DNA of 64,000 bases, taken from an uncultured Actinomycetota bacterium. GTDB taxonomy: Bacteria > Actinomycetota > Actinomycetes > JADGOV01. A model generated the notes under the pieces. The model worked only from the letters and a program-made list of their open reading frames with translations. It made no database searches and was not told the DNA's origin. Where the stretch lies: assembly GCA_963814355.1 (NCBI GenBank), contig CAWFCZ010000018.1:1064141-1128140 (forward strand), in the 5' to 3' direction. Below are positions 1 to 64,000 of the stretch, piece after piece (the first letter of the stretch is position 1; every line of letters starts with the position of its first letter). A program made the translations under genes and the position numbers.

Positions 1-289
1 GGTTGTCGTGCACCGTGAGCCCGGCGAAGAGCCGCCGGCCCTCCGGCACGTGCGCGATGCCGATGTCCACGGTCTCCTCGACGGCCATGCCGGTCAGATC
101 CTTGCCCTGGAACCGGGCGGTTCCCGAGGTGATCCGGATCATGCCGGACAGGGCCCGAAGCAGGGTCGTCTTACCCGCCCCGTTCGGCCCGACCAGCGCG
201 ACGACCTGATGGGGGCCGACCTCGATGTCGACCTCCCAGAGCACCTGCACCCGGCCGTACCCGGCGGCTAGCCCCGTGACCTCGAGCAT
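1..289 (-). CDS. livF: Branched-chain amino acid ABC transporter ATP-binding protein (LivF-like), 3' truncated by window edge
   Basis: Manual translation from ATG at 289: MLEVTGLAAGYGRVQVLWEVD...GPNGAGKTT (Walker A)...AHVPEGRRLF; overlaps stop of upstream livG. Confidence 0.9.
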   Translation of the reverse strand, partial: MLEVTGLAAGYGRVQVLWEVDIEVGPHQVVALVGPNGAGKTTLLRALSGMIRITSGTARFQGKDLTGMAVEETVDIGIAHVPEGRRLFAGLTVHDN

Positions 290-1080
290 CACTGCTTCGC
301 CGTCCGCTGCGCGTACCGCTGGCCGAGGTAGGCCTCGATGACCCGCTCGTCGGACAGCACCTCCTGCGGCGGACCGATGGTGAGGACCCGGCCGTGGTGG
401 AGTACCAGGACGTCGTCGCTGATGGACAGGATGGCCTTCATCACGTGCTCCACCGCCACAATCGTCATGCCCTCGTCGCGCAGACTATGGATGAGCTCCA
501 GGCTGGGGTCGATCTCGGCCGACCGGAGCCCGGCCATCACCTCATCGAGCAGCAGCAGCTTCGGGCGCAGTGCGACGGCCTTGGCCATCTCCAGCCGGCG
601 GGCGTCGGCCACGGACAGTTCGCCGGGGGGCGTGTGCGCCCGGTGGGACAGCTGCACCCGGTCCAACACCTCGTCCGCCGCGGCCAGTCCGGCGGCGAAG
701 GAGTGCGAACGCGTCGGGCCGTGCACCGCGCTGAGCGCGACGTTCTCTCGGACGGTCAGCCCGCGGAAGGGCTTGACGATCTGGAAGGTCCGGGCCACGC
801 CGGCGTGTGCCACCTTCCAGGGTCTGGCGCCGGTCAGATCGGTACCGCCGATCAGGACCTTCCCGGCGCTCGGACGCAGGTGGCCGGTCACGACGTTGAT
901 AAACGTGCTCTTGCCCGCGCCGTTGGGTCCGATCACCCCGAGGATGCGGCCGGCCGGGAGAGCGAAGGTGACCTCGGCGAGCGCCTCCAACCCGCCGAAG
1001 CGGCGGCCGACGCCTCGGGTCTCCAACACCGGTGCGGCGGCGTCCTGCGAGGTGGCGTTGTCCCGGGCGGCGGCGCTCAT
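289..1080 (-). CDS. livG: Branched-chain amino acid ABC transporter ATP-binding protein (LivG-like)
   Basis: GPNGAGKST Walker A, ARTFQ, LLLLDE Walker B, VEH, VIEAYLG tail. Confidence 0.92.
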   Translation of the reverse strand: MSAAARDNATSQDAAAPVLETRGVGRRFGGLEALAEVTFALPAGRILGVIGPNGAGKSTFINVVTGHLRPSAGKVLIGGTDLTGARPWKVAHAGVARTFQIVKPFRGLTVRENVALSAVHGPTRSHSFAAGLAAADEVLDRVQLSHRAHTPPGELSVADARRLEMAKAVALRPKLLLLDEVMAGLRSAEIDPSLELIHSLRDEGMTIVAVEHVMKAILSISDDVLVLHHGRVLTIGPPQEVLSDERVIEAYLGQRYAQRTAKQ

Positions 1081-2150
1081 AGCCGGTAGGTCCTTATCGT
1101 GTCCAGAAACGAGATGCGTTTGGTGCGCCAGGAGTCACGGGCGAAGTTGACCGCGCCCTGGGGCAGCAGCACCACGGCGAGGATGATGATGGCGCCGAGA
1201 ATGAACGTGTGGTAGTCGGTGTAGTTCTGTCGCAGGTACTCGGACAGGTACTGCAGCACAACCGCGCCGATCACCGGACCCAGGACGGTGCCGCTGCCCC
1301 CGATGACCACCATGATGATGACCAGCACGGTGATCTCAACATCGAAGAGCCGCTGCGGGAAGATCGTCACTTGCTGATAGGCGTACGTCGCGCCCACCAA
1401 GCCGGTGATGAACGAGGACAACGCGAAGGCCATCGTCTTCGCCCGGGTGGTGTTGAGCCCGATCGCCCCGGCAGCGTCCTCGTCCTGGTGAATGGCCCGC
1501 AACCCGTAACCGAACCGGCTGCGGGCCAGCAGCGCAACCACCACCACCGACCCGACCGCCAGCGCCAGGAAGATCATGTAGAACCCGTCGGCGCCCGGGT
1601 AGGGCGTCCGGGCCTGCGACCCGATCGCCGGCACCGTGATACCGGCGCCCCCGCCGGTGATTCGGGGCAGGTTGGTGACGACCTCGCGCAGCCCTTCGGC
1701 CATGCCCAGGGTGGCGATCGCGAAGTAGTGGCCCTTGAGGCGCAATAGCGGCAGCCCGATCAGCGCCGCGAAACCGGCTGCCAGCAACCCGCTGATCGGC
1801 AGCGCCAACCAGAACGGCAGGTCGTTCTTGGACATGAGCACCGCGGTGGTGTATCCGCCGAGGCCGAAGAACGCGACGTGGCCGAAGCTCGCGTACCCGG
1901 TGAAGCCGCCGATGATGTTCCAGGACTGCGCGAGAGCGACGTACATGAAAATCGTCGATACGGTGCGGACCTGACCGCTATAGAGCTGCGAGGGCAGCAG
2001 CAACAGCCCGATGACGACCAGGATGCCGGCCCCCCACGGCGCGAAGGCGCGGGCGGCCGCCCGGCGGGAAGCGACCGCGGCCGCTCGCGGCTCGGGAGGG
2101 GCCTCGGCGGCCTGCGGCGGGCCGGCCGTCCCGGCCGGAACGGACATCAC
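1077..2150 (-). CDS. livM: Branched-chain amino acid ABC transporter permease (LivM-like)
   Basis: GYASFGHVAFFGLGGY, LRLKGHYFAIATL, multiple TM segments; overlaps neighbours. Confidence 0.9.
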   Translation of the reverse strand: MMSVPAGTAGPPQAAEAPPEPRAAAVASRRAAARAFAPWGAGILVVIGLLLLPSQLYSGQVRTVSTIFMYVALAQSWNIIGGFTGYASFGHVAFFGLGGYTTAVLMSKNDLPFWLALPISGLLAAGFAALIGLPLLRLKGHYFAIATLGMAEGLREVVTNLPRITGGGAGITVPAIGSQARTPYPGADGFYMIFLALAVGSVVVVALLARSRFGYGLRAIHQDEDAAGAIGLNTTRAKTMAFALSSFITGLVGATYAYQQVTIFPQRLFDVEITVLVIIMVVIGGSGTVLGPVIGAVVLQYLSEYLRQNYTDYHTFILGAIIILAVVLLPQGAVNFARDSWRTKRISFLDTIRTYRL

Positions 2151-3031
2151 ACCTCCACTCGGGCGGCGTAGAACGGCTTACCCAAAAGACCGGTCGGGCG
2201 GACGATGAGAACGAGGATAAGGACCGCAAAGGCGATCGCATTGACCAGCGTGCCCGGTAAATATTGCCCGCCCCAGGCCTGGACGAGGCCGATGAGCAGG
2301 CCGCCCGCGAGCGCGCCGTACATGTTGCCGAGCCCGCCCAGCACGGCGATCACGAAGCTCAGCAGCGTGAACCTCCCGGCGTCGGTGGGGCTGAACGTGC
2401 CGACCGTGCCCACCATCGCTCCGGCCGCCCCGGCCAACGCCGCCGCGATGCCGAAGGTGAGGGCGTACACGTGACGAGCCCGGATGCCCATCAGCCGGGC
2501 CGCGCCACGGTCCATCCCGGTCGCCCCGATGGCCAGGCCGGTCCGGGTCCGGGTCATCACCGCCACCAGCCCGACGCTGATCACGATGGCCAGCAGGAAG
2601 GCGAACAGCCGACCGTAGGGCAGCCGGACGGTGCCCATCGCCAGGCTGTGAGCGGCATAACGGGTAGGAATGGCACGGTAGTCGGCCGAGAACACCAGGA
2701 TCAGCCCGTTCACCAGCAGCAACTGCAAACCGAAGGTGAGCAACAAGGTGATGAATACCGGCGCGTTCACCACCAGGTTGATGAGCAGTCGCTGGATGGC
2801 GTAGCCGAAGACGAACAGCGCCGCCGCCGCGAGGAACATGCCGAGGAACGGGTCTAGCCCGAAGGTGGCGTTGACTTCCCAGGCGATGTAGGCGCCGATC
2901 AGGACGAACGAGCCGTGGGAAAGGTTGACCACGTTCATCACCCCCCACACCAGGGAGAACCCCACCGCGATAAGCGCGAGGAGTCCGCCCTGGAGCAAGC
3001 CGTACAGCGTGGCCTGGAGGAACTGGTTCAT
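2147..3031 (-). CDS. livH: Branched-chain amino acid ABC transporter permease (LivH-like)
   Basis: GFSLVWGVMNVVNLSHG, VLGGLG, LIVRPTGLLG motifs. Confidence 0.9.
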   Translation of the reverse strand: MNQFLQATLYGLLQGGLLALIAVGFSLVWGVMNVVNLSHGSFVLIGAYIAWEVNATFGLDPFLGMFLAAAALFVFGYAIQRLLINLVVNAPVFITLLLTFGLQLLLVNGLILVFSADYRAIPTRYAAHSLAMGTVRLPYGRLFAFLLAIVISVGLVAVMTRTRTGLAIGATGMDRGAARLMGIRARHVYALTFGIAAALAGAAGAMVGTVGTFSPTDAGRFTLLSFVIAVLGGLGNMYGALAGGLLIGLVQAWGGQYLPGTLVNAIAFAVLILVLIVRPTGLLGKPFYAARVEV

Positions 3032-3064
3032 CTGCCGGTCACTTTTCTCGAATTGGCGACGCAG

Positions 3065-4297
3065 TCAGGACTTGGTGCCCGGCCAGACCATCGGCGCCTC
3101 GGCGCCCTCCTTCGGCCAGACGTTGACCACCTTGCCGTTCTGGATCTGGATGACCTGCATCTTCTTCGTGACGTTCTTTCCGGTGGAGTCGAACTTGATC
3201 GGTCCGAAGAAGGATGTGGTGTTCATCGCGGCCAGCGCGTCCCGCACCTTGTCCGGGTCGGTGGACCCGGCCTTCTGCACGGCTAAAGCCATTGCAAGGC
3301 ACCCCGCGGTCGCCATGGCGTTGTGGTACTCCGGCGGTCGGCCGTACTTGGCCTGGAAGCTCTTCGCGTAGTCCTCGGCGGTTCCGAACAGCGGCTCGCT
3401 GCCGCTGGTAGTTTTCGTCCACTGGCTGGAGCCCAGCACCCCGTTGGCCAGGGAGCCGAGCGTGCCGGCGAAGTCAGGGACCGGCGGGGCCACGCTCTCA
3501 CCGAACCCTCCGGCCGGGCGGAAGCCGAGTTCGTTGCTCTGCTTGATGATGGCCACGCCCTCCGCGAGGTGCACCGAGCCGATCACCAGGTCGGGGTGCA
3601 GCCCACGCACCTTGGTGATCGCCGAGCTGACATCGGTCGCCCCATTCGGGAAGTACTCGGTGCCCAACACCTTGAGACCAAGGTTCTTGGCGGTCGCGAT
3701 GCCACCAGTGGTGACCGTCTTGGAGAACCCGTCGTCGGCCGAGAGAAACACGACCGTCTTGGGCTTGGGTGTGCCCAACTCCATCACGGCCTTGATAATC
3801 GATGACGCGTACTCGGTGGCCGGGGAGAGTACGGCGAAGGTCCGCTGGTAGCCCTTGGAGAAGATGGAGTCGTCCGCCCCCGAACTGTCCACCATCGTCT
3901 GGCCGAGGCGCTCCACCACGGCCGCCGCCGCCTCGGTGGTCGCCGAGCCGTAGGGACCGAGAATCAGCTTGAGGCCTTTGTCGTTGAACTGCTCGACAAT
4001 CTGGCCGGCGGTGTCCGGGATCGACTGGTCGTCCTGGTACGTGATCTTAATCTTCTGAGTCTTGTCACCGACCTTGATGCCGCCCTTGCCGTTGATCGTG
4101 TCCGTGCATAGCTGGTAACCCTCCTGCGTGAGCTTGCCCTCCTTCGCGATGGCCCCGGTGAGTGAGACCGAAGCGCCCAGGTTCACCGTGTCGCTCCCGG
4201 AACCGCCGCTCGCCGACTTGTCCTTGGAGCCACAGCCCGCCGAGGTCAGGGCCAGCGCCAGAGCCAGGGTTGCGGTCCCCGCCATGCGTGTACGCAT
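3065..4297 (-). CDS. ABC transporter substrate-binding lipoprotein (LivJ/LivK periplasmic binding type 1)
   Basis: Start re-assigned to ATG 4297 (MRTRMAG...); lipobox SAGC; GASVSLTG, DDQS, ILGPYGS, FGPIKFD motifs. Confidence 0.88.
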   Translation of the reverse strand: MRTRMAGTATLALALALTSAGCGSKDKSASGGSGSDTVNLGASVSLTGAIAKEGKLTQEGYQLCTDTINGKGGIKVGDKTQKIKITYQDDQSIPDTAGQIVEQFNDKGLKLILGPYGSATTEAAAAVVERLGQTMVDSSGADDSIFSKGYQRTFAVLSPATEYASSIIKAVMELGTPKPKTVVFLSADDGFSKTVTTGGIATAKNLGLKVLGTEYFPNGATDVSSAITKVRGLHPDLVIGSVHLAEGVAIIKQSNELGFRPAGGFGESVAPPVPDFAGTLGSLANGVLGSSQWTKTTSGSEPLFGTAEDYAKSFQAKYGRPPEYHNAMATAGCLAMALAVQKAGSTDPDKVRDALAAMNTTSFFGPIKFDSTGKNVTKKMQVIQIQNGKVVNVWPKEGAEAPMVWPGTKS

Positions 4298-4330
4298 TGT
4301 TCCGCCTTCGTGATCGCCGTATTGCTCCGA

Positions 4331-4356
4331 AACGTGATACGTTGTATACGTCGTTG
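4331..4356. promoter_or_regulatory. Candidate GntR/FadR-family operator upstream of the ABC operon
   Basis: AACGTGATACGTT dyad followed by TGTATACG, AT-richer island about 35-60 bp upstream of the binding-protein start; resembles GT-N-AC GntR sites. Confidence 0.4.
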
Positions 4357-4448
4357 GCGGGGCGTACGCAACCCCTATGGGTCTTTGTTCCCTAGGCTTC
4401 TTGACATCGTTACGCTTGAGGGAAACCTGCGGCGGCCGCGCGCGGCCC

Positions 4449-5123
4449 TCAGTCGTTGCGATTGAGCAACATCGCCAGCGGATCGGCCGAGCGGTCGATG
4501 GCCCGCATTGCCGACACCAGATCGGTGCGCGCGGCGTCGATGCTGGCCCGGAGCAGAGCGGTGAGCCGCGGCGCATCGGCCGCCCGCAGCGCCTGCACCA
4601 TCGCCCGCTGCTCGTCGAGCACCCGGTCCCGGCGGCCGAGCACGTGAGCATGCACCCGGGCATACGGTTCGACCAGATTCAGCGCCTGGACGACCATCCG
4701 TACGGTGTGCCGCCGGCCGCTCAGCTCATACATCCGGCGCAGGAACGCGTAGTCCAGCGTCGACCACGACTCCGAGTTGCGCACCGCGAGCTCGGCCAGG
4801 CGGTCGACCAGCCCGGCCAACTCCTCGACGTCTTGGCGCCTGGCCTGGGCGACCACCGCGGGGGCCAGCGGCGGCTCGAGGTGCAACCGCAAGTCGTAGA
4901 GCTCCTCGACCTCATCGGCAGACAGCTCGGTAACCAGGGCCCCCAGGCCGGGGCGCATCACGACCAACCCTTCCCCCACCAGCGTGCGCAGCGCCTCGCG
5001 GAGCGGGATCCGGCTCACTCCGAAGCGCCGGGCGAGTTCGTCCTGGTTGAGCGGCTGCCCGGGGACGAGGACCCGCTCGCCGATGGCGCGGCGAAGCAGG
5101 CTGGCGATGTCATCAGGTCGCAT
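4449..5123 (-). CDS. GntR family transcriptional regulator (FCD domain)
   Basis: ELARRFGVSRIPLREAL wHTH; start re-assigned to ATG 5123. Confidence 0.88.
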   Translation of the reverse strand: MRPDDIASLLRRAIGERVLVPGQPLNQDELARRFGVSRIPLREALRTLVGEGLVVMRPGLGALVTELSADEVEELYDLRLHLEPPLAPAVVAQARRQDVEELAGLVDRLAELAVRNSESWSTLDYAFLRRMYELSGRRHTVRMVVQALNLVEPYARVHAHVLGRRDRVLDEQRAMVQALRAADAPRLTALLRASIDAARTDLVSAMRAIDRSADPLAMLLNRND

Positions 5124-5346
5124 CCGGCGTTTCTCCTCGGCGGCCGCTTCGGGCGGTGTTGAGGTCCGCCGTGGACACTGTGGTACGACGATCACGGGCT
5201 TGTCGACATCCGCGCCGCGCCGCGGCCGGCGGCTGACGTGCGAGCGCTGGCCCGACCCCGGCACGACCAGCCTCCGGCGCGGCCATATCGTCGACCACCT
5301 TAGCCTCGTTTCCCGAGCACAGCCGGGATGATCGGCCGGGAGGGCC

Positions 5347-6525
5347 ATGACGCTGCCACTCGACGGCTGCACCGTCGTCGCCCTGGAACAGGCGGTCGCC
5401 GCTCCGCTCGCCACCCGGCAGCTGGCCGATCTCGGTGCCCGAATCGTCAAGATCGAACGACCTGGGGTCGGCGACTTCGCCCGCGGCTACGACGAGACGG
5501 TGCACGGGCTGTCCAGCTACTTCGTGTGGCTCAACCGCTCGAAAGAATCGGTCACGTTGGACATCAAGGCGGCTGAGGGGGCCGAAATCCTCCACCAGCT
5601 GCTGGCGACGGCGGACGTCTTCGTGCAGAACCTGCTGCCGGGTGCGACCGCGCGGCTCGGCCTGGACGCGGACACCCTGGCCGACCGCTTCCCCCGGCTC
5701 GTGGTGTGCGACATCAGCGGGTACGGCGACACCGGCCCCTACCGCGACAAGAAGGCCTACGACCTGCTCATCCAGTGCGAGGCGGCGATCGTGGCGGTCA
5801 CCGGCACCGAGAGCGAACCGGTGAAGGTCGGGATCGCGGTGGCCGACATCGCGGCCGGAATGTACGCGTTCTCCGGCATTTTGGCCGCCCTGCTGCATCG
5901 CGAACGCACCGGGCAGACCCGGCCGGTGCAGGTGTCGATGCTGGAGGCGGTCGGCGAGTGGATGGGGCAACCGCTGCTCTACACCGCCTACGGCGGCAGC
6001 CCACCGCCGCGCCGGGGGGCTGCGCATGCCAGCATCGCGCCGTACGGGCCGTTTCGGACCGCCGACGGCACGGTGCAGCTCGGGGTGCAGAACGAGCGCG
6101 AGTGGCGGCGGTTCTGCACCGACGTGCTGGCCGCGCCGCGCCTCGCCGCAGACCAGCGGTTCGCCACCAACAGCCGGCGGATCGCCCGCCTGGCTGAGCT
6201 GACCGCGTTGATCGAGGCCACTTTCCGCCCATTGACCTCGGCGGAGGTGATCCGGCGCCTCGACGCGGCCTCGATCGCGAACGCCGCGGTCAACGATGTG
6301 GCCGCCTTCGCCGCTCACCCGCAACTCACCGCCCGGGCGCGCTGGCGGGCGGTGGGAACCCCCGCCGGGCCGGTACGGGTACTCGCCCCGCCGGCTGTCC
6401 CCGGCGGCCAGGAACCGCGGCTGGACCCGGTGCCGGCGCTGGGTGCCCACACCAAGGCCGTCCTGTCCGAACTCGGCTGGCCGGCGGGGAAGATCGCCGG
6501 GTTGCGCGAACGAGGGGTGATCTGA
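5347..6525 (+). CDS. CaiB/BaiF family III CoA-transferase
   Basis: LADLGARIVKIERP.GDFAR, NRSKES, ISGYG, AYD, PALGAHT motifs. Confidence 0.92.
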   Translation: MTLPLDGCTVVALEQAVAAPLATRQLADLGARIVKIERPGVGDFARGYDETVHGLSSYFVWLNRSKESVTLDIKAAEGAEILHQLLATADVFVQNLLPGATARLGLDADTLADRFPRLVVCDISGYGDTGPYRDKKAYDLLIQCEAAIVAVTGTESEPVKVGIAVADIAAGMYAFSGILAALLHRERTGQTRPVQVSMLEAVGEWMGQPLLYTAYGGSPPPRRGAAHASIAPYGPFRTADGTVQLGVQNEREWRRFCTDVLAAPRLAADQRFATNSRRIARLAELTALIEATFRPLTSAEVIRRLDAASIANAAVNDVAAFAAHPQLTARARWRAVGTPAGPVRVLAPPAVPGGQEPRLDPVPALGAHTKAVLSELGWPAGKIAGLRERGVI

Positions 6526-6526
6526 G

Positions 6527-7696
6527 GTGGACTCCTGGGTGCGGGATCTCCACCCGGACGAGCGGGCGATCCTCGGGGTGGTGCGCGACTTCGTCGAGCA
6601 CGAGGTGCGACCGGTCGTGGCCGAACTCGAGCACGGCAACGTCTATCCCGAGCGGCTCATCGAGGCGATGAAGGAGTTGGGAGTCTTCGGCCTCGGCGTG
6701 CCGGCGCCCTACGGCGACGTGGCGGTGTCGCTGCCGGCGTACGCCCTGATCACCGAAGAGGTGGCTCGGGGCTGGATGAGCCTGGCCGGGGCATTCGGCG
6801 GCCACACGGTGGTGGCCAAGCTGCTCGTCGAGTTCGGCACCGAGGCACAGCGGCAGGCCTACCTGCCGCGGATGGCGACCGGAGAGATTCGGGCCACCAT
6901 GGCGCTCACCGAGCCGGGCGGTGGGTCGGATCTCCAGGCGATGCGGACCGTCGCCCGGCCCGTGGACGGCGGGTATCTGGTCAACGGATCGAAGACGTGG
7001 ATCACCAATGCCCGCCGGTCCCAACTCATCGCACTGCTCTGCAAGACCGACCCGGCGGCCGACCCGCCGTACCGCGGGGTGTCGATCCTGCTCGTCGAGC
7101 ACGGACCGGGCGTTTCGGTATCCCGGGACCTGCCGAAGCTCGGCTACAAGGGCGTGGAGAGCTGCGAGCTGGCCTTCGACGACCTCGCGGTTCCGGCTGC
7201 TGCGCTGCTCGGCGGCATACCGGGAGCCGGCTTCGCGCAGATGATGCGCGGTCTGGAGGTCGGGCGGATCCAGGTGGCCGCCCGGGCGGTCGGAGTGGCC
7301 CGGGCCGCGTTCGAGGATTCGCTGCGCTACGCGCAGCTGCGGCATTCCTTCGGTAAGCCCATCTATGCCCACCAGTCGATCGGCAACTACCTCGCCGACA
7401 TGGCGACACGCCTGCAGGCCGCCCGGCTGCTCACGCTCGACGCCGCGCGGCTGGGCGAAACCGGCCAGCGGGCGGATCTGGAAGCCGGCATGGCCAAACT
7501 CTTCGCTTCGGAGGCGGCCATGGAGATCTGCCTGAACGCGGTGCGCATCCACGGCGGCTACGGGTACTCCACCGAGTTCGACGTCGAGCGCTACTTCCGG
7601 GACGCCCCACTGATGATCGTCGGCGAGGGGACCAACGAGATCCAGCGCAACATCATCGCCCGACAGTTGGTTGCCAGGCACCCGGTGCACGGATAG
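6527..7696 (+). CDS. Acyl-CoA dehydrogenase
   Basis: ALTEPGGGSD, NGSKTWITNA, IHGGYGY, IVGEGTNEIQR. Confidence 0.93.
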   Translation: MDSWVRDLHPDERAILGVVRDFVEHEVRPVVAELEHGNVYPERLIEAMKELGVFGLGVPAPYGDVAVSLPAYALITEEVARGWMSLAGAFGGHTVVAKLLVEFGTEAQRQAYLPRMATGEIRATMALTEPGGGSDLQAMRTVARPVDGGYLVNGSKTWITNARRSQLIALLCKTDPAADPPYRGVSILLVEHGPGVSVSRDLPKLGYKGVESCELAFDDLAVPAAALLGGIPGAGFAQMMRGLEVGRIQVAARAVGVARAAFEDSLRYAQLRHSFGKPIYAHQSIGNYLADMATRLQAARLLTLDAARLGETGQRADLEAGMAKLFASEAAMEICLNAVRIHGGYGYSTEFDVERYFRDAPLMIVGEGTNEIQRNIIARQLVARHPVHG

Positions 7697-7708
7697 CCGG
7701 TCCGTCGC

Positions 7709-10210
7709 TTACCCTCGGCCTTTGGGAATGATCGGTACCCGGGGACGGGGCAGCCCGGCGTTGGCCCGCGCGAGCAGGCGTTCCAGCCTCGCGGCCGACA
7801 TGGGCGGACCAAGGAAGAATCCCTGCGCCGACTCACAGCCCATCGAGACCAGATGATCACGCTGCTGGCGGTTCTCGACGCCTTCGGCCACCACCCGTAA
7901 CCCGAGGCGGTTTCCGAGGCCGAGCAAGGTTTCCACGATGGTGGCGTCGACCGGGCTGCTGAGCATGCGGGCCACGAAGGATTGGTCGATCTTGAGCTCG
8001 TGCGCGGCGACGTGGGAAAGAAAGGTCAGACAGGAGAATCCGGTCCCGAAGTCGTCGACCGACAGTTGGACGCCCACTCGGCCCAGTTGCTGGAGGACCT
8101 CGTCCACCACATCCAACTGGCGCATCATCACGGTTTCGGTGATCTCCAGGGTGAGCCGGCACGGCGCCACTGCGTACCGCTCGAGCAGCGCGGCCACATC
8201 AGCCGGTAGCGAACGATCCAGCAGGTCCCGGGCGGAGAGGTTCACCGCTACCGTGACGGCCGGATGGTCCGCGCTCCAGCCGGCGGCAGCGGCCAACGCC
8301 AGCTCGAGTACCTGCCGGGCGAGGCCGGACACCAAGTTGGACGCCTCGATGACCGGGATGAAAGAGGATGCGTCGAGTAGTTTCCCGCCGGGCGTGCGCC
8401 ACCGAGCCAGCGCTTCGGCGCCTTGGGCGGCACCGCTACGGAGGTCCATCTTGGGTTGGAAGAGCACCTCCAGCTGGCCGCGGTGCAGGCTCGGGTGCAA
8501 CTCGCTGAGTGACTTCGCCTGGCGGCCGCCGCGCCATCCGCCGGCGCGCGAGCTGCCCTGCTTCGCTACGCCGAAGCTTGGTGAGGAGCGAGTGGCCCGC
8601 AGCGCCTTTGCCCGGTACATCGCGGCATCCGCGCGGCGCAGCAGATCCGCCACGGTCACCCCATCGGCCGGCGCCAGGGCCACTCCGACGCTGGCGGCCA
8701 TCTCGATCTCGATACCGCTGATCACGGCCGGCCCGGCGAGGGCCGACAAGATGCTCGCGTTGGCCGCGGCGACATCGGGCTCACCTGCCAGGTCGGGCGC
8801 CAACACTGCGAACTCGTCGCCCCCGAGCCGGACCACGAGATCGCTGGGTCGAACACCGGACACCAAGCGCCGCCCAATCTCGCGAAGAAGCTGGTCACCC
8901 ACGTCATGGCCGAGGGAGTCGTTGACGTCCTTGAAGTGGTCCAGGTCAACCAGGAAGAGGGCCGCCCACCGGGAACCGCGGACGGCTGCGTCGACGAGTT
9001 CGGCGCCGCGCTCGGTCAACACCGTGCGGTTGGCCAGCCCGGTCAGCGCATCGTGGGCGGCTTCGTGGGCCTTGCGCTCGGCATGGCGCTCCAACTTCTC
9101 GTACAGTTCGGCATTGAGCAGGGCCGCAGTGAGCGCATGGCTGAACGTGGACAGCGCCCAGGACTCCCGCTCACTGAGCACGACCGGCGTGGCATAGAAC
9201 AGCCGAAGCTCGCCGACCCGGATCCCGGAACCCGCCAGCGCTCGGTTGACCAGACTGCCGGGCCGTTCCGGGCCGAGGGGCCGCGCCGGGGGGCCGACGG
9301 CCCCGGTCGAGCTGAGATTCAACCGACCCGGACCGCCCCGCTCCAGCAACACCTCGACGCCGTCGCAGCGAAACAGTTCGGTCGCCCGAGCCAACGCCAC
9401 GCTGAGCACGGCGGCATGGTTGAGCTGGTTGAGTTCCCGGGTGGCGGCGTCGAGTCGCTCCCACGCCTCCCGTTCCTGGACGACCCGCAAAGCGCCCGAT
9501 TGTGCGCCGTGCAACCCGCCCACGATGAAGGGCAAGGCGACGAGCGTCACGTAGTGATCTCCGGTGATCAGGAGGAAACTGATGCCCGCCAACCCGCTGG
9601 TGAAGGACAGCCCCTGACTGACCCAGAAACCGGTCCAGACTTCTCGACGAAAGGCCAACCACCGCAGCTCGCTGACAACTGCGGAAATAGCCACATTGCT
9701 GATCAGCGAGTAGCCAAGGGCAGCCGCGATCAATAGCAGTATGGCGGTCCCCGACATGTCCAGCGGCGGTGGATTCCCTAGTCGACCGAAGGCGACGACG
9801 ACGACGAGCGTGCCCAGCGTCGCGACTCCGGCGTTGTACAGGCTCTTCGCCGTCCCGCGCCGGGCAGTGGCGTGGGCGAGGCCACTACCGAGCCAGGTGA
9901 CCAGTAACAGGTCAGGTCCGGCCAGCAACCCCAGACCGAGAACAAGCGGGACCTCGTCCCACACATGGGCTACCCGATCGGCGCGGAATTGCAGCCGCAA
10001 CGGCATCCGGTTGGCGCAGACAATTAGGGACGCAATGACTAGTGATAGCCCAGCGCGTACCGCAGGCGGCATATCGCCGGCAGCCGTGCTCACGGCGCGC
10101 TGCAGGCTGAGGACCACCACACCCGTTGCACTGGTGATGACACCGGTGAGTAGAACACGCCGCCGAAGCGCGTCGCCCGCGCCGGTATCCGGCGAGATCG
10201 CGGTCATCAC
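7709..10210 (-). CDS. Membrane-anchored diguanylate cyclase/phosphodiesterase (multi-TM N-terminus, GAF-like linker, GGDEF, EAL)
   Basis: HDALTGLANR, DLDHFKDVND, RLGGDEF, EAL (AEALARW), LEITE, DDFGTG, VVAEGVE; hydrophobic first ~235 aa. Confidence 0.93.
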   Translation of the reverse strand: MMTAISPDTGAGDALRRRVLLTGVITSATGVVVLSLQRAVSTAAGDMPPAVRAGLSLVIASLIVCANRMPLRLQFRADRVAHVWDEVPLVLGLGLLAGPDLLLVTWLGSGLAHATARRGTAKSLYNAGVATLGTLVVVVAFGRLGNPPPLDMSGTAILLLIAAALGYSLISNVAISAVVSELRWLAFRREVWTGFWVSQGLSFTSGLAGISFLLITGDHYVTLVALPFIVGGLHGAQSGALRVVQEREAWERLDAATRELNQLNHAAVLSVALARATELFRCDGVEVLLERGGPGRLNLSSTGAVGPPARPLGPERPGSLVNRALAGSGIRVGELRLFYATPVVLSERESWALSTFSHALTAALLNAELYEKLERHAERKAHEAAHDALTGLANRTVLTERGAELVDAAVRGSRWAALFLVDLDHFKDVNDSLGHDVGDQLLREIGRRLVSGVRPSDLVVRLGGDEFAVLAPDLAGEPDVAAANASILSALAGPAVISGIEIEMAASVGVALAPADGVTVADLLRRADAAMYRAKALRATRSSPSFGVAKQGSSRAGGWRGGRQAKSLSELHPSLHRGQLEVLFQPKMDLRSGAAQGAEALARWRTPGGKLLDASSFIPVIEASNLVSGLARQVLELALAAAAGWSADHPAVTVAVNLSARDLLDRSLPADVAALLERYAVAPCRLTLEITETVMMRQLDVVDEVLQQLGRVGVQLSVDDFGTGFSCLTFLSHVAAHELKIDQSFVARMLSSPVDATIVETLLGLGNRLGLRVVAEGVENRQQRDHLVSMGCESAQGFFLGPPMSAARLERLLARANAGLPRPRVPIIPKGRG

Positions 10211-10423
10211 CGTGCCATTTCTACTCGGTTATCGATTCGGAATGCGACGGTAAACACCGGCAGCCGACACCTGCGCTCCCAGAAGTTCGGTGAGCGATCG
10301 TCGCTGTGCGTAAGGTATCGGCTACCAGGCGCCGACAGTCGCCGCATGGCCGTACCAGACCCGTGCGGTGCGGTACAGGCAGTCGGAGCAATTGGGCATT
10401 GGGGGCTTAGAAGGGGGGTAGCC

Positions 10424-10450
10424 ATGAACCGCGGCAGGATCTGGACCTGA
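10424..10450 (+). CDS. Putative 8-aa micropeptide MNRGRIWT
   Basis: AGAAGGGGGG SD-like tract 5 nt before ATG; ATG AAC CGC GGC AGG ATC TGG ACC TGA; divergent from GGDEF-EAL gene. Confidence 0.4.
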   Translation: MNRGRIWT

Positions 10451-10462
10451 CAGTACTGTCAG
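10447..10462. promoter_or_regulatory. Perfect 16-bp palindrome CTGACAGTACTGTCAG
   Basis: Directly visible; overlaps micro-ORF stop codon; function unknown. Confidence 0.55.
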
Positions 10463-10472
10463 TGCGCCCCGT

Positions 10473-10517
10473 TTACCACCAGTTACGGGGATTACTACCG
10501 AGGGTGCCTGAGTGCAT
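10473..10517 (-). CDS. Putative 14-aa micropeptide MHSGTLGSNPRNWW
   Basis: ATG at 10517 to TAA at 10473; no clear SD; co-directional with GGDEF-EAL gene. Confidence 0.25.
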   Translation of the reverse strand: MHSGTLGSNPRNWW

Positions 10518-10638
10518 ACACAGAGCTAGTTCATAGCGTTGTGTTATGCCTCTTTCGTCGGTGTATGCCGGTCTGGCGTCAGCCGGTCTGGGGTACGCCG
10601 ACGGGCAACCCGGCCAGCGCACTCCGACACGGTCGACG

Positions 10639-11349
10639 TCACTGGTGCGCGACGTGGGCGGCTGCCACCAGGGCAGCGAACAGGCGCCCATCAGTGCCGA
10701 CCTCCGGGTGCCAGAGAACCCCGAGTGCGAAGCAGTGCCCGGGTAGTTCCAGCGCTTCGATCGCGCCGTCCGGGGCCCACGCGCTGGCCCTGGCCGAGCC
10801 GCTGCTGTCGACACCCTGGTGGTGGTACGAGCGAACGGTCACCCGCTCGCCGAGGATGTCCGCCGCCCGGGATCCCGGCGCCAGGTCGACGGCGTGTTCG
10901 CCGAAGGCACCGTGGCTCGGTCGATGCTCGTCGTGCCCGACGACGTCGGGCAGGTGCTGGTGCAGGGTGCCGCCACCGGCCACCGCCATCAGCTGCATGC
11001 CGCGGCAGATCCCGAGTACGGGTAGATCGCAGCGGATCGCAGCGGCCAGGAGCGCGAGCTCGCTGATGTCCCGCTCGGGGCGCGGCGCTTCGGTGGCCGG
11101 GTGACGCTGCGCGCCGTAGTGGGCCGGGTCGATGTCCGCGCCACCGGTCAACACCAGGCCGTCGAGCCGGGCAACCACCTCTTCGGCGCCATCGGGCAGG
11201 TCCGGCGGCAGCAGGACCGCTCGGCCGCCGGAAGCGACGACGGGTTCGACGTAGCGGTGCGGCAGAAGCGTGGCGACCAGCTCCCATCGGCCCCAGCGCA
11301 CCGGTTCGATGTACGCGGTGAGGCCGATCACGGGACGCACCGGGGGCAC
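10639..11349 (-). CDS. Gamma-glutamyl-gamma-aminobutyrate hydrolase family (peptidase C26, class I glutamine amidotransferase)
   Basis: LDGLVLTGGADIDP, LGICRGMQ (catalytic Cys), SYHHQ, WHPE. Confidence 0.92.
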   Translation of the reverse strand: MPPVRPVIGLTAYIEPVRWGRWELVATLLPHRYVEPVVASGGRAVLLPPDLPDGAEEVVARLDGLVLTGGADIDPAHYGAQRHPATEAPRPERDISELALLAAAIRCDLPVLGICRGMQLMAVAGGGTLHQHLPDVVGHDEHRPSHGAFGEHAVDLAPGSRAADILGERVTVRSYHHQGVDSSGSARASAWAPDGAIEALELPGHCFALGVLWHPEVGTDGRLFAALVAAAHVAHQ

Positions 11350-11381
11350 GGTATCCCGTCGTTACCGCCTAACGAACCGGA

Positions 11382-12965
11382 TCAGCCGCCGTGGACGGCC
11401 ACCGCGGCCGCCCGGCGCGGATCCCCGGCCGCGGTCAGGCCGACCTCGGGCGAGTACAGCGCGGCTCCAACACCGCCGAAGTACATCGCGAGTTCGTGGT
11501 GCGACCGGGTCAGGTACGCCGACTCCGACAGCAAAGGCGACCCCGACAGAGTCTCCGACAGCGCAGCCGGCAGCAGGTCCAGGTCCTCCTCGTGTTCGAG
11601 CACCGGTCCATCCGCGGTGTGTCGGACGTGCAGCCGGGGCCAGCGAATGGCCTGCTCGAGACTCAGCCCGCCACCGGCGAAACCGGCGAGAACCTGGAGC
11701 AGTGCGGTGGTGATCCGGTCCGCACCGGGCGACCCGACTGCCAGCACCGCGCCGTCCGGGCGCCGGCCCACGGTGGGCGCCATGTTCGAGGCCAGCCGCT
11801 CGCCGGGGCGCAAGGCATGCAGCCCGTGCGGGTTCAGCTCCGGCTCGCCCAGCGCGCTGTTGAGCCACAATCCGGTACCGGGCACCATCACCCCCGAGCC
11901 GTACCCGTCGGAGGCGGTGATCGCGCAGGCGGTGCCCTCGCCGTCCACCACTGAGACGTTCAGCGTCGACGGCGCCTCCAGCGGGACGGCGCCGCCGGCG
12001 GCGACCATCGCCAGCAGTTCCGCGGCGGCCGCCACCCGGTCCTCGGCGAGGTCCAGCCGGTCCCGGCGGTAGCGCAGCACCCGGTCCTGCACGTCCACCA
12101 GATGCGCCACGTCGACGGCCGTCCAGCGCCCGTGCGGCCGGCCGGCCATCAGGGCCAGCATGGCGGCCAACACCGGCCCGCCGATCGACGGCGGCGGGTT
12201 CGTCCCGAGCTGCCAGTCCCCGGCCGCCACGGCCAGCGACCGGCGCAGCGCGGGACGGTACCGGGCCAGGTCCAACGCGGTGAGCAGGCCGTCGTGTGCG
12301 GCCATGTCGGCCACGATGAGGTCGGCCACCTCGCCGGTGTAGAAGGCCACGGCGCCGTCGGCCGCCAGCGCCTCCAAGGTCTCGGCCAGGTGCGGAATGT
12401 GCACCCGGTCACCTTCGGCGAGCAGCGACCCGCTGCTGTCGTGCAGCGCCCGGTAGCTGTCCGGGCTGCGGGAGAAGATGGCGTCGTGGCTGTACGCCAG
12501 GTAGTACGCCGAGGCGCGGCCGAGCGGGAAGCCCAAGCGGGCGACCTCGATCGCCGGCGCGAGCACCTCCGTCCACGGCACCCGGCCGAAGCGGAGGTGA
12601 GCGGCGGCGTACCCGGCCAGCGCGCCCGGCGTGGCTACCGAGCCGTATCCCACGGTCGCCGTGACCCCGCCCCCGTAGGCCATGTCGACGTGCTCGACTC
12701 CCCGCCCGAAGCGATCGGCCGGCAGGCCCGACCCGGCCATGGCCACGCCCCCGTCGACCGTTACCGGATCGCCGCCGGCCGGGGCGACGGTGAGATAGGC
12801 CCCACCGGCCAGCGCGCACATCCCCGGCTCACTCACCTGGGACACGAGCACGGCCGCCAGGGCGGCGTCGATAGCGTTGCCACCCGACTCTGCGACGCGG
12901 ACTCCGGCGGCGGCGGCCAGTGAGTTGCACGCCGAAACCGCCACGGGTGTCCCGGCGGTGGTCAT
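11382..12965 (-). CDS. Gamma-glutamyltransferase family protein
   Basis: GGNAIDAA, SVATPG, ST.NVSVVD (Ntn Thr), SNMAPT, GSPGADRI, DPRR. Confidence 0.88.
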   Translation of the reverse strand: MTTAGTPVAVSACNSLAAAAGVRVAESGGNAIDAALAAVLVSQVSEPGMCALAGGAYLTVAPAGGDPVTVDGGVAMAGSGLPADRFGRGVEHVDMAYGGGVTATVGYGSVATPGALAGYAAAHLRFGRVPWTEVLAPAIEVARLGFPLGRASAYYLAYSHDAIFSRSPDSYRALHDSSGSLLAEGDRVHIPHLAETLEALAADGAVAFYTGEVADLIVADMAAHDGLLTALDLARYRPALRRSLAVAAGDWQLGTNPPPSIGGPVLAAMLALMAGRPHGRWTAVDVAHLVDVQDRVLRYRRDRLDLAEDRVAAAAELLAMVAAGGAVPLEAPSTLNVSVVDGEGTACAITASDGYGSGVMVPGTGLWLNSALGEPELNPHGLHALRPGERLASNMAPTVGRRPDGAVLAVGSPGADRITTALLQVLAGFAGGGLSLEQAIRWPRLHVRHTADGPVLEHEEDLDLLPAALSETLSGSPLLSESAYLTRSHHELAMYFGGVGAALYSPEVGLTAAGDPRRAAAVAVHGG

Positions 12966-13009
12966 CGAGAGATCATCCCATCGCCGATCCGGGCCCGACC
13001 CTCGGGAGG

Positions 13010-14128
13010 TTACCTCGGGTACACGCTGATGTCCGTGGCCTTGACCGCCACCCAGATCGCCCGGCCGGGGGCGAGCTGGAGATCGGCCACCGCGTCCGCG
13101 GTGAGGTCCACCGCCATCGGCAGCGGATGTGCCACCTGCAGCCGGATCCGGTCGGCGGCCCGTTCCAGCGTCGCCACCGTGGTGCGCCAGACGTTGCGCG
13201 GGCTGCCGGTGGGTGGGTGGCGATGCACGGCGACCGCGGCCGGCCGGATCGCGGCGAACACCGCGCCGATTGTCCCGGGCAGGACGGTCAACGAAACCGG
13301 GAACGTGTCCAGCGTCACCCGGTTACCAGCGGCCGTGCCGCGGTACAGGTTGATCCCGACGAGCCGGGCGACATAGTCGGTCCGCGGATGGCGGGCCACC
13401 TCGTCCGGGGCACCGTGCTGCACGACCTGGCCGGCCTCCAGGATCACCAACCGGTCACCGAGCAGCAGCGCTTCCAGCGGGTCATGGGTGACGATCAGGC
13501 TGACCCCGGCAAAGGCGTCCAGATGGGTCCGCAGCCCGGTCCGGGCCGAGCTACGCGTGGCCGCGTCCAGCGCGGCGAGCGGCTCGTCGAGCAACAGCAG
13601 CCGGGGGGAAGTGGCCAGCGCACGGGCCAGCGCCACGCGCTGTGCTTGGCCGCCGGAGAGCTGCCCGGGCCGGCGGTTCGCCAGCTCGGCCAGCCCGGCG
13701 CGGGCCAGCCAGCCGTCCGCGGCGGCGTTGGCGGCCGCCCGGAGGACGCCGCGAGCCCGCAGCCCGAACGCGACGTTGTCCCGGGCGCTCAGGTGCGGGA
13801 ACAGCAGGTAGTCCTGGAACACCACCCCGACCGGCCGGTGCTCCGGCGGGACCCGACGCCGCTGCGACGGCTCCTCTAGTACCGTCCCGGCTACGCTCAG
13901 CCGTCCCGCTGCGAGCGGCACCAACCCGGCGAGCGCCCGCAGCAGCGTGGTCTTCCCGGCGCCGTTCGGTCCGAGTACGCAGATCACCTCACCGCAGTTC
14001 GCGTGCAGGGCAATACGCAGCCGGAATGTGCCGCGGTTCACCGTGAGATCCGCCTCCAGCCCAAGCTCCGGTGCCGCCGCCGGCGGGACGGGCGGGGAGC
14101 CGGGCGGCGTACCGGGCGGTGTTCTCAC
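13010..14128 (-). CDS. modC: Molybdate ABC transporter ATP-binding protein with TOBE domain
   Basis: GPNGAGKTT, LSGGQ, LLLDEP; C-terminal TOBE; GTG at 14128 overlaps modB stop. Confidence 0.88.
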   Translation of the reverse strand: MRTPPGTPPGSPPVPPAAAPELGLEADLTVNRGTFRLRIALHANCGEVICVLGPNGAGKTTLLRALAGLVPLAAGRLSVAGTVLEEPSQRRRVPPEHRPVGVVFQDYLLFPHLSARDNVAFGLRARGVLRAAANAAADGWLARAGLAELANRRPGQLSGGQAQRVALARALATSPRLLLLDEPLAALDAATRSSARTGLRTHLDAFAGVSLIVTHDPLEALLLGDRLVILEAGQVVQHGAPDEVARHPRTDYVARLVGINLYRGTAAGNRVTLDTFPVSLTVLPGTIGAVFAAIRPAAVAVHRHPPTGSPRNVWRTTVATLERAADRIRLQVAHPLPMAVDLTADAVADLQLAPGRAIWVAVKATDISVYPR

Positions 14129-14958
14129 GCCGACGGCAGCCACCGTTCTCGCAGCCCGAGCACCACGGCGGCCGAAACCGCGACCAGCACCAGGCTCAGC
14201 ACGATCGCCGCCGCCGGGTCGGTCTCCATGGCCAGGTACACCGCCAGCGGCATGGTGCGGGTGACGCCGGGGAAGTTGCCGGCGAAGGTGATGGTCGCGC
14301 CGAACTCACCGAGTGCCCGCGCCCAGCACAAGACCGCCCCGGCGGCGACGCCGGGGGCGACCAGCGGCAGCGTGACCCGGCGGAAGGTATACATCCGACC
14401 GGCGCCGAGGGTGGCCGCCGCCTCCTCGTACCGGTCGTCGGCACCGCGCAGCGCCCCCTCCACGGCGAGCACCAGGAACGGCATCGCCACGAACGTCTGG
14501 GCGACCACCACCCCGGCGGTGGTGAACGGCAAGCTGATCCCGAAGGCCGAGTACAGCCATTGCCCGATGACACCACGGCGACCGAACGCCAGTAGCAGCG
14601 CCACCCCGCCCACCACCGGCGGGAAGACCAGCGGCAGGATGACCAGCGCCCGAAGCAACGGCCGGCCGGGGAAGGACAGCCGGGCCAGGACCCAGGCCAG
14701 CGGCACGCCGAAAATCAGGGCGAGGGCGGTCGCCGAGGTCGCGGTCAGCAACGACAGCCGCAGCGCCGTGGTGACTTCGGTGCCGGCAAGTCCGCCGGCC
14801 AGGTTGCTCCACGGTGCGCGGACCAGCAGCCCCAGCAGCGGCAACAGCAGGAACAGCGCACCCGACACCGCGGGAACGAGCAGCATCAGCGGCGCGGTAC
14901 GCCGACCACGGGCTCGGGATGACGCTCGCGACTCCTCCGGCGCGATGTCCACGTTCAC
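14125..14958 (-). CDS. modB: Molybdate ABC transporter permease
   Basis: LPLVFPPVVGG, EEAAATLGA, ARALGEFGAT, TRTMPLAVY. Confidence 0.92.
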   Translation of the reverse strand: MNVDIAPEESRASSRARGRRTAPLMLLVPAVSGALFLLLPLLGLLVRAPWSNLAGGLAGTEVTTALRLSLLTATSATALALIFGVPLAWVLARLSFPGRPLLRALVILPLVFPPVVGGVALLLAFGRRGVIGQWLYSAFGISLPFTTAGVVVAQTFVAMPFLVLAVEGALRGADDRYEEAAATLGAGRMYTFRRVTLPLVAPGVAAGAVLCWARALGEFGATITFAGNFPGVTRTMPLAVYLAMETDPAAAIVLSLVLVAVSAAVVLGLRERWLPSA

Positions 14959-15749
14959 GGCGGCAGGAAACCGGCTCGGTGGAACGACGCCGCGGCGGCC
15001 GGGCTCTGCAGGTAACGCAGGAACGCCCCGGTGAGCGGGCGGGTGGCGCTGCCTCGCAGGGCCACGACCGGATAGGCGGTCACCGCTTTCGCCGCCTCGG
15101 GAAAGCTGACGCCGCTCACGCGCCCCGCGGCGGCCAGCACGTCGGTCCGGTACACCAGTCCGGCGTCCACCTCACCGAGGCGGACCTTGGTGAGGACGGC
15201 GGCGACGTCGGACTCCAAGGTGACCGGCGAGGCGCGCAGCCCGGCAACGGCCAGCGCCTTGTCGGCCGCCGCCCCGCACGGCACCTGCGGAGCGCACAGC
15301 GCGAGCGTGACGTCATGGCGTACCGCGTCGGCCAAGCCCGTGATGTGCCGCGGATTGCCCGGCGCGGTGGCGATCTGCAAGGCGTTGCGTGCCAGCCGGA
15401 TCGGCGCGCCGGCAGCGTCGCCGTGCCGGGTCACCGTCGCCATGGTCGCGTCACTGGCGGACGCGAAGATGTCCGCCGGAGCCCCACTTCGGATGGACTG
15501 GGCCAGTCCAGAGCTACCGGCGAAGTCGAGCCTGACGCGGACTCCCGGGTTGGCCGCTTCAAAGGAGTGAGCGAGAGCCGTGAACGTGCTGGTCAGCGAC
15601 GACGCGGCGAAGACGGTAATCGTCCCGGACGGTGCCGCCGCCGAGCCGGCAGCGCCGGTACCGGCGGGAGGGGCCTGGGCTGGGGCGGCGCCGCACCCGG
15701 CAACCAAGGCGATGAGCGGCACGGCCAACGCCCGTTTGCCCCTGACCAC
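14955..15749 (-). CDS. modA: Molybdate ABC transporter substrate-binding lipoprotein
   Basis: Lipobox VAGC, VFAASSL, FAGSS, GAPADIFASA, DAGLVY.TD. Confidence 0.92.
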   Translation of the reverse strand: MVRGKRALAVPLIALVAGCGAAPAQAPPAGTGAAGSAAAPSGTITVFAASSLTSTFTALAHSFEAANPGVRVRLDFAGSSGLAQSIRSGAPADIFASASDATMATVTRHGDAAGAPIRLARNALQIATAPGNPRHITGLADAVRHDVTLALCAPQVPCGAAADKALAVAGLRASPVTLESDVAAVLTKVRLGEVDAGLVYRTDVLAAAGRVSGVSFPEAAKAVTAYPVVALRGSATRPLTGAFLRYLQSPAAAASFHRAGFLPP

Positions 15750-15869
15750 CCGCCACAGGGTAAGGCGGATCAGCGAGTGGATGCTAGCCGGCCTGCCGCT
15801 GGATCGTCCTGTACGGTATGGGTGATTTTAGCCGTCCCGGACAAGCTTGGACCACTGGGGGAACTCGCC

Positions 15870-16556
15870 ATGGGAAGACGCGTCTCGACTCTTGCGCTCG
15901 CCGCCGCTGCGGCCTCGGCGTTGGCTGTCGGCACCGCGCAGGCCACGTCGGTCACCGCCGGAAGCTGGCACTTCAACGAGCCGGCCGGGTCCAAGGTGGC
16001 CCACGACTCGACCCATCCGGCCACCAACGGCCGGATCAGCGGAGCCGTGCAGACCGGGGTCGCTGGTCACTCCGGCCACGGCTACTACTTCTCCGGCGGG
16101 GTGGTGAGTGTTCCGGACTCCGCCACCCTGGATCCTGGAACCCGCCCCTTCACGGTCTCGATGTGGCTTCGAGTTCCCAGCAATCTCGCTACCGGTGACT
16201 ACAACGTGCTGCAGAAGGGCCACTCCACCACGGCAGGGGGGCAGTACAAGGTTGAGCTCGGCGGTTCGTTGAGCCGAGGGGTCGGCAAGCCGCGCTGTGC
16301 GTTCAAGGACAGCTCGCATCACGGCGTCGTGGTAAAGGCCCGCAACAGCGACATCGCGGACGGGCGGTGGCACTTCGTGTCCTGCCAGCGGAGCGCCACC
16401 TCGGTCTCCATCCGAGTCGACGGCTCGGTCAAGGCGTCGGTTGCGGCTCGCCTCGGCAGCATCGCCAACTCCTCCCCGCTGCAGATCGGCGGCAAGGGTG
16501 TCGGCCTGCACAACTACACCGGCGGAATGGACGAGGTCAGCCTGCGAATCGGCTGA
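15870..16556 (+). CDS. Secreted LamG/concanavalin A-like jelly-roll protein
   Basis: ATG 15870 with GGGGGAA upstream; signal peptide ending AQA; [18 protein letters not shown] LamG-like motifs. Confidence 0.75.
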
Positions 16557-16639
16557 CCCGTGCGCACCTGAGCAGCGGCTGCGTAACCGGCTCGAGTTCG
16601 GCGGCCGGCGCCGACGACGTCCGGGACCGGGTCACCGCG

Positions 16640-17221
16640 TACCCGATAGCCACCAGCGCGGCGTACGGGAAGGCCAGCAGGGCGGGGTCGGATTCCACAG
16701 CAAACCGCAGCCCGGAGTCGGCGATCTCCAGGGCGTAGGGCATGGTGACGTTTATGAGAGCGTAGGTGCTGGTGTGCGGTACCGCCCCGGGCATGTTGGC
16801 CACGCAGTAGAACGTCGAGTCGGCGACCCGGAACGTCGGGTCCGAGTGCGTGGTCGAGCGGGTGGACTCGAAGTTACGCGACCGCGGTGATCCCGCTGTC
16901 CAGAATGGCCTTGGTGCAGGCCGCGGAGGCGGCGAGATGCAGGTAGGCGAAGAGCAGTTGACCGCGCCGCATACGACCGTATTCCGACGGGATCGGTTCC
17001 TTGACCTTGCAGATCAAATCGCGTTCGGCCCACACATCGTCCGCGGTACCGATGATTTCCGCCCCGGCCGAGATGTAGTCCTGGTCGGGATCGAAGAACC
17101 GACTCCGGCCTCCTTCTCGACATAGACGGTGTGGCGTGCCGGGTGAACTCGTGCACACCGGCCGGGTGATCGCCACCCGGTATTCATGGTCCTTGACTTC
17201 GCGCGGGATACCGACCTTCAC
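16640..17221 (-). pseudogene. ald: Alanine dehydrogenase pseudogene (frameshifts, internal deletion)
   Basis: AAGGAGG SD + VKVGIPREVKDHEYRVAIT; [13 protein letters not shown]; then jumps at ~16874 to FES...[19 protein letters not shown]; NAD-binding middle absent. Confidence 0.85.
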
Positions 17222-17501
17222 TACGAACGCCTCCTTGTGGGATGTGGCGGATACGTGCGCCGGGGCATGCGGGATCGCCGCGATTCCCGGTTGTCGCACG
17301 TGGGATATCCACATTCGACCGGCCGGTGGTAGGTGTTTCCAGGGGCGATGGTCCCGGCCGCGGAGAGGCATTGCGGAACGTTGTAGCAACGTCACTGAAA
17401 CGCCTAGGTCTCATGGCCGCCAAGTATCGGTGCTTCTATGGTGGCCGAAGCAGGAGAGGCGGCCGCGACCTGGTTCGGGCCGGTGTAGATGCGGAGGCGC
17501 A

Positions 17502-19202
17502 GTGTCGGAGTCCAGAGTTGCGGCCACCGGCGCCGCGGCCGATCCGGGTCGGCCTGTGCTGCTCACCGTGGACGACGACCCGGCGGTGTCCCGGGCGGTG
17601 GCCCGGGACCTGCGCCGGCGCTACGCCGAGAGTTACCGGATCGTCCGTGCCGAATCCGGGGCGGACGCGCTGGCGGCGCTTCGCGAGGTGAAGCTGCGCG
17701 GCGGCCGGGTCGCCGCGCTCGTCGCCGACTCGCGGATGCCGCAGATGAGCGGCGTGGAGTTCCTCGAGGCGGCCATGGACCTGTTTCCGGCCGCCCGCCG
17801 GGTGCTGTTGACCGCCTACGCCGACACCGACGCGGCGATCGCGGCAATCAACGTCGTGGACCTCGACCACTACCTGCTCAAGCCGTGGGATCCGCCGGAG
17901 GAGAAGTTGTACCCGGTGGTGGACGCGCTGCTCGAAGGCTGGCTGGCGGCCGGCGACCGGCCGGTCCCGGGGATCAAGGTGGTCGGCCACCGGTGGTCCG
18001 CCCGGTCGCACGAGATCCGGGACTTCCTGGCCCGCAACGGCGTGCCCTACCGGTGGTACGCCGCGGACGAACCTGAGGGTGGTCGGCTGCTCGCCGCCGC
18101 CGGTGTGGACGCCACGGCGGTGCCGCTGGTCATCCCGCCGGACGGCACCCCGCTGCCCAACCCACGGACCGCGGAACTGGCCGCCCGCGTTGGGCTGTCC
18201 ACCACTCCGGCAGCCGACTTCTACGACCTCGTCATCGTCGGCGGCGGTCCGGCCGGTCTGGGCGCGGCGGTGTACGCCGCCTCCGAGGGGTTGCGGACCG
18301 TGCTGGTGGAGCGCGAGGCCGCCGGCGGGCAGGCCGGCCAGAGTTCGCGGATCGAGAACTACCTCGGCTTTCCGGACGGCGTCTCCGGCGCCCAGCTCAC
18401 CGACCGGGCCCGGCGGCAGGCCGTGAAGTTCGGCGCCGAGTTGCTCACGGCCCGCGGCATCGAGGGCCTGAGCACCCGCGGGTCCGCCCGGGTGGTCCGC
18501 TTCGAGGACGGCAGTGAGTTGGCAGCGCACACCGTCCTGCTGGCGACCGGGGTGTCCTATCGCCGGCTGGCCGGCTCGGGTCTGGATGCGCTCACCGGCC
18601 GTGGGGTGTACTACGGGGCGGCCACCACCGAAGCCGCCAGTTGCGTCGGTCAGGAGGTCTATGTCGTCGGCGGCGCCAACTCCGCCGGCCAGGCAGCGGT
18701 CTTCTTCGCCCGCCAAGCGAAGTCCGTCACGCTGCTGATCCGCGGCGACCGGCTGGAGGCCGGGATGTCGTACTACCTGGTGGAACAGCTCCGGGGGCTG
18801 GACAACGTCACGGTTCGAACCTGCACCGAGGTGGTCGCCGGCAGCGGATTTGACCACCTGGAGACCCTGACTTTGGCGGACGGCCGGACCGGGGCGGCCG
18901 AAACCGTCCCGGCCGGCTGGCTGTTCGTCTTCATCGGCGCGGCGCCGCGGACCGGGTGGCTCGACGGTGTGGTGGCTCGGGACGTACGCGGTTTCGTCCT
19001 GGCCGGCCCCGACCTGATGCACGACGGTAGCCGGCCGGCGGGCTGGCCGCTGGAGCGGGATCCGTACTACCTGGAGACCAGCCTGCCGGGAGTGTTCGTA
19101 GCCGGCGACGCCCGGGCCGATTCGGTCAAGCGGGTGGCGTCCGCGGTCGGCGAGGGCGCGATGGCGGTCACCATGCTGCACCGCTACCTGGAGAAGCTAT
19201 GA
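17502..19202 (+). CDS. Response-regulator receiver fused to thioredoxin-reductase-like FAD/NAD(P)H oxidoreductase
   Basis: GTG 17502 with GGAGG; VDDD, AD.RMP, TAY, KPW receiver motifs; GGGPAG, GGANSAG, FVAGD, SVKRVASAVGEG. Confidence 0.9.
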   Translation: MSESRVAATGAAADPGRPVLLTVDDDPAVSRAVARDLRRRYAESYRIVRAESGADALAALREVKLRGGRVAALVADSRMPQMSGVEFLEAAMDLFPAARRVLLTAYADTDAAIAAINVVDLDHYLLKPWDPPEEKLYPVVDALLEGWLAAGDRPVPGIKVVGHRWSARSHEIRDFLARNGVPYRWYAADEPEGGRLLAAAGVDATAVPLVIPPDGTPLPNPRTAELAARVGLSTTPAADFYDLVIVGGGPAGLGAAVYAASEGLRTVLVEREAAGGQAGQSSRIENYLGFPDGVSGAQLTDRARRQAVKFGAELLTARGIEGLSTRGSARVVRFEDGSELAAHTVLLATGVSYRRLAGSGLDALTGRGVYYGAATTEAASCVGQEVYVVGGANSAGQAAVFFARQAKSVTLLIRGDRLEAGMSYYLVEQLRGLDNVTVRTCTEVVAGSGFDHLETLTLADGRTGAAETVPAGWLFVFIGAAPRTGWLDGVVARDVRGFVLAGPDLMHDGSRPAGWPLERDPYYLETSLPGVFVAGDARADSVKRVASAVGEGAMAVTMLHRYLEKL

Positions 19203-20677
19203 GTACGGCGGAGCGCGTGCCGGTGGCCGAGTTGCGCAACCTGTTCCTCTTCGAAGCCCTGGCCGAAGATCAACTGGCTTGGCTGTCCGAGCACGGCCGG
19301 GTCGAGCGGGTGGCTGCCGGGGGCACGGTCTTCCGGGAGGGCGAGCCGGCGACCTGCTTCTACGTCCTGCTCGAGGGCCGGATCAGCATGACCCGCCAGG
19401 TCGCGGCCGATGAGGTGGAGGTCGTTCGTAGCGAGGAGCGCGGGGTCTACGCCGGGGCCACGCAGGCCTACCTCGAGGACCGGGCCGAGCAGAGCTACCT
19501 GGCCAGCCTGGTCGCGATCACCGACGCGGCCTTCTTCGTTCTCCCGGCGGTGGCCTTCGCCCAGCTGATGCGCGAGTGGTTCCCGATGGCCATGCACCTG
19601 CTGGAGGGGCTCTTCTTCGGGATGCGCAACTCCCAGCAGATCGTCGCCCAGCGCGAGCGCCTGCTGGCACTGGGGTCGCTCACCGCCGGCCTGACCCACG
19701 AGCTCAACAATCCGGCGGCGGCCGCGGTGCGGGCGACCTCCGCGCTACGGGAGCGGGTTGCCGGCATGCGACACAAGCTCGCGATGCTGGCCGGCGGTCA
19801 GTTGGACCGGGACCAGCTGCAGGCCCTGACGCTGCTGCAGGAAGACGCGGTGGAGCGGGCAGCCAAGGCTCCGAAGCTCTCCCCGCTCGCGGTCAGCGAC
19901 GCCGAAGACGAGCTTGGCGACTGGCTGGCCGAGGCCGGGATCGACGACGCGTGGTCGCTGGCGCCGGTGTTCGTGGCCGCCGGGCTCGGGCTTGAGTGGG
20001 CGGCGGGGGTCGCCGAGGCCGTCGACCCGCAGGTGTGCGACGGCGCCTTCCGCTGGCTGGCGTACACCCTGGAGACGGAGTCGCTGATGCGGGAGATCGA
20101 AGACGCCACCACCCGGGTCTCGACGCTGGTCGGCGCCGCCAAGCAGTACTCCCGGCTGGACCGGACGCCGTACCGCATGATCGACGTTCACGACGGGTTG
20201 GACAACACGTTGGCCATGTTGGCGGGCAAGATCGGCCCTCGAGTGGAGGTGGTGACCGACTACGACCGGGGGCTACCGCCGCTGCCGGCCTACGCCGACG
20301 AGCTCAACCAGGTCTGGACCAACCTGGTGGACAACGCGGCCGCCGCGATGGGCGGTACCGGGACGCTGACCGTCCGAACATCCCGGCGCGACGAGATGGC
20401 GATCGTGGAGGTGATCGACACCGGCCCCGGCATCCCGGCGCAGAACCTGGGGCGGGTCTTCGAGCCGTTCTTCACCACTAAGCCGGTAGGCGAGGGCACC
20501 GGGCTCGGCCTGGACATCTCCTACCGGATCGTGGTGAGCCGGCATCACGGCGACCTCCGGGTGTCCTCCGTTCCCGGTCACACCCGCTTCGAGGTACGGC
20601 TCCCGTTGCTCCCCCCGACCCAGTCCGTTCCGCCGCCGGAGCCGAGCGCCTCGGCGCCCCCTCCGGGACCGTCCTGA
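19199..20677 (+). CDS. Cyclic-nucleotide-binding domain histidine kinase (soluble)
   Basis: N-terminal cNMP-binding fold (LF..L, FREGE); THELNNP H-box, NQVWTNLVDNA, DTGPGI, FFTTK, GTGLGL. Confidence 0.9.
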   Translation: MSTAERVPVAELRNLFLFEALAEDQLAWLSEHGRVERVAAGGTVFREGEPATCFYVLLEGRISMTRQVAADEVEVVRSEERGVYAGATQAYLEDRAEQSYLASLVAITDAAFFVLPAVAFAQLMREWFPMAMHLLEGLFFGMRNSQQIVAQRERLLALGSLTAGLTHELNNPAAAAVRATSALRERVAGMRHKLAMLAGGQLDRDQLQALTLLQEDAVERAAKAPKLSPLAVSDAEDELGDWLAEAGIDDAWSLAPVFVAAGLGLEWAAGVAEAVDPQVCDGAFRWLAYTLETESLMREIEDATTRVSTLVGAAKQYSRLDRTPYRMIDVHDGLDNTLAMLAGKIGPRVEVVTDYDRGLPPLPAYADELNQVWTNLVDNAAAAMGGTGTLTVRTSRRDEMAIVEVIDTGPGIPAQNLGRVFEPFFTTKPVGEGTGLGLDISYRIVVSRHHGDLRVSSVPGHTRFEVRLPLLPPTQSVPPPEPSASAPPPGPS

Positions 20678-20721
20678 ACAAGCCCCCGACCTGGCCACGC
20701 CCCGACCCTCCAGGAGCAGTC

Positions 20722-20979
20722 ATGCCCACCTGCACCCATCTCGAGGAGATCCGCGACGTCCAGCCGGACAGCACGCAGGGCTGCCCGGACTGCCTGGCCG
20801 AGGGCAGCCGCTGGGTTCACCTGCGGGAATGCCTCAGCTGCGGCCACGTCGGCTGCTGCGACTCCTCTCCCAGGCGGCACGCCACCGCCCACTTTCGAGC
20901 CACCAGGCACCCGATCATGCGCTCCTTCGAACCAGGCGAGGACTGGCGGTGGTGCTTCGTCGACCAGGCGGTGGTCTGA
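20722..20979 (+). CDS. UBP-type zinc finger protein
   Basis: CTHL, GC.DC, WVHLREC..CGHVGCCDSS..RHATAH, EPGEDWRWCFVD; AGGAG SD. Confidence 0.9.
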   Translation: MPTCTHLEEIRDVQPDSTQGCPDCLAEGSRWVHLRECLSCGHVGCCDSSPRRHATAHFRATRHPIMRSFEPGEDWRWCFVDQAVV

Positions 20980-21023
20980 CGACGTCGCGCTGGCACGGCG
21001 ATCCTCATGGTGCTTCCGAGGGC

Positions 21024-21063
21024 GTAGCATCTGTAGCGGTTGGTAGCAGTGCGGGGATAGACT
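21024..21063 (+). promoter_or_regulatory. vapB1 promoter/operator: three GTAGC(A/G) repeats and TAGACT -10 hexamer (leaderless)
   Basis: GTAGCA 21024, GTAGCG 21033, GTAGCA 21043; TAGACT at 21058-21063, 6 nt before ATG. Confidence 0.55.
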
Positions 21064-21069
21064 CCGGCC

Positions 21070-21324
21070 ATGACGAGGGAAATCAGTCAACGCGAACTGC
21101 GCAATGACAGCGGTTCGATCCTTCGCGCGGTGGAAGCGGGTGAAGACTTCGTCGTGACTCGTAACGGAACCGCACTTGCCGAGTTGCGCCCGTTGGGTCG
21201 CCGGCGCTTCGTCGCCAAGAGCGAACTCTTGGCGAGCGCTCGACGGCTGGCGCCCATGGATGCCGCAGCTTTCCGCTCAGATATCGACGAGGCACTTGAC
21301 CAGGGTCTTGATCGCGATCTCTAA
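21070..21324 (+). CDS. vapB: Type II antitoxin, Phd/YefM family
   Basis: ISQRELRN...VEAGEDFVVTRNG...AELRP; TAATG-coupled to PIN toxin. Confidence 0.88.
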   Translation: MTREISQRELRNDSGSILRAVEAGEDFVVTRNGTALAELRPLGRRRFVAKSELLASARRLAPMDAAAFRSDIDEALDQGLDRDL

Positions 21325-21719
21325 TGCCTGAGGCCGGCATTCTGGACACATCCGTCGTGATCGACCTGCCCCGGATCGCCGGCCGGCTACTTCCAGCCGA
21401 ATCCGCGATCACCGCCGTGACGCTCGCTGAACTCGGCGCAGGTCCGCACGCCACGACCGATGCGATCGAGAGGTCGATTCGCCAGGAACGGCTCCAGTGG
21501 GCGGAGGCAACCTTCGACGCCCTGCCGTTCGACGAAGTCGCGGCCCGGGCCTATGGACGGGTATATGCCCTCGCTCGAGTAGCCCGGCGACAGCCCGGCG
21601 GGCGTCTGGCCGACCTCATGATCGCGTCTATCGCCGCATCCCACCAGCTGCCGCTCTACACGAGAAATCCCGCAGACTTCCCTGACCTGTCATCGATGGT
21701 CACAGTCCTCGCCGTCTGA
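21324..21719 (+). CDS. vapC: Type II toxin, VapC PIN domain
   Basis: ILDTSVVID, TLAEL, DLMIASIA, LYTRNPADF. Confidence 0.9.
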   Translation: MPEAGILDTSVVIDLPRIAGRLLPAESAITAVTLAELGAGPHATTDAIERSIRQERLQWAEATFDALPFDEVAARAYGRVYALARVARRQPGGRLADLMIASIAASHQLPLYTRNPADFPDLSSMVTVLAV

Positions 21720-21905
21720 CGTCGCGCCGTGCCCGCCTGGCAAGCGCGACAAGCGTTCGGCTTCCGCACGCGGGAACGCATCTCGGCGACGCTCGCGTTG
21801 CGCTCTCGGTGGTCGGCGAGACGTCGCTGTGCGGGGACCCGCTAGCCACCCTCGGGATGCCGCGAGGCTCGGACGGGTGAGCCGAGCCAGCGCAGCACAT
21901 GGTGG

Positions 21906-22304
21906 TCAGCTCGGTGAAACGACCGGCAAGCCGGCGTGAGTGGCAGCATTGCGCAGCCGCGTGTCATAGGCGAGGAATGCTGACAGGGACGAGCCGATTC
22001 GTCGGGCTGTCGCAAGATGGATCGCGTCCAGCGTCCGCAAAGCTAGTGGGTCAAGTACGGCTGCGTCGGCCAATAACTCGGGCGTCATGAGGATCAGGTC
22101 TGTTCCGGCGAGCACCGTCTCCGCCGACGTCGCCGCGGTGGGGCTATGGCGCCGGGCAGCCCTCGTCAGCTCGACGCGCGTCACAATGGAGCTTGCGAAC
22201 GTCGATTGATCCGAACGGCCCATCCAGTCCAGCAAGGCCTCGGTCTCTGCCTCGCGGACCACGAGCTTGACCAACGCCGAGGTGTCGACGTAAGCGACAC
22301 TCAC
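21906..22304 (-). CDS. vapC: Type II toxin, VapC PIN domain
   Basis: YVDTSALVKL, LRTLDAIHLA, AYD.RL. Confidence 0.9.
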   Translation of the reverse strand: MSVAYVDTSALVKLVVREAETEALLDWMGRSDQSTFASSIVTRVELTRAARRHSPTAATSAETVLAGTDLILMTPELLADAAVLDPLALRTLDAIHLATARRIGSSLSAFLAYDTRLRNAATHAGLPVVSPS

Positions 22305-22567
22305 CGGGCATCGTCGCGATCTTCGGCGAGCCGATCAGTGAGTGTCGGCCCTGCCTCGCTCGCAATCGGTGCCACGTCACTCAAGGAGCCGTGTGCCCGG
22401 AGCACCGCACCCGAGGCGGTCAGTCGATCCCAATCCGAGCCGGCGATCGGCGCGAGGGACGCGATCGGGCGGCCGCGATCGGTGATCGTAAAACTCTCGC
22501 CGGCCGCGACCCGGGCCAGCCAGCGACTGGCGTGCTGTCGAAGCTCTCGAACGCCGATGGATTCCAA
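22301..22567 (-). CDS. vapB: Type II antitoxin, Phd/YefM family
   Basis: IGVRELRQHAS...AGESFTITDRGRPIA; GTGA overlap with toxin. Confidence 0.88.
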   Translation of the reverse strand: MESIGVRELRQHASRWLARVAAGESFTITDRGRPIASLAPIAGSDWDRLTASGAVLRAHGSLSDVAPIASEAGPTLTDRLAEDRDDAR

Positions 22568-22568
22568 G

Positions 22569-22583
22569 TGCTACACAGTAGCA
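22569..22583. promoter_or_regulatory. vapB2 operator palindrome TGCTAC-ACA-GTAGCA
   Basis: Inverted repeat immediately upstream of antitoxin start, overlapping a TACTGT -10-like hexamer on the minus strand. Confidence 0.65.
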
Positions 22584-22625
22584 TCAAGCCTGAGCGGCGT
22601 CGTGGGCGGATCCACGTTCGGCGAA

Positions 22626-24212
22626 TCAGCTGCGGGACAGGATCGCCTCCTCCAGGTCCAGATCCCGCTGTACCCGGCGGAGCAGGTCGTCGGTGATGTC
22701 CCCACGGTCGCGCAGCGCCACGAACTCGGTCCGTTCGGCGAGCAGCATCTGCAGCCGTAGCCGCCGGTAGGCCGCGGTCGGGGTCTCCGATCCCAGCGTG
22801 CCGCCGCGACCGCCCCCGAGGCGCTCCCAGGCGGAGAGCTGGCGGATCTCCGCCTTCTCGCGCAACTGCTCGGCCACGCCGTCCGGGGCCGGCTCGGCCG
22901 CCAGCAATTCCTCCAGCCGGCGCAGCGCCGCGTCGGCGGCACCCTGCTGCGCCGCCGCCTCGGCAAGGATCTCCCCGGTTTCGTCCCGGCGCAGCCCGGA
23001 GCGGCGGACCGCTGCGGACAAAGTGAATCCCTGGCCGATGAGGGTGGCCAGGATCACCATCAGCGTAAGGAAGAGGAGTACCGGCCGCTGGGGGAACGGC
23101 GCCCCGGAGTCCGTGGTCAGCGGCAGGCTGAAGGCGGCGGCCAGCGACACCACGCCGCGCATCCCGGCCCAGGAGATCACCGCCGGCGCCTGCCACGGCG
23201 GCGACGGATCGCGTTCCCGCAGCCGGGGACTCAGCCCCCGGGGCAGATAGGTGGCCGGAAACACCCAGACGAATCGGCCGAGTACCACCGCGGCAATGAC
23301 GGCGCCCGCCGCGCCGACCAGACCGCCCACCGAGTGACCCTCCAGCCCGCGCAGGATGTCCGGCAGTTGCAACCCGATGAGAGCGAAGACGATGCCCTCC
23401 AGGAGGAAGTCGATCAACCGCCAGATCGCGTGCTCCGCAAGCCGGGCGGCCGGCGACATCAGCACCGGCGCCTGGTGGCTGAGCCGCAGACCGGCGACCA
23501 CGACTGCTAACACGCCACTGGCGTCCATCGCCTCGGCGGGCAGGTAGGCGAGGAACGGGGTCAGCAGCGACACCGTGTTCTCGATCAGCGGGTCGTTGGT
23601 GTGCCGGCGGACGGCGGCGATCAGAGCGGCCACGGCCAAACCGACCGCCGTACCGCCGACCACGGCCACCACCAGGCGCCAGCCGATGTCCAGCACCGAT
23701 ACCCCGCCGCTCACCGTCGCCAGCACGGCAACCCGCAGCAGGACCAGCGCGGTGCCGTCGTTGAGCAGGCTCTCCCCCTCCAGGATCGTGAGTATGCGCG
23801 GCGGCAGCCCCACCCGCCGGGCGATCGCCGTGGCGGCCACCGCGTCGGTCGGTCCGAGTACGGCGCCCAGCGCGATCGCTGCCGACCACGGCAACCCGGG
23901 TACTACCAGCCTGGCGACCACGGCCACAACGGCGGCCGTAAAGGCCACCAGCCCGACCGACAGCAGCCCGATCGGCCGGGCGTTGGCCCGGACGGCGGTG
24001 AGCGAGGAACCGATCGCCGCCGAATACACCAGCGGTGGCAGGAAGAACGTCAGCACGACGTCGGGGTCGAGGTGGTACGCGGGCACGCCCGGCACGGCGG
24101 ATGCCGCCAGGCCGGCCAGCACCAGCAGGACCGGCGCGGATAGGTTGAAGCGCCGCGCCACCCCGGCCACAACGGCCACGCCGACGATCAATACCAAGGT
24201 CTGCAACAGCAC
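22626..24212 (-). CDS. Na+/H+ antiporter (CPA1 family)
   Basis: FLPPLVY, LGPTDAVA, LEGESLLNDG, WAGMRGVVSLAAA, C-terminal LDLEE. Confidence 0.92.
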   Translation of the reverse strand: MLLQTLVLIVGVAVVAGVARRFNLSAPVLLVLAGLAASAVPGVPAYHLDPDVVLTFFLPPLVYSAAIGSSLTAVRANARPIGLLSVGLVAFTAAVVAVVARLVVPGLPWSAAIALGAVLGPTDAVAATAIARRVGLPPRILTILEGESLLNDGTALVLLRVAVLATVSGGVSVLDIGWRLVVAVVGGTAVGLAVAALIAAVRRHTNDPLIENTVSLLTPFLAYLPAEAMDASGVLAVVVAGLRLSHQAPVLMSPAARLAEHAIWRLIDFLLEGIVFALIGLQLPDILRGLEGHSVGGLVGAAGAVIAAVVLGRFVWVFPATYLPRGLSPRLRERDPSPPWQAPAVISWAGMRGVVSLAAAFSLPLTTDSGAPFPQRPVLLFLTLMVILATLIGQGFTLSAAVRRSGLRRDETGEILAEAAAQQGAADAALRRLEELLAAEPAPDGVAEQLREKAEIRQLSAWERLGGGRGGTLGSETPTAAYRRLRLQMLLAERTEFVALRDRGDITDDLLRRVQRDLDLEEAILSRS

Positions 24213-24319
24213 GCGGCAGTCCTCCCGTTGGGTAGTCGGTGTACCGAGACGGCAAGCGTGCTCCGGCCGCCGGCATTCCGCCGCCGGGCGGTGCCGTCGG
24301 TAACGCTGCCGGCCAGTGG

Positions 24320-25198
24320 CTACGACGGCCAGATGGTGTAGCCGGTGAAACCCATCTGGAAGCCGCTGAACGGCGGACGGTTGCCGTTGATGTTGATCCA
24401 GTCACCGCACGGGCGCATCTGGGCCAACCCCGGCCCGACGTTCTCCACGGTGATCCCGCCGTGGAGCAGCGCACGGGTGGTGGCCTGCAGGCGGGTGTCC
24501 GCGGTGGCGTCCGGCCCGAGCGTGTCGGCGCCGATGGCGGTGATGCGGCGGGAATCGTAGAGCCAATCCACCGCCGCCCCGTGGAAGCCCGGCGCCGGAG
24601 TGGTCACGTACGGCGAGTTCTCTCCGCTGCCCTGACCGAACAGCTCCGCGTACCCGGTCAGCAGCAGGACGCAGCCGCGCGGCGGGATGCTGCAATGCCG
24701 GGACTCCCAGCGTCGCAGGTCGGGTACGCCGATCTCGAAGTGCGGGCCGTCCGCGGCGATTCGTCTCCGCACGTCGAGAATGGCCAGCGGCATCAAGGTC
24801 CAGTCCTCACCGATGTCGTCCAGCCGGTCGCCGCCCAGGATGAAGTGCACCGGGGCGGAGATGTGGCTGGCGGTGTGAGTGCCCAGGTTGGTGATCCGCT
24901 CCAGCAGGTATCCGCCGTCGTCGTGCGCCGGGGTCCGGGTGTCCACGAAGTGCGGCTGGACGCCGAAGCGCGGATCGCCGGGATAGCTCGGCACCCCGCG
25001 GCGCAGCGACAGGGTGAGCGGCACCTTCCGGGCGGTTCGCGGATCGACCTCCCGGTAGTTGGGCGGGATACCGTCGGGGGCGCGGCGGTCGGCGGCCCGG
25101 GCGCGGGGGCCGCGCCCTACGCTTCCGGTCACCGCCGCAGCAACCGCGGCCGCCGAGGTACCGAGCAGCCGACGACGGTCAAAGCGCTGGTGACTCAT
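24320..25198 (-). CDS. Cyclase (kynurenine formamidase-like) family protein with Tat-like signal
   Basis: AAGGAGG SD, ATG 25198; DRRRLLG signal; HTASHISAPVHF, PGF, IGADTLGPD, VEN. Confidence 0.8.
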   Translation of the reverse strand: MSHQRFDRRRLLGTSAAAVAAAVTGSVGRGPRARAADRRAPDGIPPNYREVDPRTARKVPLTLSLRRGVPSYPGDPRFGVQPHFVDTRTPAHDDGGYLLERITNLGTHTASHISAPVHFILGGDRLDDIGEDWTLMPLAILDVRRRIAADGPHFEIGVPDLRRWESRHCSIPPRGCVLLLTGYAELFGQGSGENSPYVTTPAPGFHGAAVDWLYDSRRITAIGADTLGPDATADTRLQATTRALLHGGITVENVGPGLAQMRPCGDWININGNRPPFSGFQMGFTGYTIWPS

Positions 25199-25706
25199 GG
25201 CGCCCTCCTTCGGAGCCTTCCGGGCGTACCGCCGGCACGCAAGCCGCCAGCCGGTCGGCGAGCCCGTCGAGGCCGCGCCGGACCTGGTCGGCGTAGCCGT
25301 CGGCGGCGAGAGCCCAGCAGGCGTCCCGGCCGCGGCGCAGGTGGCGCCCGGCTGCCTCGAAGTTTCCGACCTTGCGGTAGGACTCCCCGGCGTTGAGGTG
25401 CAGCGACGGCAACAGCCCCTCCGCCGGACCGGCGAGGCCGGCTCGGTGGGCGCGGTCGGCACTGACCCCGGCGGCGGCGTCCAGCGCCCGCAGGTCCCAC
25501 TCCAGCTCGGCAGCCGGGTCGTCCTGGACGTCGGCCATGGCGTGGCCCACCGCGCAGCGGTGCAGCGCATCGCCGGCCGGGCCGATCTCCGCCCATAGCC
25601 GGGCCAGCTCGAGTCGGGCGCCCGGGCGGTCCCCGCGCACGCCGACGCCGACCGCCGCCGCCACCCGGGCCAGCACAGCGTCCCCCGGTGCCACGTCATT
25701 CGCCAT
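25179..25706 (-). CDS. TPR-like helical hypothetical protein
   Basis: GGAGG SD; HRCAVGHAMADVQDD...ELEWDLRAL, SLHLN.GE.YRK pattern typical of a conserved actinobacterial protein. Confidence 0.65.
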   Translation of the reverse strand: MANDVAPGDAVLARVAAAVGVGVRGDRPGARLELARLWAEIGPAGDALHRCAVGHAMADVQDDPAAELEWDLRALDAAAGVSADRAHRAGLAGPAEGLLPSLHLNAGESYRKVGNFEAAGRHLRRGRDACWALAADGYADQVRRGLDGLADRLAACVPAVRPEGSEGGRHESPAL

Positions 25707-25789
25707 GGTTGCCTCCGCACCGTCGGTGTGGAGCGCAACCATAGCGGCGCGGACGGACAGGATCCGGTCCCTTCCGCCAGCCTCCGGCC

Positions 25790-26220
25790 TCAGCCGGACG
25801 GCACCTCGACGGTGATGGTGACTCGTACCAGCGCCGGGAAGGCGGCGTCGAGGCGAAGCCGAAGCGCGCCGGCGGGTCGATGCCGCGAAGTCCCCCCAGC
25901 TCACGACCGTCGATTACGGCGCTGGCCCGGCCGATCCGGTGCAGATCCTGCGCGCCGTACCACTCCCTTCGGCCCGACTCCGCGCTGCCGTAGGTCCGCA
26001 CGCCGGGCAGCAGCAGCCGGGCCGCGCGTCGATCAGCTGCACGCCACTGCGGCGTCCGGGCGAGCCTGGCCGGTACGGCGCGCAGCAGCAGCCCCAGTGC
26101 ACCGCGTCGCCCAACCTCGAAACTCAGCCGCAGCGCGCCGGCGGTGACCGTCCAGGTGTCCCCCGCCGCCGACACCGTCACCGGGTGATCTCGACCCGTC
26201 ATCGACGCCACCGTAGCCAC
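25790..26220 (-). pseudogene. Truncated/frameshifted conserved hypothetical gene
   Basis: LLPGVRTYGSA..GRREWYGA.D.H and PP.RFGF.STP motifs; continuation PALVRVTITVE is in a different frame; no proper 5' end. Confidence 0.5.
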
Positions 26221-26290
26221 CCGTCAAGTCTTTGGCCACGGACAGCAAACGCACAGCCTCCGTCCAGGTCCGGCAGCCACCGTCGATGGC

Positions 26291-27700
26291 GTGACCACGA
26301 CCATCACGACGGGCGGGCTCCCCAGGGTGGCCGCCTCTGCTCGCCCGGTGGCGTCGCCCACCTGGCCGGCCACGCTGGCCGGCTTCCTGGCCTACACCAG
26401 CCTGGTGGTGGTCACGGCGCTGTGGCTGGCGAACCGAGGCGCCCAAGAGCTCTTCGCCGGAACCGGCCCGGCGCTCACCTCAACCGGCCGGCTCGCCGGC
26501 CTGCTGGCCGCCGACCTCCTCCTGCTCCAGGTGTTGGGGATGGCTCGGATCCCCTGGGTGGAGCGCATCGTGGGCCAGGACCGGCTCGCACGCTGGCACC
26601 GCTGGGCCGGTTTCACCTCGTTCAACCTGATGCTCGGCCACATCGTGCTGGTCACCCTTGGGTACGCGCTGACGACGCACCGCTGGGTGCTTTCCGAGCT
26701 GTGGACCCTGGTCGCGACCTATCCGGGGATGTTGCTGGCCACCGCGGGCGCGTTGCTGCTGGTGCTCGTGGTCATCACCTCCATCCGGGCCGCCCGCCGC
26801 CGGCTGCGGTACGAGTCCTGGCACCTGCTGCACCTCTACGCCTACCTCGGGGTCGGCCTGGCCCTGCCGCATCAGCTGTGGAACGGCGGCGAGTTCGTGT
26901 CCTCCCCGGCGGCCCGGACGTACTGGTGGAGCCTGTACGGCCTCACCCTTATCGCGGTCGTGTCGTACCGCCTCGGCCTGCCGGCTTGGCGCACCCTGCG
27001 CCACCGCTTGGTGGTGGCCAACGTGGTCACCGAGGCACCCGGCGTGGTCTCGCTGCACCTGTCCGGGCGCGCCCTGGCCCGGCTGCCGGCCCGGGCCGGA
27101 CAGTTCTTCATCTGGCGGTTCCTCGACGGGCCGGGCTGGAGCCGTGGCCACCCGTACTCGCTCTCCGCCCCTCCGAACCCGCACCTGCTGCGGCTCACCG
27201 TCAAGGACCTCGGCGACGGGAGCCGGTCGCTGGCCGGCGTTACCCCGGGCACGCGGGTGCTCTTTGAGGGACCGTACGGAGCGCTGACCTCCGGTCGGCG
27301 GACCCGGACCCGGGTGACCCTGCTGGCTGCCGGGATCGGGATAACCCCGCTGCGCGCGCTGTTCGAAGAACTGCCCTGCGAGCCTGGTGACACAACGTTG
27401 GTGATCCGGGCCCGCGGCGAGGCGGAGATCGTCTTCCGAGCCGAGTTGGAGACCCTGGCCGCCGCCCGCGGTGCGCGGCTGCTCTACCTGCTCGGCCCTC
27501 GGGCCCGGCCGGAGTCGTGGCTTCCGGTCTCGATGGGCCACCTCTCCGACAGCATCGCGCTGCGCCAGCTGGTGCCGGACATCGCCGAGCACGACGTCTT
27601 CCTCTGCGGCCCCGACGCCTGGATGGACGCCGTCACCCGGGCGGCCCGGGACGCCGGGGTCGCGGCCGCCCACATCCACACCGAACGCTTCACGTGGTGA
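26291..27700 (+). CDS. Ferric-reductase-like transmembrane protein with FAD- and NAD(P)H-binding domains
   Basis: Heme-type His pattern (WHR, GHI, WHLLH, LPHQ), HPYSLS, EGPYG, GIGITP, CGP, ERFTW. Confidence 0.9.
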   Translation: MTTTITTGGLPRVAASARPVASPTWPATLAGFLAYTSLVVVTALWLANRGAQELFAGTGPALTSTGRLAGLLAADLLLLQVLGMARIPWVERIVGQDRLARWHRWAGFTSFNLMLGHIVLVTLGYALTTHRWVLSELWTLVATYPGMLLATAGALLLVLVVITSIRAARRRLRYESWHLLHLYAYLGVGLALPHQLWNGGEFVSSPAARTYWWSLYGLTLIAVVSYRLGLPAWRTLRHRLVVANVVTEAPGVVSLHLSGRALARLPARAGQFFIWRFLDGPGWSRGHPYSLSAPPNPHLLRLTVKDLGDGSRSLAGVTPGTRVLFEGPYGALTSGRRTRTRVTLLAAGIGITPLRALFEELPCEPGDTTLVIRARGEAEIVFRAELETLAAARGARLLYLLGPRARPESWLPVSMGHLSDSIALRQLVPDIAEHDVFLCGPDAWMDAVTRAARDAGVAAAHIHTERFTW

Positions 27701-27713
27701 ACGGAGATCCGGA

Positions 27714-28172
27714 ATGCGCAAGATCATAGTTGCTTTGGCCGGCACCGCGTCCGGCCTGGTGATGCTCTTCAGCTACTACACCTCGACCGCCGGGGTCGCG
27801 GCTCCGGCCGCCACCGGTCCCGCCACCGACCCAACCGGCACGACCGCCACCCCAGAGCCCGCGACCCCGACGCCGAGCGCCGCCCGCTCGCCGGGAGCTG
27901 GCATCTTCACCGGCAGTGCAACGCCGACGCGGTGGGGGCCGGTACAAGTTCAGGTCACGGTCTCCAATGGCCGGATCAGCAAGGTCACGGTCCTGGAGCA
28001 CCCCCAGGGCAATCCTCGCGACGAGGAGATCAACAGCTACGCGCTGCCCATCCTGACCTCGGAGACCATCGCCGCCCAGAGTGCCCAGATCGACCACGTC
28101 AGCGGGGCCACCGATACCAGTGACGGGTACCTCGCGTCGCTGCAGTCCGCGCTCGACCAGGCGCACCTGTGA
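27714..28172 (+). CDS. Exported FMN-binding protein (flavinylation substrate)
   Basis: N-terminal signal/TM; WGPVQVQV; IDHVSGAT [S/T]GA[S/T] motif. Confidence 0.88.
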   Translation: MRKIIVALAGTASGLVMLFSYYTSTAGVAAPAATGPATDPTGTTATPEPATPTPSAARSPGAGIFTGSATPTRWGPVQVQVTVSNGRISKVTVLEHPQGNPRDEEINSYALPILTSETIAAQSAQIDHVSGATDTSDGYLASLQSALDQAHL

Positions 28173-29125
28173 CGCCCACCGCGGCTCCCCCGCGCCGGGC
28201 CTGGGTACGCCAGCTCATGGGGATGCCGATCAGTGTCCACCTTCGCGGGGACGCGGCACGGGCACCTTTCGCCGAGGACGCCGTACTGGCAGCGTTCGAC
28301 ACGCTGCGGGCGATCGACACCCTGTTCAGTACCTACCGAGGCGACAGCGAGGTCTGCCGCCTCGACCGGGGCGACCTGACGATCCACGAGGCACACCCGC
28401 TGATGTCGGAGGTCATCGGGTTGTGTGAACTGGCTCGCACGCGCACTGGAGGCGCGTTCGACGCCCACCGCGCCGGACCGGCCGGCGGTCGGGTGCGCTT
28501 CGACCCCACCGGCCTGGTCAAGGGCTGGGCGGTCGAGCGGGTGGCCACCGTCCTCACCGAGGCGACCGGCTGCGACGTCAGCGTCAACGCCGGCGGCGAC
28601 ATCGCCAGCCAGATCACCGGTGGAGTCCGCCGTCGCCCATCGCCACCTTGGCGCATCGGTGTCGAGGACCCTCGGGACTACTCCCGGCTGCTCGCCGTGC
28701 TGCCGCTGTCCACCGGCGGGGTGGCCACCTCGGGCACCGCACGCCGGGGTGGGCACATCGTCGCCCCACACGACGGCTCGCCGGTCACCGAGTTGGCATC
28801 CGTTACGGTGATCGGTCCGTCCCTGCTGTGGGCCGACGTGTACGCGACCGCCGCGTTCGTCAAGGGATCGGAGGCGCTGGCCTGGCTGGAAACCCTGCCC
28901 GGCTACGAGGGCATCGTGGTCGACCGTACCGGGGTCCGCGCTACCCGGAAGCTGCCGCTGGCCACGCCGCGTATCCGACCGGCGGGTCCGGACCCGGGAT
29001 CTCCAGCAGCGGGTCCGGGACGGTCGCATCCAGGTGCACCTGCCCGCACCCGCGCGCCCCGCTCCACCGCGGCTTCCAGCTGCCCGTTGACTGCGTCGGC
29101 CGCTGCCCCGGACCGCCTCAGGTGA
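28169..29125 (+). CDS. apbE: FAD:protein FMN transferase
   Basis: MGM, FSTYRGDSE, T.GAFD, DPTGLVKGW, NAGGD, WRIGVEDP, ATSG, ADVYATA. Confidence 0.88.
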   Translation: MTPTAAPPRRAWVRQLMGMPISVHLRGDAARAPFAEDAVLAAFDTLRAIDTLFSTYRGDSEVCRLDRGDLTIHEAHPLMSEVIGLCELARTRTGGAFDAHRAGPAGGRVRFDPTGLVKGWAVERVATVLTEATGCDVSVNAGGDIASQITGGVRRRPSPPWRIGVEDPRDYSRLLAVLPLSTGGVATSGTARRGGHIVAPHDGSPVTELASVTVIGPSLLWADVYATAAFVKGSEALAWLETLPGYEGIVVDRTGVRATRKLPLATPRIRPAGPDPGSPAAGPGRSHPGAPARTRAPRSTAASSCPLTASAAAPDRLR

Positions 29126-30335
29126 ACAGCGTGTCACCCCACCAACCGCCTCTTCCGACGCCCGGCGGGCAGGCCCAGATGCCCGAACCCGTGTGCCGGA
29201 GGTATTCTCCCATCGCGTCGTGGCGGGCCATCTTCGTCATCAACGGCACGAATTGAGTGCGGGGATCGCGTTGATAGGCCAGGAAGAACAGGCCTGCATC
29301 GAGTCGACCGAGCCCGTCCGAGCCGTCGACGAAGGAGTAGCCACGGCGCAAGATCGTCGTCCCGTCGTTGGACGCCGGATGCATCAGCGCGACGTGTGAA
29401 TCCGCCGGCAGCTTCGCCGGGTCGACGGCGTCCCGCTCCTGGCTCGACCCCAACGGCGCCCCGGCACCCTTGGTACGCCCGACGATCCGCTCCTGGCCGA
29501 GTAGCGACTCGCGGTCCCAGGTCTCGATCTGCATCCGGATGCGACGAGCGACGAGGTAGCACCCGCCGCTCATCCAGCCGGCCCCGTCGCCGAAGGCGGC
29601 CCAGACGTGCTCACGGAGCCCGGCCTCGTCGGTGCCGGCAATGTTGTTCGTGCCGTCCTTGAACCCGAACAAGTTGCGGGGAGTCTGGGCGCCCGGAGTG
29701 GTCGAGGACGTCTTCCCGAACCCGAGCTGCGACCACCGCACGCTCACCCGGCCGAAGCCGATGCGGGCCAAATTGCGGATGGCGTGCACGGCCACCTGCG
29801 GGTCGTCGGCACAAGCCTGCACGGCGATGTCACCGAAGCTGCGGGCCGGTTCCAGCCGATCACCCGCGAAAGCCGGCAGGTCGATCAATGCCGCGGGGCG
29901 TTGAGCCCGCAGGCCGAATCGCCGGTCGAACAGCGACGGGCCGAAACCGACGGTCAGGGTGAGCCGGGACGGCGGCAAATCCAGGGCCTCCCCGGTGTCC
30001 TCCGGCGGCGCCTCCGGGACTCCGCCCAGCGCCCCGTCTGGTCCGGCGCCCTGGCCGGCGGACATCCGAGCGGCGGCGTCGGTCCACTCCCGCAGCAGCG
30101 CGACCAACTCGGCGCGGGACCTCGTCACCACGTCGAAGGCCGCGAAGTGCAGCCGGTCCTGGACGGGGGTGGCGATCCCGGCCTGGTGCTTCCCGTAGAA
30201 CGGCACGACCGGTGCGGTCGGCGCGTTCGCGCGGTCTTCCTCGCGGGCCACCGCGACCCCCGCGCCGGTAGCCCCGGCGAGTAGACCGGCCGCAGTGAAT
30301 CCGAGCAGGCTTCGGCGGCTGACCGGGTGGTTCAT
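29118..30335 (-). CDS. efeB: Dyp-type peroxidase / deferrochelatase EfeB, Tat-exported
   Basis: SRRSLL Tat motif; HQAGIATP, GFKDGT, SHV, ILRRGYS, EYLRH. Confidence 0.93.
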   Translation of the reverse strand: MNHPVSRRSLLGFTAAGLLAGATGAGVAVAREEDRANAPTAPVVPFYGKHQAGIATPVQDRLHFAAFDVVTRSRAELVALLREWTDAAARMSAGQGAGPDGALGGVPEAPPEDTGEALDLPPSRLTLTVGFGPSLFDRRFGLRAQRPAALIDLPAFAGDRLEPARSFGDIAVQACADDPQVAVHAIRNLARIGFGRVSVRWSQLGFGKTSSTTPGAQTPRNLFGFKDGTNNIAGTDEAGLREHVWAAFGDGAGWMSGGCYLVARRIRMQIETWDRESLLGQERIVGRTKGAGAPLGSSQERDAVDPAKLPADSHVALMHPASNDGTTILRRGYSFVDGSDGLGRLDAGLFFLAYQRDPRTQFVPLMTKMARHDAMGEYLRHTGSGIWACPPGVGRGGWWGDTLFT

Positions 30336-31453
30336 CCGCTCACCACCGCCGCAGCCAGGTGCGACATGGGCTCCGACAGCGCATTGACCGTGTCGGAGAG
30401 CGTCTTGCGCTGGGCAGGGGTCACCGTGTCGTAGGACACGAAGCCGGTCCCCCGCTGGTAGGTCGCGAGCAGCGCCCCGAGCTGGCCGAAGGAGGTGTCC
30501 AACCGGGCCACGAGCTTGGGGTCGTTCGCTACGGCCACCGGCTTCAGGAGTCGGAACACCTCTTCGGCGCCCTCGACGTTGGCGGCGAAGTCGGCCAGAT
30601 CGGTGTGACTGAACGCCTCCTCCTCGCCGGTGACCTTGCCGGTGGCGACCTCGTCGAGGAGCTCCTTGGCGCCGTTGGCCATCGACGTCGGCGTGATCTC
30701 GGCGGTGCTGAGCCGGGTTTGCAACGTCGCGAGGTCGGCTAGCAGCCGGTCAGCGTACGTCCCCATGCCACGGGTGGAGCCCCGAGCCCACAGGGCCTTC
30801 TCGATCCGGTGCCAACCGGTCCAGGTCTGGCCGGCTTCGAGATCCGCCTCGCGCAGGTCCACCTTCGGGTCGATGTCACCGAAGCTCTCCGCGACGGGCT
30901 CGATGCGCTCCCAGCCTTCGCGCGACGGGGCATACCGGGACTTCGCCGCCGCGACGTTGCCGCTCTTGACGGCGGCGGCGAAGACCCGGGTACGGCTCCG
31001 GGTCAGCGCAACCTGGTCTTCGACGTAGGTGCGATACGCGGCCACCGCCCGGGCCGACCGGGGATCGGTCGTGGACGTCGTGGCCGAACCGGCGGTCACG
31101 GTGAAGGGTTGGCGGATGCCATCGCCCTGTTGGCCCGGCTTGCAGGCGATCTGGTAGCTGCCGGCTTTGAGTTCTACCGTGAGCTTGGCGGTGGTGCCGG
31201 GCCCGATGTTCTCCCGTTCGGTCACGGTGCGGTCGCCGGCAGCGTAGACGTACACCTCGGTGACCTTGCTGCCCTTGTTGGCCACCGCGAACGTGTGCGC
31301 GCCAGCGGGGACGCTGCTCCGAGCGACCTCACAGGCGGAGTCTGTGGACGTGATCGCGATGTCGGTCCCGGACGTTGTACCACCGCCAGCCTGGCACGCC
31401 GAGGTCATCAGCGCGCCGAGTACCAGAGCCGCCGGAGGACGTATTCGACGCAC
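30332..31453 (-). CDS. efeO: Iron uptake lipoprotein EfeO (cupredoxin + M75 domains)
   Basis: Lipobox TSAC; ENIGPG, CKPG, ERIEPVAESFGD, GWHRIE, GEEEAFSHTDL. Confidence 0.93.
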   Translation of the reverse strand: MRRIRPPAALVLGALMTSACQAGGGTTSGTDIAITSTDSACEVARSSVPAGAHTFAVANKGSKVTEVYVYAAGDRTVTERENIGPGTTAKLTVELKAGSYQIACKPGQQGDGIRQPFTVTAGSATTSTTDPRSARAVAAYRTYVEDQVALTRSRTRVFAAAVKSGNVAAAKSRYAPSREGWERIEPVAESFGDIDPKVDLREADLEAGQTWTGWHRIEKALWARGSTRGMGTYADRLLADLATLQTRLSTAEITPTSMANGAKELLDEVATGKVTGEEEAFSHTDLADFAANVEGAEEVFRLLKPVAVANDPKLVARLDTSFGQLGALLATYQRGTGFVSYDTVTPAQRKTLSDTVNALSEPMSHLAAAVVSG

Positions 31454-31473
31454 GAGAGCTCCGTTCGCAGGTG

Positions 31474-31492
31474 TTAGGTCTGCCTTACCTTA
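31474..31492. promoter_or_regulatory. IdeR/DtxR iron box
   Basis: TTAGGTCTGCCTTACCTTA matches the 19-bp TWAGGTWAGSCTWACCTWA consensus at 17 of 19 positions, 20 bp upstream of efeO. Confidence 0.85.
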
Positions 31493-31587
31493 CATTGACC
31501 GGAAACGCCGCGCGGCTGCGCCCGGTTCTTCCGGGCGTCGCGATCGCAGGCTGTTGCCCGGCGCCGCAAGGCAGCGCGCGCCTAGGA

Positions 31588-31818
31588 TCAGGTACGGCCG
31601 GCGCTGCTCCAGAGTCGGCGAAGCTCGAGTCCGTAGCCGAGGAGCGCCGCCGGCAGTCCGACGCACAGCGCAAGCACGCCCCATGCTCCGCCGGCCGCCA
31701 GTCCGGCGACGGCCAGCAGCAACGCCAGCACGAGCAGGGCGACCGAGGCCCCTCTCGGGCGGGTGGCGATCGCGGTCGAGACAGCGGTCAGCGGTGCTGG
31801 GTTCAGTGACGCACGCAT
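31588..31818 (-). CDS. Small two-TM membrane protein
   Basis: ATG 31818 with GGAGA upstream; two hydrophobic stretches. Confidence 0.5.
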   Translation of the reverse strand: MRASLNPAPLTAVSTAIATRPRGASVALLVLALLLAVAGLAAGGAWGVLALCVGLPAALLGYGLELRRLWSSAGRT

Positions 31819-31990
31819 GGGGGATCTCCGCTTCAGGAGCTGCGGGGAGTGTCCGGAACGACTGGCGGCCTGTGGATCCACGGTCCGGGCTGAAGATTTC
31901 GTGGGTGCGACCGCGGCATTACCTCGGTCTGAAGTCTCGAGTCTGAGGGCCGTTTCGCGCGCTGTCGGGGGGTCGGCGGACCCCGCCGGG

Positions 31991-33718
31991 CTACTCGGCG
32001 GCCGCCCGGTGGTAGGCCTCCAGCACCTCACCGGCGGTATCGAAGAACGCCCCGGATCCCAGCTTCGCGCTCACCCCGTACCGGTCGAGCTGCTCGCGAA
32101 CCGCCGGAACCACCCCCGAGAGCACCAGCCGGACGCCGCGGCGGCTCAGCAGGTCGGAGGTGTGCACCAGTACCGCGGCCGCGGTGTAGTCCACGTCGCC
32201 GATCGCCGCCGCGTCGATGCAGAACCACTCCGGCGGCTGCGGGGTGGCCGCCGCGAGCGACTTCACGTCGTCGAGGAAGGCCGACGCGTTGGCGAAGTAC
32301 AGGCTGCTGCCGAATCGATAAACGACCAAGCCGGCTTCGGTGCGGGCTCGGTCGGTGACCGGCAGGGATTGCCAGTGCCCGGCCGCCGACTTGACCAGCA
32401 CACCGCTGCGTGGGTGGTAGCTGTGCCGCAGGTGGTCGACGATCGAGGCCACGACGGCCAGCACCATGCCCTGCTTCACGCCGAACAGGACGACCGCCGC
32501 CGCGGTGATCAGCGCGACCCCGAACTCGATCCGGCGCAGCGCGTAGATGCGACGCAGGCCACGTACGTCGATCAACTCCACGCCGATCAGGAAGACGACG
32601 GTGGCCAAAGCCGCGACCGGCAGCGAGGCGAGCGGGCCGGTGAGCACCAGGACCACGATCAGCACGATGCCGGCGGTGACCAGCTGCGAGATCTGGCTGC
32701 GGCCACCGGCGCTGTTCACCAGCGCGGTCTTGGTGGGGCTGCCGTTGACGACGAAGGTGCCGGTAAAGGCGGCGGCCACGTTCGCCGCGCCCAAGCCGAC
32801 CAGGTCGGCGTCCTGCTCGAGCGGTTCGTTGTGCTGGGTGGCGTACGCCCTCGCGGTCGCCGAACTCTGCGCCAGGATCACGACGAACATCGAGGCGGCG
32901 ACCCCGATCAGGGTGGCCGCCTCGTGCACCCCTAGCGCCGGTAGGGACAGGTGCGGCAGCCCGTGCGGCACCTGCCCGAGCACCTCCACCCCGTGGTCGG
33001 CAAGACGCGCCGCACGGCTGACCGCGATCGCACCGGCGACGACAACCAGCGCCGCCGGCACCCGACGGGTCACTCGGGGGAGGCCGACCAGTACGGCCAG
33101 TACGACCACCGAAATCAGCACCAGGCCCGGGCGCGCGTCGGGCACTCGGCGCAGGGTGTGCAGCAGCTTGCGGATGGTCCCGGCGCCTTCGGCGGGGATG
33201 CCGAGCATGTCCGGCAACTGGCCGCAGGCCACCTGCACCCCGACTCCAGTGAGGAAGCCGATCAGCACGGTCTGGGAGAGGAAGTTCGCCAGGAAGCCGA
33301 GCCGGATGGCTCGGGCGAGGAGCAGCAGCGCACCGGCCAGCAGGGCGGTCAGCCCGGCCAGCGCGACGTACCTCGGCGAGCCGAGCGCGGCCATGGACCC
33401 GACCCCGGCGGTCAGGATCGTCGCCGTGGCCGAGTCGGCGCCGACCACGAGGTGTCGGGACGACCCGAGGAGGGCGAAGACGGCCAGCGGCACCAGCAGC
33501 GTGTAGAGGCCGGTCACCGCCGGCATTCCGGCGATCTTCGCGTACCCCAGGACCGCCGGGATACCCACCGCAGCTCCGGCGATCCCGGCCAGGACATCGT
33601 CGCCGATCGTCGATCTCTCGACCGGCAGGATGCCGGCCAGCATCGGCAGTCGGCTCCGCCACGCCGGTGTGTGGGCTCCAGCGGGTCGAGGGTGGCGCGC
33701 CCGCTCCCGCCTAACCAT
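31991..33718 (-). CDS. SulP family anion transporter with STAS domain
   Basis: GSSRHLVVGADS, VNGSPTKT, LYFANA, DYT; start uncertain (33739/33718/33643). Confidence 0.9.
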   Translation of the reverse strand: MVRRERARHPRPAGAHTPAWRSRLPMLAGILPVERSTIGDDVLAGIAGAAVGIPAVLGYAKIAGMPAVTGLYTLLVPLAVFALLGSSRHLVVGADSATATILTAGVGSMAALGSPRYVALAGLTALLAGALLLLARAIRLGFLANFLSQTVLIGFLTGVGVQVACGQLPDMLGIPAEGAGTIRKLLHTLRRVPDARPGLVLISVVVLAVLVGLPRVTRRVPAALVVVAGAIAVSRAARLADHGVEVLGQVPHGLPHLSLPALGVHEAATLIGVAASMFVVILAQSSATARAYATQHNEPLEQDADLVGLGAANVAAAFTGTFVVNGSPTKTALVNSAGGRSQISQLVTAGIVLIVVLVLTGPLASLPVAALATVVFLIGVELIDVRGLRRIYALRRIEFGVALITAAAVVLFGVKQGMVLAVVASIVDHLRHSYHPRSGVLVKSAAGHWQSLPVTDRARTEAGLVVYRFGSSLYFANASAFLDDVKSLAAATPQPPEWFCIDAAAIGDVDYTAAAVLVHTSDLLSRRGVRLVLSGVVPAVREQLDRYGVSAKLGSGAFFDTAGEVLEAYHRAAAE

Positions 33719-33893
33719 GCCCACACCCTCCCACCGCATCGGGAGGTCCCGTCGGGCGTCGAGAGGTGGCCGTGAAAGTCACTCCGACCGCGCCGGGCCA
33801 CGGGTCGTGCCTTCCGGGGCTGAGTCAGCTTCCAGAGGCTGGCTCACCGGAGTACGATCCGGCGCCAACAGGGTGGGAGTAGGGAGGCACGCC

Positions 33894-34412
33894 ATGCGCC
33901 GGATTCTGCTGGCCCTCGTATCAGCCGTCCTGCTGGTTCTTCCAGCTGCTCCGGCGACGGCGGCTCCCACCACCCCGGTCCACGGCCGCTTCGATGTCAT
34001 CCTCGACTTTTCCACGCTGACGCTGCGCGACGGACCCGGGAACACCTGCGTGCTGACCGTCCGCGGGAAGTTGGTGTTCTCCGGGACGCTGAGCGGGGAG
34101 GCTCCGGGCCGGACCACCGCGCTGGTCTTCGGGCCGTGCGCCCAGGTGGCGGTCACGCCGCCGGGCACCTACGTCGACGTGTTCCGCTTCCGCGGCACCT
34201 TCACCGGAACGGTGCACGGCACCCGGGTCACCGGGCGACTGACGTACGCGGGCGTCACCGAGGTCGGCGGGCACATCGACGCGGTGATCCAGCTGAGCAG
34301 CCGCGTCGGGCACGTGGTCGCCCGCGCCGACGCGATGGTCGCCCAGGGCGGAACGTACACCGGCACGGTCATCCCGGCGGAGTCGCAGCGTTCGTCGACG
34401 ACCGCCCGGTAA
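33894..34412 (+). CDS. Secreted beta-rich hypothetical protein
   Basis: GGGAGG SD, signal peptide MRRILLALVSAVLLVLPAAPATA, two Cys. Confidence 0.65.
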   Translation: MRRILLALVSAVLLVLPAAPATAAPTTPVHGRFDVILDFSTLTLRDGPGNTCVLTVRGKLVFSGTLSGEAPGRTTALVFGPCAQVAVTPPGTYVDVFRFRGTFTGTVHGTRVTGRLTYAGVTEVGGHIDAVIQLSSRVGHVVARADAMVAQGGTYTGTVIPAESQRSSTTAR

Positions 34413-35079
34413 TCGCCGCCGCCACCTCCTCGAGCGACCGCCCGGAAATGTCGGGCGGGGTGAAGTGGCCCGGGTAGGGCGTTTCCCGGCGGTTCAGCCA
34501 GGCGGCCTGCATCCCCGCGCGCTTCGCGCCGTCGATGTCCCAGGGATGGACCGCGACCAGCAGCATGGCCTCCAGCGGCGTGCCACAGGTGCGGGCGGCG
34601 TAGTCGTACGCCCGCCGAGCCGGCTTCCACGCCCCGGCGTCGGAGGCGCTGAGCAGCCGCTCGAACAGGTTGCCGACGCCGGCGGCGGCGAACATGGACT
34701 CGGCCAACGCCGTGGAACCGTTGGTCAGCGTGACCATGCGCAGCCCGGCACCGGCCAGCGATCGCAGGCCGGGGGGCACGTCGGGATGCAGCGCCAGGGC
34801 GCCGAACCCGCCCATGACCTTCCGTATCGCCTCATCGATGTCCTGGGTCAACCCGTCGATCGAGCTAAGCAGGCCGCGGAGGACCTCCCGACCGACCTCG
34901 GCGAACTGCGGGTTCTCCCCGACCGCGGTCAAGGCGAACCCGTCGCGCAGCAGGGCCGCGAACCAGGTCTGCAGCAACGTGGCGGGAACGCCGATCTCGG
35001 CGAACGCCTCGGCCAGCGGTGCCATGTCCGACAGCGTCTCGTTGACGTCGAATACCACGACATCCAGACGGTTGGCCAT
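34369..35079 (-). CDS. Haloacid dehalogenase type II
   Basis: FDVNETL, LTNG, WKP, VAVHPWDIDGA. Confidence 0.88.
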   Translation of the reverse strand: MANRLDVVVFDVNETLSDMAPLAEAFAEIGVPATLLQTWFAALLRDGFALTAVGENPQFAEVGREVLRGLLSSIDGLTQDIDEAIRKVMGGFGALALHPDVPPGLRSLAGAGLRMVTLTNGSTALAESMFAAAGVGNLFERLLSASDAGAWKPARRAYDYAARTCGTPLEAMLLVAVHPWDIDGAKRAGMQAAWLNRRETPYPGHFTPPDISGRSLEEVAAAITGRSSTNAATPPG

Positions 35080-35159
35080 GGCCGCCGCCTACCCGCAGAA
35101 GCCGGGGACAATCGTTACCGCGCGGATTCGCGGTGCGTGATCGGGGCGCGATCGGCTGA

Positions 35160-35325
35160 TGGCCCCGGGCGGCTCCCCATGAGCGTGAGCGTCGCGGGCG
35201 GCTGGATCGTCCTCGCCTTGAGCCGGTGGTGTCCGACGCCGATCCGCAGACCCACCTGAACAGCCGTGGTGCGGGTCGGCCGGGCCGGCGGCGCTGCCAC
35301 CGATAACGATCAGATCGTGGTCCAT
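35160..35325 (-). pseudogene. Remnant of pyridine nucleotide-disulfide oxidoreductase N-terminus
   Basis: MDHDLIVIGGSAAG resembles a dinucleotide-binding start; downstream degenerate. Confidence 0.3.
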
Positions 35326-35427
35326 CCTCGGGTACCGTCGGGGCTCCAAGGACCCTGCCGGACCCGCCGATCCGGTCGGCCTACTCCGACACCTGCCGCG
35401 CGGGTTCGGCAGGTCGAGAGGAGCCCC

Positions 35428-37068
35428 ATGCCGCCAGAGCCCATTGCCACCGCGCAACTCCCGACCGTCAAGCAGGACCGGGATGAGGTCTTCGTGGAGT
35501 ACACGAAGTCGATCTGCCCGCTGTGCAAGGTCGTCGTTGATGCCCAGGTCAACATCCGGGACGACAAGGTCTACCTGCGTAAGCGCTGCAAGGAGCACGG
35601 CATCTTCGAGGCCTTGGTGTACGGCGACGCGCAGATGTACCTGGATTCGGCGCGGTTCAACAGGCCGGGCACGATCCCGCTGACCTTTCAGACCGAGGTG
35701 GCCGACGGCTGCCCGTCGGATTGCCGCCTGTGTCTCGAGCACAAGCAGCACGCCTACTTGCGCATCGTCGAGGTCAACACCAACTGCAACCTGGACTGCC
35801 CGATCTGCTTCGCCGACTCGGGAACCAGCCGGACGGCTATTCGATAACGCTGGAACAGTGCGACGCGATGCTCGACGTCTTTGTGGCCGCCGAGGGCGAG
35901 GCCGAGGTGGTCATGTTCTCCGGCGGAGAGCCGACCATCCACAAAGACATCCTGGCGATGATCGACCTCGCGCAGGGCAAGGCCATCCGAAACGTCAACC
36001 TGAACACCAACGGGATCCGGCTGGCCACCGACAAGCGTTTCGTGGCCGCGCTCGGCGAGCGTAACGGCCGGGGCGGCAAGGCGGTGAACATCTACCTCCA
36101 GTTCGACGGCTTTGCCGAGCGCACCCATCTGGCGATCCGCGGCAAGGACCTCCGCGAACGCAAGCGAGCGGCGCTGGACAACTGCGCCGAAGTCGGCCTG
36201 ACCGTCACGCTGGTCGCCGCGGTAGAGCAGGACCTGAACTCCGACGAGCTCGGCGCGATCATCCAGTACGGGATCGCCCACCCGGCGGTACGTTCGGTGG
36301 CCTTCCAACCGGTGACGCACTCCGGGCGACATGTCGAGTTCGACCCGATGACCCGGTTGACGAACTCAGACATCATCCATGGCATCGCCGATCAGCTGCC
36401 GGAGTGGTTCCGGCCCAGTGACTTCGTCCCGGTGCCATGCTGTTTCCCCACCTGCCGCTCGATTACCTACCTCATCGTGGACTCCGACCCTGCGACCGGG
36501 GAAACGACAGTGGTACCGATCCCCCGGCTCATCCAAATAGAGGACTACCTGGATTACGTGTCCAACCGGGTGATCCCCGAGGACGGCGTACGGGCGGCGC
36601 TGGAGAAGCTGTGGAGCGCATCGGCGTTCATGGGTACCAAGACCACCGCGGAGCAGCTGACGCTCACCGCCGCGCAGCTGGAATGCGCCGCCTGCGGGCT
36701 TGGACCTGCCGCACGTCGTGAAGGACATCAGCCAGAAGACCTTCATGATTGTGATCCAGGACTTCCAGGACCCGTACACGCTCAACGTCCGCACCCTGAT
36801 GAAGTGCTGCGTCGAGGAGATCACCCCGGACGGGCGGCTGATCCCGTTCTGCGCCTACAACTCCGTGGGTTACCGCGAACAGGTCCGGGAGCAGATGTGC
36901 GGCGTGGCGGTCGCGGACGTCGTACCCAACGCCATCCCCATCCAGCCGCTGCTCGCACCCTCGCCCTACGGTTCCCGCATCGCCGCCGGCAATGGCAGCT
37001 CGGGCAAGGGTAGCTCGGACGGACCCCTCGCTGCCGACACGACCAACGTCGGGCGTGCGGTCCGGTGA
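35428..37068 (+). pseudogene. Radical SAM protein of the MJ0619/Tes-like family, two frameshifts
   Basis: TKSICPLC...KRCKEHG, GCPSDC, CNLDCPICFA (CxxxCxxC), SGGEPT, NTNG, YLQFDG, KCC, IPFCAYN; frame breaks at ~35823 and ~36700. Confidence 0.8.
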
Positions 37069-37864
37069 CCGCCGAGTCCGCCACCGAGGCCAAGGCGTGC
37101 TGCGCCGCGGCGTACTCGACCGACCTGGTGGCCCTCGTCCTGGGCGAGAGTTGCCACCCCGGGGGGCGTGCGCTGACCCGGCGGCTGGCCGCCGTGACCG
37201 GACTGCGCGCCGGGCAGCGGGTGCTCGACGTGGCGAGCGGTCCGGGAAGCACAGCCGTGCTGCTCGCCCAGGAGTTCGGCGTGACGGTCGACGGGGTCGA
37301 TCTCGGTGCGGCCGAAGTCGAGCGTGCGGCGGCCGCCGCCGAGGATGCCGGGCTGGAGCGGAGCGTGCGTTTCCAGGTCGGCGACGCCGAGCGGTTGCCG
37401 TTCGAGGACGCCAGCTTCGATGCGGTGATCTGCGAGTGCGCCTTCTGCACCTTCCCTGACAAGGTGACCGCGGCCGCCGAGTTGGCCCGCGTGCTGCGAC
37501 CGGGTGGGCGGATCGGTCTCAGTGACGTCACGCTCTCCTCCGGCGGCCTGCCGGCTGAGCTCACCGGCCTGGCCGGCTGGGTGGCCTGCCTCGCGGACGC
37601 TCGCCCGCTGCCGGCCTGCGCCGCCCTGCTCGCCGACGCCGGGTTGGAGCGGGTCACGCTTGAGCGGCACGACGAAGCCCTCGCCGCGATGATCGACCAG
37701 ATCCGGGCTCGACTGTCGACCCTGCGCGCGGTGGCCCGCACCAATTCCGCGCTGGCGGGCGTGGACTTCGACCGGGCACTGGAGTTGACTGGGGAGGCCG
37801 CCGCTGCGGCGCACGAGGGACCATCGGCTACGGGCTGCTCGTCGCCGACAGACCCGCCGGCTGA
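37065..37864 (+). CDS. Class I SAM-dependent methyltransferase (frameshift near C-terminus)
   Basis: CC N-terminus, HPGG, VLDVASGPG, GDAERLPF, ECAFC, VLRPGG; natural end TIGYGLLVADRPAG* is in another frame ending 37864. Confidence 0.75.
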
Positions 37865-37922
37865 CCGGCCGAGCGCCTCACGACTGGGCGGCACGACCGC
37901 GCTGCAACGGTCAGGAGATTCC

Positions 37923-39242
37923 GTGGGCGACCAAGGCCCCGGTCGCATGCCGCGGCGGGGAGCGGTGCGCACTGCTCGGCTGGCTCTGCTGCCGGCGTCG
38001 CACACGGCCCGGGTCGCGGTCGGACTCGGGCGACGACTCGGCGGCCGCCCGGCAGAACTGGTCGCAGCGGAGGTCCAGCGGCGGACCGCCGAGCAGCTGT
38101 TCAGCACGCTGGGCGAGCTGAAGGGCGGCGCCATGAAGTTCGGCCAGGCCCTGTCGGCGATGGAAGCGGCGCTGCCTGAGTCGCTCATCGGGCCGTACCG
38201 GGAGGCTTTGGTCCGCCTGCAGGAGACTGCCCCGCCGATGCCGGTGGCGATGGTGCACCGGGTGCTGGACGAATCGTTCCCGGCAGGCTGGCGGCAGCGG
38301 CTCGGGCTGTTCGAGGACCGGCCGATCGCGGCGGCCAGCATCGGGCAGGTGCACCGGGCGGTGTGGTCCGACGGGTCACCGGTGGCCGTCAAGGTCCAGT
38401 ACCCGGGAGCTGGGGACGCCTTGGTCTCGGACATCGGCTGGCTCAATCGGATGGCGCCGCTGCTGCGGGTCGCCGCGCCGGGTCTGGACGCTGGGGCACT
38501 GTTCGCGGAGCTGCGCGCCCGCCTCGTCGACGAAGTCGACTACGCGCAGGAGGCGCAGGCGCAGACCGCCTTTGCCGAGGCATTCCGCGACGACCCCGAC
38601 GTCTACGTGCCGGAGGTCATCGAGGTGGCGGAGCGCGTTCTGGTCACCCGCTGGATGCCCGGAACCCCGCTGTCGAAGGTGATCGCCGCCGGAAGCCGGG
38701 CCGATCGGGACCGATGCGGTCTGCTGCTGCTGCGGCTGCTGCTGTCCAGCCCGGCCAGGGCCGGCCGGTTGCACGGCGACCCACACGCGGGCAACTTCCG
38801 ACTGCTGCCGGACGGCCGGCTCGGCGTGCTCGACTTCGGGGCCACCGAACCGCTGCCCAGGGGGTGGCCGCGCCGGCTCGGGCCTCTGCTCGCGGCCTTG
38901 CGGGAGGAGGATGCGAAGCTCCTGTACGACATCGCTATCAGCGCCGGCTTGGTGGCTCACCGGAAGGTCGACCCGGCGGCCTTGCTGGATCTTCTTGGTC
39001 CATACGCTCAGCCGTTGCGGCAACCGGCTTTCCACTTCAGTCGGTCCTGGCTGCAAGCCCAGGGTCAGCGGCACTCCGATCCGCGCAACGCCGCAGCCCA
39101 GATACAACGCCGCCTCAGCGTGCCGGCCCGCCACCTGCTGCTGCAGCGCGTGGTCGTCGGACTGGTGGGCGTGCTCGCCCAACTCGACGCCCGGGTACCC
39201 GTCGACGCCGAAGTCCAGCGCTGGGTGCCCGGCTATAGCTGA
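37923..39242 (+). CDS. ABC1/UbiB/AarF family atypical kinase
   Basis: CAGGAGA SD before GTG 37923; LKGGAMKFGQ, AAASIGQVH, VKVQYP, HGDPHAGN, LDFG. Confidence 0.88.
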   Translation: MGDQGPGRMPRRGAVRTARLALLPASHTARVAVGLGRRLGGRPAELVAAEVQRRTAEQLFSTLGELKGGAMKFGQALSAMEAALPESLIGPYREALVRLQETAPPMPVAMVHRVLDESFPAGWRQRLGLFEDRPIAAASIGQVHRAVWSDGSPVAVKVQYPGAGDALVSDIGWLNRMAPLLRVAAPGLDAGALFAELRARLVDEVDYAQEAQAQTAFAEAFRDDPDVYVPEVIEVAERVLVTRWMPGTPLSKVIAAGSRADRDRCGLLLLRLLLSSPARAGRLHGDPHAGNFRLLPDGRLGVLDFGATEPLPRGWPRRLGPLLAALREEDAKLLYDIAISAGLVAHRKVDPAALLDLLGPYAQPLRQPAFHFSRSWLQAQGQRHSDPRNAAAQIQRRLSVPARHLLLQRVVVGLVGVLAQLDARVPVDAEVQRWVPGYS

Positions 39243-39299
39243 CGGGTTACCGAGCCGCGGACAGGACGCAGTACTGCGGGGTCTTACCGCGGTAAGCTG

Positions 39300-39385
39300 G
39301 CCACTCCACCCACCCCAGCCACTCCACCCACCCCAGCCACTCCACCCACCCCAGCCACTCCACCCACCCCAGCCACTCCACCCAC
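39300..39385. repeat. Tandem repeat, 18-bp unit GCCACTCCACCCACCCCA, four full copies plus a partial
   Basis: Identical units at 39300, 39318, 39336, 39354 and partial at 39372; no spacers. Confidence 0.95.
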
Positions 39386-39714
39386 GTGGCCACGACGGGA
39401 CGAGCGCTGCTCACGCGTGCCCGACCGCCGTATCTGGACCTGCTGCCGAGGCTCGAGGTCATCTCACCCGACTGACGACACGCGGTCGCCTATTGGCAGC
39501 GGGTTGCCCTTGAGAAACGCGCTCCGCGGCGGCTCGTCGTTCCCGACCCCTGAGCAGTTTGGCACACAGTGGCCCGCTTGCGGGGGGACTACGGAGATCA
39601 CTCTGAGCGTGCGGATCTTTCTCCCTGACGGGCACTGTGTGCCCAAGTGCTCAGCGCACCGCGGGAGCCTGGGTCGGAGGTGTAAGGAAACGGCACGGCG
39701 GCCTGACACCCCGC

Positions 39715-40535
39715 TCAGTCCAGCCGCGGCAGGTCGAGCTGAGCCAGGCGTACCGAATCCGCCAGAATGTCGATCTCAAACAATCTTCCCGCCTACCACC
39801 GTGAACCCCATCACCACCTGCGGCCGGCCCTGGAAACGCACGAGAAGCCCGGGGACGCCGTTGACCAGGACCGGGTGGGCGTACCGGCCACGCTCGGAGA
39901 AGGCGAACGCCTGCTGAGCCACCGCCTCGGCACCGCGTACGGTTCTCGAGGTCACCACGGGATCGCCTCCGGTGTCGGCTCGCAGCACGACGTCGGGGTC
40001 GAGCACCGCCAGCAACGCCTCGAAGTCTCCACCGCGGGCCGCCAGTAGGAAGGCATCCGCCACCTCTCGCTGCCGGGAGAGATCGCCCCGTGGGATCGCC
40101 GCTCCGCGCACCCGGCGACGGGCCCGGCTGGCCAGCTGACGGGCCGCAGCGGGGGTGCGCCCCATCATGGCTGCGATCTCCTCGAAGGGCACGGCGAACG
40201 TGTCGTGCAGCACGAGCGCGAGCCGCTCGGCCGGAGTCAGCGTGTCGGTGAGCCTCATCGGGGCTGGTGACGATCGGGTCGGGCAGGTGGGTACCCAGCG
40301 GCTCCTCGCGGCGGGAACGCCGCGAGCGCAGCATGTCCAGGGAGACCCGGGCGACAGTGGTCAGCCAGCGGCGCAAGTTCTCCACGCCGCAGGTGTCGGC
40401 GCGGCGCAGCCGAAGCCACGTCTCCTGGACGGCGTCGTCGGCCTCGCTCAACGAGCCCAGCATCCGGTAGGCCACCGCCCGCAGATGGCTCCGGTCGGCG
40501 TCGAAGCGCTGCGCCAGCCAATCGCCGTCGTCCAC
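39715..40535 (-). pseudogene. ECF41/SigJ-type sigma factor with SnoaL-like extension, disrupted
   Basis: HLRAVAYRMLGSLSEADDAVQETWLR; deletion/frameshift ~40255; PAERLALVLHD, AARQLASRARR, LDPDVVLRAD, VNG; second frameshift at ~39778. Confidence 0.85.
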
Positions 40536-40536
40536 C

Positions 40537-40598
40537 GGTCACATCCCTCGCGCTTGATCCGTCGTAGCAGAGACGAACGAAACCCGGCCGATGTGACC
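40537..40598. promoter_or_regulatory. Two face-to-face ECF41-type promoters GGTCACA-N16-CGTC
   Basis: Plus: GGTCACA 40537-40543, CGTC 40560-40563; minus: GGTCACA 40598-40592, CGTC 40575-40572. Confidence 0.8.
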
Positions 40599-40627
40599 AG
40601 CATCGACGCTCTCCAGGAGGTCCACGC

Positions 40628-41248
40628 ATGCCACGTATCACTGGAATCCCGGCCCACGAGGCCGGTCCTGTCCTCAGGATCGCCTACTGGTTCACCCGCC
40701 GCCACCTGGGACGGCTCGCCGGGCGAGCGCCCGAACGGATGCTCGAGCCGGTCGAGATGTACGCCCACCTGCCCGGGGTGCTGCGTGCCTACGGCCAGCT
40801 CGAGCAGGCCACCGGCAAGCTGCACCGCCTCGCACCACGTCACCGTGCGCTGGCCGAGTTGAAGGCGGCCACGCTGACCCACTGCGAGTACTGCATCGAC
40901 CTGGGCTCGCAGATCGCCCGCCGCTGGGGCCTGACCGACGAGGAACTGCGGGCATTGCCGACCTACCGCACCAGCTCGACCTTCAGCGACCTGGACAAGC
41001 TCGTGCTGGACTATGCGGTCGCCATGAGTGCCACGCCGGTGACGGTGTCCGACGCGCTGTTCGCCCACCTCCGCGAGCACTTCGACGACGCCCAACTGGT
41101 GGAGCTCACCCATCTCATCGCCTTGGAGAACCATCGGGGCCGCTTCAACCTGGCCCTTGGGATCGGCTCGGCCGGGTTCAGCGACGGTATGGTGTGCGCG
41201 GTACCCGCCACCGCCCCAACACCGACTCCCGCAACCGTTGGCGGATAA
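40628..41248 (+). CDS. Carboxymuconolactone decarboxylase/AhpD family protein
   Basis: AGGAGG SD; HCEYCID CxxC; LVELT..IALEN...RFN. Confidence 0.88.
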   Translation: MPRITGIPAHEAGPVLRIAYWFTRRHLGRLAGRAPERMLEPVEMYAHLPGVLRAYGQLEQATGKLHRLAPRHRALAELKAATLTHCEYCIDLGSQIARRWGLTDEELRALPTYRTSSTFSDLDKLVLDYAVAMSATPVTVSDALFAHLREHFDDAQLVELTHLIALENHRGRFNLALGIGSAGFSDGMVCAVPATAPTPTPATVGG

Positions 41249-41262
41249 GCGCGGGCCGAGAG

Positions 41263-42792
41263 CTATCCGCTCGCGGCCAGGTAGGCGAAGGAGCGCGGCG
41301 GGAGGACCAGCTGGCCACGGCCCGAAAGAGTGACAGCGGTGATCGACGACGGTCCGGTGACCGGGGCGCTCACCGACCCCGACGCCGTGAGCTGGGTGCC
41401 GGTGAAGGCTCCCGGCAGCACGGCACCGACGCTGACCGGTACCGGCTGGCCGGTGAGGTTCGTCAGCACGAGCTGACGCTTGGTGGAATTGCTCGCCAAC
41501 ACACCGATCAGTCCAGGCGTGTGCGTCGCGCCCAACTCCGGGCCGCCCGCGAACGTCACCGGTCCTAGCTCGACCGCTCCGTTCAACGCGCGCTGCAGGA
41601 GTCGCAGGGTCGCCCCGGCTGGGCCGAGTGCGAGTGGCACGGTACGCGGGCCGCCGGCCCCGAACGCATTCGCGCTGTCGTAGATGATGGATTCGTGCGC
41701 GCTGAGCATCGTCGCGTTGGTTCCGAGATGCGTGATGTTCCCGTCGCGTAGGTACAGCAAGGCCTTGGCGCCGACGAAGAGCCCGTGCAACCATCGTCCG
41801 GGGTACACCTGCTGCCGGGTCATGTCGGCGAGGTTGAAGGCGTTCACCCACACGTTCAGTCCGGCTCGCCGCATCACGGCAAGATAAGGAGAGACCTTCT
41901 CGTAGTGCCGATAGGGCAGTGCCAACTCGGCGTCCGGCGACAGCGTCGCATCGTAGATGCGCTGGTTATCGTGCATCGTGATGGCGTCGGCCCCGCGGAT
42001 TGTCGACAGAACCTGCGCGTTCCACGCCAAGCGACGTCGGTTCAGGCCCATCGTGTCGGTCGGATCGTTACCGACCACCGCAATCCTGACGCCGGGGAAG
42101 GCCGTGCGCAGCCGGGTGATCCATCCGTTGAGCTGGGTGGCGTAATCCGTGCCGGTGGGGAATCTGTGCTGGTAATCCGCCGAGCCCTGATCGCCACGTA
42201 TGTACAACTCGTTGCCCAACTCAAGCAACCGGACCGGCATCCCGGTGGCCGCCGCAGCGTGCAGCATGGCTATCTGGTCGGCCTGCATGGCGGGGTTATC
42301 CACCGCGCGCGCGATCCGGCCCTGGAAGGACAGCACGTTGAGGTCGAACATCACCTCGGCGGATGTCGCGCGGACCGCGGCCGCGAACGTGCCGAGTCCG
42401 TCGTCGATGGGGGTACGCCGGGCTCCCCACAGCGAGCTGTCCCACCAGCCGGCACGCCACACCCAGTAGTTCGCCACGGTGCCGCCTGGGTAGCGCAGGT
42501 AGCCCGGCGAGAAATCGGCCAGCACCCTGTCCAAGGCCGGGTTCGTCCAGAGTGGCCCATTGAAGTTGACGGCGTTGAGCCCGAAAAGTGCGCGCTGCAC
42601 CGAATGCGGCGCCCCAGCCGGCAGCACCCGGGTACTCGGCGCTTGAGCACCCGGGCCTCCCGGGCCGGACGAGGCCGCGGTAGGGACCCCCTCGGCCGGT
42701 GCGGCCAGCACAAGAATAATGATCGAGAAAGCGGTCGCCCCGGCGGCGGCAGTGCGCACGCAACGGCGCCCACGGCGCGGCTTGAATCGCAT
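41263..42792 (-). CDS. Secreted clan GH-A glycoside hydrolase-like protein (GH51/GH79-like)
   Basis: Signal peptide; LRYPGGTVANY, ELGNE acid/base motif; C-terminal beta-sandwich ending LPPRSF. Confidence 0.7.
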   Translation of the reverse strand: MRFKPRRGRRCVRTAAAGATAFSIIILVLAAPAEGVPTAASSGPGGPGAQAPSTRVLPAGAPHSVQRALFGLNAVNFNGPLWTNPALDRVLADFSPGYLRYPGGTVANYWVWRAGWWDSSLWGARRTPIDDGLGTFAAAVRATSAEVMFDLNVLSFQGRIARAVDNPAMQADQIAMLHAAAATGMPVRLLELGNELYIRGDQGSADYQHRFPTGTDYATQLNGWITRLRTAFPGVRIAVVGNDPTDTMGLNRRRLAWNAQVLSTIRGADAITMHDNQRIYDATLSPDAELALPYRHYEKVSPYLAVMRRAGLNVWVNAFNLADMTRQQVYPGRWLHGLFVGAKALLYLRDGNITHLGTNATMLSAHESIIYDSANAFGAGGPRTVPLALGPAGATLRLLQRALNGAVELGPVTFAGGPELGATHTPGLIGVLASNSTKRQLVLTNLTGQPVPVSVGAVLPGAFTGTQLTASGSVSAPVTGPSSITAVTLSGRGQLVLPPRSFAYLAASG

Positions 42793-42932
42793 CCCAGGGT
42801 GTCCTTCCACGAGAGCGATCCGGACATTACACTCCTGGCGTGCGTTGCGGTGCCCTCGGCGGCCTGGCCAGCGACGACCCTTCCCTCCGCGCCGCCGTTG
42901 TGCCACGATCCACTCGGCCGAGGGAGGTCGGA

Positions 42933-44192
42933 ATGGGACACGGACGGCTGATGTCCGCGGTGGCGCTCGTTCTGACCGGCGCACTGAGCGCGGGGCTCGG
43001 TGGTTCGGCATCGGCCCACGGCAGAGCCCGCGCGGACGCCTGGTACCAGACCGGGTACAACCAGGGGCATGCCGGCCTCAACCCCGGGGAGCGCACGCTG
43101 GCCCCCTCGACGGTCGGCCGGCTGGCACCGGGCTGGACGCTGCACACCGGCTCGCTGCACTCGATACCCGGCACGACCACGGCACGGCTCGCCCCGGGTG
43201 CGGCCTACCTCGTGGCCGATGACGACGCGGTGTACGCCGTGGACAGCGCCACCGGGCGGCGACGGTGGACCACCCACCTCACCGACACCTCCCCGCTGCA
43301 GCAGCCGGTGCTGCACCTCGGCGTCCTCGTCGTTGCCGCCGGCTGTTGCACAACGTCGAGCCGTTCCCTCGTCGGTCTCGATGCGGTCACCGGGCGGCGA
43401 CTCTGGAGCCGGGCGATCGAACCGCTCAGCCTGTGGTCGGCGGCCGGCGGCTCGATCTACCTGGGCGCGTACCCCGACGGCCACTCGCCGTCGTTGACGC
43501 GTCTGGACGTGCGCACCGGCCGGCAGCTGTGGACCGTCACGAGCAGCGACCCTGGCGACTTCGGCTGGGATCAGACCGCGCTGGACGGGACCCTGCTCGT
43601 CGCTCAGCACCTGCACGGTTTCCGGGCATCGGCCGTCGAGGCGCGCCGGACGACTGACGCGAGAGTGGTCTGGCAATCTCGGCTGCCCGCGCCCTCACCG
43701 GTGGCCCACGGTGTCGTCATCGCCGGTCACACCGTCTACGTCGCCTACTTCGGGCGCCAAGCCGAGCGGCTGCGCGCGTTGACCGAATCCGGCCAGGTGC
43801 GGTGGGACATCCGAGTCGGCTCGGCGTCGCAGTGCGCGAACCTCAATGAGGAGCGCCCGTCAGTCTCCGGTGCACTCGTCCTGCTGCCCTGCGGCGGCAC
43901 GATGTCCGCCTACGACGCCGCTTCCGGTCATCGACGGTGGACGACGCGGCTCGGCGACTACGTCACGGACGCTGCTATCGCCAACGGCGTCTGGTTCGCC
44001 GGGTGGTCGGATTACGCCTCAGCGACCAACCGGCTCGGCGCGTTCCGGCTGACCGACGGACGCACGCTCTGGCAGGCCGCAACGGCGCAATCGTCGACGG
44101 ATCTCGTGCGCGAGGAAGGTCCGTCAGTCGCCGAAGGCCGGGTGTACTGGTCTTTCGGCACCAGCACGCTGCGTACCTTCGCAGTGCCGTGA
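42933..44192 (+). CDS. Secreted PQQ-like beta-propeller repeat protein
   Basis: GGAGG SD; signal peptide; repeated A.D..TG...W motifs. Confidence 0.8.
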   Translation: MGHGRLMSAVALVLTGALSAGLGGSASAHGRARADAWYQTGYNQGHAGLNPGERTLAPSTVGRLAPGWTLHTGSLHSIPGTTTARLAPGAAYLVADDDAVYAVDSATGRRRWTTHLTDTSPLQQPVLHLGVLVVAAGCCTTSSRSLVGLDAVTGRRLWSRAIEPLSLWSAAGGSIYLGAYPDGHSPSLTRLDVRTGRQLWTVTSSDPGDFGWDQTALDGTLLVAQHLHGFRASAVEARRTTDARVVWQSRLPAPSPVAHGVVIAGHTVYVAYFGRQAERLRALTESGQVRWDIRVGSASQCANLNEERPSVSGALVLLPCGGTMSAYDAASGHRRWTTRLGDYVTDAAIANGVWFAGWSDYASATNRLGAFRLTDGRTLWQAATAQSSTDLVREEGPSVAEGRVYWSFGTSTLRTFAVP

Positions 44193-44373
44193 CGGCGCCC
44201 GTTGTCGTGAACGTGCCCGGGCAAGGCCATGGCCGGATTCCGGTCGAACCCGAAACGCGGCGCGGTAGCCAACCGTCAGGTCGACCTTGCGGACCATACG
44301 CTGACCGCGCAGGAAAAGCGGTTGACCGTTCGCCAATTTGGCCAGTAGGTTGCTCCGCCAGAGGAGATGACTC

Positions 44374-44739
44374 ATGAGTAACAAGGCAGTAGTCAGCCTG
44401 GCCACCGGGCTGGAAGACGCCGAACGGGTTACCGTCGCCTTCCTGGTCGCCGTAGGGGCCGCCGAGCAGGGCCGTCCGACGCTGATGTTCTTGACCAAGG
44501 AAGCCGTACGCCTCGCGATACCGGACTTCGCCACCGCGGTGGCCTGCAACGGCTGCCCAGCCCTGGAGGAGTTGCTGGCCCGGTACGACAAGGCCGGCGG
44601 ACGTCTCCTGGTCTGCCCGATCTGCTTCGAGGCCCGCAAGCTCGACAAGAGCACACTGGTCGACAACGCGGAGATCGGCGGCACCGTTCCGATGTGGCAG
44701 TGGATCGGCGACGAGGGCGCGACCACGTTCAGCTACTGA
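44374..44739 (+). CDS. DsrE family protein
   Basis: MFLTKEAV, CNGCP, VCPIC, GATTFSY; AGGAG SD. Confidence 0.82.
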   Translation: MSNKAVVSLATGLEDAERVTVAFLVAVGAAEQGRPTLMFLTKEAVRLAIPDFATAVACNGCPALEELLARYDKAGGRLLVCPICFEARKLDKSTLVDNAEIGGTVPMWQWIGDEGATTFSY

Positions 44740-44773
44740 CGGGCGCAGTACCCGGCACACCGAACTATCGGGA

Positions 44774-45040
44774 TCAGGCCAGGGACAAGAACAGCTTCTC
44801 CATTTTCGCGCTGTCGACGCTGTCAGCTCCGCCACTTTCGAGCAGACACTGCTTCAGACCGGTGGACACGATCGCAAAACCGGCTCGGTCCAGCGCACGG
44901 CTGACCGCTGCGACCTGGGTCACGATCTCCTCGCAGTCGCGACCGTCGTCGATCATCTTCAGTATCCCGCCGATCTGGCCCTGGGCCCGGCGCAGGCGCT
45001 TGACGATCTGGTGCATGTCCTCGCGCGGCAGTTCGACCAC
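44774..45040 (-). CDS. CsoR/RcnR/CstR family metal- or persulfide-sensing repressor
   Basis: RLRRAQGQIGGI..M, DCEEIVTQ.AA, GLKQC; GGAGG SD before GTG 45040. Confidence 0.9.
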   Translation of the reverse strand: MVELPREDMHQIVKRLRRAQGQIGGILKMIDDGRDCEEIVTQVAAVSRALDRAGFAIVSTGLKQCLLESGGADSVDSAKMEKLFLSLA

Positions 45041-45065
45041 AGCCACCTCCAGCTCACTGCGCAGC

Positions 45066-45081
45066 ATACCCTGTGGGGTAC
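45066..45081. promoter_or_regulatory. CsoR-family operator 1 (ATACCC-TGTG-GGGTAC)
   Basis: C-tract/G-tract dyad upstream of the repressor gene. Confidence 0.75.
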
Positions 45082-45103
45082 CGGGCCAGCGCAGCCACGG
45101 CGC

Positions 45104-45874
45104 TCATCGCATGTCCGGGGCTCCGCCGCGTTCAGGCCGTTCGGCACCGGCCTGATGGAGCCAACGCAGAGACTCCTGGTCGCCGAGCAGTTCCAGGCGC
45201 CGCCAGAGGACGCTGGTCGGGATCGACTGGCTGGCATGCGCTCGGACCGCCGCCAGTTGGCGCTCGCGGCTGACGTCCAGCGTGAGGTCAATGCTCTCGG
45301 CACGGTGGCCGCTGAAGTCGCTGTCGTATTCGCGATTGAGCTCAGCCGCCACGGCGCATGGGATGGTCCAGGCGAGAACCGGCAGGTCAAGGATTGTCCC
45401 GGCGAGCAGCGCCGCGCGGGTGGCGCCGCGGTGATCGGGATGTCCGGTTACTCCGCTCGGGTCGAAGACCAGGAGGCCGTCGGCAGCGTCGGCACGGGCG
45501 GTGTCGATCACCTCACCCGCCAGCTGGCTGACGCAGAGGTCGGCCAGGGCCCCGTCGGGGTAATTCCGTAGCTGCGCGTCCACAACCCCGAGTTGGTGCG
45601 CAGCGAGTGTGAACTCCCCGCGACGGATCGAGGCCAGGTCGCCGGCCGATCCGCGCCATCCGGAGCCGTGCACGGTGGTGGCCTCACCGTGGGTCAGGCA
45701 GAGCACCCCGGCCTGCGTCCCAGCGCGCGCGAAGGCGTCCAGAACAGCCCCGAGACCGAAGGACTCGTCATCGGGGTGGGCCACAACGGCCAGTACGAAC
45801 GTCCAGGACGGAAGGCCGGTCGGTCGCGAGCCGGACCGGATCGTCCACTGCGGCATATCGGGCTCTTGGGGCAT
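45104..45874 (-). CDS. PIG-L/LmbE family deacetylase
   Basis: AHPDDE, LTHGE, GHPDH, AHASQ; AGAGGAG SD before ATG 45874. Confidence 0.88.
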   Translation of the reverse strand: MPQEPDMPQWTIRSGSRPTGLPSWTFVLAVVAHPDDESFGLGAVLDAFARAGTQAGVLCLTHGEATTVHGSGWRGSAGDLASIRRGEFTLAAHQLGVVDAQLRNYPDGALADLCVSQLAGEVIDTARADAADGLLVFDPSGVTGHPDHRGATRAALLAGTILDLPVLAWTIPCAVAAELNREYDSDFSGHRAESIDLTLDVSRERQLAAVRAHASQSIPTSVLWRRLELLGDQESLRWLHQAGAERPERGGAPDMR

Positions 45875-45947
45875 TTCGGCTCCTCTACCAGGCGCCGTCC
45901 AGGCCAGAGTATGCGCCCGCACTTGTCGCCCGACAGAGCCCTAAGTC

Positions 45948-45963
45948 ATACCCCTCAGGGTAT
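45948..45963. promoter_or_regulatory. CsoR-family operator 2 (ATACCC-CTCA-GGGTAT)
   Basis: Dyad in the divergent PIG-L / desulfurase intergenic region. Confidence 0.8.
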
Positions 45964-46033
45964 ATGCTCAGGGTGCTCTGAAAGCGCCGTACCGACGCCG
46001 AAGAGCTCGGGACAACACGCCGGAGGTTCGATA

Positions 46034-47758
46034 ATGCCAGCACCGGCCGAAACGGCGCTGCTCCGACGGATCCGGGAGGCTGTGATCGGCGAGGACCAGG
46101 TGATGCCCGGTCCGTACGGACCTCGGCGGGTCACCTATGCCGACTACACGGCATCCGGTCGAGCGCTGAGCTTCCTGGAAGACTTCATCAGGCACGAGGT
46201 CTTGCCCCGTTACGCCAATACCCACACCGAGTCCAGCGGGACGGGCCTGCAGACCACCCGGCTGCGCGAAGACGCACGTGCGATCATCTGCGGAGCTGTG
46301 GGCGGCGATGCCGAGACGGCCGTGATCTTCGCCGGCTCCGGCTGCACCGGGGCGATCGACAAGCTCATCGGTATCCTCGGGCTGCGCATCCCCGCTGCTC
46401 TCGACGATCGTTACCAACTCACCGATGTCATCCCGCCGCCGGATCGGCCGGTGGTGTTCATCGGCCCCTTCGAGCATCACTCCAACGAGCTGCCCTGGCG
46501 TGAGTCGATCGCTGATGTCGTGGTCATTCCCCAAGACCAGGACGGCCACATCGACGCGGCTGCTCTGGAGCAGGCGCTGATCGAGCACGAGCGACGCCCG
46601 TTGAAGATCGGCTCGTTCTCCGCCGCCAGCAACGTCACCGGAATCGTCAGCAACACCGAAGCCATCGCCGCACTGCTGCACGCATACGGCGCGCTGTCGT
46701 TCTGGGACTTCGCCGCCGCCGGCCCTTACATCGACATTGCGATGTACCCGAATCGCGCGCTGCATCCCACGGCGTACAAGGACGCGGTCTTCCTGAGCCC
46801 GCACAAGTTCATCGGCGGACCGAGCACCCCCGGCGTGCTGGTGATCCGGCGCGAACTGCTGTCCAACCGCGTGCCGGACGTGCCCGGGGGCGGCACGGTC
46901 GCCTACGTCAATCCCACCGAGCACCGCTATCTCGCGGATCCCGTCCAGCGGGAGGAGGGCGGCACCCCGGCCATCGTGGAATCGATCCGGGCGGGGCTGG
47001 TCTTCCAACTCAAGCAGGCCGTCGGCATAGACACCATCCGCGTCCACGAGGAGTATTACCTGCGCTGGGCCATCGAGGCGTGGCAAGACGAACCCGGCAT
47101 CGAGATTCTCGGAAATCTGGACGCCCAACGGCTCTCCATCGTTTCGTTCGTGATCCGCTCCCCAAGCGGACGCTACCTGCATCACAACTTCGTCGTCGCA
47201 TTGCTCAATGACCTTTTCGGCATTCAGTCCCGGGGCGGCTGCTCATGCGCCGGCCCGTACGGTCACCGACTCCTCGGCATCGACCTGGACCGGTCGCACG
47301 AGTTCGAGCGTGAGATCGCGCACGGCTGCGAGGGCATCAAACCGGGATGGGTCCGCGTCAACTTCAACTATTTCCTCTCCAGCGCCGTCGTCGGCTACCT
47401 CATCGAGGCGGTCCGGTTCGTTGCCCGAGAAGGGTGGAGATTGCTCGAGGACTACCGCTTCGACCCAGCGACCGGCCGCTGGCTGCACCACGCCGGACCG
47501 ATCGAGCCGCCGCTGCGTCTCCATCTGATCCATTACGACGACGAGACGGGCGCCATGCGGTACACCCACCACGACCATCGCGCCCCTGAGACCGATCTCG
47601 CTGGCTACCTCCAGCAGGCGAGTGACATGCTCCGCACCGCTGTCACTCGTAGCCCTCAGTCTGTCGAACCTGCCCTTCCTGGCCTGACGCCCGACTTCGA
47701 AAACCTACGTTGGTTCGACCTTCCGGCAGCCTGTCTGGCCGACCGGGACACGGGCTGA
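46034..47758 (+). CDS. Class V PLP-dependent aminotransferase, cysteine desulfurase-like
   Basis: YADYTASG, EHHSN, SNVTG, SPHKF (PLP Lys), EGGTP, RGGCSCAGPY; GGAGG SD. Confidence 0.88.
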   Translation: MPAPAETALLRRIREAVIGEDQVMPGPYGPRRVTYADYTASGRALSFLEDFIRHEVLPRYANTHTESSGTGLQTTRLREDARAIICGAVGGDAETAVIFAGSGCTGAIDKLIGILGLRIPAALDDRYQLTDVIPPPDRPVVFIGPFEHHSNELPWRESIADVVVIPQDQDGHIDAAALEQALIEHERRPLKIGSFSAASNVTGIVSNTEAIAALLHAYGALSFWDFAAAGPYIDIAMYPNRALHPTAYKDAVFLSPHKFIGGPSTPGVLVIRRELLSNRVPDVPGGGTVAYVNPTEHRYLADPVQREEGGTPAIVESIRAGLVFQLKQAVGIDTIRVHEEYYLRWAIEAWQDEPGIEILGNLDAQRLSIVSFVIRSPSGRYLHHNFVVALLNDLFGIQSRGGCSCAGPYGHRLLGIDLDRSHEFEREIAHGCEGIKPGWVRVNFNYFLSSAVVGYLIEAVRFVAREGWRLLEDYRFDPATGRWLHHAGPIEPPLRLHLIHYDDETGAMRYTHHDHRAPETDLAGYLQQASDMLRTAVTRSPQSVEPALPGLTPDFENLRWFDLPAACLADRDTG

Positions 47759-47776
47759 CCGGTTTCCGTAACCGGG

Positions 47777-47935
47777 TCAGCGCCGGCGCAGGCGCTTGAA
47801 CAGTGACGTGGGCTCCGGACGGACGCAGGTGCACCGCTCATGGGGTGGAACGCGAGCCATGACCGAATCGACGTGGTCCCCACAGCCACGCCAGGTCGTC
47901 TTCCCGCACCCGGAGCACTTCGCCGGCGAACACAT
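47777..47935 (-). CDS. 52-aa cysteine-rich small protein
   Basis: GGAGG SD; MCSPAKCSGCGKTTWRGCGDHVDSVMARVPPHERCTC... Confidence 0.75.
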   Translation of the reverse strand: MCSPAKCSGCGKTTWRGCGDHVDSVMARVPPHERCTCVRPEPTSLFKRLRRR

Positions 47936-48025
47936 CAGAGGCCTCCAGCCCTCGAAAGAGCAACCGGCTGCGTCACGTCGGCATTGTGCATGTGTCGTCC
48001 TCTCGGTGTTCACAGACTCGCTTAG

Positions 48026-48045
48026 GTGATACCCATGGGTATCAC
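48026..48045. promoter_or_regulatory. CsoR-family operator 3: perfect 20-bp palindrome GTGATACCCATGGGTATCAC
   Basis: Directly visible; same half-sites with a 2-bp spacer. Confidence 0.7.
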
Positions 48046-48100
48046 AGAGCCAAGGCGTCTCGCCTCGGTCGGGCCGGGTACCTCCCTGCCATCCTGAACT

Positions 48101-48116
48101 ATACCCTCTAGGGTAT
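48101..48116. promoter_or_regulatory. CsoR-family operator 4 (ATACCC-TCTA-GGGTAT)
   Basis: Dyad upstream of DUF302 gene. Confidence 0.8.
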
Positions 48117-48190
48117 GCTCGGGTTTCCGGCCGTTCGCATGCGGGCCAGTCTGCCCCGTCCGCTTCGCGCCCCGGAAACAGGAGGCAACG

Positions 48191-48601
48191 ATGGCAAGCT
48201 ACGGAATCAGCGTCACCCTGAACGGCGAATTCACCGAGACCGTCGACCGTACCCGGGCCGCGCTGGCCGAGGCGGGGTTCGGCGTGCTCACCGAGATCGA
48301 CGTCGCGGCGACGATGAAGGACAAACTCGACCACGACATGGCGCCGTACCTGATCCTCGGCGCCTGTAACCCGCCGCTGGCACACCGGGCCCTCGAAGCG
48401 GAACCATCGATCGGTCTCCTGCTCCCGTGCAATGTCGTGGTCCGCTCCGTTGACGACACGCATACCCGCGTGGAAGCGATGGATCCCGGCATCATGGTCA
48501 CTGTTACCGGCAACCCCGCCTTGACTTCAGTGGCCGAGGTGGCCCGAGCCGGCCTGGAGGGTGCACTCACCGACCTCACCGCGAAGGAGAGCGTGCGATG
48601 A
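48191..48601 (+). CDS. DUF302 domain protein
   Basis: GFGVLTEIDV, ILGACNP, IGLLLPCNVVV; AGGAGG SD. Confidence 0.9.
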   Translation: MASYGISVTLNGEFTETVDRTRAALAEAGFGVLTEIDVAATMKDKLDHDMAPYLILGACNPPLAHRALEAEPSIGLLLPCNVVVRSVDDTHTRVEAMDPGIMVTVTGNPALTSVAEVARAGLEGALTDLTAKESVR

Positions 48602-49011
48602 CTTCATCGATGACAGTGGGTCATCTCGGTGCCGACCGATTCACCATCGAGGTCCGCCGCCATTCCATCCTCGTCGACCAGCCGGTCGAAGACGGGGGCG
48701 AGGACTCCGCCCCGACGCCGACCGAGCTGTTCGTCGCGTCTCTGGCCAGCTGCGTGGCGTTCTACGCGCGTCGCTATCTTGCTCGGCACGGGGTTCCGAC
48801 CGACGGGCTCGGCGTGTCGATCGACTACGAGATGGGCGGCAAGCCGGCTCGTGTCAGCGACATCTCGATACGGGTCACTCCGCCGGACGAGTTGCCCCCC
48901 GAGCGACACAAGGCATTTCTTGCCGTCGCCTCACACTGCACGGTCCACAACACCCTGATGCAGCCGCCCGGGGTAGCCATCTCGCTGGACGTCGAAAGCG
49001 CCACGTCGTGA
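48598..49011 (+). CDS. OsmC family protein
   Basis: DQP...GG.D.APTPTEL..SLASC, CTVHNTL; ATGA overlap with DUF302. Confidence 0.88.
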   Translation: MTSSMTVGHLGADRFTIEVRRHSILVDQPVEDGGEDSAPTPTELFVASLASCVAFYARRYLARHGVPTDGLGVSIDYEMGGKPARVSDISIRVTPPDELPPERHKAFLAVASHCTVHNTLMQPPGVAISLDVESATS

Positions 49012-49517
49012 CGGTCGGAGCGCCTGAACCGTTCATCGCGCCACCGCGCGACCGTCGTAACGTCGCTTCAGACACAGCTACCAGCGTGAGCGGGCCATGT
49101 CTAACCTGCCGCTCCTGATGGCGGGCGAGGGCTCCGCCGCCGGCATGGCAAGCAACCGGTAGGCACTCCCCACGGTCACCTTTGTCCAGGTAGTCATGGC
49201 TTGGGCAGTAGTCTGGTTCCTCGCCCGGCGCACCGCGGCCACAGTAGGCCGGCCGACCCATTACCCCCAAAGTCCACGCTTCTTGCGGCCGTCAACCGCG
49301 CGTGACCTCGACGCGAAAGCCGGCTGCGCCGGACGGTCCGTTGCACAGCTAGCCGACGGAGTCCGGCGCTGGCGGCACACCCGCTCGCGACGTAAACGTG
49401 TCACCCACCCGCGGACTCAGCAGCGCCAAGAAATTTGGGCTTCCTCGCTGCGCAAACTGAACGCCGCTGTAAACCACTCGCTCCTGATCCCGGGCTGGCG
49501 CGACGGGCAGTCCGATC

Positions 49518-50354
49518 TCAGCCCTGCAAGTCCCGTCGCCGGAACGCCATCACCGCAGCCGACGCGACGACAACCGCGAGTACCGCCAGCACGAGCAGGT
49601 GGGTCCAGTCCGGGCCGTTGGCCAGCGGGTCACTGGCGTTGTAGTAGTACCACGGACTGATCTTGGCCCAGCCGGCCAGGCCGTCGGACAGCGGCAGGAA
49701 GGACGCGATGGCGAAGGACAGCCCGACCAGGCCGCCGCCGACCGCGACGCTGAGGCGGCGGTGCCCCGTCGTACCGCCGAGAAGAATCCCGACGAACCCG
49801 AAGAGAACTCCGAACAGGCTGACGTGCAGCCCGGCGGCGATCATCCCGGACATGCTCATGCCCATGTCCCCGATCAGATTGCCGAGGGTAAAGCCGACCG
49901 AGACCAGCGCTCCCACGATGACGACGTGCACAACCATCGCGGCGGCCTTGGCGAGCAGGAACGTGGTGCGGGAGACCGGGGCGCTCAGCACGAGGCCGAG
50001 CGTCTGGTCTTCCTCTTCCCCGGCGGTGGCCCGGACGGCCGAGATCAGGCCGACGACGGCGGCACCGCCCGGGGCCATGAAGGACAGCACCTCGGCATTG
50101 CCCCATCCGCTGGGGGTGGACATGTCCGCGCCGGCGAGAATCGTGGTGAAGGCGTCCGGAAGGGAGTCCGACAATTCGGTGAACGTGCCGTGCAACGAGG
50201 GCCACAGGGCGCCGACCATGATCGCGAGCATTGCGAGCAGACCACCCACCAAACTTGCCAGGATCGCCCGGTCTCGGATCGCCTTGCTGAGCAGTGTGGT
50301 GCTGGTAAGTGCGACCGACGGGGGCGCCGGTGATTCGACCCTGGTCACAGCCAC
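49518..50354 (-). CDS. ABC-2 type exporter permease
   Basis: AGEEE..TL.LVLSAPVSR, SPWYYY, FRRRDL; start approximate. Confidence 0.82.
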   Translation of the reverse strand: MAVTRVESPAPPSVALTSTTLLSKAIRDRAILASLVGGLLAMLAIMVGALWPSLHGTFTELSDSLPDAFTTILAGADMSTPSGWGNAEVLSFMAPGGAAVVGLISAVRATAGEEEDQTLGLVLSAPVSRTTFLLAKAAAMVVHVVIVGALVSVGFTLGNLIGDMGMSMSGMIAAGLHVSLFGVLFGFVGILLGGTTGHRRLSVAVGGGLVGLSFAIASFLPLSDGLAGWAKISPWYYYNASDPLANGPDWTHLLVLAVLAVVVASAAVMAFRRRDLQG

Positions 50355-50359
50355 CCGGA

Positions 50360-51136
50360 TCAGCCTCGCAGGTCGCGCCGCGGGAAGGTCCGGAACGCCA
50401 CCGCCACGGCGGCGGCGGCGACGCCGGCCATCACCAGCAGGTGCCAGGGGTCGATGCCTTCGCGTAGCGGGTCGGCACCCAGGTAGTAGTACCAGGGGCT
50501 CAGCCGGGCCCATCCGTCGAGGTTTGCCAACGGCAGCATTCCGTTGGCCAGGTAGGCAACGGCGGCCAGTAGGCCGCCGACCGCCGAGGCGGCCTCCGGT
50601 CGGCCGGTGGCGGCCCCCACCGCGAAGGCCACCGCGCCGAACATGACGGCGAGGAAGAACAAGTGCAGGCACGCTGCGGTGATGCCCAGCAGGTCGAGCC
50701 CGACGCGGAAGATCCGCGCCGCGAGGGTGATCCCGGCCCAGAACAGCACCATCACCGCGGCCAGGGCACCGAGCATCCCGGCGAGCTTCTCCGCCAGAAT
50801 CCGGGTTCGGGCGACGGGCTGGGCCGAGAGCAGCGACATCGTCCCCTTCGCCTCCTCTCCGGCGACGGCCGGGGCGCCGGTCACCACGGCATACGCAACC
50901 AACGCCAGCGGCGCGATCAGCGAGAACAGCTCGTTGACGACGTACCCGCCGGGGGCCCCGGTACCGATGAACGTGTTCATCGCCTCGGGGAAATGCGCGG
51001 ACAGGTCGGCCAGCGTCGTGCTCATCCCTTGGGTGATGCCGAGGGCGAAGACGGAGATGACGAACAGGAAGACACCGACCCCGAGCACCGGCCAGCGACG
51101 GTCCTTGATGTCCTTCGTGAGAATGTCAGTGGACAT
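50360..51136 (-). CDS. ABC-2 type exporter permease
   Basis: AGEE..GTM.LLSAQPVAR, SPWYYY, FPRRDL. Confidence 0.85.
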   Translation of the reverse strand: MSTDILTKDIKDRRWPVLGVGVFLFVISVFALGITQGMSTTLADLSAHFPEAMNTFIGTGAPGGYVVNELFSLIAPLALVAYAVVTGAPAVAGEEAKGTMSLLSAQPVARTRILAEKLAGMLGALAAVMVLFWAGITLAARIFRVGLDLLGITAACLHLFFLAVMFGAVAFAVGAATGRPEAASAVGGLLAAVAYLANGMLPLANLDGWARLSPWYYYLGADPLREGIDPWHLLVMAGVAAAAVAVAFRTFPRRDLRG

Positions 51137-52055
51137 GCGCCGCCTCGCTCCGGCGACCGGTCGGCGCCTGGTCGCGGTAGTAGGCGAGGAAGATTTCCTC
51201 CAGGTCGGACTCGCGGCTGTACAGGTTGAGAACCTCGTGCGCCATGGCCGCCTGGAGCAGCTTGTTCACCGAGCCCTCGAAGGACACCGAGGCGTGCCGG
51301 TCGTGGACCTCGGCGGACTTGACCCCGGACACCCCGGCGAAGGTGTCAGCCGGGACCGGCTCGGCGAACTCGAAGTCGATCCGGCGGATCGCCTTGCGCT
51401 TGAGCGAGTCCACCCGCTCCACGACCACCAGCTCGCCGTGCCGGATGATGCCGACCCGGTCGGCCACCCGCTCAACCTCGGACAGGGTGTGCGAGGACAG
51501 GAACACGGTGCGCCCCTGCTCCCGGACCTCCTCGACGAGCCTGTGGAACTCCTGCTGCACGAGTGGATCCAGGCCGGCGATGGGCTCGTCTAGAATGAGG
51601 AGCGCCGGATGGTGCATGAAGGCCTGGATGAGACCGATCTTCTGCCGGTTGCCGCTGGAATACTCACCGACCTTCTTGGACAGGTCGGCATTGAACCGCT
51701 CGGCCAGCTCCTCGATGTGACGCTGGTCGACCCCACCGCGGAGGTTGGCGAAGTAGCGCAGCGTCTGGTGGCCGGTCATCTTCGGATACAGGGCGAGGTC
51801 ACCGGGGATGTAGCCGACCAGCTGACGGATCTTCAGCGAATCGTGGTGCACGTCGTAGCCCAGCACCCGGGCGCTGCCCGCCGTCGGGTGGGCCTGGTCG
51901 AGCAGCATCTTGATCGTCGTGGACTTGCCGGCGCCGTTAGGTCCGAGGAAGCCGAAGACCTCACCGGTATGGACTTCCAGGTCCAGCTCCCGCACCGCGG
52001 TCAGGTCGCCGTACTGCTTGCTCAGCGTGCTGGTAGCAATCGCCGGCTCAGCCAT
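51126..52055 (-). CDS. ABC exporter ATP-binding protein
   Basis: GPNGAGKST, YSSGNRQK, LILDEP, SSH. Confidence 0.92.
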   Translation of the reverse strand: MAEPAIATSTLSKQYGDLTAVRELDLEVHTGEVFGFLGPNGAGKSTTIKMLLDQAHPTAGSARVLGYDVHHDSLKIRQLVGYIPGDLALYPKMTGHQTLRYFANLRGGVDQRHIEELAERFNADLSKKVGEYSSGNRQKIGLIQAFMHHPALLILDEPIAGLDPLVQQEFHRLVEEVREQGRTVFLSSHTLSEVERVADRVGIIRHGELVVVERVDSLKRKAIRRIDFEFAEPVPADTFAGVSGVKSAEVHDRHASVSFEGSVNKLLQAAMAHEVLNLYSRESDLEEIFLAYYRDQAPTGRRSEAAHVH

Positions 52056-52175
52056 CTCGAGGCCGCCTCTCTCGTCGAGCCGGACCGGAACCGGTCGCTC
52101 GGGCGCCGCCGAAGCGCCAACTCCTGCCTTCGGGCGCGTACCTGGAGGATATCGAGTCGGCGGCCCTATCAGGCT

Positions 52176-52220
52176 TCAGCACCTCAGCACCTCAGTACCC
52201 CAGTACCTCAGTACCTCAGT
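52176..52220. repeat. 8-bp tandem repeat (T/C)CAG(C/T)ACC, five copies plus a partial
   Basis: tcagcacc tcagcacc tcagtacc ccagtacc tcagtacc tcagt. Confidence 0.85.
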
Positions 52221-52458
52221 GGGCGGATCCCTGTCGGCGGCCGGGTCGGACAGGAGGTGAGCGACCCCCCAGAACCCGCACATGAGCTCCTGCCGGTACA
52301 CCGCACGGGCCGTGGTAGGTCGGCTGCCGCGGAACTCGGCGTCTGGCCGTCGTGGTGCACACCGCCAACGGTGCGACCTATCAGGGAGAGGGCTGCTGGC
52401 GGCCGACGCCGGCCGAGGTGCCCTGCAGCGGCCGGCCGCGACCTGTGGGATCTCCGGG

Positions 52459-53622
52459 TCAGGGTTCCGGCGTAAAGCCGCTGTGGTCACGGGGCCGCAC
52501 CGCCCCGAGCAGTGCTGCGTAGGAACGGACGAGCGCGGCCCGTTCCGGCCCAATCAGCGGGCTGGACAGGTCGGCTCCCTCCGCAACCCAACGATCCGAG
52601 AGGAGCATGGCCGCGGCTCGCTCGGCTGCGGCGGCCCGCACGTCCCCCACCGGCACGTCGTAGACGTGGGCGTACAGGGCCTGCAACGCGCGGATCAAGT
52701 CCTCTCCTGAGCTGGACGAGCCGTCGTCGCGGTGTTGCAGGTCCCGGTGCAGCCGCCACCAGTGGACCTCCAGTTCGGCGGCCCGGTCGACGTCGAAACG
52801 CTCCCGATGCTGCCGCGCGACCAACCGGTAGAACCGCCGCATGCATCGGCGGGCTTCCTCCGGGCGGTTGTCCGGGAACGGAGCCCAGTGCTGGTTGGCG
52901 CGCAGCACCCACCACGCCCCAAGCACCGTCCGTGGCCACGACAGCCGGAAGGCTTCCCGGACAATCCGTACGGCCGCAACGAGGAACGGGCCCCACTCTC
53001 GACGGTAATAGGTCACCCACGTGCGGCACTCCAGCAAGCCGACCCGCTCGGGGTCGAACGACCTCATGGGCGAGACTCCAGGCTGCCGCCCCGAGCCGCG
53101 GCGGAACGTCGGCGGCGGGGGAGGCGGGATCAGGCCACGTTGCACGGCGTCCGCGGCTCGGCGCCGGCGCAACTCCAGCCGCAGACTTTCCTCGCCACGG
53201 GCCATCGCCCACCGGTGATTCGCCGCGAACACCGGCCGGAACATCCAACTCAGCCGCTGCAGCAGCGCCTTGTTGGCCACCACCCGCCAGTGGTATGTGA
53301 TGATCACCTCCGGCCCGTCGGGCTGGAAGGTCCACCGGCCGGCGCCGTCGAGATCACCGGTCGCGCTGAGCGCGAAGCCGACGTCAGTGATCGGTTCGGT
53401 GATCTGCATCGTCCAGCGCAGGGTGTAGGGCAGCCAGCCCTTTGTGTACAGCAGCACCTCCCGACCGACGCCATCGACGTCTCCGGCCCGGGCGACGACC
53501 ACGTCCAGGTACACCGACGGCCACCATCGTGGCAGCGCCTGCGCGTCCCCGAGGACCGCCTTGACCTCGTCCAACGTGCCGGCGACCCGCCACACCGTCC
53601 GGAACTCGTATCCCGCGCTCAT
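52459..53622 (-). CDS. SRPBCC/polyketide-cyclase-like domain fused to a conserved hypothetical domain
   Basis: LPRWWPSVY, GWLPYTL, F.ANHRWAM; second half MRSFDP...W..YY. Confidence 0.7.
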   Translation of the reverse strand: MSAGYEFRTVWRVAGTLDEVKAVLGDAQALPRWWPSVYLDVVVARAGDVDGVGREVLLYTKGWLPYTLRWTMQITEPITDVGFALSATGDLDGAGRWTFQPDGPEVIITYHWRVVANKALLQRLSWMFRPVFAANHRWAMARGEESLRLELRRRRAADAVQRGLIPPPPPPTFRRGSGRQPGVSPMRSFDPERVGLLECRTWVTYYRREWGPFLVAAVRIVREAFRLSWPRTVLGAWWVLRANQHWAPFPDNRPEEARRCMRRFYRLVARQHRERFDVDRAAELEVHWWRLHRDLQHRDDGSSSSGEDLIRALQALYAHVYDVPVGDVRAAAAERAAAMLLSDRWVAEGADLSSPLIGPERAALVRSYAALLGAVRPRDHSGFTPEP

Positions 53623-53769
53623 CAGGCAGGCAGGCTACCGGCGGGCGACATTGCGTGGGGACGTGTACAGGTCGGGGCGATGTGGCAGCCGCCGGGAGCA
53701 ATCTCCGTCGCGGCCCGTGCTTGGCCGGTTATGCATGATGCTGTCTCCCGTGTCGCCGCGGTGCCTGCC

Positions 53770-53941
53770 GGGCAAGCTGTCCCGACCGTGCCTGCCGCGA
53801 CGGGGAGCTACGCGCCCGGATGGCCCAGTCGCTCGCGCCGAAGGGCGCGCGGGGGTGCTGGTCGCGCGGATGACCCTCGACCAGAAGATCGCGATGGTGC
53901 ACCGCGCGGGCAACGCGACGCGGGCACGATCGGTACGCTGA
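53770..53941 (+). pseudogene. Fragment resembling GH3 beta-glucosidase N-terminus
   Basis: RAGVLVARMTLDQKIAMVH followed by early stop. Confidence 0.35.
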
Positions 53942-54368
53942 CCCACCCCGAGCCGTTGGTCGTGGTGGCTGGTTGCAGCATTCACCCGCCGTGGACGTGC
54001 TGTTTGCTCGGGTGGATCGCGGTGCGCGCCGGTTCGGCGCGGGCGGCTCGCCGGGTGAAGGGATGGCCAAGACGCTGACCGTGCTGCGGCGCCTACGACC
54101 TCTCGTGTTGCTCGCCAAAGCAGAAGCTCTCCGAGGCCACGACAGTGCAATCGGGACCTGCCTCCAGGAGGACTCGTTCGCCCACCGGCGCCGACCACTG
54201 GCGACGACAAGGGCTGTGACAGGTGCCAGGTGGACGAACGGCTTGCGGTGACGGACGGGACGCCGCCTGCTGTGACGACCAAGATCGTCGTCTTCGCCGG
54301 TACCGGGATCCCTGACGGCCACGAGCTCCTTGGGTGGCCCGAGCCCGCGCCGATCCGAGGTCCGGCAC

Positions 54369-54932
54369 TCAGCGCCTGGTCTCGTACCTGGTCAGGAGCA
54401 CGCCGTCGGGAAACGTCCGGGTCTCCACCAGCGTCAGGTTCACCCAGTTGTCCAGGGCCGGGAAGAACGGCGTGCCTCCGCCCACCAGGACCGGGTGGGT
54501 GACGATCGCGTACTCGTCGATCAGCCCGGCCCGCATGGCCGCGGCGGCGAGGGTGGCGCCGCCGACGTCCATGGGGCCGCCATCCTCAGTCTTGATCCGG
54601 GTGATCTCGGTGACCGCGTCGCCGGTGACCAGGCGGGTGTTCCAGTCGACCGCGCTGGTCGTCGAGGAGAACACCACCTTCGGCATGTCCCGCCAGCGGC
54701 GGGCGAACTCGATCTGCGCCGGTGTGGCGCCAGGCTGCTGGTCGGCGGTCGGCCAGTAGGAGCTCATCGTCTCCCACAGTTTGCGCCCGTACAGCGCCAG
54801 GCCCGTCACCCCCACCCGGTCGGACCACCACTGGAACAGCTCGTCGCTCGGCACGCTCCATCCGAGGTCGTCGCCGGGCGCGGCGATGTAGCCGTCCAGG
54901 CTCAGGTTCATGCCAAAGGTCAGTTTCCGCAT
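54369..54932 (-). CDS. Dihydrofolate reductase/RibD C-terminal family protein
   Basis: SLDGYI, LYGRK, KVVFS, VGGATLA, GLIDEY, PVLVGGG; GGGAGG SD. Confidence 0.9.
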   Translation of the reverse strand: MRKLTFGMNLSLDGYIAAPGDDLGWSVPSDELFQWWSDRVGVTGLALYGRKLWETMSSYWPTADQQPGATPAQIEFARRWRDMPKVVFSSTTSAVDWNTRLVTGDAVTEITRIKTEDGGPMDVGGATLAAAAMRAGLIDEYAIVTHPVLVGGGTPFFPALDNWVNLTLVETRTFPDGVLLTRYETRR

Positions 54933-55039
54933 GGCGTCAGCCTCCCGCGAGTCGGTTTTCGGCGTACAGACCAACAACAACACGGCGCGTGAAATCTATC
55001 GGTCAGGCCACACCGAGGGCCGGGTACCACCGCGCCAAG

Positions 55040-55345
55040 CGGATGCTGCTTACGGAAAGGAACACTGTGTGGCCGCGCGACGGACCTGGGGATGCAGGGC
55101 TTCTGGAGCCAGATGTTGCACAACCCCGATGCATCAGCGACCGAGCGGGCGCACGCCCAGTGGGTGGACGCCGTGGACAAGGTCGTGTTCTCGACGACGT
55201 TACCGTCGGCGGACTGGACGAACTCCACGCTGGTGCGGGCCGATCTGGCGGAGGGCGGTGAAGGAGTTGACATTGCGGGACGGGCAGACCTTAGCGATCT
55301 ACGCCATCCGCGGCTGGTGCATTCCTTCCTCGCCGAGGCCTTCTG
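55040..55345 (+). pseudogene. Second DHFR/RibD-like gene fragment
   Basis: FW...DKVVFSTTL..ADWTNSTLV with frame breaks and no N-terminus. Confidence 0.55.
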
Positions 55346-55361
55346 CGCGGCGGTGCGACAA

Positions 55362-55690
55362 GTCGCACGCGGCGGTCGAAACGGCGTGGCGGCTGGAGTG
55401 GCCCATGCTGGTCGCTGGCTTGACCCGTCTGGTCGGCGACACCGACTTGGCCGAGGACCTGGCCCAGGAAGTACTGGTCGCTGCGTTGCAGCAGTGGCTG
55501 CGAGACGGCATCCCGCCACGCCCGGGTGCCTGGTTGACCGTGACCGCGAAGCATCGAGCAAGTTGATCGCCTGCGGCGAGACCGGCGGCTGGCAGACAGG
55601 CACGCGTTGCAACGCCTCGACGGCAACGTCCGCGAACGCGAGGTCACTCGGCGACATCCCCCGCGCTCGTCCGCGTTTTTGATCATCCGG
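55362..55690 (+). pseudogene. ECF sigma factor N-terminal fragment
   Basis: VETAWR.E..MLVAGLTRLVGD.DLAEDLAQE.LVAAL.QW..DGIP..PGAWL...AKHRA then stop at 55566. Confidence 0.65.
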
Positions 55691-56085
55691 TGATCGCCCA
55701 CAGCCGACTGCACAAGATCCGCAACGGTGCGGACAGGGCGGACCGCACGTTCTCGACCAGGTCGGCATCGACGACCTCCCCGGTGGCGGTGTCTCAGCCC
55801 GTCGGAGCCGAGCCAGTTCGCGTTCCAGGCGGCCCTCGGCCAGGGCGCGGGCAATCGTGTGCGCATCCGGAATTATCCGATCAATCGGGGGTATTCCCGT
55901 TGCTGCGAGCCCTCGGTGTCGGTTACGGGCACCAGCAGATGGAGCGCTGGTGGCTCCGCCCCACGCAAACCGGGTACGACCGTCCACGATCAGGGATCAT
56001 CGTAAATGGGCGTTTGCCTGGGACTTTTGGTTCTTCCGCGGTTACCGCGCACTGCACCATGATTGCGGCTGGAAAGGGGTGCACG

Positions 56086-56556
56086 ATGGACGGCAAGCGG
56101 ATCGTCGTAGGAGTCGATGGCTCGCAGGCGTCACGGGAAGCCCTGCGGTGGGCGCTGAACGAGGCGCGGGCCTGGGGCCCGGACCGCACTGTGCACCTGG
56201 TGCATGTGACGCCACTTCAGTATGTCGCCGCGCTGACCGGGGAGGCGATCGCCCCGCGCGAGGATCCGGCTTCGGTGGAGCGCGGTCGCCACATGCTCGA
56301 GGAGCTGGCCGCACAAGCGACGGCCGACGGTTACACCGATGTGCCGGTTACCACGCAGCAGCTCACCGGGAACGTGGCGGCAACCCTGCTCCGGGCCTCC
56401 CGTGACGCGGACCTGCTCGTGCTGGGTTCTCGGGGACACGGGGGTTTCGCCGGGTTGCCGCTCGGTTCCACCGCGCAGGCATGCGTGGCGCACGCTGGGT
56501 GTCCGGTTACCGTGGTACCGGCACCGGACGGAACCGGGACCGGTCAGCGACTGTGA
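56086..56556 (+). CDS. Universal stress protein
   Basis: IVVGVDGS, DLLVLGSRGHGG, LGS...HAGCPVTVV. Confidence 0.92.
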   Translation: MDGKRIVVGVDGSQASREALRWALNEARAWGPDRTVHLVHVTPLQYVAALTGEAIAPREDPASVERGRHMLEELAAQATADGYTDVPVTTQQLTGNVAATLLRASRDADLLVLGSRGHGGFAGLPLGSTAQACVAHAGCPVTVVPAPDGTGTGQRL

Positions 56557-56730
56557 CACAGACGCGAACCACGCTGTAAGGGAGTCCTCCACCAAGGAGG
56601 CGGAGGGCGTCGGCCCACCCTCGGCGATGTGCAGGTCCGTTGGGCATGCCGCGCGGATGGTCACCAGCGGGACCTCGTCGATCGCACCCGACCGTATCGA
56701 CACCATGGTCCACTCGCTCGTGGCGAGTGC

Positions 56731-57993
56731 TCAGGCTGGTCGGCCAGCGAGCCCGGCGGCCACGAAGGCGTCGTAGGAGGGCGCGATCGTGGCGGTCGGC
56801 CGAGCCACGTCGGCGACCGCGTCGAGGGTCTTCAGCCCGTCGCCGGTGTTGAGCAGGACGGTTTCGGCATCGGGGTCCAGCCGGCCGTCGGCCAGCAAGC
56901 GGCGCAGCGTGGCCACCACCACCCCACCGGCGGTCTCGGCGAAGATGCCCTCGGTGCGGGCCAGCAGCCGGATGCCGGCAATGGCGTCCTCATCGTCGAC
57001 CGCGGCCACCGCCCCACCGGTGCGTCGGACCACGTCGAGGGCGTACGGGCCATCTGCCGGGTTGCCGATCGCCAGCGACTTGGCGATGCCGCTCGGCCGG
57101 ACCGGGCGGACCACGTCCCGGCCTTCGGCGAAGGCGGTGGCCACCGGCGCGCAACCGTCGCTCTGCGCGCCGAAAACCCGATAGTCCGCCGGCTCCACCA
57201 GACCGAGCGTGGCGAACTCCCGCCAGGCCTTGTCCACCTTGGTGAGCAACGAGCCGGAGGCCACCGGGCAGACCACCTGGGCCGGCAGCCGCCAGCCGAG
57301 TTGCTCGGCGACCTCGTACCCGACGGTCTTGGAACCCTCGGCGTAGAACGGCCGGACGTTGGTGTTGACAAACGCCCACGGAAGTTCACCGACGAGTTCG
57401 GAGCACAACCGGTTGACGTCGTCGTAGGTGCCGTCCACCGCGACCAGCGTGCCGCCGTAGGCCGCGGCCATGGTGACCTTCGCCGGCTCCAGATCGGCCG
57501 GGATCAGCACCACGGAGCGCATCGCGGCCTTGGCAGCGGCAGCCGCTACCGCGCCGGCCAGGTTGCCGGTGGACGCGCACGCCAGGACATCGAAGCCGAA
57601 GGCTTTCGCGGCCGAGGCGGCCACACCGACCACCCGGTCTTTGAACGAGTGTGTCGGGTTGCCGCTGTCGTCCTTGACCCACAACGCCCGCATGCCCAAC
57701 TCGCGGGCCAAGTTGTCCGCCCGGACCAGCCGGGTCATGCCGACCTGCAAATCGACGAGCGGCCGGGCCGGGAGCAGGTCGGCGTACCGCCACATCGTCG
57801 GCGGCCCGGCTTCGATGGTGGCCCGAGTCACCGGGCCGTAGGAGTACGCGACCTCCAGCGGCCCGAAGCACTCCGCGCAGACGTGCTCGGCCGCGAGCGG
57901 ATAGCTGGCGTGGCATTCCCGGCAGGTCAGCCCGGTGGCGGCGCCGAAAGCGGAGGGGTCGAGCGAGAGTTCGGGATTCAGCACAACGGTCAT
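56731..57993 (-). CDS. thrC: Threonine synthase (PLP) with N-terminal zinc ribbon
   Basis: CREC...CAEC, NPTHSFKDR, CASTGN, EGSKT, TGDGLKT; start ATG 57993. Confidence 0.9.
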   Translation of the reverse strand: MTVVLNPELSLDPSAFGAATGLTCRECHASYPLAAEHVCAECFGPLEVAYSYGPVTRATIEAGPPTMWRYADLLPARPLVDLQVGMTRLVRADNLARELGMRALWVKDDSGNPTHSFKDRVVGVAASAAKAFGFDVLACASTGNLAGAVAAAAAKAAMRSVVLIPADLEPAKVTMAAAYGGTLVAVDGTYDDVNRLCSELVGELPWAFVNTNVRPFYAEGSKTVGYEVAEQLGWRLPAQVVCPVASGSLLTKVDKAWREFATLGLVEPADYRVFGAQSDGCAPVATAFAEGRDVVRPVRPSGIAKSLAIGNPADGPYALDVVRRTGGAVAAVDDEDAIAGIRLLARTEGIFAETAGGVVVATLRRLLADGRLDPDAETVLLNTGDGLKTLDAVADVARPTATIAPSYDAFVAAGLAGRPA

Positions 57994-58006
57994 GCGGCCA
58001 GGTCTC

Positions 58007-58141
58007 CTCATCTTTCCCGCGCGCATTGTGCGGCGGGCCGGAGTTGGCACCTGCCCGGTTCCGCGCGATCGGTCAGCGCAAAACTCCTGCGGGTGGTTGC
58101 CGGGGCTTCGTCGGGCCGGTCCCTCTGCCCCTCGTGATGAG
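58007..58141 (-). ncRNA. SAM-I (S-box) riboswitch
   Basis: Minus strand CTCATC..GAGGGGCAGAGGGACCGGCCCGACGAAGCCCCGGCAACC...GGTGCCAACTCC...GAAAGATGAG; CTCATC/GATGAG P1 pairing. Confidence 0.92.
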
Positions 58142-58212
58142 CGGTATTCAGTTGTGTCTGGGATCATGTCATACGTGCGCCCGTACCTGCCACGGTGGTC
58201 TCGAGTCGCCGG

Positions 58213-59061
58213 GTGAGCAGTATCCGAGTCGTCTACAGCGACCTCGACGGCACCATGGTCGGCCCGCATGGCTGCTTCTTCCGCGCCGAGGACGGCGCGC
58301 TCACCTCCGCTCCGGCCGCCGCGCTGCTCGACCTGCTCGCCGCCGACATCGCGCTGGTCCTGGTCTCCGGCCGGACCCGCCCGCAGCTGCTGGAGGCAGC
58401 GGCGATCTTCGGCGCCGACGGCTACATCGCCGAGATGGGCTCGGTGATCGGCTGGGACCGCGGGCGCGCCTCGGAGGTGCTGCGGGGGGCCATGCCGGCG
58501 CGGTACGAGGAGTCGGCGGCCGCCGTCGCGGAGGAGTCCGGACTGATCGCGGAGCTGTTCGACTTTTGCGCCGGCCGGCTGGACTATCACGCCCCGTGGC
58601 ATCTCGGACATGAGGCGGATGTCATGCTGCGCGGCCAGGTGGACGTGGCCGAGGTCGATCGCTGGTTGGCCCGGCGGGGCTTCGGCTGGCTGCGGCTACG
58701 GGACAACGGCGTGCTGCCGCCCTTCCCGAACCCCTCCCCGGACCCCTCGCCGGACCCGGAGTCGGCACCGGCGGATCGGCCGGTGCACGTCTACCACCTG
58801 CTGCCCGATGGCATCACCAAGGGGTTGGCGGTGGGCCGGGACCTGGCCCGCCGGGGGTTGAGGCCGGCGCAGGCGCTCGGCATCGGCGACTCGGCGAGCG
58901 ACCTGGAGATGGCGCCGTACGTCCGCGAACTGTGGCTCACCGCCAACGGGGCTGCGCATCCGCACATGGCCGACCTCATCGCGACCCACCCCAACGTCAC
59001 AGTCTCGGCCGGGGCGCTCGGCCTGGGTTGGGCGTCGGCGGTCCGCGCGGCACTGGCCTGA
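58213..59061 (+). CDS. HAD superfamily (class IIB) phosphatase
   Basis: SDLDGT, SGR, TKG, IGDS.SD. Confidence 0.85.
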   Translation: MSSIRVVYSDLDGTMVGPHGCFFRAEDGALTSAPAAALLDLLAADIALVLVSGRTRPQLLEAAAIFGADGYIAEMGSVIGWDRGRASEVLRGAMPARYEESAAAVAEESGLIAELFDFCAGRLDYHAPWHLGHEADVMLRGQVDVAEVDRWLARRGFGWLRLRDNGVLPPFPNPSPDPSPDPESAPADRPVHVYHLLPDGITKGLAVGRDLARRGLRPAQALGIGDSASDLEMAPYVRELWLTANGAAHPHMADLIATHPNVTVSAGALGLGWASAVRAALA

Positions 59062-59119
59062 CCGACGCCTGTGCCGGAAGCGGCCTGGACCGGACCTGCC
59101 GGCGGTTAGGCTCGCGGAC

Positions 59120-60562
59120 GTGGCCGGTACGGCGCGGGTTGTCCTCGCGTCCAATCGCGGGCCGGTTTCCTTCGCCGAGGACAGCGCTGGCCGGCTTGTC
59201 CCGCGGCGCGGCGGCGGCGGGCTGATCTCCGGGCTGCGGGCCGCCGCACACGGCAGCGAGGCGATGTGGGTCTGCGCTGCGCTAGGCGTCGCCGACCGCC
59301 GCGCCGCCCGGGAGGCTGGCGACGGCGGCCGGATCGATGTCGCCGGGCACGACACCGACGGCGCCCGGGTCCGGATGCTGGACATCGACCCGACGACGTA
59401 CCACCGGGCCTACAACGCGGTTGCCAACCGCACCCTGTGGTTCCTGCACCACATGCTCTTCGACGTGGCCGCTACGCCGGTCTTCGACGAGCGGTTTCGC
59501 CGGGAGTGGGCCGCCTACGCCGAGTACGACGAGGCGTTCGCGGTCGCCGTGGCGCAGGAGGCGGCACCGGGAGCGTTGGTTGCCGTGCAGGACTACCACT
59601 TGACACTGACCCCGCGGATGCTGCGAGCTCGCCGACCGGACCTGCGGATCGGCCACTTCAGCCACACGCCCTGGGCCTCGGCGTCATACTTTCGGCTGCT
59701 ACCCGACGATATCGCCCGCGACGTGCTCACCGGGCTACTGGCCGCTGACGCGGTGGGCTTCCTGTGCCAACGCTGGGCGGCGGCGTTCCTGGACTGCTGT
59801 GTCGCCGTCCTCGACGCCCGGGTGGACGGCGACACCGTGATCCACGCCGGGCATCGGACCCGGGTACGGGTGCACAGCTTGGGCGTGGACCCAGCGGAGT
59901 TGCACCGGCGGGCGGACCAGCCCGACGTCGCAGCCCGCAAGGCGGTGCTGGCCGAGGTGGTCGGTGACCGGCGGCTGCTGCTGCGCATCGACCGGACCGA
60001 GATGAGCAAGAACATCGTCCGGGGCCTGGCCGCCTACCGGGAACTGCTCCGGACCCGGCCGGAATGGCACGGCCGGGTGGTGCACCTTGCCTTCGCCTAC
60101 CCGAGCCGGCACGACCTTCCGGAGTACCGCGCCTACACCGCCGCCGTGCAGCAGATGGCCGAGGAGATCGAAGACGAGTTCGCGACTCCGTACTGGGCTC
60201 CCCTCGTTCTGGAGGTCAACGACGACTATCCCCGGTCGCTGGCCGCGTACAGCCTGGCGGACGCGCTGGTGGTGAACCCGATCCGGGACGGCATGAACCT
60301 CATCGCCAAGGAGGGCGTGGTGCTCTCCGAGCGGAACCTGGCTCTGGTGCTGTCCCGGGAGGCCGGCGCGGCCGACGAACTGGGTACCGGGGCGTTGCTG
60401 GTCAACCCGTACGACGTCAGCGACACGGCGGCCGCCATGCACGCCGCCTTGACCATGTCGACCGGCGAGCGGGCCAGCCGGCGGCGGCTGCTGGTGGCCG
60501 GGGCGACCGCGCTCCCGCCACGGGAGTGGCTCGACCGCCAGCTCACCGAGCTGGCGCAGTAG
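59120..60562 (+). CDS. otsA: Trehalose-6-phosphate synthase
   Basis: SNRGP, GGGGL, LW..H, QDYH, HTPW, DRT..SKN, RDGMNL.AKE, LSREAGA, VNPYD. Confidence 0.92.
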   Translation: MAGTARVVLASNRGPVSFAEDSAGRLVPRRGGGGLISGLRAAAHGSEAMWVCAALGVADRRAAREAGDGGRIDVAGHDTDGARVRMLDIDPTTYHRAYNAVANRTLWFLHHMLFDVAATPVFDERFRREWAAYAEYDEAFAVAVAQEAAPGALVAVQDYHLTLTPRMLRARRPDLRIGHFSHTPWASASYFRLLPDDIARDVLTGLLAADAVGFLCQRWAAAFLDCCVAVLDARVDGDTVIHAGHRTRVRVHSLGVDPAELHRRADQPDVAARKAVLAEVVGDRRLLLRIDRTEMSKNIVRGLAAYRELLRTRPEWHGRVVHLAFAYPSRHDLPEYRAYTAAVQQMAEEIEDEFATPYWAPLVLEVNDDYPRSLAAYSLADALVVNPIRDGMNLIAKEGVVLSERNLALVLSREAGAADELGTGALLVNPYDVSDTAAAMHAALTMSTGERASRRRLLVAGATALPPREWLDRQLTELAQ

Positions 60563-60567
60563 CGTCC

Positions 60568-61383
60568 TTAGCCCAACGCCGCCGACAGCCCGGCCAACAG
60601 CCGCACTACCTCGGGCGGCCCGTCGAGGACGAGATCGGCCCGCTCGGCCAGTGCGGTCACCTCCGCCGATGTGCTGGCCACCGTGATCCCCGGGATGCCG
60701 ACGTCCCGGAGCGCCTCGACCGCCGAGTACGCCGCCAGGTCACCGAGGTCGTCCCCGGCGAACAGCAGTGCACCGGCCTGAGCGTCGGCACGCAGCCGGC
60801 GCAACGCAGCCCCCTTGTCCATGCCGGGCGGGCGCAGTTCGAGCACGAACCGGCCGGGTTCCGCGGCCAGACCCAACTCATCCGCCAGCGCCGTCAGCGC
60901 CGGGGCAAGCGCATCCAGAAGGCCGGCCGGGTCAGCCGCCCGGCGGGTATGGACGGCCAGGGCGTGACCCTTGTCCTCCAGCCGAGCCTCCGGGGCGCCG
61001 GCGAGCAGCGCCGGCAGCCGCTCGCGCGCGGCCGCCACCGCCGGCAGCGGCGGCGGCGCCTCGACCCGGCCGCCGACGAAGCGCTCCAGACCGTACTGCC
61101 CGGCGATGACCACACCGGCCAGGCCGGGGACGGTGTCGGTGCGCAAAAAGCCCTGCACGTCGGCGACCGGCCGGCCGGTGACGATGGCCACTGTGCCGAC
61201 CTTTCGGGCCAGGTCCACCAAGGCTTCGACGGCGCCCTCGGCCGGTTCGGCGAGCGCCGGATCGGGCACGATCGGAGCCAGCGTGCCGTCGTAGTCCACG
61301 GCGATCAGGGCCCGGCGCGGGGCACTCAGGATCGCCGCCAGCCCGGCTCGCCCGACCGCGGTCGCCGGCTCAGGCAGCGGCAT
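60568..61383 (-). CDS. otsB: Trehalose-6-phosphate phosphatase
   Basis: DYDGTLAPI, TGR, EDKG, ELRP, DKG, GDD.GD. Confidence 0.92.
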   Translation of the reverse strand: MPLPEPATAVGRAGLAAILSAPRRALIAVDYDGTLAPIVPDPALAEPAEGAVEALVDLARKVGTVAIVTGRPVADVQGFLRTDTVPGLAGVVIAGQYGLERFVGGRVEAPPPLPAVAAARERLPALLAGAPEARLEDKGHALAVHTRRAADPAGLLDALAPALTALADELGLAAEPGRFVLELRPPGMDKGAALRRLRADAQAGALLFAGDDLGDLAAYSAVEALRDVGIPGITVASTSAEVTALAERADLVLDGPPEVVRLLAGLSAALG

Positions 61384-61391
61384 GGCGCGGA

Positions 61392-61688
61392 TCAGCCGTC
61401 CAGGCCCAGCCGGCGGGCCGAGCGGGCCCGCTGCCGGGCGTCGCGCAGTCGACGCAGCCGCTTGACCAGCATGGGGTCGGCGGCCAGGGCTTCCGGCCGG
61501 TCCAGCAGGCCGTTGAGCACCTGGTAGTACCGGGTGGCGGACATGTCGAACAGGTCGCGGATGGCCTGCTCCTTGGACCCGGCATAGTGCCACCACTGCC
61601 GCTCGAAGGCCAGGATCTCGGCGTCCCGCGCAGACAAGGGCGAGCCGTCCCGGGGCGGGGTGGGAGCCGGCGCGGCGGAGGCGTCCAT
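61392..61688 (-). CDS. DUF3263 domain protein
   Basis: ILAFERQWW..GSKEQAIR..F.MSATRYYQVLN. Confidence 0.88.
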   Translation of the reverse strand: MDASAAPAPTPPRDGSPLSARDAEILAFERQWWHYAGSKEQAIRDLFDMSATRYYQVLNGLLDRPEALAADPMLVKRLRRLRDARQRARSARRLGLDG

Positions 61689-61776
61689 AACCGGCAGCCT
61701 ACGACGGAGAGTGGCGGCGGCGGCTGTTCCGGCGCGCCAGTGGCCGATGCTCCTCGGGGTAGGGCTGGGGCGCGCA

Positions 61777-63033
61777 TCAGGGGTAGAGGCCCCGGGTGCG
61801 GTGCGCCTCGGCCACCCGGCCGACCCCGATCATCTGCGCGGCGGTCCGCAGCGACACCCCGCGGTCGGCGGAGAGCGCAGAGACCTCAGCGTAGGCCCGA
61901 TCCATCAGCTCCTGGAGCCGGGCATTGACCTGGTCCTCGCTCCAGAAGTACGCCTGCAGGTCCTGGACCCACTCGAAGTAGGACACCGCGACCCCACCGG
62001 AGTTGGCCAGCACGTCCGGTACGACCACCGTGCCCTTGGCCTCCAGGATGGCGTCGGCGTCCGGGGTGGTGGGGCCGTTGGCACCCTCGACGATGAAGCG
62101 GGCCCGGACCCGGTCGGCGTTGGCCGCCATGATCACGCCTTCCAGAGCGGCCGGCACGAGGATGTCCACGTCGAGCTCGATCAGTTCCTCGTTTGTGATC
62201 GTGTCCGTGCCCGGGTAGCCGACCACGGACTCCGCGCCGGAGCGGATGTGGCGCAGCAGGGCGACCGGGTTGAGTCCCTTCGGGTTGTACGCCCCGCCTT
62301 TGACGTCGCTGACCGCCACCACGGTGCAGCCGGCGTCGTGCAGGAACTGGGCCGCCAGGCCGCCGACCTTGCCGAAACCCTGCACCGCGACCGTGCAGTC
62401 CCGCGGGTCGATCCGGCGCTCCCGCAGCGCGGCGAAGGCGGAGAACATCACCCCCCGGGACGTGGCCCCGCCGCGGCCCTCGGAGCCACCGATGGATACC
62501 GGTTTCCCGGTGACCACCCCGGTCGTGGTGTACCCGCGGTTCACCGAGTACGTGTCCATGAACCAGGCCATGGTCTGCTCGTCGGTGCCGACGTCCGGCG
62601 CCGGAATGTCGCGTTCCGGGCCGATGATCGGCAGGATCTCGCTGGCGTACCGCCGGGTGACCCGCTCGAGTTCGTTGCGGGAATACAGCCTCGGGTCGAT
62701 CGTCACCCCGCCCTTGGCACCGCCGTACGGGATTCCCACCAGGGCGCACTTCCAGGTCATCCACATTGCCAGCGCCTTGACCTCGTCGAGGTCGGTGGAC
62801 GGGTGGTACCGGATGCCGCCCTTCGCCGGGCCGCGCGAGAAGTTGTGCTGCACGCGGTAGCCGGCCAGGACTTCGACGTGGCCGTCGTCGCGGCGCAGTG
62901 GGATGGAGACGGTCAGCGACCGGCGGGGCGTGGCCAGCAGGTCGTGTGTGCCGTCGTCGAGGCCGAGTTGCCGAGCGGCCTCGGCCAACTGGGTGAGTGC
63001 AGAATCCCAAGCCGACTGCCGAGCGAGCGACAC
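61777..63033 (-). CDS. gdhA: Glu/Leu/Phe/Val dehydrogenase (glutamate dehydrogenase)
   Basis: GPAKGGIRY, GGAKGG, DIPAPD, QGFGKVG, EGANGP, VSYFEW. Confidence 0.92.
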   Translation of the reverse strand: MSLARQSAWDSALTQLAEAARQLGLDDGTHDLLATPRRSLTVSIPLRRDDGHVEVLAGYRVQHNFSRGPAKGGIRYHPSTDLDEVKALAMWMTWKCALVGIPYGGAKGGVTIDPRLYSRNELERVTRRYASEILPIIGPERDIPAPDVGTDEQTMAWFMDTYSVNRGYTTTGVVTGKPVSIGGSEGRGGATSRGVMFSAFAALRERRIDPRDCTVAVQGFGKVGGLAAQFLHDAGCTVVAVSDVKGGAYNPKGLNPVALLRHIRSGAESVVGYPGTDTITNEELIELDVDILVPAALEGVIMAANADRVRARFIVEGANGPTTPDADAILEAKGTVVVPDVLANSGGVAVSYFEWVQDLQAYFWSEDQVNARLQELMDRAYAEVSALSADRGVSLRTAAQMIGVGRVAEAHRTRGLYP

Positions 63034-63282
63034 CGTGATGCTCCCTTGCCCTCCGCGGTCGCCGTTGACCGCGTCGTGGCTTGAGAATGCCAGAAATCCA
63101 CGAGGGGGAAACCCGACGAACGGATGTGTCCCCCGCGGGTCGGGCGCCGGGGGGATGCACGACCCGGCCGGGTACGCGGATCGTGACTGCCCTGGCTGAG
63201 AAAGCCGGCAGCGCCTGCGACAATCTCCGGTCATGAGGCGCGGGAAGTCGATCGGCGTCGCGGCAGCCCCGGACGTGCGGCG

Positions 63283-64000
63283 ATGAGCGAGCCGGCTACG
63301 TCGCCGTGGGGCCGGGTCGAGGCTGACGGCACGGTGTACGTCCGCACCGCCGCCGGCGAGCGGGTCATCGGCTCCTGGCACGCCGGCACCGTGGAGGAAG
63401 GCGTCGCGTACTTCGCCCTGCGCTACGACGATCTCGCCGCCGAGGTGTCCTTGCTGGAGAACCGGCTGGCTGCCGACGCCGGGCACGCCAAGGCGGTGAG
63501 CGAGGCGGCGGTGCGGATCCGGGCCGCCCTACCCGAGGCCCGCGTGATCGGGGACCTCGACGATCTGGACCGTCGGCTGGCAGCGATCGCCGACACCGCG
63601 CAGGACCGACTGGCCGAGCACCGCGCGGCCCGAGCCGAGGAGCGCGTCGCCGCCACCGCAGCGAAACGGGCCCTGGTGGAGGAGGCCGAACGGATCGCCG
63701 GAAGCAACGACTGGAAGGCTACCGGTGACCGGCTGCGCGGCATTGTCGAGGACTGGCGGGCCGTCAAAGGAGCGGAGAAGGCCGCCGAAACCGAGCTGTG
63801 GAGACGCTTCGCCGCCGCGCGGGACGCCTTTACCCGCCGGCGCAGTGAACACTTCGCCGCGTTGGACTCCCAGCGCAAGGCCGCCGTCGCGCGCAAGACC
63901 GAACTCATCGAGGAGGCCGAGGCGCTGTCGGAGTCGGAGGACTGGGCCGCTACGACCGCCCACTACCGGGATCTGCTTGCGCAATGGAAGGCCGCCGGGC
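63283..64000 (+). CDS. DUF349 domain protein, 3' truncated by window edge
   Basis: Manual translation MSEPATSPWGRVEADGTVYVRT..GERVIGSW; repeated EEAE...W...W elements. Confidence 0.85.
   Translation, partial: MSEPATSPWGRVEADGTVYVRTAAGERVIGSWHAGTVEEGVAYFALRYDDLAAEVSLLENRLAADAGHAKAVSEAAVRIRAALPEARVIGDLDDLDRRLAAIADTAQDRLAEHRAARAEERVAATAAKRALVEEAERIAGSNDWKATGDRLRGIVEDWRAVKGAEKAAETELWRRFAAARDAFTRRRSEHFAALDSQRKAAVARKTELIEEAEALSESEDWAATTAHYRDLLAQWKAAG

Follow-up and report, generated by a model that had tools for sequence, protein, structure and literature searches.

The eight-codon open reading frame MNRGRIWT, found in the window (the whole 64,000-nt stretch of actinobacterial DNA analysed here), appears from its conservation and context to be a genuine stand-alone micro-gene and a member of a family of tiny tryptophan-peptide genes that lie beside membrane c-di-GMP enzymes in many actinobacteria. 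This family is apparently undescribed; a search of the full-text literature, which took in the peptide strings and stopped short of subscription journals and supplements, found no description of Trp micro-ORFs beside GGDEF genes. The peptides probably act as a signal for, or a modulator of, the adjacent enzymes, and this peptide-plus-receptor reading leads because the micro-ORFs are linked to such enzymes in the genus and at 52 of 60 sampled loci and often occur in arrays whose peptide sequences are under purifying selection.

The micro-ORF lies in a 428-bp intergenic gap (10211-10638) bordered by two minus-strand genes, the GGDEF-EAL gene (7709-10210) and a Peptidase_C26 gene identified by Pfam (10639-11349), and is therefore divergent from the former and convergent with the latter. 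The original prediction had described a divergent micro-ORF in a gap of about 430 bp, which is accurate as to size and divergence and is corrected here as to the strand of the two bordering genes and the convergence with the peptidase. The Shine-Dalgarno (SD) site and 27-nt ORF that it named can be read directly in the plus-strand sequence (10410-10450): the SD site GAAGGGGGG (10410-10418), within the extended stretch AGAAGGGGGG (10409-10418), stands 5 nt 5′ of the ATG of an ORF at 10424-10450 (ATG AAC CGC GGC AGG ATC TGG ACC TGA), which lies upstream of the GGDEF-EAL gene start (10210) at a distance of 213 nt. A putative plus-strand hairpin 3′ of the micro-ORF (CCCCGT-12 nt-ACGGGG, 10467-10490) is seen in both the minimum-free-energy and centroid folds, is not called by a strict terminator scan, and at best hints at a terminator lacking a U-tail. 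Consensus promoters and terminators were not found in a scan of 10150-10700, and no tRNA was found in the window. Genes near the micro-ORF encode an acyl-CoA dehydrogenase, a CoA-transferase, the C26 peptidase and a GGT (Pfam). The MNRGRIWT frame is also open from an ATG at 10346 (34 aa), and the SD site precedes the internal ATG instead. A 72-aa minus-strand ORF (10207-10425) was considered as a coupled upstream ORF with an ATGA overlap at the GGDEF-EAL start and was rejected, having no Pfam match and an ATG that is not kept in L002.

A single match to a loose pattern (SD, short ORF and W near the end) in a gap of this size is unremarkable alone because there are 568 in the genome, or 0.065 per kb per strand. 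Scanning both strands of the 4.36-Mb genome turned up one instance of the strict form (SD, 4-12 codons, I-W-x-stop). All three genomes of the genus carry a micro-ORF at the orthologous site, encoding MNRGRIWT in the window's genome (G000), MLSTIWD in G001 and MPHNKIWT in G002, and an identical 9-mer SD (GAAGGGGGG or GAAGGGAGG) stands 5′ of the orthologous micro-ORFs at loci L002, L003 and L074. The in-frame ATG and stop are kept through a 3-nt length difference, variation of ACC/ACG and TGA/TAA is seen, and the changes are codon-wise within intergenic sequence that is otherwise unalignable among the genus loci. Across 401 genomes of the class, the pattern GAAGGGRGG-N4-12-ATG-N6-15-ATCTGG is matched in four, comprising the orthologous sites of G000, G001 and G002 and one out-of-frame match, and a reversed-pattern control gave 0 matches. 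It is highly improbable that there is no gene here and that the conserved bases form a minus-strand 5′-UTR element, or a site where a protein binds the GGDEF-EAL promoter, with the ORF arising by coincidence: on the minus strand, the conserved genus blocks CCAGAT and CCCCCCTTC might serve as RNA or operator elements, but such elements would not account for the retention of start, frame and stop across an indel, nor for the synonymous changes, variable stops and SD spacing seen family-wide. A perfect 16-bp palindrome overlapping the stop codon could likewise point to a binding site, but it is not kept in L002 or L003. Among TM-GAF-GGDEF-EAL proteins, the subfamily to which that of the window belongs, only those of the genus were found to have the micro-ORF; it is absent at the G003 orthologue (L004), which has a divergent MFS gene, at six full-length homologues of other families (L005-L010) and at the C15 paralogue in G000. 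When metagenomes were scanned for proteins related to the N-terminal domain, a single locus was found, L041, from the same organism as G002, and added nothing.

The wider family emerged from a scan of the whole collection with the strict pattern, which gave 40 matches, two being those of G001 and G002 and one from Jatrophihabitans; the remaining 37, of which 13 are in frame, roughly equal the number that had been estimated for chance beforehand. In the Jatrophihabitans MAG, found independently in this way, MKNLIWI is encoded about 280 nt from, and divergent to, a TM-GGDEF gene. Divergent SD-led W micro-ORFs occur at 26 of 30 homologues of that gene, with 49 divergent W ORFs in 21.9 kb, where the sense strand has 4 and the genome-wide rate would predict 1.4. 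A class-wide sample added micro-ORFs at 20 of 26 further loci (one doubtful), in arrays of up to eight copies. Over all sampled loci the count is 51 of 60, or 52 with L090 rescued, which leaves eight loci with none. When the W condition is dropped, the divergent strand holds 106 W-containing versus 31 W-free micro-ORFs and the sense strand 2 versus 20. The impression in the original prediction that Trp micro-ORFs flank related genes is thus borne out, and well past what was expected, in all three genus genomes and across most sampled loci, often as arrays. The basic R-G-x-x-W motif that it had stressed is not what the family conserves, which is instead a length of 6-9 residues, a Trp in the last, second-to-last or third-to-last position and often an Arg at position 2. 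In the module as defined here, the micro-ORF has an SD and 6-9 codons, places Trp in one of these positions and lies within 1 kb of the receptor gene in divergent orientation, and the receptor has the 7-TM domain common to the family.

The arrays, of up to eight copies as in 8x MRDNTWT, provide evidence at the peptide level. Over 109 pairs of array copies, 91 codon differences are synonymous and 15 non-synonymous, and the ORF nucleotides differ by 5.8% versus 61% in the 30 nt 3′ of the stop, with stop codons varying; these figures indicate that the peptide sequences are under purifying selection, and all residues are kept between copies, Trp not alone. Peptide type tracks receptor clade, in that the paralogues of G191 differ (MRDNKWSR, MRANSWD, MRDNHWTP) and the orthologues in G058 and G191 share MRANSWD, a co-variation for which physical linkage might be sufficient, given that peptide and receptor genes are duplicated as a unit. 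The genome of G000 holds two further modules, MRSTQWG x2 and MRQRGRQWT x2, which are its only tandem pairs of similar micro-ORFs other than simple repeats. In RNA data, the matches to a seven-copy MRDNTWT array (L126:500-1800) come from runs that are all small-share soil metatranscriptome contigs. Short RNA-library contigs from two runs in two studies cover 818-968 and 861-893 (distal copies) and 567-838 of this locus, leaving the proximal copies uncovered, which is a hint at most, given that DNA carry-over is possible and that contigs give neither strand nor level.

The few-codon, SD-led intergenic ORF with key residues near its stop recalls leader-peptide attenuators such as TnaC and the trp and erm/cat leaders. 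TnaC is a termination-arrest leader with a Trp codon close to its stop, and the single invariant Trp codon beside the stop of the micro-ORFs could mean that translation itself is the signal. Ribosomes on the micro-ORF would then sense, for example, how much Trp-tRNA is available or whether a compound has bound to them, and the result would be conveyed by the RNA, through antisense or promoter interference with the divergent or convergent neighbour. A same-strand gene does lie 100-250 nt 3′ of the micro-ORF in G002 (an MFS gene) and in the L088-L103 group (an alpha/beta-hydrolase gene). In the window and many arrays, by contrast, there is no same-strand gene 3′ that could be regulated in cis, the next gene in the window being the opposite-strand peptidase. 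The copies in an array encode identical peptides with selection on every residue, beyond the Trp, and to our knowledge no known attenuator is organized in tandem arrays. Folding of the RNA around the window ORF is no more stable than that of shuffled sequences (z +0.69), and an Rfam search of 9900-11300 gave no match with E < 0.7, so that a translational sensor is a decidedly improbable account of the family. The arrays have the look of independent units, since the gene that comes next on their strand varies or is lacking and hairpins lie 3′ of the last copy; in L105 and L114 the arrays terminate in GC hairpins comparable to that in the window.

The adjacent enzyme is an 833-aa minus-strand product whose GGDEF domain (aa 384-536, 8603-9061; PF00990, E 1.1e-40, 139.5 bits against a gathering cut-off of 23.8) and EAL domain (aa 571-803, 7802-8500; PF00563, E 2.4e-62, 210.8 bits against 31.3) retain intact motifs in the translation, namely RLGGDEFAVL and an RxxD I-site (RPSD) in the former and GAEALARW, N, E-x-T-E, SVDDFGTG, HELKIDQ, AEGVEN and QG in the latter. 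These domains and motifs, together with a structural model of the N-terminus, agree with the originally proposed membrane sensor region joined to intact GGDEF and EAL motifs. The AF2 model (pLDDT 89.5, pTM 0.85) predicts that the receptor side is a 7-TM module (about aa 1-245, 9476-10210) whose fold resembles that of ECF S-components. Next to it comes a GAF-like domain (about aa 250-345, 9176-9463), recognized from secondary structure in the model, GAF Z scores of 13-15 and a Foldseek E of 2e-3. In VIA-align, where helical bundles need Z > ~13, the 7-TM model scores Z 16.1 to 4m5c_A (191 of 214 residues aligned, rmsd 3.1), 13.9 to 4huq_S, 13.5 to 5d0y_A and 12.7 to 4dve_A, with Z 12-14 to FolT, BioY, ThiT and CbiM; Foldseek E values for the S-component-like match reach 0.02-0.03 only. 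Residues 1-380 match no Pfam family at E<=1, and the 7-TM module has no NCBIfam match. BLASTP gives no significant match between the TM domain of the window protein and those of the other micro-ORF-linked GGDEF genes, so that their relationship is visible by profiles only; an hhalign comparison of the two groups (A3 vs A2) gives a probability of 96.2% with E 2.2e-9 over 218 columns, against 82% and E 1e-5 in a comparison with four sequences only, and the profiles thus show these domains to be homologous. The window locus shares with the module this 7-TM domain and the divergent micro-ORF at 213 nt, and lacks the MFS transporter.

The 5TMR-LYT receptors LytS, BtsS and GdpS also join an S-component-fold membrane module to signalling domains on the cytoplasmic side, GAF and GGDEF/EAL among them; the fold is argued to bind ligands, and small ligands are proposed for these receptors (PMC11109136). 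The 7-TM module in the window differs in having no PF07694 match. The known ligand is in their case a small metabolite (pyruvate, for BtsS) and not a genetically encoded peptide, and the consulted part of that study reports no adjacent micro-ORFs.

A DHA3/MFS_3-type transporter is a frequent third partner of the family. It is rated as frequent and not universal because an MFS gene lies within 1.5 kb at 23 of 60 loci and, among the 16 loci that were annotated, directly adjoins the GGDEF gene or the array in 10, in several gene orders; at least six of the 16 lack it, as does the window locus. At the position orthologous to the window's locus, G002 and G003 have the MFS gene and G000 and G001 do not, and the window module is thus a reduced one, with a single peptide copy, a GGDEF-EAL output and a lost MFS gene. 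The transporter also raises the possibility that the peptides are secreted bioactive products (antimicrobial, metal-binding or precursors modified elsewhere), with the MFS protein serving export or self-protection and the GGDEF enzyme being a co-regulated neighbour or self-sensor and not the main target. Precursor genes of peptide natural products are typically multi-copy, as these arrays are, and a ThiF-nitroreductase gene lies about 1 kb from the MFS gene at L152 and a P450 gene at L161. Microcin C, as far as the consulted part of its literature goes, offers the same layout of an exporter (MccC) in the cluster with a directly translated seven-residue peptide (MccA) that is among the smallest known genes (PMC4010828). 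A modifying enzyme is not recurrent in the Trp modules, however, with ThiF/MccB and P450 each in one of 16 annotated loci and neither among the scanned neighbours in the window. The peptides also lack the terminal Asn needed for adenylation of the microcin C type, that of the window ending in Thr. Furthermore, the sole constant partner of the micro-ORFs across loci is the TM-GGDEF gene, which is absent from microcin C clusters, and a role as bioactive products is on balance quite unlikely.

In the peptide-plus-receptor mechanism proposed here, each peptide would be produced from its own short transcript with a strong SD, and the tandem copies at other loci (2-8) would raise the peptide dose. 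Where a neighbouring DHA3/MFS_3-type transporter is present, it could export the peptide, a step that is a guess; we know of no exit route for leaderless 6-9-residue peptides from actinobacterial cells. The exported peptide may then bind to the adjacent enzyme, in the ligand pocket of its 7-TM module, and the signal would be relayed via the GAF-like domain to shift the balance of synthesis by GGDEF versus hydrolysis by EAL, such that peptide concentration would set c-di-GMP. Paralogous modules of one genome with different peptides would serve as separate channels. Slightly less than an even chance is given to this account, in which the peptides are translated and leave the cell unprocessed and the adjacent enzyme senses them and sets c-di-GMP. 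The linkage, selection and co-diversification fit equally well with a peptide that acts inside its producer, modulating the adjacent enzyme or the MFS transporter directly from the cytoplasm or membrane, with no cell-to-cell signalling, much as small proteins tune membrane sensors. This intracellular action accords with the lack of a leader or signal sequence in every peptide and with the loci, including the window, that have no MFS gene, and tandem copies would offset rapid turnover. Free cytoplasmic heptapeptides are nevertheless expected to be short-lived, and the recurrence of the MFS partner in shuffled gene orders suggests transport. Pockets of the S-component type also face outside, as indicated by general knowledge and by the part of the 5TMR-LYT study used here (PMC11109136), so that a purely internal role is considered unlikely. 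The existence of the family as such, with its arrays, peptide-level selection and three-gene module, is robust to this choice and stands even if the peptides are intracellular or secreted products.

Peptide-plus-receptor signalling of the proposed kind would resemble the AgrD/AgrB/AgrC and ComX/ComQ/ComP systems of Firmicutes, in which a short peptide gene likewise adjoins the gene of a polytopic membrane receptor and peptide and receptor diversify jointly into specificity groups; the activity of ComX, moreover, depends on a Trp residue. The Trp modules differ in lacking a leader, a histidine kinase and any enzyme for processing or modification, in an output of c-di-GMP turnover, in a receptor with an S-component-like fold, and in peptide genes of 6-9 codons that are often in tandem. 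In the window the peptide is eight residues in total and the receptor is a GGDEF-EAL protein with no kinase domain. Because no part is homologous to the machinery of peptide quorum sensing, the analogy with Gram-positive quorum sensing drawn in the original prediction is retained as a functional likeness only.

Peptide signalling is regarded as a speciality of Firmicutes, and the signals familiar from actinobacteria are butyrolactones and other small molecules of that sort. It is tentatively suggested, with less confidence than the sensing mechanism itself, that Actinomycetes possess a widespread form of cell-to-cell signalling based on unprocessed, directly translated 6-9-residue Trp peptides. 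Their genes would be the smallest known signal genes and would be tandem-amplified, and the peptides would be exported by MFS transporters and read by S-component-fold domains fused to c-di-GMP synthases and hydrolases, with several private channels per genome (three in this organism, that of the window among them). If true, the orphan membrane GGDEF/EAL proteins, which form a large class, would gain ligands, and genes of 21-27 nt would be able to form conserved, amplified families that are invisible to annotation pipelines. A synthetic heptapeptide and its receptor would then provide a testable pair for studying signalling by S-component-fold receptors.

The enzyme gene of the window (7709-10210, minus strand) encodes a protein of 833 aa with Pfam GGDEF and EAL domains at residues 384-536 and 571-803, and its translation bears out the intact GGDEF and EAL motifs of the original prediction, with GGDEF, the RxxD I-site, EAL, DDFGTG, ELKID and EGVE all legible; residues 1-380 match no Pfam or NCBIfam model. 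Upstream lies a 428-bp intergenic gap (10211-10638), whose right-hand neighbour is a Peptidase_C26 gene on the minus strand (10639-11349), with a gamma-glutamyltranspeptidase (GGT) gene beyond it. Reading the sequence at 10410-10450 likewise confirms the predicted divergent ORF, in which the plus-strand Shine-Dalgarno (SD) sequence GAAGGGGGG (10410-10418) ends 5 nt 5′ of ATG AAC CGC GGC AGG ATC TGG ACC TGA (10424-10450, plus strand), encoding MNRGRIWT. No plus-strand gene lies downstream of the micro-ORF, a hairpin (CCCCGT-12 nt-ACGGGG, 10467-10490) is predicted 3′ of it by RNA folding, consensus scans of the micro-ORF region find neither promoter nor terminator, and Rfam and tRNA searches of the locus match nothing. 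A perfect 16-bp palindrome (CTGACAGT followed by ACTGTCAG, 10447-10462) overlaps the micro-ORF stop codon, is not kept in L002 (the locus of the congeneric genome G001) or L003, and may serve as a binding site for a regulator or form a small hairpin. On the enzyme's strand, a 72-aa ORF (10207-10425) starts in a CATG that also contains the micro-ORF's ATG, and its end overlaps the start of GGDEF-EAL as ATGA; Pfam gives no match for this ORF, and its start is not kept in G001. The enzyme gene is flanked by CoA-transferase and acyl-CoA dehydrogenase genes on one side (5347-7696) and by the C26 peptidase and GGT genes on the other (10639-12965), and in the unrelated carrier G431 (L159:2217-5678) the TM-GGDEF gene likewise has GGT and AidB-type acyl-CoA dehydrogenase genes as flanking genes, reflecting either coincidence or a link to gamma-glutamyl/peptide metabolism.

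The GTDB family and order of the window genome (G000, in which the window spans C18:1064141-1128140) comprise four genomes only, and the enzyme orthologues of the other three are 66% (G001), 61% (G002) and 54% (G003) identical to the window protein. Their upstream regions are barely alignable except for one block, which on the divergent strand reads GAAGGGGGG-N9-ATG CTG AGC ACT ATC TGG GAC TAA (MLSTIWD) in G001 and GAAGGGAGG-N7-ATG CCG CAC AAC AAG ATC TGG ACG TAA (MPHNKIWT) in G002. Start, frame and stop are preserved even though the ORFs differ by 3 nt in length, vary as ACC/ACG and TGA/TAA, and have codons 2-5 entirely replaced. The strict micro-ORF pattern occurs once in the 4.36 Mb of G000, and GAAGGGRGG-N4-12-ATG-N6-15-ATCTGG is matched in 4 of 401 class genomes, at the three genus sites and once out of frame, with no match for the reversed-pattern control. 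In G003 no micro-ORF is found beside the orthologue and a divergent MFS gene occupies its position; in G002 the orthologous MFS gene (MFS_1 and MFS_3 matches) lies about 100 nt downstream of the micro-ORF. As G000 and G001 keep the micro-ORF with no MFS orthologue, it is more than an MFS leader.

Beyond the genus, scanning with the strict pattern, one genome for each GTDB species, gives 40 matches, about the number estimated beforehand for chance. One of these, in a Jatrophihabitans sp. MAG, is AGAAGGGAGG-N7-ATG AAG AAC CTG ATC TGG ATC TGA (MKNLIWI), about 280 nt from and divergent to a 466-aa multi-TM GGDEF gene. Among 30 homologues of this gene from relatives, 26 have divergent SD-led ORFs, 6-9 codons long, that end in W-x-stop or occasionally in W-stop or W-x-x-stop, many of them as tandem copies (5x MRGWHWTR, 4x MNNVTWR, 3x MSNHGW, 2-3x MLDNWRWP). 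The upstream enrichment check, covering 700 nt per homologue (21.9 kb), yields 49 distinct W ORFs on the divergent strand versus 4 on the sense strand and 1.4 expected at the G000 genome-wide rate. Upstream of 26 other GGDEF-EAL genes from the class there are two dissimilar matches, an imperfect control because 9 of the 26 regions are shorter than 450 nt. Searched by profile, the TM domain of these micro-ORF-linked GGDEF genes is present in 25 of the 201 class genomes sampled, spanning 8 families; the search adds 26 loci, 20 with divergent W micro-ORFs (one, 'VTW', doubtful) and 3 with junk sense-strand matches; the arrays include 8x, 7x and 5x MRDNTWT in three species of one genus, 5x MRANSWD, 4x MRDNHWTP and 3x MRDNKWSR. 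At least one micro-ORF lies within 1 kb at 51 of 60 loci, or 52 once L090 is counted with a looser SD, and together with G001 and G002 these loci substantiate the earlier guess that Trp micro-ORFs flank related genes. Dropping the Trp requirement (SD-led ORFs, 4-12 codons) gives 106 W-containing and 31 W-free ORFs on the divergent strand versus 2 and 20 on the sense strand. Relatedness among the genomes makes them non-independent, and the figures are therefore counts for description, not P-values; the sample includes L109 (G425, flagged unpublished) and six control loci from other flagged genomes, on which alone no claim rests. Identical SD-led micro-ORFs encoding MSGWKIWV are also present in two Opitutia/Opitutales MAGs outside the Actinomycetes (L050, L051). 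Full-text literature searches, covering main texts outside subscription journals, found no published description of such micro-ORFs.

BLASTP between the TM domain of the window protein and that of the other micro-ORF-linked genes finds nothing. With 4 sequences, profile comparison of the two gives a probability of 82% (E 1e-5), which rises to 96.2% (E 2.2e-9, 218 columns) after adding 66 representatives of 553 found, and this profile similarity places the window gene in one receptor superfamily with the other linked genes. In the AF2 model of residues 1-380 (pLDDT 89.5, pTM 0.85), about seven TM helices, including a beta-hairpin at 71-82, are followed by a GAF-like domain (Z 13-15 to GAF) and a long helix towards GGDEF. 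The TM part of the model resembles the NikM-type metal-transporter S-component 4m5c_A (Z 16.1, 191 residues aligned, rmsd 3.1) as well as FolT, BioY, ThiT, RibU and CbiM (Z 12-14), with weak Foldseek E-values of 0.02-0.03 for the S-component matches, and the TM domain does not match PF07694 (5TMR-LYT).

Three of the four superfamily members in G000 have micro-ORFs: the window gene, one at C18:365463-366167 (MRSTQWG and VRSTQWG) and one at C5:177732-178415 (2x MRQRGRQWT); no micro-ORF accompanies the C15 paralogue. When G000 is searched without bias for similar micro-ORFs that lie close together, both arrays are recovered, the remaining matches being apparent simple repeats or dissimilar chance pairs. 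Outside the window, a tandem repeat of 144-bp period at G000:C26:43021-43700, each unit an SD-led MRRRR mini-ORF, is probably a simple repeat. The module around C18:365463-366167 (L148, C18:359500-372500) also has a gene for a PilZ domain, a c-di-GMP receptor, directly upstream of its MFS gene, and a Laminin_G-domain gene 3′ of its two micro-ORFs. The window-type peptide MLSTIWD of G001 resembles the genus's other type, xxSTQWG, and full-length window-gene homologues of other families (L005-L010) have no micro-ORFs, bar one dissimilar match in L010. Both fit a genus-level capture, in which the window's GGDEF-EAL gene would have acquired a peptide-plus-MFS cassette.

That the bases of the micro-ORFs act instead as a non-coding element is a very unlikely rival. 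Across 109 within-array copy pairs, codon differences are 91 synonymous versus 15 non-synonymous, the stop codon differs in 19 pairs, and the ORF nucleotides differ by 5.8%, versus 61% in an ungapped comparison of the 30 nt after the stop. Judged from these substitutions, the peptide sequence is under selection. A translation-coupled RNA device is another unlikely reading. GC-rich hairpins end the arrays in L105 and L114, the same-strand gene after arrays is variable or absent, and the arrays look like stand-alone transcription units. Soil RNA-library contigs cover part of one array and prove nothing on strand or expression level. In an ML tree of 60 TM domains, peptide type tracks clade, in that paralogues of one genome differ in peptide and orthologues across genomes agree, as expected of specific peptide-receptor pairs, a pattern that linkage alone could also give.

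At 23 of 60 loci, the 1.5-kb flanks contain a gene for a DHA3/MFS_3-like transporter. Of 20 loci surveyed with 6-kb flanks, 16 were kept, as GC3-based ORF calling missed the central genes of L150, L151, L154 and L155. The MFS gene is directly beside the GGDEF gene or array at 10 of the 16, in several orders (a GGDEF-MFS operon with divergent array, MFS and array convergent, MFS and GGDEF tail-to-tail, and two tandem modules). No other partner recurs across clades; an alpha/beta-hydrolase and an HtrA-like protease occur beside one orthologue group. In L162 and L167 (G409:C33, G411:C9), two full modules of array, TM-GGDEF and MFS genes stand head-to-tail within about 6.5 kb, which suggests that the whole cassette duplicates in tandem. 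The MFS association suggests transport; in a less likely rival reading the peptide would act as an intracellular modulator. It is less likely still that the peptide is a secreted natural product; ThiF enzymes adenylate microcin C precursors, and among the 16 loci ThiF-nitroreductase and P450 genes occur once each. About 1 kb separates the ThiF-plus-nitroreductase fusion gene (910 aa, L152:475-3204, G108) from the MFS gene of a 7x MRDNTWT module.

Agr/Com peptide signalling, microcin C and S-component-fold receptors are the nearest analogies, each having one aspect in common with the micro-ORF/TM-GGDEF module, which membership tests placed in none of them. In the proposed signalling route, the favoured reading, the micro-ORF peptide would be made, exported (by the MFS transporter where one exists), and bound by the S-component-like pocket of the receptor, which may through its GAF-like domain control GGDEF/EAL activity and so shift c-di-GMP in one direction or the other.
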